A stretch of 64,000 nt of DNA from Marsupella aquatica. Taxonomy: Eukaryota; Plantae; Marchantiophyta. Position numbers and translations under genes: made by a program. Shown here one piece after another: positions 1 through 64,000 of this stretch. Within the stretch, counting starts at the first letter, position 1; every line of letters starts with the position of its first letter. The notes beneath the pieces are model-generated. The model saw nothing but the letters and a program-made list of their open reading frames with translations. It did no database searches and had not been told where the DNA came from. The DNA lies in the NCBI GenBank assembly GCA_973895155.1, contig OZ316894.1, positions 6,844,234 through 6,908,233 of the forward strand, written 5' to 3'.

Positions 1-2021
1 AAAGTTTTATATCAAGTACCACTTGGATGACTGCATCATCAGCAGCATTTAGACTGATTCACTTGGGACCTGTGGGACGCCCCAAGGAATTGATATAAGT
101 TCCGTCCGTGGGTGCAAGAAAGCATGACAGTCACGAACGAAAACCTACTTTGACGCATGCGTGTGAAGGTTTGAAATTTAAAAATTGGTCAAAACAGTGC
201 CGTGCTGGGAGGGAGGAGGCAGGAAGGCATCGTCAGACATCGTATGGCATTTCATCGCACTTGTTTGCCTCGAAAGTGCTGCGAGCTCTCGAAAGCAGCA
301 GCAGACCCGAGACTGCCATTGCACGCTTTGAAATTTCAAAAACACTCGTGTAATAGCGTACATGGATAATCCCCATCAACCCTCACGGAATTTGTTCCTG
401 GCGATGTCGTGTATTTGTATTACGGGTTTCCACCACAGAAGACGGAGATTCCTTCCGTCAGGATCTCCCAATTTGCTTTCCGGGCCCGCCGGCCGGATTT
501 GCTGGAGGTCGGGGATGGAATGATGGATGGTCACACAGTTCGGGAAGCGCACACTTCTCTGGAAGAGCGTCGAGCAGTAGAGTGGCCGATTGTAGAGCCC
601 AGCGGCTCATATGGTACAGAGGACAGAGAGCGAAAGAGTATTCAGCCATTTCAGCGCGCTGATCCGCACCCACTGTACACAATGACGCAGCCCAATCAAA
701 AATATGTTCCGACGCGCAACGGCCCGCTCCGCCAGGAGTTCCGGGCTTCCGGCACGTCCGTAGTGAACCGCCTGGTCCTCCAGATATGGATGGAAGAGAC
801 AAAACATGTCTGCCCACGTTCACTTTCGTGCGACAAACTCCCGGCAAGCTTCACTGACCTCCTGCCAGAGAAGTTTGCTGTATCCATGGCATGTCTCCAT
901 GCACGACAAGCATCATGCTTCTTCTTCCCAACTTATTCGGCGTTCCGTTTGAATATTTGCCTTTTTCGCAGGCTATAGCCTACTCCTATAATCCACCTCC
1001 TATCTCGCTCGGCTGGGTCTACCACTCTACCCAGAGGGAAGTGGGAACCGACAGACTCTCCGATTCTCTACTCTCTCGAAGCCTGGAACAATTCCGTTCC
1101 CAGCAATCGCACAGCTTAATTGTCAAAGGGCGACCGAAGATGACGGAGTTGGTGCCATAACAGTTGTGTGAGGAGCGAGCACCCACTCCCCAAACCCAAA
1201 GGATAATAAATGTCGTGGATTGGCACCAATCCACGACATTTTCTTTTGGTCTCTCTTATGTTGTTCGATGGTTTAGTCGTTCGTGTCGACGCTGTGCGTC
1301 TGATATCGAGACTACGAATACCCTGAATGTGGTGGCTGGACGATATGAGATTTAGTCGAGGGTGAACTCCCCTTCGCCGGCGATCAAATAATCGACCTTT
1401 TGTCTATCAAGATCAAAGCATGCTGGAGCGTTGGTGCTCTATGGTCGAACAGGATGAGGATACGTTTAAAGATAATATTGCACAAGGGAATCGGAAATGT
1501 GCAGTGGTAGTGATAGGATTTGGAAACAGTTCAATTGTCGAAGGCAAAGCTCTTGTCCCGTGATGCCATCAATATTGAGGAAAAATCTTTAATGCAATTC
1601 GGCGTCAACAGGTTTACTTTTTGCTCGCGATTGCTGCAGTCGTTTCCAGCTCATGGCAGTGCAGTGGTGCAGACGAGATTATACGGGTATTTAGAGAGGT
1701 TGGGAGACAGAAATCGACCTGAGTGAAGAGGTAGGCAATAGGCTTGGCCTCGAGATATGCAGGGATTGCTAGATGCAAAGCCATTGAAATGCGCGAAGGT
1801 TCTCCAGGCGCATTTGGTAAGCATGCCACAGATATCTCGAGATCCACTTCTGAATTCCAGGAAGAGAGAGGGAATTATATGGGATCAATGCTCAAGGTTG
1901 GACTTGAGATGGCGAACTAGCTGTTGACGGGTATTCGAGTCATATTTTTCGGAACGTTAGAAGTATACAGTTTTATCGTTCACAATCCGCTCCGGGTAGC
2001 TAGGTATATAGGTCGTTGGTG

Positions 2022-5000
2022 ATGTCGATAAAAGGAGGGGCAAGCTCTCCCTTGGCCGCCTTCGCAGTGAAAGCATCGCTTCTAGCAGAGCAGTTGGGAT
2101 CTGGGCTGTACGAAGGATGCGCAGAGGTGGAGGAGTTTCCATCCATGGTTGAGACAATTCGGTTGAAGCACAATGTCTGGACCATGGAGCTAAAGAAATA
2201 TGGGATGCCGGGAGAGAATCTGGTGGTGCCCCTCATTCAGGCGGCCACCAAGAAGCTTCGAGAAGAGGAAACTCGGCTGAGAAGGTTGCACAGCAGCTGC
2301 TACATGAAATGCTTCGCAGCTAGCAGGTTTATGTTTCCGAAGGACCTCGCAACCACCATTCAGGGTGTAATTGACGTGCTCGAGAACCTCCCCCTCCTCT
2401 TAAAAGAGAGTATAGAAAACTCGGAGGAAAACCTCTTTGCCACTTTGTCGATGACTAAAGACGTAGAGGGTTATTCGAAACTAATAAATGAGCCCGATTT
2501 CGAAGACGAACCTCCTATTCCGCCGCAACAACCTCGATCCAGTCCTCGAAGAAAACAATGCAGGCTACCGTTTACAGCGGACGAGCGTTGGGTTACGAAA
2601 AATTTGTCCATGTTGGAAGTGCAGCAAGCTTTAGAAAGGGAGAACGGGCCACATGTCGTCGTTCTCCACGGCGGTCCTGGAACGGGCAAATCTAGTCTCG
2701 CAAGACATCTTGCTCTGTATTATGCCGATGGTGGAGCTGGATCACAGTACTTTAACGACGGTGTTTTCTACCTTTCTTGTAGTGGGGGTGTGGATATCAA
2801 AGCCAAGCAACTGGAGCTTTTGTACATTTTAAACTACCCCCTTCACCTTTTGCTAACCAGCGGGGAATCGCAGCAACTCAATGGCGCAGGGATTCACAAG
2901 AAACTGGTTGAACACATGGACGACAAGGATGCCCTGGTAGTGCTCGACAATGTGGAGGACTGCGACCTGCTGCAGCACTTGCTGGTGCCCAGCCCACGCG
3001 TGAAGTATCTCGTCACCTCGGAGCTCAAATTACTCTGGGCAGATACTTTGAATCTTCGTGTTCCGCCACTCCAGACGAGCGATGCTCGGGAGATTCTGGT
3101 CCGGCATTTGGACCTTTATCCGCCGAGTGGATCCCCTGAGAGCGCTATTCCATCCTACCTCCAGGTACTTCAAAATCCTACCATTCACATCCTGCACATT
3201 CCAGAATTTCAAAATTCTTACTTACTTTCTGGAAACATACGGTTTCTCTCTGTTTCGTCGGAAAGAGCCTACCCTTATCTCCAGAGCTGAAACACTGCAT
3301 CGCCATATTTGAGTACGGCTTGAATTTATTCAAAAGCACCTGTTGTTATGACTGAAATGAGCTTGACTATGCAGTGGAATACGTGCGCTATATTTGTCTT
3401 CAGTAATGAATCTCTCTGCATCTCCTCGGAAATCTGGCACTGTCAAGTGTCTCACTACAGAGAAATTCTCGTATTCTACTCACCGTTTGTCGTGAGTGGT
3501 AACCGCACTTTGAATCGAGAGACTTGGCTTAATCGAGAATCAAACTGATGGAGTCGACCTACAAATGCATATATGCAAACTTCGATTGGCTACAAGCTTC
3601 GACCAAACTGATTTGCATGGGGTCGAAATTGTGTGGAATTCATGTGCAACGAACGTATTTCATATCATTCTTCGTCTATGCTTGCGCCTAATCGCGGAGA
3701 GTTGGACAGTTGAGAACAGGCGGCTCAAATTGGAAAAGCGATAGTGGAACTTTAGCGCACAGGAAAAACGGTGGTCGCATGTAGAGCTCATATGTCTGAT
3801 CTCTTCTATGATTGCCACAACATTGGATTCCGGGTGGGCAGAACCCAGCTCACCCACTTTTCTTCAGCAAATTCTGAACGTACAAGTTTCATAAATCTTA
3901 CTCCTTGAAGCTGACGGGTTGCGTTCCTGATGCAGAGAGTAGCAGATGCCCTGATCACAGCAACTGGGGCTAACCCGCTGGCATTGGTGAGCCTGTCTCT
4001 AGCAATTAGGAGACGGAGTGCTGGTTGTAGCACCGAGACAAGCGTGTGGCAGGACGTCGAGAAAAAATTCCGAAACATACTGCACGCGGAGAATGACAGC
4101 ACCAGCACCCTCGGAGAGCTGCACACAAGGAAGGTGGCTGTTGCCATTACCTTGGCTGTGGATCACTTACCATCAGAAGCGAAATCAATACTCTTTGCCG
4201 TAGCGGCATTTGACGACTTGCCAATTCCAGAGATAGTGGTACGCCTCCTCGTGAACTGCACGGATGGCCCAACCTCGAGCTTCGCAAAATGGAGAGATTA
4301 CTTGACAGAAACTGGACTCATCCAGCAACAATACCAGACTGTTCCATGGAGTAGCGCTCAGCAGAGCACACTCACCATCCACGGCATTCGAAAGCACTGT
4401 GTGAAAGCTACGAATAAGAAGGAGATCGGGCGAATGATCGACAATTTGCTAAGCCGTTTGCAACCTGGGAACCAAAGGTCGAAAGAGGAAATTCTTGACT
4501 CAGACACAGCTCTGATGGCTGCGCTTTTCGTTGTGTATGGCGAAGCGGTAGTGGCAAAAAGGGCAGCAGCCACGCTGGGGGTGTCTGACTTCAGTCACAT
4601 GGGGAGTTTAATCCTTACTTGGTTGGCACCTCTTGTCTCGATGCTGGAAGTCGCCGATCATCAAGAGGAGTGGCAGCAACAGTTTCACATGACCCACATT
4701 CTGGCAAGACAGGTGAGTGCTCATGTGCAGGAACTCATCAGCTCCGTTTCGTTTTTTAGTGTTTGAATTGATCTCTCCCTTAGGTGTTAGGACCCTTAAC
4801 GCGGAAATGAACTTGATGTAACATTCGATCCATTCAGTATCTGGTTCGGAATCAATTGGGACATGGAGGAGTTTGTCTGGACTACGGTGACCACCCTGGG
4901 CAATCCCCAGTCTTTGGACGAAGCGAGTGAAGATAAAAAATTCATCATTTTCTCGAATTGAAGCACCATGACGACCATCACGATCCCTTAGGTTCTTACA

Positions 5001-8000
5001 TTGATACGAATCTATATGCTGGATGGGAGGACAATTGATTCGTTCCCGTTTTACGAATGCAGGTGATCTTGGAGTTCATTTGCCATGGAAATCCAGAGGA
5101 TGGCATCACGGGATTGTTGGCTCTGCCCGAAGCTGCACTCACCGTTTGTTGGGCTCTGGCCGTGCATGCCCTCGACAAGCCCCTCATTCTCGTAAGCGAC
5201 GGTATCATGCAGGAACTGCTCACTTTGTTGGGCAGAAACATAGACCCTCCAACCCAAAAGAACGCAGCTTGGGCTCTAGCAAACATCGCCGTGTCCGACG
5301 AATTCAAACCCTACAATCTAGCACGGTTCCCAGGTAACATATAGGCTTCCATTTGCGTCACTGCCATGTTTTCATCAACATATTCCTCAATTTGAAGGAC
5401 ACAGATTGTTTCGTCTAGATTGGAGAGGACAAGAACGGATTCAAAGTGGCCGAATCCCTTTCTTTGATTCAGTTGTTTTAAAGATTGCTGAGACGGGCAC
5501 CAATGAATCGTAATGGTCCCATAGTCGCAAACATGGTGAAAAATAATTGATGATAGAGAAATACTTGACGAAAAAATTATTGTTAAATGGAAAAAGTAAG
5601 TTGTTTCAGGAATAATATTGGATGGAAAACTTCAGTTCTCATGGAAAAATTGTTAACCTTTGACCGTTTGACGAACGTAATGAATCGGAAGTGCAGGCTT
5701 CCTCGAGGGATTCGTGCGGCTACTGGGCCATGCCAACGACGCATACAATGACATTCAGAGCATTGCAGCATGGACATTGATGGTGGTGGCTGAGGCGGAG
5801 GACAATCGAGTGGAGCTAGCAGCATTTCCCGGGGCACTACAGGGGCTTGTAAGATTGCTGAGTAAGGCTGGAACTGCTGAGGCCGTGAAATCGGACACTC
5901 TGAGCAATGCGGCCTGGGCATTGGCCAACATTACTGTAGCTAGGGAGAACAGGACTACTGTTGCAGCTCTTCCGGGCGCCTTGCAGGTATTAATGAATCC
6001 GATTCACTTCAAGTTCGGTTTTGGTCCAGAGGAACTTTTAAACATCGAATTCTTAGGTTTCAAAAATTTAGTGAAGTCTCAATATGGGATACGATTTGAG
6101 TGATCGCACTCTCTGGACATGACACAGGCTTTGCTGAGAGATAAACGTTGTATCCTGACTAACAGTTTGGTTCGAAACAGTCTTTTGTTTCGAACCGATG
6201 GATTAGGCTTGAGAAGACCTCCTTATGTTCCGTGTTGTTACAATTCCTTACGTTAATTTTGCAAATGAGTATCCGGCTTGGACTTATTCTATGCTCCCTG
6301 AATCACCTAACGGAGTGTGACGACCACATCACGATTGCAACTTTTTTGAAAATGACGAACCTTGCTTCACGAGGGCTAGCTTCTAAGAATTAAGGGGTAC
6401 ATGCAGGGTCTGGTGAGGCTGTTGGGGAAGGACATGAGCCCGTGCACACAGGGCAAAGCAGCATGGGCACTAGCCAACATGGCCGAGGCAGAGGATAACA
6501 AACTCAGAATTGCGCCATTTCCAGGTGCTTTGGAAGGCCTCGTGAGGCTTCTCGGTGTAGAGGAACTGAACCACAACCTGCTTTCCACACATCAGCATCG
6601 CAACGAGCGTTTGGCATCCGCAATGGCCTTGGGAAATTTAAATGCAGCTTGGGCTCTAGCCAGCCTCTCAGATTGCAAGGAGCTTCAGGTAAAAACAAAG
6701 ATTCGTGGTTTTTCAGGGCATGCGCACTCTTAATCACTTCCAGATCGTTCTTCAGAGTCGCACAGCTATCACGCGGCAATTGGAGAACTTGAACACCGAA
6801 TTTTTACCAATTTTCATAAACCATATCTCAGTTGATAATATTAGGATTTTCAATTTATTAAATTTTTGTGTCATGCAGATAATCATAGCCAAACACCCAG
6901 GAGCACTTAAAGGGTTAGTGCGACTGTTGAGTAAGGATGTGAACTCACAAACGAGATGCTCTGCAGCGTGGGCTCTAGTGCACCTAGCTGAAGCTGTGGA
7001 GAATAAGGTTGCCATAGTTTCAATTCCAGGAGCTGTGGAGGGTCTGGTGAGTCTTTTAGATCTGAATGATTCTATGCAAAACCATCGAGATATACAGCAA
7101 CATGCTACATGGACTTGGCGAAATTTGAGTGCAGCATGGGCCCTAGGCAGCCTCGCTGAGATTGAGGTGAACAAAGCCATCGTTGCAGCATGTCCTGGTA
7201 CGTGGAAGCCTCCGTCATTCTCATTTTGTTCTATCTGCTGACGAATCTCATACGTCCTGCAAGATAGGAAAGTGGATTACTGGAGCCTGGTATCCAATGC
7301 TAGCCACCCCTGAATTTCCCACAACGATTGTCTGCCGGAAGGAACTAATTGGATTTGTTTTCCAGGTGCGTTGAAGGGGCTCGTAGGATTACTGAAGAAT
7401 GTCAACCTGAACATTCAGAGTCGTGCAGTATGGGCTTTGGCCAACATATCAGCAGCTGAAATCCATCAAGAAACTATAGCAATGTTCCCTGGAGCTTTGC
7501 AGGGCTTGATAGCTTTACTGAGCAAGGACGTTCACCCACACACCCAGGGCAATGTAGCGCGGGCGTTGGCACATATTGTGGAGGCCGGGAAAAACAGGGC
7601 TATTGTGGCGAAGTTTCCAGGGGCATTAGAGGGGCTGGTGTGGCTGCTTGGGAAGGATGTGAGCTCGTATCACACCCAAAACAACGCAGCCCGGGCTTTG
7701 GCAACCATGGCAAGTCTGGAAGAGAACCAGGAGGGAATTGCTAGCTGCCCCGGAGCTCTGGAAGGGCTGGTGAGGCTGTTGGGTATTGATGACGACCCTG
7801 CGGTACAGATTAATGCTGCATGGGCCCTCGCTAACTTGGCAGAGGCGAACGCCAACAAGATTAAGATCTCCTCCGTCCCCGGAGCCGTGGAGAGACTTCT
7901 CGCTCTGCTGGAGGAGGAAGTGGATGCCAGTGTGCAAGCAGTGGCAGCCAGGACGTTGACTCAAATTGCGGCACAAACAAGCAACCGGCTGATTTTGAGT

Positions 8001-8866
8001 TCAGGAGAGGCTTACAGGAGTCGTGCTGTTGTCAACATCGAGATGGAGAACTACCCACAGGCCCTCGCAGATCTTAACAGAGCCAACAACTTACAGCCAG
8101 ATAACCCTTACACTTTCAGGTAAGCAGGAGACACTCCGATGGCAATTTTTCTTTTCCGTGCTGTATTCCGAATAAATTTGCGTAGCTGCTGGAACAAATT
8201 AGGCAGCGGAAAGTAACAGTATTCTAGTTTGGCTGCACACAAGTTATTGGATTCTTTCATTTCGTATGAAACAATTCTTCTTGTTTATTGCTTGATCTCT
8301 GGTACTCCTAACTGGCTTTCCGGTCGTCCAATAGAGTCTTGTTACGTCCTTTTTTACAATGCTCAGGTGATAAGCTTCGCAAGTCTCGCTTAATGACTGG
8401 ATTGTTTGAGATGAATTTAAGGTGATTCGTTTGGTCCCATGACCCATAGAATGTTCAAAGGGTTTTTGGCGAGTAACGACACTCTCTATGGACATACAGT
8501 TGGAGGAGATTCGTGAAAGTTATGTTAAAAGATTACGATGGAGCTCTATCCGATGCCAACAGAGCCATCCTGCTGCAGGAGCACAAGCCATTCCACTGGC
8601 AGGAGCGAGGGGTGTTGAAACGTGTGATGGGGAACCTGGAAGGAGCTCTAGTGGACTTGGATAGAGCCTTGGAGATCAACCCAGACGACTACGAATCTCT
8701 GAAGCACCGAGCACTTGTGAAGTTTCTAATGCACGACAGGGCAGGGGCCTGTTTGGATGCAGAACAGGCAATGTCCACGAAGCCTGCCCACCTGGAGGAT
8801 CCTGGCTATGGTGCAAGTTTTCTGGGAGGCCTTGGAGTGGAGTTTCTCGTCTACAAACTCAAGTGA
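2022..8866 (+). CDS. NLR-like STAND protein: N-terminal helical domain + NB-ARC + ~12 ARM repeats + 4 TPR repeats (~1400 aa, 8 coding exons)
   Basis: Exons 2022-3164, 3936-4712, 5063-5333, 5697-5986, 6407-6688, 6879-7197, 7366-8119, 8500-8866. All introns are GT-AG and phase-compatible; total 4203 nt with no internal stop. NB-ARC motifs: Walker A GGPGTGKS, RNBS-A FNDGVFYLS, Walker B LVVLDNVED, YLVTSE, GxP GANPLAL, MHD-equivalent LTIHG. ARM consensus PGALxGLVxLL...AAWALANxA. TPRs such as ALADLNRANNLQPDN and ALVDLDRALEINPDD. Confidence 0.9.
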
Positions 8867-9884
8867 TTGATTTTTTCATTAGTGTGTACAGACAACCCTG
8901 ACCAAATCAGCTGGATGGCCGAATTAATATCTGTCGTCATCCCATGCTCGGGTCAAGGCAACCCAATTGCCAACCCGATAGGGGTTTCTCTCTTAATTAC
9001 TCACACATTTGATGCGAGTAAGGAGTGTAAATAACCCAAAGGCCCCTCACTAACATCACAATTATAGTTTAGTAAGTTTCTTCAACCGGGTTATACATAA
9101 TAGCCATTCATTCAATCTTGTAAAAAGATGTACCGTAATCTAGATGTAATCAAAACTCATGGCTCAAGGAAGTCCTTAATCGAAGTTTCCAACAATTCGT
9201 CTCAACGTATGTGGTTTGGGAGTTTTTGGGAATACATACCCACTGGGTATCGTGCTGGGTATTGCTGGGACTTAACTTGCGGGAGGATGACACGAGATTT
9301 CTTAGAGCCACTATCAAGTATCGAGAAACCTCGGACGTTGAGGTTTGCCGCCTTTGGGTGTCAGAGGGATTAAAACTACTGGCTTTGATACGGGACAATG
9401 TCTACCTGAATTTTGAGAAACCACGAACACATCATTGAGGGAATGACGATCGAAACCAATCACTTGAGCATCACTTTCATGCCCTGTATGTCCTGTGCGT
9501 CCAGTGCTGGCCACATCATGAGAAATTTATGTCGTGACAATTCTACCAGGATCATTTCGACTTGAACCGAATTCCCTGTGTATGGCCGTTGCAATTTATC
9601 TGCACAATCGTATGTGTTGGACCTGACGAGCCTATCTTGTACCAACCAGAAAGCCCAAAGTCACGCATACTCAGTCACGCATACTCGATAAGAAATTTGA
9701 AATCCTTTCTCCCACTGGGAGCTAAAACATAATTGCAGAAGCTAAGTTCTAATGTACATATCGGTGCGAAACTTTCCCACAATAATCTCGCGCCAAAAGC
9801 TCGCTTAGACAATTGGAAGCCTTCATGACGAATTGGTGAAGTGGAGCACCATACGTTATGATACGACCATCGTTATCAGTTCGA

Positions 9885-10025
9885 GGCCCGGGTGACAGAC
9901 TTACGAAAATAAAAATTTACACATAGTCATACACAATGTTCTAACAGTACTTATTCAGGCCCAAGTGACAGCCTTACGAAAATCAAAATTTACATATAGT
10001 CATACACGATGTTTTAACAGTACTA
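9885..10025. repeat. Two-copy tandem repeat, ~72 bp unit
   Basis: ggccc..gtgacag.cttacgaaaat.aaaatttaca.atagtcatacac.atgtt.taacagtact occurs twice in tandem. Confidence 0.8.
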
Positions 10026-11750
10026 AGTAACTCTCGTCTAGAATAACTACCGTTCGGCTGTTGGTTATAGTACAAGTATTAGGATACATAAAATGGATGT
10101 AGATGCACTCCCCATGAACTTGAAGCCATTGATATGTCCCAAAATATGAGTGACTATAAATTTCTACACTGACAAATATTGACTCATGAAACTCTGCTTG
10201 AGGTAGTGGGCCTGCAGGGCGATGTTGTGGACTCGAAGTTGTCTCGTTCTGGTTCAATAACACTACCACTGATTAAGAGCGAAGCAGATCTTGAAGCCCT
10301 TCTGGCAGTTTCAGCCCTATCTGAAATACTCAGCAGTACTAGTTCCACTAAGTGATAATGCTCAACTCACCCTCTATCCATGTCTAAACTAGAGTCAATT
10401 CACCCGATTTGGCTACATGCCCGTACACCTCTATTGTGCGGTAGTGAATCTAAACGAAGGACTCGTCACCGTAAAAATATCTTCCCAACTAGTCAGAAAA
10501 GTGTTAGAGCAGAGAGGAAAACTATTTTGGGGAGTCGGAAGTTGGGTTGGTGGTGGTCGTGGACAAGGCTGGATGGGCAGAATGTTTTCTTGGGCGTGAT
10601 TGTGAGCGCGCATGCATTTGGCGCCATGAATCGATGGCAGATGTAGCTGGATGGAGGAGACAGACGGGGAACGTGAGTCTAATCGAGCGTGAGATCAGAA
10701 GAAGGTGAATCGGCTATGGAAGTACTGTGACATTGGTTCGGACCAGTTTGTTGAAGCAAACGAGCACTGATTGTCAGGTCGAATGACTGAGTTTGTATGC
10801 TCTGTTACTGTCAGCCACTCCGTTGCCACCTACTGTAATTGAACTAACCCAGCTCCTTTAGGCTGGTTGATGGTTGAACGATTTCGTTCCGGACATGAGA
10901 GCAGAGTGCGGGTCGGAGTGAAGGCTTTCATTTACGACCCGATTCGATTCGAAGGAACCCTCTTTCCACCTCAGCTGGCGAAGAAGATTGAATTGCGGCT
11001 TGACGAACATAGCTAGTTGGTTAGTCTTGGTCCACCATCGACAGGTAGTTCTTGATCACTTTTGCTTTCTTCCTCTGGGATTTAGGGGATCGTAGGTGTA
11101 GCACAATTCGATTGACCGCTCCGGCGTTTCTTTCTGGCCAGGGTTAGCTAGAATTTCATTTGGATGTCTATTAGACAGTCTAGAGTATTCGGTAAAGCGG
11201 TACTAGCAGTATTGCCAGCCAACATTGATCTTCATAGGTAATTGAATCACAATCTGTTCCCGGACTACAGAATCGAGGCTGCCTACGATGTTATTCAATG
11301 CTGACAACGTTGTGATTGCTTCTTTTTGTTACCAGGGTTTGGGATATTTCCTTGCTTCGGAAACGTGACGATCAGCAACCAGAATAGCCTCACGGTATTC
11401 TACACTATACGCAGGCCTAGACCACAGAAACTGTACAATTCAGAAGCTCGTTTACTTCCAAATTTGTCCCCCAACTCTTGCACGCTTTGGCGAGGAGGAA
11501 CAATCATGAAGGTCTGATTGAGATTACGAAACTTTCAGTACGGGTAGAAGGTCAAGTTAGATCAGCTCAGCTAGACCTTACGTAAGCATAACAACGTACC
11601 AGTTGTGGGGGCTAGGATTAGATAGATAACCCCACTTATAGCTAGTCTATAGACACAATCATTCTGCACTTACCCAGTCGTTGCTTGCCTCTAGTGTGCG
11701 TTTGAACTAAAAGAACCCGTGCTCTGCCGATCAGTCCTTCGTCAAGAATC

Positions 11751-12689
11751 ATGGGAATTGTAAGTTGTACGGCTCCTAAGGCTAGCGAAGGATATCCAAC
11801 TAAGTCCCGAAACGTTGGCGCTAATGCAAAGATCAGGTTGCGAATCCGGGGAGACAAATTGCTGATATTGCTGGTGATATCCTGCTGTACATTACAATGC
11901 GGAGTGACTGGAGTCGCTGTGCAAGCTCTACCTTCCGCACAGGCACCGTCAGAGAACGCATTGGAGGCACCGGTTGGACTTGTGGAACCAATGGCCCGAC
12001 CAATGGTGGGCGAAGCTCCGCTCCCGTCACCTCTTCTTGCGCCACCGCAAGGACAGGCCGCCCAGTTCCAACAAGTTATCTCCTCTCTCCGTTCGAACAA
12101 TTATACCATCGGTGGTCAGTACATCTCGGACTACCTCTTTCTCCTCCCTCTGGACAGTACTGTTTTCGTGCCCACGAACGCAGCCTTCGATGCATTAAAT
12201 CGGAACCTAGCTCTCGGGCCTCTTTTGGCGTATCACGCCATCTTGCAACAGTTTAACTACGAGTTACTCCTGCTGTTTCCAGCTGGCACCGGATTTCCAT
12301 CCTTGATCGGCAACAAGAACTCAATTGTGATCACCAGCGTAGCGCCAGACGATTTCAGAGTGGATGATGTCCGTATTGTTCAGGGAAACATCTGCAGGTC
12401 GAGCACTGCGGTCTTGCAGATTTCTTGTCATGGAGTAGATGGTATACTGAACATGACATTATGGGGTCAGACAGGTGCCTCGCATTTGCCACCAGTTTCT
12501 TCGCCACCATCAGAGGCTCCTATATCGGAGCTTACACTTCCCCCTACAGTAGAGAGTCCTTCGGCACCCGCGCCTGCGCCTAAGAGGCTTCACCACCAGC
12601 TGGTGGTGCATCCCGAGCTGAAAGTCGGTGTGCATTGTTCTCGGTGGTCCTTCTGTACGTGCTTGCCGCTGCTCTCACAGTCTAGTTAG
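11751..12689 (+). CDS. Fasciclin-like arabinogalactan protein (single FAS1 domain); C-terminal GPI signal frameshifted
   Basis: Hydrophobic signal-like segment LLILLVISCCTLQCGVTGVAVQA; AP/SP-rich regions on both sides of the FAS1 domain; FAS1 motifs H1 TVFVPTNAAF, LLAYHAI and H2 ISCHGVDGIL. Intronless; the exact start codon is uncertain. Confidence 0.85.
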   Translation: MGIVSCTAPKASEGYPTKSRNVGANAKIRLRIRGDKLLILLVISCCTLQCGVTGVAVQALPSAQAPSENALEAPVGLVEPMARPMVGEAPLPSPLLAPPQGQAAQFQQVISSLRSNNYTIGGQYISDYLFLLPLDSTVFVPTNAAFDALNRNLALGPLLAYHAILQQFNYELLLLFPAGTGFPSLIGNKNSIVITSVAPDDFRVDDVRIVQGNICRSSTAVLQISCHGVDGILNMTLWGQTGASHLPPVSSPPSEAPISELTLPPTVESPSAPAPAPKRLHHQLVVHPELKVGVHCSRWSFCTCLPLLSQSS

Positions 12690-13799
12690 TACACCTCGTT
12701 GTTTTGTTTCGTAGTAGATACAGTCCACGGAATAGAAGTCCACGCGTTACTACAGTCAACTTGCTTGTTTCCGTATATATTAGCCATGGCATGAAATTGA
12801 TTCTGAAGCCTTGCCGGGGAACAACTTTTTGGACAGAATCTTCAGATTGTGTATGCTGGCCTGCGGCCGAAATTCGGGCCACGGATTGCTAAAAGCGAGC
12901 CTAATGCAGTGTCAATTATATGGATGGTGTGAGTTCACAAACAGGTCAGCAGTTTAGAGGCAGATCTAGGCTCTAGAGGACTCTAATCGGAATGTAAAAT
13001 CATGAACTCGTGTTTCAATATTGTCCATATATGTCGCGCCATCACTTCCCAGACTCTTTGATTATAGGACAGATTTGTGGTTATTTTATGTCCATTAACT
13101 TCATGGATTGTTTGCATGAATTGTTAGTTTGTTGAGAGTAAATTGAAGCGGGTGCTCGCTATGTGTTCCGTGAGTGTCAATGAACATCGAGTGCTCTTGA
13201 GCCAGCATTAGACAACCTGCTGTAAATTAAACATACTCATAAGGAGCCCCACTTTATTGAGCTGACCTTGTTGTGAACTGACAGTGCTGAGTGCCTCCTC
13301 TGCTCGGTCCCGCGACTTCTTAAGTTTCAATAAGATGGAACCTTGTCGAAAGTTCACATCCTCTTGACCTGTTTCGTGAATTCATCATTTCTCTCCTAGC
13401 TTTGAACATTTGAACTTAATTTTATCATCGAACTCGAAGGATCCATTTGAATGCCATACTCGAGCTAGCTAGGGAGTCCTTTGGACGATATTTATCCCTC
13501 TTTAGTATTCCAGAGAGCCTAGTGATCCGAAACGGAGTTCTTCCATGAAACATGGGTAAGATTTGTAGAATATTATTGTTGAGCTCGAGAGAAGTTATTT
13601 TGGCCATTTGCAGTTAAGACTTGAGCATGCTCGTTTGCTAGTTGACAGTATAAATGCATTTGTGCAGAGTCTGCGGAATCTCAATGTTCACCAAATAAGC
13701 CCAAGAAGCTTGTTCTGGTATATATGGCTCCTAATTAAGTTACTGCTTTCGAAACTTAGATCCAGACTTTAGAGCTGAGCCCCAAAAGCCTTTTATTCG

Positions 13800-14530
13800 T
13801 AGCTCTTCAGTTGGAACTAACCCTTTTTCTTGCCTTGGAATGGTGAGGAAATCCATCCATCCTGGTCAATTATAATCGGAGATGTAGTTGGGACTTGACT
13901 TGTACCGTCGTTGTGGTCCAAGGGTCGCAAAACGATCCCAGGTGCCCAAATCTGAAAGGGTGGTGAAATCAATTCCTTCCAAGTAACTGAAAGATTTCTG
14001 AAACGAAGTCCATTCAAGAGAAGGTCTAACGTGCGAATGCCAAACTTTAAAAGCTACCGAGGTCTTTAGAGGAAATTCAATGAAGTGAGGAGAAGTCTCT
14101 AAATCAGGACGAACGAGACATGGATTGGACCAATGTGATGGGCTTGCATGCAGGGGATCGTAAATCCAAACAAAAGTGATTTCTTGATTTCTTGAGTGTT
14201 CCAGCTGCATAATAGAAAGGAAACCTGGCTCGGAATGTCTGTGGTTAATCGTCTTGGCCTCTAGCATTAACGATGAAGGTTACGTGAAAGTACGGTAAAG
14301 GTTGGGACAATACTAACTACATCATATATAGGTTGTTGGGTCCAACTAGAACATGTACGTATTCCTAGGGGTGAGGAGTTACTTGAGAGGTACTCCCCTC
14401 TCATATAAATAATCCAAAAATAATAATAAAGGCTCCAAGGAATCACCATGTTTGAAGAACAACCTGGATGACCATTGGTAACCGTTATGAATCTGAGCAA
14501 CCACAGCCCTCCATGGACCATGTTTCAACT
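13800..14530 (-). mobile_element. Possible highly decayed LINE ORF1-like remnant
   Basis: Broken minus-strand ORFs (PLGIRTCSSWT; NPCLVRPDL..FIEFP) loosely resemble plant LINE ORF1 segments. No diagnostic motif is intact. Confidence 0.25.
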
Positions 14531-15276
14531 AGCCTGACAGCTTGTTAAAGTTTGCACAAAAACAGTTGAGTACACTTAAGCCCTTTGGCCCTTCAATGAA
14601 TTGCTGTTCAACTTATTTCCAGTGACTCTCTTCAAAGGCGAAGCCATTTTCAGAGACTCAGACTTGTCCTGCCCTCGCGCGATCCCCCTTTTCCACCTGC
14701 TTTCCATACCTCAATTAGGCCTCCAGAATGACAGTCTAGATGCTGAACTTTAGATTTAACTAAATTGTGAAAAGGGTTCACATTGATATTATATATAGTT
14801 AGATTAGATTCGAATAGATTTCTGGGATCTCGCCCCATTCTCTTCATTAATATATTAAATTAAAAAAAAGGGTCCCGGGATGCAAAACAATATCTTGTGT
14901 GTAGAAAATTGTCCGAGAGGACTGCCAGACCGGTACCGTTCAAGCAAGTGTCGAATTTAACAGACTGATGAAAGTGCATTTTTTCTGTATTCCTCGTTTC
15001 GCGAGCCATATCGTCCATGTGGCTCCTCTTGTTGCCTCCGCTTTTCGGGCACTTTACCATCGCCACCACCTCGGCATCATATGTGGCTCACATGCGGACG
15101 AGTCTGTAAGAAAACGGACGTACGGGGACCTTTGTTCAGCTGCTGCGCTCCTTCATTGGGTTCTAAATTACGGTAAAACTTCCTCAGCGTGCAGTCCGGT
15201 TGGTTGTGTGTGGGTCGATGAGTGAGACTGGCTTCGTGCTTGTGTGTCTCAGCTGATTTTCAAGCGTCTGCTACAC

Positions 15277-15445
15277 ATCATTTGACGGGCACCTTGTCTT
15301 TTGATCTGTGAGATAAGGTTTGTTCTTGCTCGATCGTCATTTGATGGGCATCTTGTCGTTTGAGCTGTGAAATATTAAGGTTTGTTTTTGCTCGTCATTT
15401 GACAGGCACCTTGTCTTCTGAGCTGTGAAATCAGGTTTGTTTCCC
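15277..15445. repeat. Three-copy ~58-bp tandem repeat upstream of NTF2-like gene A
   Basis: tcatttga(c/t)(g/a)ggcaccttgtct...ga(t/g)ctgtgaa...aggtttgttt x3. Confidence 0.85.
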
Positions 15446-16302
15446 GAGCGACAACAATGGGCAAGAGTGCAGGTGTTGAATTTGACGCTGGGATTTCAGC
15501 TTGCCCGTCCTCAAGACTCTTAAGTAGGCTGACCTCATGTTTATGCACGCCGTTAAGTTTGTTGGAAAGTAGCCTCAGGTTTTGTTTCCAGATGACCTAC
15601 TGATTAAAAACTCGCGATTGACTGTCCTTTTTTGCGGAGGCTGATTGCTTCTCAGCGGATAACTTGTTGCGTGGTTGTTTTGCCAGGTTTTAGTCAAGGT
15701 TTCCAACGAGTTCCAATTTTCGTTGCGAGCCTGTCTCTCGAGAATCTCTTGCGAGTTCACTGAGCTGGTGGCACTTCGAGGCTAGTTTCAGGTTTGTACG
15801 ATTATAGCTCGACACACATTTGTACTCTCCCATTTTCAACATTTGTATTTGATTGATTGTTACGTCATAAATAGAATTCCTTACTTCACCGTAGGACTGG
15901 CAGTTCGACATTGTCCTAGGTCTGGTTTCGGGACTGCACCGTCCACAGCAGCATTCTTCACAAGAGTGAATCATAAGAGTTAATTGGACCGAACCGAATT
16001 TGATGGAATTGAGTTGAACTGAGTGTAGTTTTGGCCGGGTCGATCCACTGATAGCGCATTCCCTAATTGAAGAGGAACAAGGGACAGATATGAAAAGTTA
16101 ATTAAGACCTGTAGCGTCGGCCCGAAATGTAGATCGGCGTGAACACAGAGATAAAACAAAGATTTTTCTAGCTTCGTAAGTGTCCTAGAAACTATGTACA
16201 AGCTTAGTTGTGCTCTGTCGAGCTTTCGCGCGATTGCCCAAATCGTACTAAGAATGCACACACAGTGACATACAACAGGGCGATCTCGTAGAATCTTTTG
16301 GG

Positions 16303-17185
16303 ATGGAGGATCCCGCTAATGAGGTGGAAGGCGTGGTGCGGGCGTTGGTTGACAAGCCGACGCTGAGAGGGCAGGAGAAGACGCTAAGGAAATATTTCAT
16401 GCCTGATGCCGAGTTCTATCACTCAGTCGTAAATTTAAGTAGTGGCCTGGAGGCCATGATTGTGTGCTACCAGGTTGCCGAGATTCTGGTGAATTACAGT
16501 GGGGTGGAGTTCTATAATATCGTGTATGACGAAGTGGCCAACTGCGTTGCTGTCCGAGTGACAGTATACATCCGACCTTGGTTGCTCTTGTTCCGAACCG
16601 TTCCGTTGAGATACCTACTCTTTCTTGAGCTGACGGACGTTGTCGAGGTGCGTGAAAATCAGTCTTACTTCTTTCTTTCATCCTCCCATTTTCCGCCATA
16701 CGGAGATGATAGGCATCATCCAGTCCTTTGTAAAATAACGAATAGTCCTGGAAGAAGCGATGCTGAGTTTTGAGAGCATTTTAATCAAAAGCACGAAATT
16801 CGCTTGCAACCGTTGAGAACATATATCCATTTTTTGGAACTGCAATCTAATTTGAAAAACAATTCCTGTGAACTAGATGAGTCGTGCACAACCCTGATGA
16901 CTTGAGCCTTTGGGTCGTTCGATTGTAATGTGGCAGAATGGCAAGACATTGAAAAAGATACGAGTGCAGCGCGATTACAGCATCCGCTCTCCTCTAGTAG
17001 AATTGATCCCTCTTCTCGGAAAAATCTACGACTCGGAGACTCTCCGCTTCTGGGCGGGTGACATCTCGGGCTTCATTCTCCTGCTCTTGAAATCTCTGAT
17101 AATCTGGTTGCTACGCCATTTGCCTGAAAAGTTCGGCCATAGCAGTTGGAGATACTCAGCGCACGACAGCGCTGTGGAGATGTGA
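16303..17185 (+). CDS. NTF2-like fold protein with C-terminal hydrophobic helix, copy A (197 aa)
   Basis: Exons 16303-16647 and 16937-17185 (GT-AG, phase 0). N-terminus MEDPANEVEGVVRALV...Q...LRKYFMPDAEFYH matches the pattern I recall for fungal 'SigF-like NTF2' proteins. Late beta-strand KKIRVQRDY; hydrophobic tail FILLLLKSLIIWLL. Confidence 0.8.
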
Positions 17186-17214
17186 ACTTTACAAGTAAAA
17201 ATTGTTATTAAACT

Positions 17215-18520
17215 CTATAATATGGAGATCCGGCCATTTTTGGGTTTAGTCTGCTTATTAAAATTAAAAAAGGCGGGATCCAATCGTGGTCGTCCATTTA
17301 TAATATGATTAATAATCACCCTTAGATGCAAACAAAACTATAACATTACCTCTTCTGTCTCATTCTAACTGTTAGTGTAAGAGCTAGTACATATGGTACT
17401 AGAATGTATAGTCAATTATTATAGCCACATAAAAAAGAAAAAACTATGACAGTATGGAGGGATGATGGGAGGTAGAGAGAAAATGGCTGGTGTAGAAAAT
17501 AAAGGGGGAGGGAGGAGATGAAGTAAAAAAAATAAAAAATAAAATTGGAACCCTTAGCAAATGGAGCCATGTTAAAAAAGTGGGGAAAAGAGGAAAGGGG
17601 GATAATTTAATATTTAAATATTCCGTCTAAAATTTTAAAATGTACACATTATAAATTTGTATTTACAACTTTTTTTTTCGTAGATAGAGCCAATTTTAAA
17701 TAGTCATATATAATATATCATTCTCTTTGATGTGCACATCATGCTGTATACACATCCATGACTGTTCTATGCACATATGTTGTGATGGGACCATACTACC
17801 TATATTTTTTGAATGTTAATATTTAAAAATTATCACATAAAAGTACATATATCATAGTCATGTCATAAGTTTGTCTCATGCACATGATGACCATAGAGTT
17901 ATGGTCTAGAGACTTCACTCTAGACCCTAGCTTGTGAAAAATAGGTTGCAGTTTGCGCTTTATTAGTAAGATTCTACATAAGTTTGTTATTTGGTGAAAT
18001 AATTCTTTTGCATAGCCATATCTTTTATGTAATGGAATCTGTGATCCAATAACATTTTATTACAAAAAAACTTATTTTACACCATGATATATTCTTTTGT
18101 ATAGAGATATCTTTTATGAAATGTGATCTTTTGTGCAACAACACATTATGCAATGAGATCTTTTCTACAACAATATCTTATATAGAACAACATCTTTAGT
18201 TCAATGCACTAAGAATGAGCTCACCTGTGTTGCATTGACAACTGTGCCTCTTGGCGAGGTCTTTGCCCCCTTCATATCTTTGACTTGTATCAACATCTTT
18301 TTCTCACCTTGATATCTTATGTGTGAACCTTCAAACCCCAAACATTCACATATTTTACTCACCTTGACATATTTTGCTTTGTTCGACATCTCTTTCTCTC
18401 CTCAACATATTTCTCTCGCCTTTACATCTTCTGTGCAACCCACAAGCATTGGGGCAGTGAAAACATATTTGGCGGCTAGTGTAGAAGAACATGTAGACTT
18501 GCACTGACCTTGCAAGAGTC
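17215..18520 (+). mobile_element. Non-autonomous AT-rich TE-like element, related in reverse orientation to 37150-38975
   Basis: 17216-17285 (ctataatatgg.gatccggccatttttgggtttagtctgcttattaaaattaaaaaaggcg) aligns with the reverse complement of ~38905-38972. 18220-18245 (caatgcactaagaatgagctcacc) aligns with the reverse complement of ~38083-38107. Both carry degenerate 'acatcttt' short repeats. Right boundary uncertain. Confidence 0.6.
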
Positions 18521-20277
18521 TACACATTCATCTGTACAGTCATGAAGATGAAGATGGATTTCTCAGGGAAAATGCAATCAAAAGTTACCCCCATGCCTAC
18601 TATCTAGAGTGACGACTCTCCCTGACTCTACCAAAAGACATAAATGAGAGTGCAGAAAAAACAGAAGGAGGCACTAATGACAAAGAGAAAATAACTTAGG
18701 ATATTTTTCTTAGCAAGGCCTTTAACTCATCTTTATTAGAAACAAAAGCCCGGATGAGCCCAAACATTGTCCCTGCCCATCCCCATGATTGGACTGAGTA
18801 AAGCAATTGTCACTTTTACACCCAAAACAAAAAAGAACTTGTAGTGTCACTTTTACCCCAAAAACAAAAAAGAACTTTTAGTTTGGAGTTGATGACTTTG
18901 AGTACCTAGGGAAGAAAATCAAGAGGTCATGGTGATCCTGAGTAAGGGCATGATGTAAGTCTTTTAGTTTCAAAGTAGTCAAGTTACCAGGGCATGATGT
19001 AAGTCTTTTAGTTTCAAAGTAGTCAACTTACCAAGTTACCAAGGAAACTGGTCCAATCTAGGTGTAATTGAAACAATACCGGCTGCAATTGGTATGGAGA
19101 CCATTTACAAGTTACATTTCAATCAAAATTGTGTTATGTGAGTCAGTTTGAATGTTTTGAGTCCATCCAAGCTATGCCACTTTATCTTTTGCTTCATAGA
19201 CAAAGTGGAGGTCCATCCTAACTTTAGGGTGACTTTACAAGATGTTGGAAGCAGTTTTCACTTTTGTACTTTTGTTGGTCTGCAAGATTTGATAGGAGCC
19301 ATCCATGTGGTAGAAATTGCTGTAGTTCACTTTACAAAACATTGGGGGCACTTTTAACCTGTTAACCAATCCTAGTGTACATGGAATTGTAGTGGGGCCC
19401 CAGTTTTGCTTATGTGGAACACTCTTTTGTCCTAGATTTTAGATCACCTCTATTGAAGGTCTCTTCTTCTAGTCTCTTGGTTCATTTCTATTTTAAGTCC
19501 TTTGCATTCAAAAGTGACCCACAAGTCCTCCGTAAGATCTTCCCTTCTCACATCTAGAAAGACTTTAGCCAAAGACTACCTGACATTGAGTGGGAGTGGG
19601 TACTCAATCTGTCTTTTAGTACACTAATCTAGTAACGCTGGCTGCACTTGGCTTTGCAAGACTTTGGGGGCAATAAAAGGATTTCAAAAGCTTTACAAGA
19701 CTTTAGGGGTAGTAAAAGGATTCCAAAAATGTTTTTTTCCCCTGGACATTATATTTACTGTGTGCAATGGCCCTCAATTTGCTTTGGTGAAAAAAACTCC
19801 CAAATGCCCCAGATCTTGTAAATTACTCCTTGGTTTCTTTTTATTACGTTAGGGGTAACCAGGCTCGTGAAATAATAAAGAAAGGGTCTCGGGATGTAAA
19901 ACAATATCCTGCTGCGAAGAAAAATTGTCTCAGGATAGGACTCCCAGGCCGGTAGCAAGTGTCAGATTCAACAGACTGATGAAAGCGCATTCTTCTGGAT
20001 TCCTCTTTTTGCGAGCCATATCCTCCATGTGGCGCCTCATGTTGCCTCCGCTTGTCGGGCACGTTATCACCGAAAGCACTTTTGCTACCTCACATGCAGA
20101 CGAGTCTATAGAAAACAAGACGTACGTGGACTCGTTGTTCAGCTGCTCCACTCCTTCCTTGGGTTCTGAATTACGGTAAAACTTCCTCAGCGTACAGTCA
20201 GGTTGGTTTGTGTGTGTCGATGAGTGAGACTGGCTTCGTGCTTGTCTGTCTAAGCTGATTTCAGGCCTTTGCTACAC

Positions 20278-20440
20278 GTCATTTGAGGGGCACCTTATCT
20301 TTTGATCTGTGAAATAAGGTTTGTTTTCGCTGTCATTTGACGGGCACTTGTCTTTAATTTGAGCTGTGAAATAAGGTTTGGTTTTCCTCGTCATTTGCCG
20401 GGCACCTTGTCTTCAGAGCTGTGAAATAAGGTTTGTTTTC
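20278..20440. repeat. Three-copy ~55-58-bp tandem repeat upstream of NTF2-like gene B
   Basis: gtcatttg..gggcac(c)tt.tct...ga.ctgtgaaataaggtttg x3; the duplicated counterpart of 15277-15445. Confidence 0.85.
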
Positions 20441-21307
20441 TCGAGCGACAACATGGGCAAGAGTTGATTTTTATGGCAGGTGTTGACGCGACTTTGACGC
20501 TGGGATTTCAGCTCGCCCGTCCTCAAGACTCTTTAGGAGGCTGACCTCATGTTCATGCACGCCGTTAAGCTTGTTGGAAAGTAGCCTCAGGTTTTGTTTC
20601 CAGATGACCTACTGATTAAAAGCTCGTGAGTCGACTGTCCTTTTTTGCGGAGGCTTATTGCTTCTCAGCATATAACTTGCTGCGTGGTTGTTTTGCCAGG
20701 TTTAAAACAAGGTCTCCAACGAGTTCCAACTTTCGTTACGAGCCTGTCTCTCGATCGAGAATCTCTTGCGAGTTCACTGAGCTGGAAGCTAGTTTCAGGT
20801 TTGTACGATTCTTGACGCACATTTGTACTGTCCCTTTTCAACATTTGTATTTGATTGATTGTTAAGTCATTGATAGAATTCCTTACTTCGCCGTATGACT
20901 GGCAATTCGACATTGTGCTAGGTTTGGTTTCAGGACTGCACCGTTCCACAGCGGCATTCTTCTCAAGAGTGAGTCATAAGAGTAAAATTGGACCGAACCG
21001 AATTTGATCGAATTGAATTGAATTGAAGTGAGTGTAGTTTTGAGGCCTCAGAGATAGCCCATCCCCCAATTGAAGAGGAACAATGAAGGGACAGAAATGA
21101 AAATTTAATTAAGACAGCGTTGGCCCGAAAATGTAGATGGGCGTGAGTACAGATATAAAAGCATAGAGTTTTATGAGTTTGTAAGTGTCCTAGAAACTAT
21201 GCACAAGCTTAGGAGTGGTCTGTCGAGATTTCGCACTATTGTCCAAATAGTAGTAAGAATGCTTGCACGGTGACATACAGCAGGACGATCTCTTATAATC
21301 TTCTGGG

Positions 21308-22206
21308 ATGGAGGACCCCGCTAATGAGGTGGAAGGCGTGGTGCGGGCATTGATTGACAAGCCGACGCTGAGACGCCAGGAGAAGGCCCTAAGGAAATAT
21401 TTCGTACCCGATGTCGAGTTCTATCACCCATATATAAATTCCAATAGGGGCCTGGAGGTCTTGATTGTGATCTACCAGTTTGCCGAGATCATGTTCAATT
21501 ACAGTGGGGTGGACTTCGACAATATCGTGTATGACGAAGTGGCCAATTGCGTTGCTGTCCGAATGACTGTATACATCCGACCTTGGCCGCTCATTTTCCG
21601 AACCGTTCCTTTGAGATACCTCTCCTTCCTTGAGCTGACGGACGTTGTTGAGGTGCGTGAAAATCAGTCTTACTTCTTTCTTTCATGCAATCCATTGGCT
21701 TCCCATTTTCCGCCATACCGAGATGATAGGCATCATCAAGTCTGCTTTGTAAATGAATAATCCTGGAAACAGCGATGCTGAGTTTGGAGAGCATTTTGAT
21801 CAAAGCAACCAATTCGTTTGTAATCGTTGAGAATAGAAATCCAATTTTGAGAGCTGCAATGTAACTTGAAAACCAGTTCCTGTGCACGAGATGAGTCGTG
21901 CACAACCGTGATGGTCAAATGACCGGAGCCCTGACTCGTTCATTTGTAATGTGGCAGAATGGCAAAATATTGAAAAAGATACGAGTCCAGCGCGACTACA
22001 ACATCCGCTCTCCTCTAGTGCAGGCAATCCCTATTATCGGCGAAATCTATGACTCGGAGACTCTCCGCTTCTGGGCGGGTGACATCTGGGGCTTCGTCTT
22101 CCTGCTCTTGAAATCTTCAATAATCTGGATTTTGCGCCACTTGCCTGAAAAGTTCGGCCATGGCAGTTGGAGATACTCAGCGCACGACATGGCTGTGGAG
22201 ATGTGA
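21308..22206 (+). CDS. NTF2-like fold protein with C-terminal hydrophobic helix, copy B (197 aa)
   Basis: Exons 21308-21652 and 21958-22206, the same lengths as copy A. Contains YFVPDVEFYHP and KKIRVQRDY. Confidence 0.8.
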
Positions 22207-22704
22207 GCTTTACGAGTAAGAATCAAGACATAGTTGGCTAGTACGTACGAACGTGTCGACGTGCACCTGTACGCTTGCAAAACTTGGTTAAGTGCACCGA
22301 CCTAAATTTTCCCCAAAATTGCACAGTTGTACTTTTTCCAACTGCAGATTTTATTGTGAAATGTGTGAAGTTTTGTGGTGGAAGTTTTTGCAATTTCAAG
22401 TAGATGTTGCTTTGATGGACAGAGCTTTTCAACATCCAATAAAGGTCAACATTTTTACCAAAGAAAGTTTGACTTAATGTTATGACGGAAAGATGGTATT
22501 TGAGTGCAAAATAATATTTCATAAATGGCTATTTTGAGAGCTTGTCCTACATAGTGTAATAAACTGTAGATAATTGTAAACTTTCCCCACTTATGCATGT
22601 TGTGGATCAACTTTATCAAGCAGAGTTCCAAGTAACGTTTGACTGAATTTGTGATTTGATCTGTCCATAATTTCTGGTTTCGAGCCATTTCATCCAGTCA
22701 ATGG

Positions 22705-22705
<1 letters not shown>

Positions 22706-22737
<32 letters not shown>
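22706..22737. repeat. (CT)16 microsatellite
   Basis: Perfect CT dinucleotide run. Confidence 0.95.
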
Positions 22738-22738
<1 letters not shown>

Positions 22739-22857
22739 ATGGCTGCATTTGATCTACAATATTGAATAAAATTTAAGTTAATTATAAATGATGAAAATCC
22801 TACATACAACTAGTAAAAAATAAAACTTGCCCTATACCGTGGCTTATACTACAGATA

Positions 22858-23455
22858 TTTTACTAAATACGCAAAAAACACTTCTTATATGTATTAGATT
22901 TTATTAATGTAAAACCACCACCCTGGCGGCTGCCCTAACAGTGCTCATGATTGCATACTTTACTAAATACATAAAAAAAACACTTCTTACATGTATTAGA
23001 TTGTATTAATGTAAAAAAAAACACTTCTTACATGTATTAGATTGTATTAATGTAAAACCACCACCCTTGCGGTTGCCCTAACAGCGCTCACGATTGCATC
23101 CTGTCTTGCCGCTGCTTCCCCTAGTTTCCCTGCATACCTTAAAAAGCAGTGAAGTTGTTCGTTATGATCATTCTAGGCGCACCTTGCTCTATGACTGTTC
23201 CTGACTAGGTCTTTCCCAACAATTGTTTACGTTGGAGATAGTGAGTTGCTTCCTGACTTTTTCTTCCTGAGAGGATCTTTTTCTCAAGTACATTCTCACA
23301 CCTTTTCTGTCAGCTCTCGTTGGTTTAGCTTGACTTTATTTATCATTGCTTTAGTACTCTAGATCCTCTACTAGTACCTTCTCTGTTAGCTCTCGTTTGT
23401 TTAGCTTGCTGTTATTTATCATTACTTAAATAGTACTCTAGATCCTCTACTAGAG
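22858..23455. repeat. Local tandem duplications (~100-bp unit x2 with internal partial copy; ~75-bp unit x2)
   Basis: tactaaatac...cacttctta.atgtattagatt.tattaatgtaaaaccaccaccct.gcgg.tgccctaacag repeated at 22860-23100. cagctctcgtt.gtttagcttg...tagtactctagatcctctactag repeated at 23310-23455. Confidence 0.8.
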
Positions 23456-25619
23456 TGACTTTTGCACATAGCACTCTTGTGTCTGCTCTTTCACACGGGC
23501 TCCACCAGCATGGCACGAGGACCACAGGTGTGGCTCATGTTTCTCTAGGTATGATTCATGCTTTTTCCTGGTTTATTACTCCCTTTTTCTCTATAGTGCT
23601 AGCCTGAAATTAATGTACGTCTCCCCGTTACCGCCGCGGTTCAATGGTAGCAGAAACGTACAATTCCTTGGGATGTCAAGAATGAAGTGCAACAATTACC
23701 ACCAATTGGATATCAATTGGTGGAGGCGATCAACGACCTTGCAAAGACGTTAATTGGATATCAGTACATAGGACCCTACAGAGACAATCATCGGGGATTT
23801 GTTTCGGAAGTCTTGAGGTGTAGGGACCTCACCACAAAGTTCTGGAATAGGAAGCCTCTCGATTTCTGCAATCACGATATGAAATATGACCCGTCAGGGT
23901 CTAGATTTACTTGCTCAAATGAATTCTGCGGGGTGGAGGAGCATGAGATTTGGGTCTAGATTATCTCGACCCTACACTGAATAGTTACAATGTGAGTTGT
24001 AGATATACATATTCTTACTCGAAAAAAGTGAAACTATGCGTACTATCCATTTGAGTCTAGATGCTGTTGATCCTCTTTTACTTGTAGATATGTTCTCAGA
24101 AAAAAGTTATTTGGGTCTTGACCCTATACAAAAGGAATAGCTAGAGATATAGATTCAACAACGGGTCAAAATTATGTGGACCCTACATTTGGGTCGAGAT
24201 AATCTCGACATAGATTTTTATATAGTAATTGATATACATTCAACAACCGGTCAAAACTATCTAGAGCTTGCATTGGGGCAGACGTGGTCTCAACCCTGTA
24301 AAAATAGGATTTTTACTTTTATAATATATCACCGGTTTACCTTCCGTGTTTGTGTAACTTGGTTATCACGGGTCATTTGAATTTATTCTATTTTTTTATT
24401 CTATTTTTTCATTGTTTATATTATATATAATAAGAACAATTTATTGTCTTTTAATTAATAAGTATTAATAATTGATAACTGAATTATTTAATTAATAATT
24501 TGGGCATTAGAATTGTAATTTTAGACCTCAAAAAGTGTATATTTGGCCACTAAAATATATGCTTTTGGGGAACAAGTTATAGAACTTTTGGGGGTAAAAT
24601 AAGAAATTTGAAGGTCAACTTCTGGACTAGAGAAATTCCAGTTGTAATGAATAGGGTGATATGGTGGATGCATATGAGAACACTGGGCCATTCAAGGCCA
24701 CTATCTTTCAAGCTGCACGAGAGCTTGTGGACATGACTGCTGACAAATTTGCAGAGTATGGTACCATTCGCCAGCTTGAAACAATGCACTAGCAAATTGC
24801 TCAGATCCCATACTGTCTAGTGTGGATTAAGGCAAGAGGACACTCTGCTGTTGTGAATAAGCTCGTTGTTGAGATGTGGTGATGCCCTCCTCGTCGTGCC
24901 CCTGTGAGAACAAGAGTTGAGAAAGTGATCAGCAGAAGCAATCTTGTGGATGCTGATGTCCTTATGTAGCAATTGGAGGTGACTGCAACAATGATTTCAA
25001 AGTTTTGTTTGTCCACCATCGAATCCGCCAAAGACTTGAAAGGCAAATGATAGGGATGTTGTGTCATGTAGAATACGTTTTGGTTGTTGTATTCTTGTTA
25101 TTTCTTGAAGAGATTGGTGGTTTGGTAAGATGATTTAGTGTCATTTAGCATTCTCCGTAGCTTCAATGATGAACAATTCGCATTTCAGATGAGTATTGGG
25201 GGAGCCCTTCAGTTGCATAATTTTGAAAACCTGCATGTATTGTGTAATGGGTATTTTCTCTTGCGTTATGAATAGACTACAACATTGTTTATGTATTCTC
25301 TGATCTATCTGTTATGTAACACGTTGCAACATTCTTTTGTATGTTGAGAATACAACATAGAATACTATATGGTTTATGTATTCTTTGAATTCTATTTCAT
25401 GTAACACGTCTAGGTTGCGCCTGCTTTGCTACTTCATTGCTAGGGTTTAGGGTGCACGATCAGTTGCGCGTATGCCTTATCTTTGGCGAGGGTTTAGGAT
25501 TTTAGAGAGATGGCGGCCAATAGGAATGATGAGCGAGGAGGATTGTTTTAGGGAGGGATTCCACTATTGGAGCTCGCAAATTGATCAATCAAAGGCTTGC
25601 TATGCTGGTGAAGGGGGAT

Positions 25620-25840
25620 TGCCTGTCGGGAGCACGATTGGGAGCTGGTTAAGGGGGATTGCGCGCGATTGGGAGCGATTGGGAGCGATCAATTTAGGGA
25701 GCTGGTGAAGGGGGACTGCGCGATTGGGAGTGAGTGAGTATAGAGCGATTCAGGGAGCTGGTGCTCGTGAAGGGGGACTGTGAAATCACTTGGGATTGCC
25801 TGTCGGGTGATTGGAGTGAGTGTCGAGCGATTCAGGGAGA
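25620..25840. repeat. Degenerate G-rich ~45-50-bp repeats upstream of the MULE accessory ORF
   Basis: gggagctggt..aaggggga(t/c)tg(c/t)g...gattgggag recurs 3-4 times. Confidence 0.6.
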
Positions 25841-25959
25841 TCAAGGAGTGAACGTTGGGCAGGTCGGTTGGGTTTTGAACCCAACCAAGGTAGTCATGGT
25901 GCCCCATGCCAAGAAACTAACATTGGCAAAGGAGGGACAACATTTTCGCGAGCATTTTT

Positions 25960-28900
25960 GATACCGTGTAGGCGAGCAGGGAAACCACGTATTCAAGTGT
26001 ATATGCGCCGGTCATGCTCCTCACGGTTTCTCTTCGTTCAAGTTGTTTCAGACTCACTTGAGCACCAAGCATGGCCGAAAACTCCCTGCTGATTTGTTGG
26101 AGCCAGGCCTGCCTTGGTTGAGTTCAAAAATCAACACCTCTCGTCCCGCCAAGAAACCACAGAAATGCAGCAGTAGCAGTGGTAAGAAGATGAAAGGTGC
26201 GTCATGGATTCAATTGCGGTTGACTGCCAAGCTAAGATGGCAAATGACAAAGCAGCGCAAAAAGAATCAATTGAAGGTGGACTATTGCGTTTCAGTTCTG
26301 GGGAAGAGGGAGCCATCGGTTCCATCGAAATCGGTGCTTGTTCATCTCATTAAGGTCTACCACATTCGTCCAAAGGAGAAGAGTGGTTGAGGCTGCTTGG
26401 TAGACGACAGTTTCTTTGAGATGTTGCAAGAGCATGTCAGCTCTGCTCCTATCACCAATGTTGTGTATCACTGGGCCGAGCATGTGCAGCAATTGCCTGC
26501 TCAGTTGCCTGTGGATCAAAAGTTGCATGCTTTGCAGGTTGATTGTCGACTATTACAAGTACCTTTTCCGCTGAGAGATGTCCCTGCCCAATCTGTCCAA
26601 CCTTCAGCAGGTGAGGAGAGTAGAGAACTCGTTGTTGCAAACGCCTTGGAGTTTTTGAGGAAGAAAAGGGAAAGTCTGTTGTGGAAAGTTGGAGCAAAAG
26701 AAATCAATTTTGACCATGCCTATACATACTATGTGAAGTGGAAAAAGGAGCAAAAGCATCTGTCAATTGCCACAGCCGATCGGAATTGTGTGAAATATTA
26801 CACAGGTGATGGCATGTCACAAGAAGAAGCAGAGGCAGCGGTACGTAACACAATCATTTTACTTGCCTTTGCATTGTTGTGTATACTTCGCGCACAATGT
26901 TTACACCAGTTTTTATATTGCAGGCTGGAGTTCACAAAGTGTGGGTTGATACCTCAGATGAGGAGGGGTACGAGCCCACCCCTGACAAGTGGGGATTAGA
27001 TTATCATGAGTCCTCTGATGAAGAAGACGCAATAGAGGTATAGTTCCTCTTCCCCTTCTGCCAATGATTTTTCTGAATCTGTAGAGTTTGACAACATTGA
27101 CCGGAATGTCTACTGTGACACGGGTAACGTGTCACTTGACCAAACCCAGGTCGTAGATTAGGACTTATACGGTCATTAGGACCGTAGCCATAGTGTAGAA
27201 TAGCACGTATAGCCGTCTGTTGCCATTATGATTAGATTAGGAGTAGGTTAAGATGATCGAATCATTACGAGTTAAGGAAGGGGGAGAAGGCTTAGTTATC
27301 TCAGCAGAGGGAAGGTGAGGCACGGGGAGTCCCGGCCTGAGCAGGGTCAGAGTGCACCAAGGAGTGAGAGCCAGAGTCGAGCTTGCTGGGCAAGTGCGAG
27401 GCAGGGCCTCGTAGAGACTGGGCATCGACTGCCGTTGGGCCTGCTGACCCCCTTTGAAGTCGAGTCAACCATGTAAACTGATGCTTCGCTGAGTAAATGT
27501 AGTCTTTTCCCCCTAATGTTTCTGCAAGTAACTGGTGTTGTGTGTATGCTTTGTCTGGGTAAAGGCGCCATTTTAAGGGACGTACCAGGTGCGGACTAAT
27601 GGTAGGGATTGCCACTCATTGTATGTCACAAGGTCCTGTCGTGTCGATGGCTTGAAAGGCCCCAAGCCGGGAGTTAGTCCGAGTCACTAACTGAGGGAAT
27701 ATTCCAGCAGTGGAAAACAAATATACCTATGACTAGTACGAATTATTCAGGTGTTATACCGGTAAGTATATCGACTTAGCCCGACTTAGGGCTAATTGAG
27801 GTCACTACACACCTCCTTGACCGAACCCTCACCCTTACTGGTGGTCGAGGTCGCACCATGGCACTAAACTGGATTTAAGGCCCAGGTTAGCGGCGCGACA
27901 TCTACAAAACTTCAGGTTCCTTTGAATGACGAAGCTGAAGCCAAAGAATCAAGGAAGAAAGGAAAGCCACGCAGGAAGCCAAACAAACCCAAGAAGCAGC
28001 CTCCACAGAAAATTATGCCTCCTGTTGACACTTAGGAAGCCGATGAGGTAAAATTTGCACTTCCAATGTAAGTATCCCATTTGTATACCGTGATATCAAT
28101 GTATGCACGAGTGTATGCACGATGGTTTAGTGCTCTTAGCCCGAGTATTGCTTTTTTAGGTTCCTCCCAACAAAGGAGCCGAAGCCAACCAATCAAAGCG
28201 GAAAACAAAAAGAACCAAGAAATCTGTAGAGCCACCACCGAACGACAACACCACCCTTCCCGTAGATTCTCAACAAGCTGACCAGGTAACGTTTAAAGAT
28301 GATTTAAGTTCTTTGCAACATCTGTAAACAGTGTGGAGAACGTTTCCTGTTTTATCAACACTGCAAGTTCAAGAGTATATAGGACATTATGTTGAATACC
28401 ATGATGTTAATGTATACTCACTGTTCTGTACCCCGAGTACTGCATTTTAGGTTCCTGAATCCCATGAAGGACCTACACCCGAACAATCTGTAGAGCCACC
28501 ACCAAACGGCAACACCACCCTTCCCGTAGATTCTTAGCAAGCTGACCAGGTAACGTTTACAAATGAAAGTTCTTTGCAACATCTGTAAACAGTGTGGAGA
28601 ATGTATCCTATTTTATCAACACTGCAAGTTCAAGAGTAGGACACCATGATTATGTTGCATACCATGATGTTAATGTGTACTTACTGTTTGAATGCGCCTG
28701 TACCCCGAGTATTGTATTTTAGGTTCCTGAATCCCATGAAGGACCTACACCCGAACAATCTAAGAGGAAATCAAAGAGAACCAAGAAATCTGTACAACCA
28801 CAGAAGCCCGCGCCTGAGGTAAGCGTGTTTTCAATAGGCCAAGGAGGAACATTCCACGGTAGACAGTGGTAAAAATGTATTCTATGTGTACTTATTTGAT

Positions 28901-29670
28901 TTAAACATGCAATCACCTTAGTTTGTAATGATAGGGACCAAAGGAAGGAGAGCAAGCAACGGCAAGTGAACCTAGACGTTCAAAGAGGAAGCAAACAACT
29001 GCTCCCACCAAAGAGAAAATTGCCCAAACAAAAAAAACGACCAGAACTAAAACCAAGGTAAGTACAAATCATTGTGTACTATGTGGCCATATTGTATAGG
29101 GACTAAACACATGATTCGCTTGATACTGATTTCAGCTGTACAATTGCAGGATTCATCTAAACAAGTCCAGGATGTCAATGCACAACCAGCACCAGAGGGA
29201 GGCAACACTATTGATACTTAGGGTACTGCCCTTCCACCGAATGTGTCTGCAATCCCATCAGGAGAGGTGACTGCACCGGTAGGGAGCACACCTTCTATTG
29301 TCGAGCGATTGGTGGCATGATTGATTGGTAAGATGTGTTTCTTTGCTGATTGCTTTCATATGTGAATTTGCAAGAGTACCAGAAACCACCTGATCATGTG
29401 CAACCAGACCCATATGCAAGTAGACGTCGGAGAAAATTGACAGTTCGTGGGCCATTGGGCAAGGCGCAAAGTGAATTTGTAATCCTGGGGTCTGTACCAC
29501 AAGAGGTCACTGTGCAGGAGGACGATATTTTGGATTCCTTGCACGCATCACAAATTCTCCAAGACTGTAGCCAGGCTGATGTTACCTCTTTTCACAAGGC
29601 AATCGATAAAATGATTAGTAATATGGATGAAGTTTAGGGTACAATTAGCAATATCCGAGGGATAGTCTAG
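25960..29670 (+). pseudogene. Decayed spliced ORF convergent with the Mutator transposase (putative MULE accessory gene)
   Basis: Long reading frames 26043-26390 and 26397-26840 are separated by one in-frame stop. Several GT-AG introns follow, with Lys/Pro-rich exons (KESRKKGKPRRKPNKPKK) and a last exon ending ...AIDKMISNMDEV. Exon-intron units are duplicated at 28140-28800. No known domain recognised. Confidence 0.45.
27114..27900. mobile_element. Solo LTR (787 bp) with 5-bp TSD
   Basis: Begins TGTGAC and ends GCGACA (TG...CA). Flanked by identical TCTAC at 27109-27113 and 27901-27905. No internal coding domain. Confidence 0.85.
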
Positions 29671-29889
29671 GGTACCTAGCCCTGTTTTGTCACCAATGTG
29701 TTCATGATAATAAATATGAAATGTTTCTGCATTTCTTGCTCTCTTTGAAGACTATATAACATGATCTGTTCCAAAAATGGTCATAGTAGATCTGTGTCTG
29801 GGATACAATATGTATGTTGTATTCACATTTTCTCTGACTTTACGACAAAGACGCCCCACTGTCGAATCATTCCCACTGACAAAGACGTC

Positions 29890-30440
29890 GGGCCCGCCAA
29901 AGCCTGCCCAAATGGACAAAACCTACGGAATTTGAACACAGGAATACTTTTTCCATGAATACACTGGGGACATTGTATTCAGATTTCACACTTAGGGAAA
30001 AAATTGTCCCTCCAACTTTATGAACACGCCCTCCGCCGAAGCCTGCCCAAATGGACAAAACCTACGGAATTTGAACATAGGAATACTTTTTTCATGGATA
30101 CACTGGGGACATTGTATTCAGATTTCACACTTAGGGAAAAAAATTGTCCCTCCGACTTTACGAACACGCCCTCCGCCGAAGCCTGCCCAAATGGACAAAA
30201 CCTACAGAATTTGAACACAAGAATACTTTTTTCATGAATACACTGGGGACGTTGTATTCAGATTTCACACTTAGGGAAAAAAATTGTCCCTCCGACTTTA
30301 CGAACACGCCCTCCGCCAAAGCCTGCCCAAATGGACAAAACCTATGGAGTTTCAACATAGAAATACATTTTTCATGTATACACTTTGCACGTTGTATTCA
30401 TATTTCACACTTACAAAAAAATTCATTCACTTGAACTTTA
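29890..30440. repeat. ~4 copies of a 140-bp tandem repeat
   Basis: gcctgcccaaatggacaaaaccta starts at 29902, 30041, 30181 and 30321. The repeated ORF translations there reflect this repeat. Confidence 0.95.
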
Positions 30441-30989
30441 CAAAGACAGTCGGGCCTAAATGGAAAAAAGCTTGCCATATTCAACATTTTAATAATCATA
30501 CAGCACATGCACCATGGAAGGCGTACTCAGACCTAACAATTGCAAATAAAAGGCTTCACTCCTCATTGGATGGAATACAACATCCACTTTGTAACAAGTT
30601 GAACTCATTCAAGGTAGTGTTTAGGTCTATGCACAAATGTGCCCTACTACCATCTAACTTCCCAATACAGTGAATAGTAGACTGTGATGTATATGTCTAC
30701 TCTGTGATATCTACTTCATGAGGTAGCCCAAAATAGGGCAATTATCAGCAACTTCTTTAGCAAGTTCAGTGATGCGTCGCGCCCACTCATAATCCAAGGA
30801 GTTTTGAATGTGTGGATTGGAAGGCATAGTACCACTGCCTATTGTTGGTGCTCCAACGGTGACAAGCCACTCACTTTCTCCAGCATTGTTCACAGTGTCA
30901 TGCTCTTCCCCTTCCACCTGCGCATTACAATAACACTAGAATAAGTAAACAAATTTTTATGAAACTAAGACTTTTATATGGACCTTCTC

Positions 30990-33150
30990 TATCTTGCAAC
31001 ATTATAACATTTGGTACCTGCTCATCTTCAGCTATTGCTTGGGCATCTGAAACTTCTTTGCAAGATCGTTTGTTGTGGCCAACTTTTCCGCACGTACACT
31101 TTACATTACTAACCCCGCTTCCTTTTCTTAGGTAGGATCTCAACCATTGGGAGGCCACTCGCAGAGTTTGCACCTGGAAACGGAATGCCTCTCTCATTGT
31201 CATCATCCATTGGATATCTGAGACACAGCCTTCTTGTTGGATCAAGATGGAAGTCCTCCCCATTCCCTAAAGCCCTGGAACAAGTTTCCCCATGAATTCT
31301 TACCATTCGATGTCGCCCATTCACTACAGCAGGCTCTGGAGCATGACAACTTAAGCTCAATGGAAGGTGAGTGGAAACAAAGCTAGGTAATACACCATCA
31401 TAAAGTAAAAGCAAAGACTGTGTCCGCCAGCATTTATGAAAATGCCTAGCCGGATTCTTTCCTGTTTCATCATCCCATGCCAACATATGTTGGCATGGCC
31501 AAACCATCTCCTGCAGCTCCATGCAGGTGCACTTTGGTTTTGGTGACAAAGTGACAAGATACTCCTCACTCCCTGTTGTAGTCTGAATTTTGGCAGTGGA
31601 TTGACCATCACTGAATACCTGTAGCATGACAGTATGAAATATGAAGCGTGAGACAATCCATCCTCCACATGTGGTCAAAATGTTCGTTACAAAAGGAAAA
31701 GAAAGAGCCAATTTGCACCTGGAATTGTTGGAAGTTCTGCAAGTTGGTATTGTATCGTAGTTGTGCTGGTTTTGACAGTGGTTCTTGTCTGCATGCAACC
31801 TCTATTCTCCTGTCTTTAAACTTTTGTTGAATGCACACCCAAAGAGCCACCAACAACTTTCCAGGTGCTAGCAGACAAAATGTTAATAATCCAGAATTTG
31901 CTTGCTTGGCTGGATTACTTGTGACCTTACCCATGCGAGGGAGTGGGAATGCATGCCTGGCATAACATTTCACATCCAGACTGCAGATGTAATCTGCTGC
32001 ATCAACTCCCTTGCCGGCTATCAATGAACCAGATAGTCGATCTAGCACAGACTCATATCTGAATTGAAAGAGACAAAATACATGAGTGACAATGTTTACA
32101 GAGACAGAATACATCAAGCACAATGTCAAAATACATAGAATACATCAATTACAATGTCTGAATAGGCAAATTGCTTTCATATTGGTCCTAGTGAGCGTAT
32201 TTACTTACTGGTGCACATCATTGGCATATATAGACACATCCGTAGAAGAATTCACTTGTTGTTCTACCATGCCTGGTCTTCACGTTTGCCCTTAAATGAT
32301 TTGCGCATTGTGCATGGATCTTTCCTACTGTCCAAAAATAATAAATTAGATTTTGTACTCCAGTTAGCACATCATCATAACTCTCAAATTTGACAGAATT
32401 AAGCAATCTAAGTGTGGAAGGGTGTTACCTGGCCAAATCTGACTTACAGCAACAGTGAGACCCTTTTGACGATCTGACATGATGACAATGTCTTGACTAC
32501 CAATGCCATATACAACTCTGTCCATTAATTCTAGAAACCAAAGCCAGTTCTCTGTGTTTTCAACTGGTGCTACTCCATAGCAAAGTATGACACCGTTTGA
32601 GTTCCCATCCAGGCATGTAGCTAAAACAGTTGAGTTGGATATTTTCTATTCTTGGTGTGACAAGCATCTAAACTAACCATCGGCTGAGTATAGTTAAGTG
32701 CTTTCCTGGTGGCAGATGGACATATGAATGCTCTACAAAAAATGGTGGAGTCCTCTATAGTGCACCAATGTGCAACACAGCCAGGGTCTGTCTCTCGAAT
32801 CCTGTCAATCAATGCTGGGATCATCTGAAAAGATGATTTCTGTGAGCCAGCGGTCCAATGCCCTACAAGATCTTTGCCCCGCCACATTTGCTGGTAGTTA
32901 CTTCCTCGTTTGTAGTCACCTTGGAAACCAGACAACAATTCCTTCACAGGCATTTTCAGATTTCTGATGATTCTTGGAGCCAATGTTACCCCCAACCATG
33001 CAGACTTGTGAGTAGGAGCTCTCCACTTGTGAATGTGAGCAGCACAAGTATGTGTTAGTTCACATACAGTGATAATATGACCCCCACCATTCACTCTACT
33101 GCAATGTACTCTGAAAGGACATTCCTCCTCTGAGTAAAGCAAGTCCTCTG
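30990..33150 (-). mobile_element. Mutator-like (MULE/MuDRA-type) transposase, inactivated
   Basis: MuDR zinc motif CPFRVHCS...HTC; D1 SLDACH; LATCLDGN...VAPVENTENW; D2 IMSDRQKGL; CANH; SWIM CTC.ELQ...WPCQH; zinc knuckle CTCGKVGHNKRSC. There is a 1-nt frameshift at ~32623, and the third catalytic residue reads K in TSNPAK (31905-31907). Confidence 0.9.
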
Positions 33151-34239
33151 GTCCTGGTTGAGAGGGCTAAGTAGATCTGGACAACTGTCCAGAAGCTCCA
33201 GTTGCAGATGGCTTCCTAGCTTTCTGTTGACCAGGTTTACGTGGGTGTTGCGAACCAGGTAACCAAACGCTAGTGTGTTGGACTATGGACTTTGGTCTGT
33301 TGTGCACAACTCTTCCTTGTGTAGACAAAACAGTATTTTTGTGCAAAGTTTGTTGTACAAATATAGGTGCATTTTGGTGCACGGATTGTTGTGTAGACAA
33401 TGACACATTTGTCTGCATGGTGTTTGCTTGAATTGCTGAAAGCGGTGCATGAGGTTGCTGACGAGCAAGAGTGATCTGATTAATGCCATTATGAAATTGA
33501 CGATCTTCAATCTGTAAAACCCCATGATTGTACACACAAAGAATTTGAGCAAGTGATTGTAGGATGTCCCAAAATGTAAAAAGGTGGTGGCAGTGGCAGC
33601 GGCAGCACACACCTCTGCTTGAGTGCGAAATCTATTCTCTTGTTGCGTAGTTTGCTGCAATGTGTTCCTCTAGACCATAACCACTAGGGGCCCACCAGAG
33701 TTATGTCCATAGAAAGTATTGGGGAAAGAACCATGATTGGGATGTCATGTACATGTCAAAAAAACAGCTTGCATGATGATTTTTTTTCATCATGTCTATT
33801 CATATTCAAATAATAGGCATTTAGGCTCGTAGGATAATCTTCATATTAAATTGCACTGCAAAGCTACTTTGAGGACCTACGTCTCTAGAGACTGAAGCAG
33901 ATAGACTTAGGGGGCAATTATCAAATTAGGGCAGGGGTGAAAATGGGGGTTGGGGTGGAGCAGTGTTGGGAGTAGTGCGCCACATTAGATAATAGGGTCA
34001 CATGTGAAGAGAGTCAATGGATTAGGGACGCCATCAGTACGTGAAGAGGTAGCTGTTGTCATTGCACGTCAAGAGCTTTGGTTAGCTTTTGGGGTTAGCT
34101 GCTGTCATTGAGGGTTGATATGTCTTTTATCCTCACCTCTATTCATGTTCAAAGGATGGGTAGTCGTGCTAATACTAGATAAAGTAACCCAACTGCTCTT
34201 CTATATTAGTGAGTGTTGTGCCTTCTATAGAACTAACTA

Positions 34240-34629
34240 CTGTCTTCCCCCAAACACAGCGCCCAGGTGTTGTGTTCAAAAATCAGTTGTTTCAGGTCTC
34301 CATAAGAAAAAGTATGTTTTCTTGAAACACAATGTCATTGTAATATAGCGCCCGGGTGTTGTGTTTGAATGTTGGCGTTATGTTCGAAGCATTGGACACT
34401 TTGTTTTGGACCCTAAACTATTTTACATTGAGCACAAATAGTAAAGCATTCAAGAATCATATGTCAATGCCAATATTCAAACACAATGTCAATATTTCAA
34501 CACAACGCCCATTTTCAAACACAATGCCCTGAAAATACAAAAAAATGAAAACATATAGTCACTCGAACACAATGCCCCGGGCGCACTATTTGAATACAAG
34601 GCCATGGCGTTGTGTTTAGGGGAAAACGG
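34240..34629. mobile_element. MITE, Tc1/mariner-pogo type, TA target duplication
   Basis: Left end TA|CTGTCTTCCCCCAAACACAGCGCC..TTGTGTTCAAA; right end reverse complement TA|CCGTTTTCCCCTAAACACAACGCC..TTGTATTCAAA (~42-bp imperfect TIR). Internal aaacacaa sub-repeats. Confidence 0.8.
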
Positions 34630-35385
34630 TAGGCTGATGACCTGTTCCTTCAACTTAAATAGAAATGAGGAGAGACAAAAACCTTGTAGGAATTGAAAAA
34701 GGAATCCATGCTACTTCTGTTTATCTTTGCCCTATCCCTTTGTTTGTCTGCACCCTTGCTTATTGTGCACTCTTGCTTTCTGTATACACCCCCACATTCA
34801 GAAATGCCCTTAGTCTGGTGGCTTCAGTCTAGATAGTAAGAGACGCAGGGACTTTAGATTGAGCTTTATCAGTTAGATTATCCTGGCTGCTGCCAAGAGA
34901 CCCTTCAAACTAATACATTTGGAATGGTCTTCAGGTAGATTAACAACACTCGCCCCTATCAAGATGCCAGTTGTCGTTATATATTGCACAAGTTCAAGAG
35001 TGGGCTTGAGCTCCACAAAAGGTGGTGAGTGCAAAACCTTTTATTGGCAAGTGCCCCCCTTTTTATGGTGATATACTATTCACCACCACAGGACAATGAT
35101 GAGGAATGAGTAGTGAGTGAATAGGGTTTTTATAGTGGCAGGTGTGGGTTGCTGGTAATCATCCTGACTCTACTCATCATTGTATCCTGGAAAACAGCTT
35201 TTTTTTTAGTAGCCAAAATTTGCCAAATTCTACCTCCCAAAAAACTTTTTGCCATTTTTGTCTAAAATTAGCTAATATTTTTCTTTCTCATTAGCCAGTG
35301 TTCCATTTTATCACAGGTCCCATTAGCCAGAATCTAAGATCACCCTTAAATCTAGGGAGATTTGACTGAAAATAATCAAATAAAG

Positions 35386-35443
35386 AATATTTTGAGCATC
35401 TTCTTAATATTTTGAGCATCTTCTTAATATTTTGAGCATCTTT
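35386..35443. repeat. 20-bp tandem repeat x3
   Basis: aatattttgagcatcttctt repeated three times. Confidence 0.9.
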
Positions 35444-37149
35444 TCTTTCACACATGGACATTCGCTACTCTGGCAAAAAAGTAAAAACCTTAAAAGAAAT
35501 ACTCCGCCTGGAAATGTACACAGCGGATGTCGTCATTGCTGGTGAGTCCAATCATTGCTTCGTGTGCAGTTACCACCAGCCCCTTGGCCTTTGCAGGACC
35601 CATCCAAAACCCGTTCCAAAAATATACTCGGCAGTTCCTCTTTTCTATAGTCAGCTTTCCATCCCGGTTTTTGGGCCGCAGTTGCACGTCATCCACAGAC
35701 TCTAAACAAATTACTGTGCAACTCTAAACAAATTACTGGCAAGCTGATATATATGACCTACTTGTTTCCTCCATGAATGTCGGCCTGCGAGGTCGGTTTG
35801 GCAGAAATGCGGGAGGGAGAGAGGGAGGAAAGGCTACGGAGCTATGATGAGTGACTGAACGCAAATAAATTGTGAGAGGGAGAGGATCAAGCATATCTAC
35901 AGGACGCAAACTACCTAAATAAGTCAAGAGATTGATTGGAAAGTGTTGCTGTAGCAACTTAGTCATTGGCTCTTAACTGTTCTTCGCTCACTACAGTTGC
36001 TTGAGAGTAGTTACAGGAAGATTGTTTTACTTTGCGTATGAAAACTGTCAAATCATTGTTTTGACGTTAGTTTAAGATGGAAATAAAGCTACGAATCCAA
36101 AACTTCTGCCAAGGATACCGTGATGTTGGGGGAACTTGCGGTAGAAGAAAGGCAACAGTCTGTACGATAGTAGTATGATGTGGTGACTCGTGAGGGGGAG
36201 AGGAACAGTAAGAAGCTAGAACAGGCTGGTGCCACCCATGACTCGGTCGATGGAGTGGCGATCATTAAGTGAATATTTTCCTATCATCAGTCCGACAGCA
36301 CTCATCTACAGTACTTCCGGGTTCGCATCCAGTCGCACTCAACATAATTATACCTACCTGCCGTGCCGCAAATTCCAATCCAGACTAGGCCACTTCAGGC
36401 CCCGGCCTGATTTCCTGATCCCAGTCGAGCTCCCTATGAGGTAAAATGTTCCTAAACTTGGCATAGAGCAGTTTCCTTCCTGGTTAGTAAAAGAATAATT
36501 TCGGTGAGCTTAACACGCCTACTTACAGCCAGACGCTATCTACGCAGACATCCCACTCAGGGGCAAGGCAAGGCTAGCTGTCATTGACGTTGGTGAGAGG
36601 AATCTCTGTAGCTTCTTCGTCTTGATTTCATCGGCATTGCTAAACCACTCCGTAAGCAATAGATGAAAGGGCGCAGTTTGACTTCCTCGTTAATCAGGGA
36701 TCGGAGAACAGTCATTTGAAGTGATGTCGAGTGGCACCATTCCGTAGGAGCCATTCGCAAACCTGCAATACGGGCAGAGGCAATATGAATCCAGGCAGGT
36801 GCGTAGTCCTGATCCTTGACAGGTGAAACGGAAAATGACTTCCTTTTATATAGTGTGGCTTCGAATGGCTCAGGATCCCCAATAATTTAGTTCGCTTTCC
36901 TTCCCTTGCGTCTTTTGTCATCATTTTTGCCTCCTCTGTGTCGTTGTCACATCTTCGGTGGTGGTAGAGCATTGCTAATTGGTGCAGTTGGTGGGAGGGG
37001 GCGATTGGCCACCTATTTCTCTTCTCTCTATTATCTACAGGATCGAGATCACTGATCCCTGAATGACAATATTAATGACCGTCGCAGCTGTGCATGCTGC
37101 TCCAGTAGCATTGCCCTCCCCTATAATTATAGCCCTACGCCCGTGCGTT

Positions 37150-38975
37150 GCATGAAAGATGCCGAGGTGATAAAAAGATGTCGAGTGTTGCATGAAAGAT
37201 GCCGAGGTGATAAAAAGATGTCGAGGTGATAAAAAGATGTCAAGGTGATAATAAGATGTCAAGTGATAAAAAATGTTGAGGTGATAAAAAGATGTCGAGT
37301 GATACAAAGATGTCGAGTGATACAAAGATGTCAAGGTGATAATAAGATGTCAAGTGATAAAAAGATGTCGAGGTGATACAAAGATGTTGAGGTGACACAA
37401 AGATGTCAAGGTCATAAAAAAATGTTGATGTGAGAAAAATATTGAGGTGAGCAAAAGATGTTGAAATGAGCAAAGGATGTTCATGAGAGAAAAGATGAGG
37501 AGAGATAGAAAAATTTTGAGATAAAAAAATGTATGTTTAGGCGAGGCACAAATGTCAAGGTGATAAAAAATGTCAGGGGATAGAGTAAACATGACGAAGA
37601 TGAAATACATAAGATGTACTTAATTATACAAACATGAGTACATGTTGAATACATTTAATACAATGCTCATGCAAACTTTATTCATGTTCAATAAAAAACT
37701 TCATCATATATAACATTTTTGGTCAACCTTGCAAGACTCTCCTCGAAATCTAGAAGCAAAACCTTAATGTCTGTGCGTTGCACAAAAGATGTCGAAGTGA
37801 AGGAAAGATGTCAAGGTGAGGACAAAATGTTGAAGGGAGCAAACAATGTCAAGGAGAGGGAAAGATGTCAAGGTGACACAAAGATGTCGAGGCGATGCAA
37901 AGCAATGTAGGCGAACATTGCACAAAAGATTTCAAGGCAAGGAAAAGATGTGAAGGCAAAGTCAAGGTGAGGAAAGTATGTTGAGGGAAGAAACAATGTT
38001 GAGCTGAGGAAAAGATGTCAAGGCGAGGAAAAAATTTCAACTAAAGAGAGACAAAGATGTGAACGCAACGCAAATGAATTTGGGCGAGCTCATTCTCCTT
38101 GCATTGCACCAAAAAAATTGTTGTGCAAAAGATGTCATTGTTAAAAATATTGTTGTGCTAAGGATCATATGCACAAAAGATGTCCTTGTGGAAACAATAT
38201 TGTTAACAAAAGAGGTGATGAAGAAAAAATGTCATTATGAAAAAGAAATTGTTGTGTATATAAATGATGTTGTTGCATTTAGGGTTTCATTGCATAAAAT
38301 GTGTCTTGGTTGTAAAAGATTTAGTTTTGTTGATTAAAAATGTTTATCGTCACCAATCTCTCATCCCATGCTCTCACCAAGCATGGTCTCACAGAGGGAG
38401 AGTTTTTGTTTTAATTTTAATTTCAATTTTTGGTGTGCAAAAAAATATTAAACTATTAATCCCCATATTATTTTACTTCTCATCTTTTCCCCACTTTTTA
38501 CTACTTTACTCCATTTATTACATTTTTCCCTTCTTTACTTGTTTTTCAATACTGCCCCCGACACCCCCTCCTCTTCCTTTTTCCTTGAGGCCAACCGAGA
38601 GGCCAACTTAACCAAGAGTCCAACTTCTCTATATCCTTATGGTGCATAGTGTGGTATAATCTGGAGAGTGTATGAGAAACCAAAAATACGCTCTAATTAG
38701 CCCCATAATTACTGTACTTTCAAGTACAATTGCCCACAAGTGTAGAACATTAAATGGTCAACATTAAATGGTCAAGTGTGCCTTGGAAGTAGTACCTTGG
38801 CCTTAGGTACCTTTGCAAGGGAAATAAAACTGAGGGGAGACATATGGATGATTCTGGTATATCTAATGGTCATTAAAAATTGTCTTTTCAACCATGATCT
38901 AAATTTGTTCTCGCCTTTTTAGATTTTTGTAAGCAGACGAAGCCCAGATATGGGCGGGATTACATATTATAGTAA
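37150..38975 (-). mobile_element. Non-autonomous TE-like element with ~19-20-bp minisatellite arrays; related to 17215-18520
   Basis: Array aaagatgtc(g/a)aggtgata at 37150-37460 and degenerate copies at 37785-38060. Terminal segment shared, inverted, with 17216-17285. Confidence 0.6.
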
Positions 38976-40640
38976 CTTGATGTAGACGCTATCCATCCAG
39001 TCACTGGCAACTGCGCAGTATCAAAATTCAAGATACCTCGTCCGCAAATAAAACATAAGGAAATCTTCGACCTGCCCCCATAGTCACCTTTTTTCTTATC
39101 TGGAGCTTACGTTAGTTTTTACGTTACTGAGAAGCACAAGGAACCGAAAGAAAGTGTTGTCCTGCTATTCAGAGGAATGGCCCCGTGGTGGAGGACAAAA
39201 AGCCAGAGTGTCCATCGATACAAAAACAAGTGTTAGGCCAACACATCATTCCAATAAATCCGGATGAGGGGACAAAACGTTGGTTCACCGAAGCAGAGTC
39301 AAGCACAGTTGATTCATGACCTCTACCTCAGTGTCCCGCATAGTCTGGAGAAGATGATTGTGCTCATCTGGTCAAAAGATCATACATACGGTCCTTTTCA
39401 CGTATATAGCATGTTCATCGCTTTAGTATGTTGTCCTGTAGGAAATTGAAAAGGACAATTGCTGTATACCACGTGAGTTTAGAGAACGAATGTTTTCTAA
39501 AGATATCCAATTAGATCTATCAATGCTAGGTGACGAAACAAGGGCGAGCTCCGTCAGTGGACAATTAATTCTGCCTGTGAACGAAACAATTAAAAGATAA
39601 CTTTAGTGTTACGGTCTCTATTCACTCGATCGTGAACTCATGATAGTCTTCCAAAAGGGGCTAGGTTCAATGACGAGCCTACTCAACAGTTCAGTCATTT
39701 TTTATTGAGAGGGTTATGTGTGCTCCTCTGTGTCAATTTGGAATTGATTAATAAATGAATATGGGCAAGGAAAAAGTTCCAAACTAATTTAAAGGGGTTA
39801 CTTGAAACATAAGTTAAAAACTTAGCAGGTTTCTCAATAAGGGAATGATTTCCTGCCCCCTGTCCTCGCCACTTTTGTTTGGGGTCGTTCCTTGGTGCTA
39901 CAGGAGCTCATCAGGTACACGTGCTCCTGATGAGCCGTTCCCCGAACTGTATACATTGGTGTACCAGGGTGTACCTGCGCTCCTCACATGTTATATGGGC
40001 TACGTGAACTGTAATTCAGCTTCTCTTTGAAAACAGAGACAGCCTTCGCCCAACCGAATGGTTCGAGCTTCTCTCGATGTTCGTTCACTCTGTCTGTTGA
40101 GTATATACTAAAGCTGACTGCTTGGAGGTGGGCTTGGAGCCAAGCGCTCTATGCTTCTGTGCGTCCGTTCGTCAGTGGAATGATACTGGTACCGGTCTGA
40201 TGTTTCTCTGACCTCACCGATTTCATTCAGCTCGTTATTGTAGTTCTTTTCGCTTCAGTGGCAGCTCTCCAACGTTCTCGTTCACCTTGGCTTCGGTAAT
40301 GGTGCCTTCTGGATTTTGTCCTTCCTTGTGGGCTACTAACTCCCTCCGCGCACTATTCTGATATCCTCGTTTGTGATCGGGCTTGCACGGGAAATGCTAA
40401 GTCAAGATTTGGTTGGTTGGCTGGAGATAGATTGGACACTTTGATGGATTGGCCGAATCTTATACTCAAAACTGCTCGAAGTGAAATAGTTTACTAGCTA
40501 GCTGCTAACTGCTTTTGGATATACAACTAGCAGATTACGATTGAAGCGCTTATTTTCTAAGCCCGGCCACGCCAAGCTTTCAAGCCAGCAGCAGTTCGAG
40601 CCTAGAACTAAGGGAACAATAACCGAGGGGCTTTTCGACG

Positions 40641-43600
40641 ATGGACAGGAAAGGGAACGTGGCATGGACTGCCGAAAGTGCTGTCAATGAAGTTTTTGTC
40701 GACGACCAAGCTAATTATCCCCAGTTGCTCGATAAGACATTATCGCAACGGGAGGTGGAGCGAGCTCGCAGTGCTGTCAATATTGCCATGCCATGGATTG
40801 TTTGGCCAGTGTTCGTTGTCTCAATCGTTGTGGGCGCATCGTCTGCTCCGGTAAGCTTCCCTCGTAATGAACTTGGAAGCCAGGCCCCTACTTCTTATAG
40901 CGTAGCGCTCTCGTAGGCAATCATTCTGTCTGTTACCGTATTTTTGAATTGCACAACAAATTGTTTCTCGAAAACTTCCTGGAGCCCAGAATCTAGAGAC
41001 GATTGACGTTTGGAACTTTTACTTTAGCTACAATTATGAACTGGACGTCTATCTGTCAGAACCTGAAACTGTTTTCCTTGTGAACTTCGTCAGAGGCACG
41101 ATATGTGAGTTGCCTGTGAGCAATCCGGAGCTGACGTGAACGAAACGTCTGAGCCATATCGTGATTTCATATTCGTTCGAAGTATGGGGGTGTCTGGTAA
41201 CAACAGCATGTAGGAGGAATTTGCTTGACGCAATTCGAGGTCTAGCAAATAATTCTTACATGCATGCTAGCCGTGAATGCAGCTAAATATCGCTCACAAA
41301 CGAGGGCTCTCTCATACTTTGTGAACTCTTCCACTGTCGAGGATCCCCCTATGCTCTTCTGATACAAGCGCAGGTGCAGTCCGATCAGAGAGGAATACCG
41401 TTTTGGGCACGGTTACATTAGGTCCGATTCAAGTGAAAACTTTTGTGATTCGAAGCCCTAGTAGCGACTCTGGTTAGACTGTGATCACCGGACTCGAACG
41501 GCGTGATCGAGGATGTTATTGGCGTTGGGATGATAAATTAACGAAGATATGTCACCAATAGCCGTTTACTGATTCAACTGGCTTAAGCCGAGTTGGCGAT
41601 CATATGTCTATCATCCTAAGATCACAAGATCTAGTTGTGTCCGTCCATGTTCATGATCCCTAACGAAACGTATCCTGGGCAGCTATACGTTTATGAGATT
41701 CCCGACCTCGAATTCCGGATTGAATGTTGCGAATCGTCTCATGTACACCAGAAAAATATACTTTTTGTTTCCTCCCTCTTGATATGAGCGACTTGAGGAG
41801 AACTTCTGTTCGGTGAAATGCTTTTTTCAATTCGTGAATATATATATATATATATATATTTCGATTCTTGATATTTATGTGTTGGTCATGTAATCAAAGT
41901 TGCTTGTGAAGAGTTGTCTTAGATTCGATAAGCGACATGACTTCCGTGCTAATGTTAGATTTTCCCTTCCATGTGAATTGAACGCAGGTAATTCTGGCCT
42001 TGAAAAGAGCAGCACCCGTTTCCTTGGCTGGTTGGAGGCATCAAGTTTCAGCTCTAGCTATGTTGCCATTTTTTATTTTCGAGTGGAGGAATCTACAGAA
42101 ATCTGATCGCGCAAAAGCTCGCAACACCCAGAGTCTTGGCTTATATCTCCTTTCTTCTGTCTTTTTGTCGGCCCACTTCGCTTTTTATGTAAGATCAACA
42201 TATGTCCCTCTCCACTCTTCCCTTTGTCTCTCGCTCTCTTTACCTCTCTCACTTCATTAATAGAAATTGTACGCTCAATTTGCTTGAGGACCTGAGTCTA
42301 TGGTTCATCAGCAATCCAAATTATGATTTCAACGACAAACTGTCTCGTCGATAGTTTGAAGTTTAAGATTGACGCTCATAGGTAATACTTATTAAATGAA
42401 CTGTTCTATTCATAAACCTAGTCTTTCTAATTCAAGTCTTCAGACTCAAGTTTTAGGGAGACACGCACCTTCGCAACTTTCCATCCTTGGTGACCGAGGA
42501 ACTAATAATTAATTCACAGTTCTAGTAATGATTTCGTTCGGACACTTGCGAATTATTCTCAGTATTGTGTGTTTGGTAAATTCTAAGAAATTGTAATGAT
42601 TCAAGTTAGAGGATCAAGGAAGTTCACTAACTGAGACAAGCTTCGTATGTAATGGGGAATCTGGATAGTTACTGTGGAACTCTAGTGACGGGTTAACTGA
42701 TTGACAGTTTGAACGCAACATCTAATGTGCATTTCGGCCTCAACCAGCCTCAGCTGAGCCTAACATTTTAACTAGAGCCAACTCGCGCTGTTTGACGGCG
42801 TGATCTGAATAAGAAGTTGAAATAACACTGATATTTGGCAAGTCTTCGCTGTGATTTAGCTTTATTCATTCAACTTAATCTTCAACCACCATTTCGTTTC
42901 GTACAGCTCCTGTTTGATTAAACGATTACACTGGTTTGCCTATGGTTGCAGTTGTGGTCATTGGACCACACATCAATGATCCATACCCTGTTTCTCTGCT
43001 GTATGTCCCCGATTTTCGTGGCGATATACACAAAGCTTTCCGGAGGTGTTTTGATGACAGGGGAAGTGGTTGGGGTCAGCCTTGGCCTAATTGGTGTGGC
43101 TGTCCTGGCAACTGGGACGGAAGTTGAAAATGACACCCAATCTACTTATCTTGGAGACTGTGTCGCGGTCGTTGCCTCAGTCTGCATGGCTGGTTACCTC
43201 ATCGTCGGCAAAAAACTTCGAAGTAACCCACTTCTCCATACGAACGTCGTTACAAACTAAACCAAAAACTTTAAATATGAAAGTAATTGGATTTGTCATT
43301 TGGGGGCAATCTTTGTCCCAAGCGGTAGAGTCCTAGATAACTTCCACTTGAAAATAGAAGATATCAATGAGGGCTGTTGAATGAGGATTAACGTGCGACA
43401 CGACTGAAGAAACGTTTGAGTTCCAGGCTGGATGCCCCTTTTCGTCTATCAGTTCCCGGTGGCAGTCCTTGCCGCTGTCATGCTCGGAACGATAGGAGTA
43501 TTGTTTGAGGGATGGAACAATTCAGCCGTCGGTGATATCAGTGGACTATTTGGCTGGGTTAGAAAAGGTACAACTCTCCTTTCCTAATATGTTCATCATC

Positions 43601-45112
43601 TACTGTTTCCTCCCCATTGGTTTCCTGAGCGTTTTGCACTTGACGTGCAGCATCACAATATAGAATCTGTCTGTCATCTCCTCAGGAAATTAATGGAACT
43701 CATCGACTTCATTCAATTCAGCATATCACATTTTCAAATATTCAAATTGTTCCAGGGGAGGTCCTAATCTTGGATGTGTTTCCCGTTCATTGTCCTCACA
43801 ACAGAATACATTCTAGGAACTGTATTTCTTGGGATTGGCCCTGGCATCATTGGCCATGCAGGTTACAGTTTTGTTTTGCGGTATTCGTCACCGTTAGTGA
43901 TGCCCACAGGACTTTCTCTACAGCCACTCATAGGGTCTACACTTGGCTGGGCGGTGGGTGAATCTCCGATCCCAGGGTAAGATCGCAAGACAACGCGTAG
44001 TGCTGCTTTGGGAATACTATGCATTAGCAATAGATGGTCGGTTTTCTTTTGGGCAGATAGGCAAAGCAGTTTTTGTTCACCAAGCCCTGCCATCTATTAC
44101 AAACAACATCACTTTCCACTTTGCACCTCCGTTCCCCCGCTCACAAGTCTGTTGGATGCGGTTAGTTATTCGCTGATCGATTTATTTGGAGCATCTAGCA
44201 ACGTGATGACAGATATAGGCCCTGTTAGCGACATGCAGCGGTTGATTCTGATGGATGTAGGTCAATGTTCGCTCCGGTGAATGTAAAAATGGCGCTTGAC
44301 TGCATACGCTCGTCAACATCTCATGCAGTCTTAGAGTCGATTTGTACCCAACAAAGACATCAATGTGAACCTTTGGAGTCGAGTAGAATATGACGCAATG
44401 TAGGTCGGCAGTGGATTTGGAAACTAACATCCTTACGTACCTGGATTCATTTTACAGTGTCATGACAGTTTTGGGAGGTGCTGTGACCCTGGCTGGAACT
44501 CTGTTCGTAAGCTGTGCGAGTACGAAAAAGACGGTATTGATCAAATTAACCTTCTTCCCATCGTTTCGGTCCATATTTAATCCTGTTTTGGGAAGCTTCT
44601 CTGTTTATTCTACTTCCTGTTCTTTCCTTGGCCTTCACACCGGAGGATCGGAATCATGGATGGTGCACATGGGTCTTGTTGAATGGGCACTTCAAGCAAG
44701 AAAATTAGGGTCGAATGCAATTTTATGTAAGGAGGCGAGGGATAGTTCCTCCAAAGGTCGGCCCCAGTTTAGACCTGGAGTTCACTTCATAAAGTGCAGT
44801 TGTCGTGTGTGAATCGAATCTCTCTTCCAACCTCTCCAGACCAAGCTTCGGGTCCATTCTAAGCCCCTAGTGTGGCGACTGTGGACTACCTACAGTCGGG
44901 CCTACAGTGTACCAAGTCCCGGTTCTGCTTGTGTTTGACATTTAGACTAGGCTGTACCAATTTGATGTGCTCCTACAGCTGGACAACGTTGGATTGTTTT
45001 GTGGCAGGAGCAAGTACAAAACAAGGAAGAGGAATGTAAACAGCCGGCAACCGACGACGAAGAGGGGCAACAGGGAACAAAACCACTCTTGCAACCTTCG
45101 GACAGTCCATAA
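40641..45112 (+). CDS. EamA/DMT superfamily drug-metabolite transporter
   Basis: Exons 40641-40850, 41988-42188, 42952-43222, 43427-43567, 43805-43976, 44458-44533, 45008-45112 (GT-AG, phase-compatible; last exon less certain). Multiple TM helices; motifs LAGWR, LSAHFAFYLWSLDHTS, GDCVA, GPGIIGH..Y, LSLQPLIG. Confidence 0.85.
41837..41858. repeat. (AT)n microsatellite in intron 1 of the transporter gene
   Basis: atatatatatatatatatatat run. Confidence 0.9.
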
Positions 45113-48100
45113 GTACCTTTGTCTCCCAAAACAGAGCAATCAAAAGGGTGAGTCCGTCCATGTACTGCAACGCTCTCATGAAATTTATTGCAGTGGTGTA
45201 CTCGTTTTCGTTTTGGTTATGGCTATCTCATGGTCTGGTGTCTCACTTTCTTGTTGTGCTCTGTCTTTCAGCAGTTATTTGCCTCCATCCCTCCTATATG
45301 TGGCATTGGAGGGGAAAGCCTCCTCGATCATTCATAAACGTTTCTTCTGAGAATATAAATGTTGATTTAGCTACCGGTTGGAAATATGATCGGGATCTTT
45401 ACATCTGCGTGGAGCTGTAGGAAATTGAAAATGAATCAGATCAAGGGTGATTCAATAGGTTCCAAAGTAGATTGCTTTGATTGATTGGCCACGGTTGGCT
45501 TCGCACTACAACCAGTATACCTGGAGAGAGTCAAAGTAGTTGCTTTGATTGGTTGGGGCACTTTTGCTTCTTTGTTACTGGTGAAGCAATAGAGCTAGCA
45601 TACCTGAAAAACTTATAAAATAGGATTAGGAGTAGTTTGAGAGATTCATCACTCGATTTGATTTAATTCTTTTTCATCGTATTTGACTGGTTAAAATTGA
45701 TGATTGTCGGAATTGTTTCCACCAAAAGTAATTGAATGTCTAAAGAGCCCCAGATGTCGCTTTTGTGTAGTGCACGAGTTGATGAGACTTAAAGTGTGAA
45801 ACGGTTCCCTTGGCATCTGTTGACAAGGGTTGTTGACAGTAACTTAGCCTTTCATAGGAAGTTACTTGGATCTACGCTCCCAAGTGCCAAAGCATCATTT
45901 GGAGATCCCACTCGGATCAGCTCCACTACTCAGTTTGTCCTAGCTCCACTACACCGGTTATCCCGGCGCATTATCCGCTATTGTATTTAGTGATCACATT
46001 GATCGTTAGTTGTACTTTGTCTTTTCTATCGTAGATTGATCTGCCTTTCTCTTGTGACCATCGATCATTCTTGATCCGTATGTCTCACTGACATGTATTT
46101 ATGTGGGGCCCCTCTCTTCCCCTCGGCAGTCATTCTCGTATCAATATATCAGAAACTTACAAGGGTTTCTTCCAGATGGTTAAATTCAGAGACAAACTAA
46201 TCTTGCTTTGAATCATCATTTGTTTCTGGTTGTCGAGTATCAGAGGTGAATAAATGGCACGACAACACCCACTGGGAGCATGACTCTGATGTCCTGAAGA
46301 TTGCGATCCAGTCATATTAAATCTTATCTTGTCCAGTTTTGAAAACTGAATGTCTCCGGTTCAGAGATCAATGACATGTCAATAGAGTTCAGAGATTAAT
46401 CGAATGTGAACAGGGTCATCAAGAGTGACTCACCTTGCAGAAGAGGAAAAATGCAAGAGGTGGCAAAGCCTAATGCAGTGAAAACTCTGAAAGTAAAAAG
46501 TAAAAGGCACGTCCACATTTCAGTTGTGAAAATCTTCTTTCATTTGGAACTAGATGTGAGTGTTTGAAGAATATTTATTTGATTCATTGGTGACAAGTTT
46601 TCACAAAATAACTATAAAATAATTCGTGGATTCGTTCAGTTTCTCGCTCTGAACTGGGAGAGCCACACGCTGGGATGGGTTTACGTCTATACGCGACTTC
46701 GACACCTACAGTAGGGGAGCGCTTCGTCTTTGTTTGAGGAGTTTATTGAGGCCCGTTACTTGTGGCAGGATGACGGCAGACGACTACTGTAGATGCGTCC
46801 AGTAATGAACCCCACGGGGTCTTTGCGTCCATGCTCACAACATGATTGTCATGCCTCAAAAGCAAAAAGCAGAGGTGCTCCAGCATCGAAGGAAGGCTTT
46901 GCTCAAAAGAGAGTGAGGCTTTACCAATAAATCTGTGTACGGTGATCTGGACAGTTGGTTTTGGAAAATTCATTCAGTCAGTCAGCTCGTAAATCTGTAA
47001 ATTTTGTGTTCCCTGTTCCAAACTACTCCAGTGCCTTACTGTCCGAAAAGTAAGGAACTGAGAGTTATTTCATCCAGGAACTTCCTCGCCCCATTGATCA
47101 GCGAGGGAGGTGCATTCTGCTGAAGGGATCCTGTGATCCTGTCCTTATGTGATCAAGGTTGCAGCCCGCAGGAGATTGATCGCAGGAGTCGAGCGCTACA
47201 GGAATTGTAGTATAGATTGCCAACTTTAGTGCAGGCAAGTCTGGTCCGTCTCGTGGATGAGCTACAGCCCATAAATGCAAAAGCTGATTTTGTTGGGACA
47301 TTTACTTTCCCAGTTCCAAGTAGACCCTGCATCCTCTGTGCTGTAGCAGCAGTCGTTTGCTGCCCAATGACGCTGAGTGAGGGGCTGATTCCGTTGTGCA
47401 GGCGGGCGGGCAGGCAAGGCAGGCAGGCCTCCAAAGACGGGAGTACCCGCGGGAATGCTGTGCGATTCGTGACCGCATGTGATTCCCGGGGTCCCTCTCC
47501 CAGTCCATGATTTCCGTCCTGCGCGTGTTATTGTACTGGGTCGCGTAACGACGACGAGGTGGGAAGGTTACGAGGCTGCATTGTGTTTGTGAGGTGTGTT
47601 TCTCTGTACTCGGTCGTTTTCGGGAAGACTATTGGAGGTGTCTCCCTTGTTCGGATCAATTCTGAAACAGTGTAGTGTTGCTCTTGCCGTGTGGTCCCCT
47701 GTCCGCTTCTTCCTCCTCTCCCTTTTCGGAGGCATTGGATCGGAGAGGCATTTTGTGAGAGGAGCCGAGCCGCCTTTCCTTTGCTCACCTCTCCTCCTGC
47801 TCTGCTGTTCACTGGCTGGGGAAGATCCGAAGCTTTGAGAAGTGGGAGAAGAGGTGTGTTTCAGGTTGGTGTAGTGGACCGGTTTTACCATTCTGTGTTT
47901 GTCTCTGTCTTCTCTTTTCCGGGCATTCTCTCTCATTGAGAAGATCGGTTCCAATCCGATCCTCCGATACTTTCCGTGAGATGGTACCCGCGATTGTAAT
48001 GTAGTCGGCCGCCTCTTCTTCAGTTACTCTGTGCCAGTTTCTCATTTGCGACTTTATTTTCTAGCCTGGATCGGGACTTTAGAACTCATTAATTAGCATG

Positions 48101-48406
48101 CGACATGAGCTGACCGATTGGAAAATTATGCGACGTGATAAGAAGATGATGAGTGGGTGAAGCCGGTTCAGCGGTCCTTCGTCTCGTTTTCGATTTCTCT
48201 GGTTTTTAAGTGAATTTCCGCATTAGAGAGGACAAATATGCCATTCATTAGACTTTGTTGAGCTGAAGGATGGACTGATCGACTTGTCATTTGGATGCTA
48301 AGAATTGGACGGCATTGTGTGGAAATGGGGCAGGCAATCCGTACAAGTGCATACTTGACGAGGCAGGAAGAGAGTTGAAAAAACTTGCCCAGGAGGGAGT
48401 GCGATA

Positions 48407-51400
48407 ATGACTGTCACTGACGTGCACGGCAATGCTGATCTCAAGACCAATGGGAATGGCGAAAGCATAGGTGTGCGGCCCTCCATCACTCTCTGTAGTT
48501 GTACATTTAAGGCCATCGATCCTAGAGCTATGACAGGTATCATGTCTTTCTGGCTATGAATGTCTTGGGACCACAAAGGCATAACTGGGTGATTGGACGA
48601 TCGATGCAGGCCCTGAGTTGATTCCGACGGAAATTCTCTTCGGTTACCAGCAGGAACAACCAAGGCTTTCTTCGGATGGGAAATTCTTGGCCTACTTGGC
48701 TCCGTCCCCGGATCAGGTTTCAAATGTTGTAAGTACTTTCTCCTTGAGACGTAGCGTCTTCGGTGGTGATGGCAGCATTGTGAAGCTTGGGATAGCAGAA
48801 GGTCTAAACTGGCGGAACCAGTTGGTTGCCATTGCCTGGTGGCATCGGATATTTGTGAATGCAGAGTTCATGTCGACCGGGATGGTGTCAGTTTTTGATT
48901 TGGCATTTTAGTCGCGGGATCTTTGCAATCCCAAATTAATACGAGCTCAATTTTCCATTGATGGATACTGACCAATTTTTAATTTTGTTCTAATTTGGTT
49001 CCTATGGTCTCTCTTGCTCTGGAAATGTTAATTTAAATATATCTCTTCTAACAGTGCTTTCATGTGTGGCAGTTTGTTCGACCTCTCGAAGGAAAGCATG
49101 AGGAGGCGAAACAAGTCACCAAGGAAACTCACCGAGGGGTATTGTTTCATTTACTCCGCGTCGTTCTCCACTGATTTGTGTTTGCTCTTGCTTTCCGTTC
49201 AATGTCATTCGTTGTAACTTTACTGTAAGCGGTTCCTTTGCATCCGGTCTCGGATACGATGACATGAATTGCATTTCGTTGTCAACATAAACTGAACGCT
49301 TTTTTCATTAATTGTTGTTCAGATTCGCTGGTTCTTATGGAGTCCGTCTGGAGAGTACATCATTTACAAACAAGATAATGGAGGTTGTTAGTTTTTCCTC
49401 GATAATGATCAATTGCTTTCCCTTCACCTGACTATACGTCTGTACTTAAATGGTCACCCCAGTAAATCTTTATGATTGCCCTCTCTATTTCACCCTAAAC
49501 TGAGAAGTTGGCAAGGGTGCATTTCAAAACTTGAACACGTTCATCTCTCTGTGTCAGAGATAGTGGCAGTGAATAGTTAGGGCGATTGTTGAGTCCAAAG
49601 TCTTGACCCCGAACTGAGACGATGACTGAAAAGGGTTGTCCTGAATTGCAGGTAATGAGGACTTTCATCATTTTGCAGTGGAACTCTCTACTGGAAGTAT
49701 CAGGGATTTGACTCCTCATCACAACCTTCACTCAAGATTATTACCCAGCAGTATCAGTGGACTACATCCCTATGAGATGTTCTTTCTCATGAACATCGAG
49801 GACAAGAGTGACTTGGATGTGGTAAATGGCCGTCTTCCAAGAACATACAGATTATCAAGGAATAAAGAACATCAAGTACTTCGTTTTTATATATGTAACT
49901 GCTTTAATTTTGGAATAGTTTTAGCTGCCGTTTGGAGTGTTATATTATCTGAGATGGCTGTGCGTGTTGCCTTCTTACTAAATTCTTGGTAGATGTTTCC
50001 GACAATTTGAAAACCTCCGAACTCTAGATACTTGCTGATAGTTGTTATCTGCAGTATAAAATCAACATCAAAACAGGGGAGACTGTTCTGGATACCAAGA
50101 ATCCTGGAGATGTCCAGGAATGGCTATGTGATAGCAACTTTCACATTCGTGCTGCTCTTCACTTTCATCTGTCAGATGGTAGCTATACCATCCGTGTTCG
50201 AGACACAGTTGATTCAGAGTGGAGAGATGTCCTGAAATGGTCAAAAGAAGAATTCGGATCCCTGGTGCGAAACAGTTTTCTTGATGCAATCAATTGTTGA
50301 CATTGTAATGTTGGTCAATATGTTGTAAATATCTTTTGTGTATAATGATAAATGCAACTCGCGCTGGCGTCCCATGGCTTGATTGGGCTCCCTGTGCAGT
50401 CTGAATTTAAGTATGCATTCAATGATTCTACTGAGGAGCGTCGATTGAATTGGGTCACATGAAAGTATGCTTATGCTGATCAGTTTGCTGACTCAATTTC
50501 GTACTGTGCTATCCAGTTTGGATTTGCGAGCGACCCCAAAAAGCTGTATATTATGTCTTCTCTAAATTCCCCAACGAACCGATTGATTCTGGTACAATTA
50601 CCTTCTCTACGTCAATTCCAAGATTCGAAGTTGCTGTTGAAAGTACTTGATGGATTTACCATGCGATGCTTTTTTTCTCCTAAGATGTAGTGTCTGGGAG
50701 GCTGATTTAAGCTGGCGTACTTGAGCCCTTACCAAGAGTCCGTCTTAGTTGACTGTTACCTGTAATTTGCGCTCTATGAGAATGAATGGGCTTGAAGTGT
50801 CTAATTATAAGAATTCTTAGGAGGAAATTCGTAATCTATTGATCATAATCCTGAAGTGTAATTTTCTTTCTTTGTACTGGGTCTATGAGCAGATGAACAC
50901 CGAGGATGGTTCCTTTGAAAGAGTCATTGCATCAGATCCCAAGAGTGATTTTATGGGCTTCAGGGGTGATCCATCCAAAGTTCTCTTCATGGACTTCAAA
51001 ACAAAGGAATTTCTTGCTGTTGGATTCATCTATGACAAGCTGAAATGGACTGTTCTTGACAAGAGGTAAGATTTGTGAGTGTCGAATGTCACAGCCCGTA
51101 ATGTGACAGTTTTTATAGCGGGTGATCTATAGGGTGCCCTGTGGCTCATACCACCTCGCATAAAGAGGTAATTCAATTTGATGGATGATAACCTCTGGCG
51201 TGGCTGAAGATTGAAGGAGATAGATCCGTCGTGAACTCCCATGTACAGTGGCTCGGATATATCTTACCTGGTTCTAAGTAGGAACTGAAGCGACAATGTG
51301 GGAATAGCTTCGCACCTAAGCAGGATAAAAGAGCTGGTGTCCAAGATCTCAACCTATATTGCTCCTTCGTTCTCAAGCTCAAGTCGAGAAATAGTCAGAT

Positions 51401-54400
51401 CTGCACTTTGTTGAGGGGTGTATATGATTGTTAACATCCTCTTAACTGGATGATATAGCCAAGTGCGAATCGTTTCATGCAAACATTGATACATGCATTC
51501 ATTTGACGTTCATCTTTCGTAGATTCCAAAAATGGGAGCCAGTTATGACCTTTACTGGTTTGCAGTGTACAGGAGGATTTTGACCTACTCACAAGTTTCA
51601 GGCCAGGCAACATGTTTATTGGCAGCAGAGACCGCACAAATAAAAAGTAGGTTTGTTTACTTCATCGTTGCTCTCTGCGAGAAATGAAATTGAATGCGAT
51701 GGGTATAGTGGTTTCATGCCGAGTTTTTACTCAGCACTGGAGTTTGAAATTAGATTACATCTCATTTGGATAGTGTTTGAAGACAATTTGTATTAATATG
51801 GGGTGTCGTCACACAGATGGGTGGTAACTTACGAAATTGACAATGGAACTTCAGAGAGCTATTTGTATGAGCCTAGCACGAAAAATCTAGTGTTGCTGTT
51901 TGAGCATCACCCAGCACTCAAGCAGTAAGTCTTTGTCTGCCTCTCGAGTGTAGGCTTTCCTTCTTTCAACTCGTGTACCTAAACGTACGAGAAGAGCAAA
52001 GTGGCCTTGAAGCATTGTACTGATTTTTTTCTGCAATTTGCTTCTTACATTGATAAATAATTGCAGGTACAAACTAGGTACAATGCATTTTCATCTTGTT
52101 AGAGCTCGTGATGGTCTGAATATCCCTGTGTACCTCACGTTACCACCGGCTGTCGAGGTAATTTATAATACATGAACTCATGGAACTGTTTGTCCGAGTC
52201 CATTTCAATTTCTGTTTCCTATCGCCAAAATATTAACACATGATGAACATGACAGCCGAAGAATTTGCCACTTGTGCTGCGAAGTCATGGTGGTCCGTGG
52301 TTTCGAGATTTTTGGGGGTGGGACAATGAAGCCCAATACTATGCGAGCCGTGGCTATGGTACTCGCACTCATTCATGGCCTGAATTTCTTGTTGAGAAGA
52401 GTGAATGTAAATGATGAGAGCTTTGGTTGTTGCCAAATATGCACTTCGAAACTCTCGTGGTACTCATTTTTTACCAATCTTGTTAGCAAATTGTTTAGGT
52501 CAAGGTTGGCCGTACCTTACAATCCGCGTTGGCTGGCTTCCAGCATGCTTGCAGGTTCAATATCGAGGGTCAGATGGTTTTGGCAAGCAATTTATGCACG
52601 CTGGAGATAAACAGTGGGCAGCTGGTATGCAGGTATACTTAGAATTCTAGCTGCTCTGTGGGGTCTCATTCTTACTCTGTCTTGTAACCTTGATAGTGTT
52701 GCTCTGAGGTGTATTGTCTCTAGTCTTATTAATTTGTTCAGAAATAGCCTTCAATGGTTTTCATTGATTCTTGTTTCCGCTTGCAATTAGGTGGTGGGTT
52801 AGGTTCTTCTGTGGGTCCCTTGATGAACCGTTTGAATTGCTGATTACAAGATTCGTCGACTTCGTCCAGGAATACTGCAACTAAAAACCGTGCTGGAACT
52901 AGCCTTTGAGTAGCAACTGGTTGGCTGTGCAAACATGTGCTCGAGTGTTTGCGATCGCCCTATAGTTGTTTATAATTTGATCTTCTCTTTGACCAATCTG
53001 AAGGTCGTTTTTTCAGAATGACATCACAGATTCCGTACTCTGGACGATTAGTGAAGGCATAGTGGACAAGGACCGAGTAGCCATCAGTGGTATTTCTTTT
53101 GGAGGATTTTGCTCTTTGGCCGGTGGCGCTTTCACCCCTGGTAGGTTCTGTTCACTGCTGGTGTACCTTCCTGAAAAGAACATATTGCTCACACTGAATT
53201 TGTGAGATCTGTTTCTCTTTTAGCTTCTAGACTAGACAACTTGACAGTCTGTAATTTAACCCTATACGTGTCTTGACTCCTTCATATCCTTGTGCAGATT
53301 TGTACAAAGCTATCATCGATTTGGTCGGCCCTTCTCAACTTGCAACCGTGACAACTAACATTGTCCCCTACTGGTAAACCCTCTGCGTCTTCAGGGACCT
53401 AGACCCACCCATTGTTTATTCATTCCCGAGCTTGCGGTGAACCTAGTTTTTGCATTCATGGCATGGCTTTTCTGGAGCGTCATTTCTTTTCTGTGCTTTG
53501 ACAACTGTCTTTGTTCGGTAAGGGCAAACTTGGTTAGGTCTTTGTTGGGTACATGCAAACTCGAATGAACACTAATTACAGGCATGCTAAGTGAGGTTTT
53601 CGGCTACCTCAAAGTGACTTTTGCTTGTTCTTTCCATCTAGGAAGTCGAAGAAACAAATTCTGCATGACAGGGTTATCGACGTAACAAATGATGTGGAGT
53701 TCAATAGGGAGCGATCACCGTTCTTTCATGTAAGGGCTTGCAATCCAAAAGTAATTGGACGTGTCTTTTTATTCAAGCATTGGTACTTTACCTGATGAAT
53801 ATTTATCTCAAACGTTAACTTTCTCCATCAGACGTCCTGATTGGGTTTCTTGGTTTTTACGAATGGTGATGAAGGCGGACAAATTTAAAGCGCCAGTCAT
53901 AATTGCAAACGGAGGGAATGACATTATTGTGAACCCGGGTGAGAGCAAGCAAATGTTTGAGGTGAGTTGTTGAACTGAATCATAGTAATGATACACTAGT
54001 ATCAGCCCGTCAATTTTTAATTGCCTTCTTGATTTGGTTCTTGTGATACCTGTGCCTTGCAATGTGGTCCGGAAAGGTTGTTCAGCGTCCTTGTTTCCTG
54101 TAGGAATACGATTTACGTCCGCTTGTTTCCATGGGCAAATGCCTGTTGGTTTGTAAGCTCATGTTGTGGAGATCTAAGTTGTGCCCAGTTCATTAAGTTC
54201 ACTTTTGTTATCTAGCAATGACTTAATTTCTTTTTCGTCGGGCCAATATATAGTTTAAGATTCCCTGGCGGCTTTGGCGATCTGAGTCATCAGATCTTTC
54301 CAAGTGGATATGACTAAGCTCGCTGATGTGTGCAGGCCTTGACTGAAAATGGGAAGCCTGTTCAGTACCTGGTTTACAACGATGAGGTACTTCCTTACTT

Positions 54401-54887
54401 CGCGACGAAATTAAAACTATTCCCTAGCTCGAGGTGGAAGTAGCCACTCCTGCAGTTGTACAGCTAACTGGATTCTATCAATTTTAGCGTCTAGCTCTTC
54501 TCAGTGAATATTACAGTGTCCTACCACAGATTTCATTCATGGTAGCTTCTGCATTTAATGTTAGACTGTGAGACAAGTCTGTTCATTGTAGTCTTAGTAG
54601 TGTGCTGCTAGTGTAGCTATGATGGCCTAGAAAGGCACGCAATGTACAGAAGTCTTCGAGCAAGTTCCTTCTGTTGTCCTTCGCCTTAAAAATGAAGGTG
54701 CACAACATGACAGTTCATTCTTTGCCTGGTTTCTCAGGGGCACTGGCTTGAACGGCCACAAAACAAGATGGATTGGTTTTGGCGAATCGAGAAGCTTCTC
54801 CACAAACAGATTGGAGGTCCATTGGGATCACCACCTCCTGTCCACAACACAGGAGCGACCTTGGTTTCAGATACGATTGGACTTTAG
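48407..54887 (+). CDS. S9 family serine peptidase (beta-propeller + alpha/beta hydrolase; dipeptidyl/acylaminoacyl-peptidase-like), ~20 short exons
   Basis: First exons 48407-48470, 48610-48728, 49073-49138, 49323-49383, 49652-49821; last exon 54738-54887. N-terminal LIPTEILFG..PRLSSDGKFLAY; QDNGGNEDFH; HGGPWFRD; RGYACLQVQYRGSDGFGK; nucleophile GISFGG (~53089-53106); Asp in GGNDII (53920); His in DEGHW. Some middle exon boundaries were not fully resolved. Confidence 0.88.
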
Positions 54888-55539
54888 TTCACCAGCCCCG
54901 GTGCTCGTCTGTGCGTGGACATCCAAATAGCATGTATGATAAACATAGTGACAGGTCTTAATTATTGATGGACCAGCGATGAAACATAATTCATTAGATC
55001 CTAGTTATGGTCCAGATTGATAGTTGTGACAAACGTTCAATACGGATCGAATATCAGTACTATCATCCTCATTGCCTCAGCAAATTGCAGAGGAGTTTTA
55101 GTGGATGCTGTACTGGGTCCCTTGTTTGCCACTTTCATGATTTATAGGTGGCAAAGTATTCTTTGATTCTTCAATCGTGAGCGCAATGAGCAAGCATGTT
55201 TTATGGATCACAGTAATCATACAACTTATGAAATTTGGTTTTGGCAAGTTCTTCCCGTTTGAATGACTTATCCAAACCCCATGGAGAGCAACGAGCTGTC
55301 TTGCAACTGAGGTCCCCTGGATGTATCCCTTCTAAAACTTTACATTCCCATAGTAAAGTAACTGCAGGTCTTCTCAAAGTTATTCCCCTTCTACTGTGAA
55401 ATTCCTAATTTCCATAACTCTACTTTCCGAAACTCTAATTTCTGGTGTAGAATGTGGTAATCACATCTTTATAATGACAGTCCTCAAACTGTTCAATGTT
55501 AGTTCAGCAGTGCATGGTGAAGGAACCTGGCTTCCTCTA

Positions 55540-58500
55540 ACCAACTACCACTTGATCTAGTGAAATCACTGAAAAGATGCTTGATGGGACCCTTGCCAAG
55601 CGGAGACCAGGCTGCAGGACTTCGAGACTGAAAAGGTTTGTTGGATGGCTTTCATTCTGCAATTTAGGTGGATTGGGGAGGGAGACAAATGCTCTAAACT
55701 TTTCTTCAGGAGCTTCAAGGGACTGGCCATGAACAAGGAAATCACCCAACTGTTTACACCGGAGGAGCAAATTGTCAGCCGATGGGAGGAACTGGCTTCC
55801 ACAGCTACCAATTTCTTCCAAGACCTTCTTGGCCGATCATATGGCTTTCACTGGGAAGAAGTGGCTCAGGTTCTGGAGCTGCAAACAAAACGAATCACCA
55901 CAGAGGACCAGGATCAGATGAATGCACCTATCACATTGGAGGAACTTGGGCAGGCTGCAACGGCACTTGCCAGCAACAAGTGCCCTGGACCTGATGGAAT
56001 CCCCGTTGAATTCTTTGTGGCCCACTGGCACATTGTGGGTCCCTCTCTCCATAGGGCTTTGTTGCACGGATTGGCTGATGGGTAGTTCTCCCCCAAAATC
56101 ACCAGGGGCCTAATCATCCTTCTACCTAAGCCGGACTATTGGAGGTCTCTAACTAATAAGCGCCCCATCACACTCTTGAATGTGGCTCATAAGATTGGTG
56201 CCAAGGTTCTTCAAATGCGCCTCATACCGGTTCTGCAGCAGTTCATTTTGCCCCAACAATTTGCTTTTATTCCAGGAAGGAACATTCATCATTCCCTTAT
56301 GCTTCTCAATGAGACGCTACATCATACTGCAACCTCCAGGCTTGAATATATTCTGCTCAAGTTGCATGTCATCAAGGCTTTTGACAAGCTTGAATGGCCC
56401 TTTTTGATGGCTTTTATGGAGAAGGCAGGATTCAATGGGCTCATAATGCAATTCTTGAGGGCAACCCAAGCATAGGCCTCCTCTGCTGTATTAATTAATG
56501 GGAGAATGGCCTCCCCCTTCAATCTAGCTCGTTTGGTGAGGCAGGGATGTCCACTATCCCCTCTGCTTTTCCTCATTGCCATTGACTCCCTTAGCAACAT
56601 TGTTTCCAGGGAGGTCAATCAAGGATCCATTCAAGGGATAGACATGCATCACTTGGCAGTTCATAATATCCACTACTTCTTTGCAGATGATATTGCCCTA
56701 CTCATTCATGCCACAATGCAATTTATCGACTCTTGTAAGATGGTTCTTGATCTCTTTGGCATGGCTTCAGGCCTATATTTGTGCCTGGGAGAAAACAAAG
56801 GCTGCCTTTATGTCCCCACGTAGGATTCCACTCGAATTCAGACATCTCCCCTGGAGGTGGGAAGATGAACAGAATGCCAGTAAGTTTCTCAGGGTCCCTC
56901 TTGCTCAACACATTTCCGAACATCAAATGGTCCAAACCTTATCGGAAAAACTGGAATCAAGACTTGACCAGGTCCGCACGACCTCAGGATCACTGATTGC
57001 CCGGGTCACGGTAGCAAACCATCTTGTCCTCAGCACCCTCTAGTTCACTCTTACCATATGGGCTGGCCAGCAATCTACCCTGGACAGCTTACAAAAGAAT
57101 ATCACTGGCTTTGTGTTGGCGGGAGGCCAGATCCAGAGTAGACCTTGCGACCATCACCAAACCAAGGGGACATGGAGGACTTGGGCTGATCTCGTTGTCG
57201 GCACAATTCAAGGCACTGGCGGGGAATTTCATTCATTATCTGGGCATTGGCAGAGGGGGACTACCCTCTTTGTTGCATCCTTCAATTCAAAATCAGGAAG
57301 CTTTCCCAGCTAAAGTGGGGGGCGGATGACTTCGCTTGGGCCTTCACACAATGTCATACTCTACCACAAAATAGCTCGCAGGTCTGGATGAATGTATGCA
57401 CTGCATGGAATGTTTTGAAAAAATAGTTGAGACCTACCTCACCGGGACACTTGGAAGGGATCACCTCTTTGGAATCCACATCTCAATCATTTCAACCCCA
57501 CGTCGGCTAGATGTCATACCAATCCTCAACGGAAAATCAAGAGGGGGGGTTTTCACTACATGAAAGATGTCTTGGATATTGCTGGCAACTTTATTAGATG
57601 GGAAGATGGGCCCTCCAAGTGGTTGCTTGGGATTGTGCTAGGGCATACAAGAAGATGATTGACAATCTCAGGGGGTATGGCACGCGTGACAGTAAACAGA
57701 AAAATTTTCCTGTTATCAGCAAAAAATTACTGTTACCAGGAAAAATAATCATGTCAAAATATTTTCTAAAAAGTCAGATTTCCAAAAAAAATTAAATTAC
57801 AATATTTTTTGGCTAGCTTTGGGTGCTAGCAAAAAACATAAAAAATTTCAAAAAAAAACAATTTCAAAAAACAATTTCAAAAAAAATTCAAAAAAAATTC
57901 AAAAAAAATTACCACTCATTTTCCTGTTACTGTTTGTTGTTATTGTTTGCTGTTTCCTGTCGTTTGTAAATACCCCATCTCAGGAGTGTCCCTGGATTAC
58001 ATTGTGACCCTAGGATGTTGTTCCCTATTTTCATGGAAGCATCTGTACATTTGGGAATACTCTACTGAGAAAAGACTCATCACTACACAGTTACAATTTT
58101 CCCAAGATACTTCCTCTCCACGGTGGACCTTCTTGGTGATCAATGGCTGTCTGTACAAGAACATCTTTGCCCCACCAATTGACACACTTCTACATAGGGT
58201 TCTAACCCACCACTTATGGATTGGCAGACCCATTCATTTGGCTACCTCGCACCTTTGCTCCAATATGATGGAAGGATGGCCTTCCCTTCTTGGACACATC
58301 CACAGCACATTTACGGGAGATCCAATGGCGCTCTTCAGAATCTCTCCACAAGGCAATACACAAATGGGTGACCAGGTTGAACTGGAATCCTAACCCCCAA
58401 ATGCTCTGGACCTCGGGGGTTTCACTTCCACAAAAATGGCATATCACGTGCGACGATGGATAGGGTCATTTTATTGATTTCTAAGGGAAGATTTTAGAAT

Positions 58501-59640
58501 TTTTGCAGAAGAACAATAGGGTCTTTTAAATTCAATTTTGAAACTTATAAGAACATTAGGGTCTTTTTCATCCAATTTTGGAATATTCCAAGAATATTCT
58601 AACTTTATAGGGGTTAAAAATTAAAAAAATTCTTACAATTTTGGGGATCCGAGGCCTAAAAACATTGCAGGTGATGGGGAGGTCCCCATATAGTGAGACC
58701 CCCAAGCTCTGGACATGTACCTGGCTCCCATTTAGGGCAGCCACAGAAAATTGCTTTCTCTAGCAACTAATTTACCGTGTTCCAGGTACGCAACATTGGA
58801 GATTTCCCTAATTACTACCGCATGATCCGATCACTTGGTGCACCACATGTGGGATGAATCAGCATGAGCACATTATACATTGCATCTGGGAAATGTAGAG
58901 TCTCGCAGATAGTTTGGACGTGGTTACAACACTTTCTCCAACACTGTTCATTTTCACAAGGGATCCAAGTCCAACTCATGCCTGTGCACATCTTCGTCGG
59001 GGCACCACTTCCGGATGGATGGGACATACCGGAGAAACTCTGGCATCTTCTCATGGCGCTCACTTGTTGGCACATCTGGAAAGATTGCTGCGCACATTTC
59101 ACTGAGCACACACTCCCCAATCCAGAAGGGGTTATCCAGAAAACATGGAGTCGGCTGAGCATTTATCTCCGACGTGATTGGGCCCAACATCCAAGATTCG
59201 GGTTGGGAAAACCACCTTTGGTGAGGCACATCATGAATTTTCAAGGGACTGTGGTACTTGGGATGGCCTTTGGAGCATACATCAAGCCACACTCCAAGTC
59301 CAACCGGTCCCACCACGCCCACCATGAGGATCCATCCCTTGCAGGTCTTGTAGCTGCACTACTGCTAGACTGATAGAGGAATCTTTATCATGGACCCACT
59401 AGAAGGGACCTCACTAGTCCCCGAACACTGGCCGGTCTTTGGGAGTGTGCTGCTCCTTTGGTAGTCTCCAAATCTCTTGTTTGGTTGCCTTCACGGAGGC
59501 TCTATCTTCTTGCCTGGTTCCGGCCCTTCCGGCTTTAGCACATTGACCTTTGGTCCCCATGGGTGGTCCCATTTTGGGGGCCCCATTTTGTATTCTGACC
59601 AAATGAATGGAATTCTTCTGGTTTTTCAAGGCAAAAAAAA
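55540..59640 (+). mobile_element. 5'-truncated, decayed L1-clade LINE (reverse transcriptase + C-terminal Cys/His region)
   Basis: KCPGPDGIPVEFF, RPITLLN..KI.AKVL, QFAFIPGRNI, KAFDKLEW, VRQGCPLSPLLF, FFADD, GGLGL, CWHIWKD. Multiple stops and frameshifts. 3' A-tract at ~59633-59640. Confidence 0.92.
57672..57976. mobile_element. MITE (~305 bp) nested in the LINE
   Basis: Termini GGGGTAT...ATACCCC with extended imperfect TIR (GACAG.AAACAG.AAA). Duplicated target ATCTCAG at 57665-57671 and 57977-57983 (8 bp, ATCTCAGG, on an alternative boundary). The LINE frame MIDNLR|SVPGL rejoins on removal. Confidence 0.85.
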
Positions 59641-60285
59641 GAACACATGACACAAAAATGTTAGAGAGGGCCTAGTTTATAACAAAAGTTTCATATAGGG
59701 CCTATCACCTAAATTCGTTTTGGCAGGGGTCCAGCAAGCATATATCTCCCCTTATTACAATTTATACTTTTAGGTTTCTTGGTATCTTGGTACCTCCAAT
59801 GTACAAAAGATACCTCCAATTGTACATACTTTAAACATCCTTCCCCAAAAGTCCTACAAGCTTTTTATTACCATTTTGGGAAAGATGTTTAAAGTTGGAC
59901 CAGCCTTATACATCATCTTTCAAAGCTTTGTCTTTTCTAATTAACTAAAGGTTTGACCCTAGTCTCTTCACCCTTAATTGTAGTCTTGACCTGGGACTCA
60001 TTACCTGACTTTCAAAGGTCCTTGGGTGACTTGGCACCTCTTCCCAAGAGTGAGACTAAGAGCCAACTTGCATGTGCAGGTCCTAAGAAATGTGGCCCTT
60101 CAACTGCAGCAAAAAGGAGATCTTCCACAATGACAAGCAGCCAGGAGGCCGATGACACAAGTACAAGAAGACAGAAAATGCAAGGGCGGGAAAGGTTCCG
60201 GCCCTTGCCCTCAGGACTCCATAAAAACCGGCATCAGGCCTGGTGTAGGAGGAGGATGTGGCAGAAAACTCTGCTCCATACATAA

Positions 60286-60457
60286 GGTGACATAACTGAA
60301 GTTTAGGGCCTACTTTTTGACAACCCTTCACATGCAAGTTGGGTGACATAACTGAAGTTTAGGGCCTAATTTTTGACAACCCTTCACGTGCAAGTTGGGT
60401 GACATAACTGAAGTTTAGGGCCTAATTTTTGACAACCCTTCACATGCAAGTTAGGTG
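60286..60457. repeat. 56-bp tandem repeat x3
   Basis: ggtgacataactgaagtttagggccta.tttttgacaacccttcac.tgcaagtt at 60286, 60342 and 60398. Confidence 0.92.
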
Positions 60458-60971
60458 TAAGAAATGTTTCAGGGATAATGTTGGTCTCTAGTCAGAAGGC
60501 TTCAAGGGGCCAACACTTGGTAAGTCATGACCGGTCTGTGAGGAGAGTGCACATGTACCAAGTGGCCCAAGACTTTAATTTTTGCTTTGAGTTGGTTCAG
60601 AAAAAATGCTCTTAACCCTTGAATATTCTCAAATATATGTGCGTCCTCTTGAGCTGGAAACGTTACAAGATAGGCTTTTACTTTTGTTTTGGGGACCTAG
60701 GTGACACCAAAACAATATGGCGCACAACATTGAGGGCCCTGTCAAAGACCTGATTGACTTTTAATTACAATCTTGACCCAGGACAGATGGCCTGACTTTC
60801 AAAAGGTCTTGGGTGACTTGGTACGTCTTCCCATTGGTGAGACAAATAAAGGCCTTAGGATGATGTCATTATTTTCCCTTTCAAGTGGGGCCAACACTTT
60901 TGCATGGCCATGACCAATGAGGAGAGGGCACACATACCAAGTGGCCCAAAACTAATTTACGCTTACTCTAA

Positions 60972-61293
60972 CTTCCACCAAAATTTATAGATCAGGAAAA
61001 AACAAAGTACAATGAAATGAACGAGAAAGAGTTCCAAAGAGGAAAAACACCTATTCACCAGAAAACAGAAAAGCAATTGTAAACCAAAGAGTACAATCAC
61101 CAAACAAGGAAAAAAAAAGTACATGAAAGAAAAGAAAAAGAGGTCCAAAGAGGACAATCACCAAATAAGGAAAAAGAAAAGCAAGTGCAATACTAAAAAG
61201 GAAAAAGAGATTTGCTTTTCTTTTTTCTTGTTAGGTGTTTTTTCTTTCCTTTCATTGTACTTTTGTCCCCTGATTTATAAATTTTGCTGGAAG
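60972..61293. mobile_element. Fold-back/MITE-like element with ~50-bp imperfect terminal inverted repeats
   Basis: cttccaccaaaatttatagatcagg...aaagtacaatgaaa matches the reverse complement of tttcattgtactttt...cctgatttataaattttgctggaag. TSD not clearly resolved. Confidence 0.55.
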
Positions 61294-62529
61294 ATTCATT
61301 GAAAAGTGTAAAAAAATATGGATCTCAACTCTCAAAATGAATGATTAGTTATTCCTAACATGGGAACCGTTTGGAGCCCTAAACACTACAAGATAAGTAA
61401 CTTTGGTGATCCTTCAACTTTTGGGTACTTTAAAGAATATTTTTTGCTCATTTATCTACATAGTACATATAGTCCTAAAAGCTTCTTCTTACCTTTTGGG
61501 GAAAGATGTTTAAAGTTGGAGCAACCCTATAGCGAAAGAAAAGGGAATCTGTGCAAGAGGGCAAGAAGAGACACCCATCCAAAAACTCACACAAGTCAAT
61601 GGTCAGTAATCAGAACCTATAGTACTTAATTCTTAAAACATCAGCAACAAATGGATCAACTAGGGAGATATTTACCAAAAAACTCTAAATAACTTTGTGA
61701 GAGCGCTTCAATAAAGTTATTCAGGGGTATGTCGTACTCTTCTTAATTGAGCCTATGTAAGTGAGACGAAAGTAAGAGGGCAAGGAGAGACACACCAGCC
61801 CAATTGGAACAATGCACCAATTAGGAGAAGTTTCAGGAAAAAATCTGAATGTGGCGCATAGACTCCTACAAAGACCCTATATAAGATTCAAGGAGACAAG
61901 TCCATGTTAATGGCTTTCATATGTAGGCTGCTGGCTACTGTAGTCCGCTGCCCAAAAAAAATCCATAAAAGTTTGACATTTTCTGTCAGTGTTACAAGAG
62001 TAGTCTGATCCCCACTTTTAGGTGGGATTGGTGTAAAAGAAAGTGTGCCTATAGCAAGATTCAAACTCAACAGCTCCAGCTCCCCATTCATAGGATCTAC
62101 CATATAGCATACTCATCCTCGAACATGAAAAGTTATTTTGTCCTCTAGCAAAAAGTTTAAGTTTTTTAGTGAAATATAGGTGATCTATTTTTTTGTGGCA
62201 AATATAAATAGGACATTGATTAGGAAGCCCGGAAGCGTGACATGAAAAGTTGTGCACATAAGGTACAAGAATAAAAGTACACATGTAAAAAAAAGTAATA
62301 GTGAACAGGAAAAATTTAAGTCTATGGTATTGGGTTCTGCACATACTATACACCAGTAAAGATACTTATGTACTTATCTTAGGTAATGACACTCAAATGA
62401 ATTAAAACCATAAATTTAGGACACAAAACCATGAGTAGAACTTAAAGACATGAGGAGTGCACTTCAATTAGATCATTTCTTCTTCACTAAGGGCTAGAAC
62501 TTTAGTGAGCTTTGTTAAAGAATAACACA

Positions 62530-64000
62530 TACTTTTTACAGAAAAGGGCCAAATAGAGTACAAAAGAATAAACAAGAGAGGTCCGAAGTGGACAAAACCA
62601 AACGCAAAAGAAGTGAGCAAAAGGAAACCCCTAAAAACCAAGAAAGAGTAACTAAAACTACCGCAAATGGACCAAGGTCCTCATCATTCCTAGCAAATGT
62701 GGCAGAAAGCTAATGGTCTACATCAAGTGTCAAAACTAAATCGGCAAGTGGGATTGGAATGTCCTCTAGGGGGGCTAGCCGCTGTGGAGTCACACTAGCA
62801 CCCACTGTCAGAGATTGACGATAGATGGCCCGAGCTTGAGCACGCTGTAAGGTGACTGAAATGCGTTGGCAAAAGTGCGTGGTCAAAACAGATAGCGGGG
62901 GTCCAGTGGGACCCATCCGGCCGTGAACATCCCGAGCAGCTTGGCGAAGAAGCCCATCAAAGTGATGATGGAGACGCCCAAATATCTCAAGAGCAAGGGG
63001 CAGGAAGCTATCAGATGGAGCTCGTGCAACATATTTGGCCACCTTCGTTGTTGCTGCTCGTGATGCTGCTGCCCCTGCCGTTGTTGCCGCTGTCCCAATG
63101 ATGTCTTGGCGCAATGGGTTTGCCACCACTACATCTGCCAAAGTACGGTGACCCTCACGGACCATGGTAAGATCCACCCATAACCGCTGTGATGGAGGAC
63201 CAGGTAACTCGAGCACCACCTCCCGCCGTGCGCAGACCAAAGAGCCAGAAAGAACCTGAGCAGTGGCATCTCTCACAGTATCGTGAACAAAAATGGTTTC
63301 GCCGCCCAAACTGCACCGAAGAAGATGGACACCTGTGGCATCACAAGGCTTCCCACAAGTGCAAGTAGGAGGTAAACCAGCAAGAAGTGGGTGGGGCAAG
63401 CCCATACGAAGACGCATGGCTGTCGCAAACTCCACTGAAGACATCCGTAGGTGAGGAATGACTGGATTGGCCTGAAGCCAGCCTCTTGCGCCCTTCCCTC
63501 CGGAAGAAAGAATCCGAGCTCGGTCCATGTCAGGTGCCTCGTTGAGGATGTTGGAGAGGGTGAAAGCGTGCATACGCCCAGCAAGGTCTGCCTGAAGATG
63601 GACGGGGTCCAAGGATAAAAACTCCTGAAATGAAGGTAACGCAGCTCGAACAGGATCTGGTAATGATGACCGCGCCACGCGCAAATGAACCTGAAATGGG
63701 AGGGAACCCTCCTCTACCTCCATGAGAAACGAAAGTAAAAAAGGTCGATCCTCAGTAAGGAAACGATCTGCCAACAATGAGAAGGCGGCCGCCCATGCAC
63801 CCAAAAAGGCCAAAGGTGCAAGACGCTCAGTGGAAGTAAGCCCAAAACCACCGTGAGAAATAGGAAGACTGAGCTGTCGATGAAGCCACAGAGATGAGAA
63901 CAAAGTATCTGGCCCTAAAAGCGGGCCTAAAAGAGAAGCCAAAGTCTCATGAATGGAGACATCAAACGCTCGGAGGTGTAGATACAAATCCTCCGTAGGG
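62530..64000 (-). mobile_element. 3' part of a non-LTR retrotransposon with restriction-like endonuclease (CRE-clade-like); ORF open for >=425 aa, stop at 62710
   Basis: RT thumb QLSLPISHGGFGL; GARGWL..NP; F.TAMRLRMGLP; CxC..CD..G.H...C; HDTVRD; RLE core WVDL...LADVVV.NP and A..KVAKY; FLPLALEIFG; QRISVTLQRAQARAI. T-rich 3' UTR to ~62530. Truncated by the window edge. Confidence 0.85.

What the first reader, a model, noticed from the sequence alone, without database searches (positions are those of the whole stretch)
2022..8866. LRR-less NLR-like receptor with a double sensor: helical N-domain + NB-ARC + ARM array + TPR array
Seen: an intact 8-exon ORF joins a complete NB-ARC to ~12 ARM repeats and then 4 TPRs. 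Known: canonical plant NLRs end in LRRs. NB-ARC-ARM proteins (rice RLS1 type) and TIR-NB-ARC-TPR (TNP) proteins are small separate classes, while fungal and bacterial STAND receptors use TPR, ANK or WD sensors. I do not know a characterised plant STAND protein carrying both ARM and TPR arrays. Inference: a lineage-specific immune or cell-death receptor class in non-seed plants.
Basis: partly seen in the sequence, partly recalled or inferred. Interest (0 to 1): 0.85.

Follow-up and report, generated by a model that had tools for sequence, protein, structure and literature searches.

The report
Liverwort LRR-free NB-ARC-ARM-TPR receptor (NHAT)
This is an intact liverwort gene for an immune-receptor-like switch protein with armadillo and TPR repeats where plant receptors usually have leucine-rich repeats; its Marchantia counterpart was already named in print in 2025 (type 'NHAT'), and it likely senses a conserved peptide and would trigger defence or cell death.

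Summary
In detail: 8 exons, 7 GT-AG introns, 1400 aa. The protein has a four-helix N-domain, a full NB-ARC, 12 ARM repeats plus one degenerate repeat, 4 TPRs and no LRR. It is the orthologue of Calypogeia fissa (91%), Marchantia (67%) and Riccia (63%) proteins.

The M. polymorpha orthologue is Mapoly0095s0062/MpNBS-LRR15. Nat Genet 2025 uses it as its 'NHAT' R-gene example and overexpressed it in N. benthamiana (legend only). A 2025 table lists six Marchantia (NBARC)(ARM)(TPR) proteins in a CC-NB-ARM cluster with rice RLS1.

Added here:
- It belongs to an expanded liverwort clade apart from CC-NLRs.
- The clade mostly lacks the sensor-1 Arg (10 of 78 keep it) and the MHD motif (5 of 52).
- The importin-alpha-like ARM groove is nearly frozen among orthologues but varies among paralogues.
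- TPR-bearing members share a C-terminal tail.
- The N-domain is replaced by a hydrolase-like domain in at least three places.

Splicing has no RNA test here. Verdict: new member of a named, mechanistically unstudied class.

The parts
2022..3164 (+). Exon 1 (aa 1-381): ATG, N-terminal helical domain, disordered linker, NBD and start of HD1
2049..2453 (+). Predicted four-helix (CC-type) N-domain, aa 10-144. First helix has no acidic residue in aa 1-22; Cys pair at the end of helix 3
   Evidence: AF2 model of the C. fissa orthologue, pLDDT mostly 84-94 over the helices; family profile aligns through this domain to NRC4/NRC2
2670..2693 (+). P-loop GGPGTGKS (aa 217-224), intact
2934..2951 (+). Walker B (aa 305-310); second acidic position is Asn here, Asp in Marchantia and Riccia
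3015..3023 (+). Sensor-1/RNBS-B T-S-E (aa 332-334): Glu in place of the ATP gamma-phosphate Arg
3936..4712 (+). Exon 2 (aa 382-640): HD1 with GLPL equivalent GANPL, winged-helix domain, helical arm
4377..4385 (+). MHD-motif equivalent I-H-G (aa 529-531), the same in all 5 orthologous proteins
5063..5333 (+). Exon 3: degenerate ARM unit and ARM 1
5697..5986 (+). Exon 4: ARM repeats
6407..6688 (+). Exon 5: ARM repeats, one with a loop insertion
6879..7197 (+). Exon 6: ARM repeats
7366..8119 (+). Exon 7: five regular ARM repeats (to about 7988) and TPR1 (from about 8007)
8500..8866 (+). Exon 8: TPR2-4 (to about 8794), conserved family C-terminal tail, stop TGA 8864-8866

Best explanation
The locus encodes a 1400-aa CC-NB-ARC-ARM-TPR protein orthologous to the Marchantia gene named NHAT (Mapoly0095s0062), and it likely works as a STAND switch whose ARM groove would bind a conserved extended peptide, which would open the NB-ARC, oligomerise it and let the four-helix N-domain start defence or cell-death signalling. 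Shown: gene integrity, domain order, orthology, intact P-loop, purifying selection, and near-invariant Trp/Asn groove positions. Predicted: the closed NB-ARC fold and the four-helix N-domain. Inferred: autoinhibition by the ARM/TPR arm, ligand binding in the groove, oligomerisation, and an RPP1-like active state that does not need the sensor-1 Arg. Reported by others, legend only: overexpression of the Marchantia orthologue in a cell-death assay.
For: Orthology: the model, C. fissa, Marchantia and Riccia proteins form one clade, SH-aLRT 100, following the species split; identity 63-91% over the whole length. The orthologue's names are and its NHAT label. The AF2 model (682 aa, pLDDT 85.1) matches resting NRC2 best (Z 25.1, rmsd 3.4, 332 aligned), then ADP-bound Apaf-1 (Z 19.5) and the NRC1 NB-ARC (Z 19.0). 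The family profile aligns over CC+NBD to NRC4 (E 1e-15). GK[ST] is kept in 76 of 78 family rows. ARM helix-3 windows are 82-85% identical to Marchantia/Riccia against 57-62% for the rest of the array. The 12 Trp-position letters are identical in 5 of 5 proteins, with 5-6 full WxxxN motifs. WxxxN lines the peptide groove of karyopherin-alpha (PMC3885797, passages). The best solved ARM matches are designed armadillos, Vac8 and importin-alpha. Activated rice RLS1 (CC-NB-ARM) causes HR-like death (PMC10030324, abstract and passages).
Against: The first helix has no acidic residue in aa 1-22 and a low hydrophobic moment (0.25, against 0.37-0.69 in 10 of 11 paralogues shown), which argues against a ZAR1-like channel for this member. 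The MHD Asp and sensor-1 Arg are absent, so the usual ADP/ATP cycle may not apply. The groove lacks the acidic residue three before Trp in all 12 repeats, so it is not a classical NLS binder (role of that residue recalled). Repressing wild-type RLS1 gave no leaf phenotype. The NHAT cell-death picture and its supplement could not be seen.
Confidence: 0.6

Rival explanations
1. It is a conserved housekeeping STAND switch acting in stress, senescence or organelle turnover rather than pathogen sensing, as first described for rice RLS1.
For: One orthologue was found per species set, with uniform conservation across all folded domains and purifying selection. RLS1 was first tied to chloroplast degradation in leaf senescence, and its cell death is high-light dependent and largely SA/NPR1/RAR1 independent.
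Against: It sits inside an expanded clade with variable repeat number and groove residues and with N-domain swaps, a pattern typical of immune families. The published study treats it as an R gene.
Confidence: 0.2
2. It is the conserved helper or regulator of the clade: the divergent paralogues sense, and this protein relays or restrains their signal, binding a host partner through the frozen ARM groove.
For: End branches are short in the orthologue clade and long in many paralogues. The groove is invariant here but variable in paralogues. The first helix is atypical.
Against: No paralogue lies in the 64-kb window (tblastn hits only within the gene). There is no interaction evidence. Other lineages of the clade also keep orthologues across genera (P0013 with P0135).
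Confidence: 0.15
3. The NB-ARC part and the ARM/TPR part are separate genes joined by a wrong model.
For: No transcript of this organism could be laid on the locus. The homologues' own transcript support was not inspected.
Against: Independent annotations in four liverwort species give the same single protein. Junctions align in frame, splice sites are canonical, and checked indels avoid exons.
Confidence: 0.03

Closest known systems
NHAT-type R genes (PMC12513842, Nat Genet 2025; example M. polymorpha Mapoly0095s0062 = MpNBS-LRR15)
   Same: Orthologue: 67% identity over 1369 aligned positions, same domain order, same motif variants (TSE, IHG, GANPL), same tail.
   Different: Different liverwort class; Walker B DN against DD; first helix without acidic residues. 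The paper's definition and assay result were not visible; reading NHAT as NBS-HEAT-ARM-TPR is my inference.
CC-NB-ARM proteins / rice RLS1 (LOC_Os02g10900; PMC10030324, PMC12512272)
   Same: CC + NB-ARC + ARM with no LRR. A published NB-ARC tree puts Marchantia ARM-TPR proteins, among them Mp5g10840 (= P0135 of this clade), in one cluster with RLS1. The top Atlas hit is a 1051-aa streptophyte NB-ARC(+Arm 21%) cluster, score 0.95 (lead only).
   Different: RLS1 is 1040 aa with three annotated ARM motifs and a reported MHDV motif, and no TPR. I recognised no RLS1 orthologue among the hits, so kinship is distant at best and untested in my trees.
CC-NLRs (NRC2/NRC4, ZAR1)
   Same: CC+NB-ARC profile match and closed NB-ARC fold.
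   Different: No LRR, no sensor-1 Arg, no MHD Asp; separate clade in both trees.
TIR-NB-ARC-TPR (TNP)
   Same: NB-ARC with C-terminal TPRs and no LRR.
   Different: No TIR domain; an ARM array lies between NB-ARC and TPR. TNPs were not in my trees.
Importin-alpha / designed armadillo peptide binders
   Same: Regular ARM repeats with Trp and Asn on helix 3.
   Different: No acidic residue at the -3 position; fused to a STAND module.

Membership tests
NHAT (PMC12513842) | Groups with the named example Mapoly0095s0062 | tested here: met
NHAT (PMC12513842) | Domain structure as the paper defines it (presumed NBS + HEAT/ARM + TPR, no LRR) | tested here: inconclusive
   The Pfam architecture equals that of the example protein, but the defining supplement could not be read
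NHAT (PMC12513842) | Cell death on overexpression | not testable with these tools
   Only the legend for the Marchantia orthologue was seen
STAND / NB-ARC | NBD-HD1-WHD module with P-loop, Walker B and GxP | tested here: met
CC-NB-ARM (RLS1 type) | N-terminal coiled-coil / four-helix domain | tested here: met
   Predicted; exact CC subtype open (one search scores 0.80-0.81 for MCAfunc, MLKL_N and RPW8, leads only)
CC-NB-ARM (RLS1 type) | ARM repeats in place of LRR | tested here: met
CC-NB-ARM (RLS1 type) | NB-ARC groups with RLS1 | tested here: inconclusive
   RLS1 not recognised among hits; published cluster joins them, but that cluster also holds one CC-NB-LRR row
Canonical CC-NLR | C-terminal LRR | tested here: not met
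Canonical CC-NLR | Sensor-1 T-T/S-R arginine and MHD motif | tested here: not met
   TSE and IHG; motif roles from PMC8813719 passages
RPW8-type NLR | RPW8 CC domain | tested here: inconclusive
   No RPW8 Pfam hit for exon 1, and none among the 25 of 61 families shown for 24 family members; weak Atlas lead
TNP | N-terminal TIR domain | tested here: not met
UNC-45 (automatic UniRef label of the orthologues) | N-terminal TPR before the ARM/UCS region, no NTPase (architecture recalled) | tested here: not met
   TPRs are C-terminal and an NB-ARC is present

The most novel reading that the evidence does not exclude
Liverworts run a second, LRR-free receptor repertoire in which the armadillo groove is the variable recognition surface. 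This gene is its frozen member, reading a deeply conserved peptide through an importin-alpha-like Trp/Asn ladder, perhaps as bait for effectors that hijack ARM proteins. Its switch works without the MHD lock or the sensor-1 arginine, so it is held shut by the ARM-TPR arm and tail rather than by ADP contacts. The clade swaps its executioner between a four-helix bundle and a hydrolase-like domain.
Probability: 0.2. Interest if true: 0.7.

Novelty: new member of a known kind. Interest (0 to 1): 0.33.

Why it matters
The architecture is already named, so the gene itself is not a discovery. It still matters as a conserved, genetically accessible (Marchantia) representative of an LRR-free plant NLR-like clade for which my searches found no mechanistic study. 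The invariant groove, the missing MHD and sensor-1 residues and the conserved tail give specific residues to test how a plant STAND protein senses and stays off without LRRs.

Tried and rejected
- Own genome: none held, so copy number outside the window is unknown.
- RNA: no RNA holder listed; the 4 runs laid were contigs and showed no spliced joint.
- Homo-dimer prediction of NB-ARC aa 178-545: no answer, score 0.00, alignment not used, no evidence either way.
- Single-sequence fold of the N-domain: pLDDT 52, best Z 7.6 to unrelated helices, uninformative. The larger model's search covered only aa 179-559 well, so the CC subtype is not settled by structure.
- The three-sequence profile found nothing in PDB below E 0.03; the 24-sequence profile did.
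- Word-based searches found only 3 orthologues or 4 clade members; no RLS1 or TNP sequence was recognised for the trees.
- Trees are quick SH-aLRT trees without bootstrap; the one-clade test for hydrolase-type members did not finish. One search left out 31 of 84 rows (long branches, near-copies, redundant outgroup rows).
- Full-text search for five Mp gene ids found 0 papers.
- Earlier scan findings: none, by words or by sequence.
- Hsp90-type carboxylate clamp in the TPRs: clamp residues (recalled) not seen on inspection, though best PDB matches include co-chaperone TPRs.
- UNC-45 label rejected as automatic.

Full report
1. The observation. The eight exons join through seven GT-AG introns into 4203 nt, 1400 aa, with a single terminal stop. 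Pfam gives NB-ARC in exon 1, Arm in exons 3-7 (exon 5 just under cut-off), TPR in exon 8 and weakly at the end of exon 7. No LRR, TIR or RPW8 family is listed. An HMM of the ARM unit finds 12 units (aa 681-1235), with a degenerate 13th motif at aa 668; four TPR units and a short tail follow. No second copy lies in the window. No RNA holder was listed, so splicing is supported indirectly. Every junction aligns without gaps to the Marchantia and Riccia proteins. In DNA contigs of a related organism, 16 of 16 checked indel or skip places are non-coding. Listed coding changes are 13 synonymous to 4 non-synonymous (only 40 of 155 differences shown) and 11 to 5 (exons 5-8, complete), against about 991 synonymous and 3046 non-synonymous sites.

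2. What it is. The search for longer homologues returned three proteins with the same architecture, from Calypogeia fissa, Marchantia paleacea and Riccia fluitans. Cluster look-up added a second C. fissa copy and the M. polymorpha protein MARPO_0095s0062, named MpNBS-LRR15 despite having no LRR. Whole-length identity to the model is 91%, 67% and 63%, spread fairly evenly over folded domains, with only the linker (aa 136-185) low. The window is therefore likely from Calypogeia or a close relative. These proteins form one clade with SH-aLRT 100 that follows the species split.

3. It is already in print. PMC12513842 (Nat Genet 2025; I saw passages and the Extended Data Fig. 6 legend, not the figure or the main supplement) divides NBS proteins into 10 subclasses, three of them new. 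It lists 'NHAT: Marchantia polymorpha, Mapoly0095s0062.1' among five genes overexpressed in N. benthamiana for cell-death symptoms. That NHAT is one of the three new types, and what the letters stand for, are my inferences. PMC12512272 (section 8, passages, Table S3 rows 116-177) has a CC-NB-ARM cluster of 62 rows. It includes rice RLS1, ferns, lycophytes and angiosperms; 6 of 62 rows read (NBARC)(ARM)(TPR), and all six are Marchantia. One of them, Mp5g10840, is P0135 of this clade. Mp5g08960 is probably the orthologue, judged by its matching Pfam string, not by a seen identifier. RefPlantNLR (PMC8559963, passages) notes the rice NB-ARC-ARM protein and many ARM types in Selaginella. The Marchantia NLR preprint (10.1101/2022.10.19.512840, passages) does not mention ARM. 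I found no mechanistic study; closed journals and unseen supplements may hold one.

4. The family. A profile of the N-terminal half against 1.84 billion representatives gave 126 hits (80 at E<=1e-10). Of 20 looked up, 19 are named Calypogeia, Riccia or Marchantia proteins and 1 is unnamed; the remaining strong hits were not named, so mosses and hornworts are not excluded. In both quick trees the clade (45 of 84 rows, support 99; 38 of 53 rows, support 100) stands apart from five canonical NB-LRR rows and from bacterial-type STAND rows. RLS1 and TNP were not in the trees. Of 44 clade proteins scanned, 16 carry the TPR block (5 of them seeded the HMM) and 14 match a C-terminal tail motif; none of the 28 without TPR matches it, and some of those are fragments. 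ARM unit counts range from 0 to 18. Nine members have an alpha/beta-hydrolase-like N-domain: 6 by Pfam hits, mostly below cut-off, and all 9 alike by BLAST. They fall in three places that starred branches keep apart; the formal test did not finish.

5. Mechanism. The AF2 model of the C. fissa orthologue's first 682 aa (81-row alignment, pLDDT 85.1) shows four long N-terminal helices, a disordered linker, NBD-HD1-WHD and a helical arm. It matches resting NRC2 (Z 25.1), ADP-bound Apaf-1 (19.5) and NRC1 (19.0) (Foldseek TM 0.75 to the NRC1 NB-ARC). The P-loop is kept (76 of 78 rows), so nucleotide binding is likely. Sensor-1 has Arg in only 10 of 78 rows (Gln 57, Glu 9), and x-H-D survives in 5 of 52. 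A review (PMC8813719, passages) says that TNLs such as RPP1 with Glu or Gln there form ADP-bound resistosomes, and that MHD mutations autoactivate. I infer an RPP1-like active state and a resting state held by other contacts, most likely the ARM-TPR arm. The ARM helix-3 face is the most conserved part of the array (82-85% against 57-62%). It has an identical Trp/Arg string in 5 of 5 proteins and 5-6 WxxxN motifs, while paralogues vary widely at these positions. WxxxN binds peptide main chains in karyopherin-alpha, but no repeat has the acidic residue three before Trp. This points to a conserved extended-peptide ligand that is not a classical NLS (inference). The output step is the weakest: the first helix lacks acidic residues and is weakly amphipathic, so a ZAR1-type channel is doubtful. 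A Cys at the end of helix 3 in 43 of 53 family rows might be an acylation site (speculation). Activated RLS1 kills cells with a partner, RMC, which offers a partner-dependent alternative.

6. Verdict. The gene is real and intact, and it is the orthologue of a published NHAT gene (membership about 0.9). It works like a CC-NLR switch with probability about 0.6; housekeeping and helper roles are the main rivals. New member of a known but unstudied kind; interest 0.33.

Noticed in passing
window 11706-12689 (+): Neighbouring ORF with a fasciclin domain flanked by Pro/Ala/Ser-rich stretches, like a fasciclin-like arabinogalactan protein.
   Followed up: partly
window 16252-16773 and 21299-21760 (+): Two similar ORFs with NTF2_SigF-like domains, a tandem duplicate.
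   Followed up: partly
window 55585-57043 (+), 31109-33166 (-), 62710-64000 (-): Transposon relics: a broken LINE-type reverse transcriptase (RVT_1 hit). The others look like MULE and retroelement pieces on reading, with no Pfam hit.
   Followed up: partly
window 370-978 (+): 202-codon stop-free stretch about 1 kb upstream of the gene, no Pfam hit.
   Followed up: partly
window 6377-6406 (intron 4 acceptor): Both C. fissa models have 13 extra residues here; in the window an in-frame stop precedes the 9 open codons, so that extension is not open.
   Followed up: partly
proteins P0015, P0024, P0032, P0038, P0039, P0047, P0075, P0077, P0083: Clade members with a hydrolase-like N-domain in three tree positions. 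Six have Asp and one has Ser at the nucleophile position of the G-x-S-x-G-G-like motif (two unmatched). P0015 joins hydrolase, NB-ARC and ARM repeats.
   Followed up: partly
protein P0063 (M. paleacea): A long-branch member of the same NB-ARC clade carries LRRs, hinting at sensor-repeat exchange within the clade.
   Followed up: no
window 8795-8863 (+): C-terminal tail motif shared by TPR-bearing paralogues of low overall identity; possible cap or self-ligand for the TPRs.
   Followed up: partly
hits: Many fragment hits end or begin near profile position 380, the place of intron 1, which suggests a shared intron across the clade.
   Followed up: no
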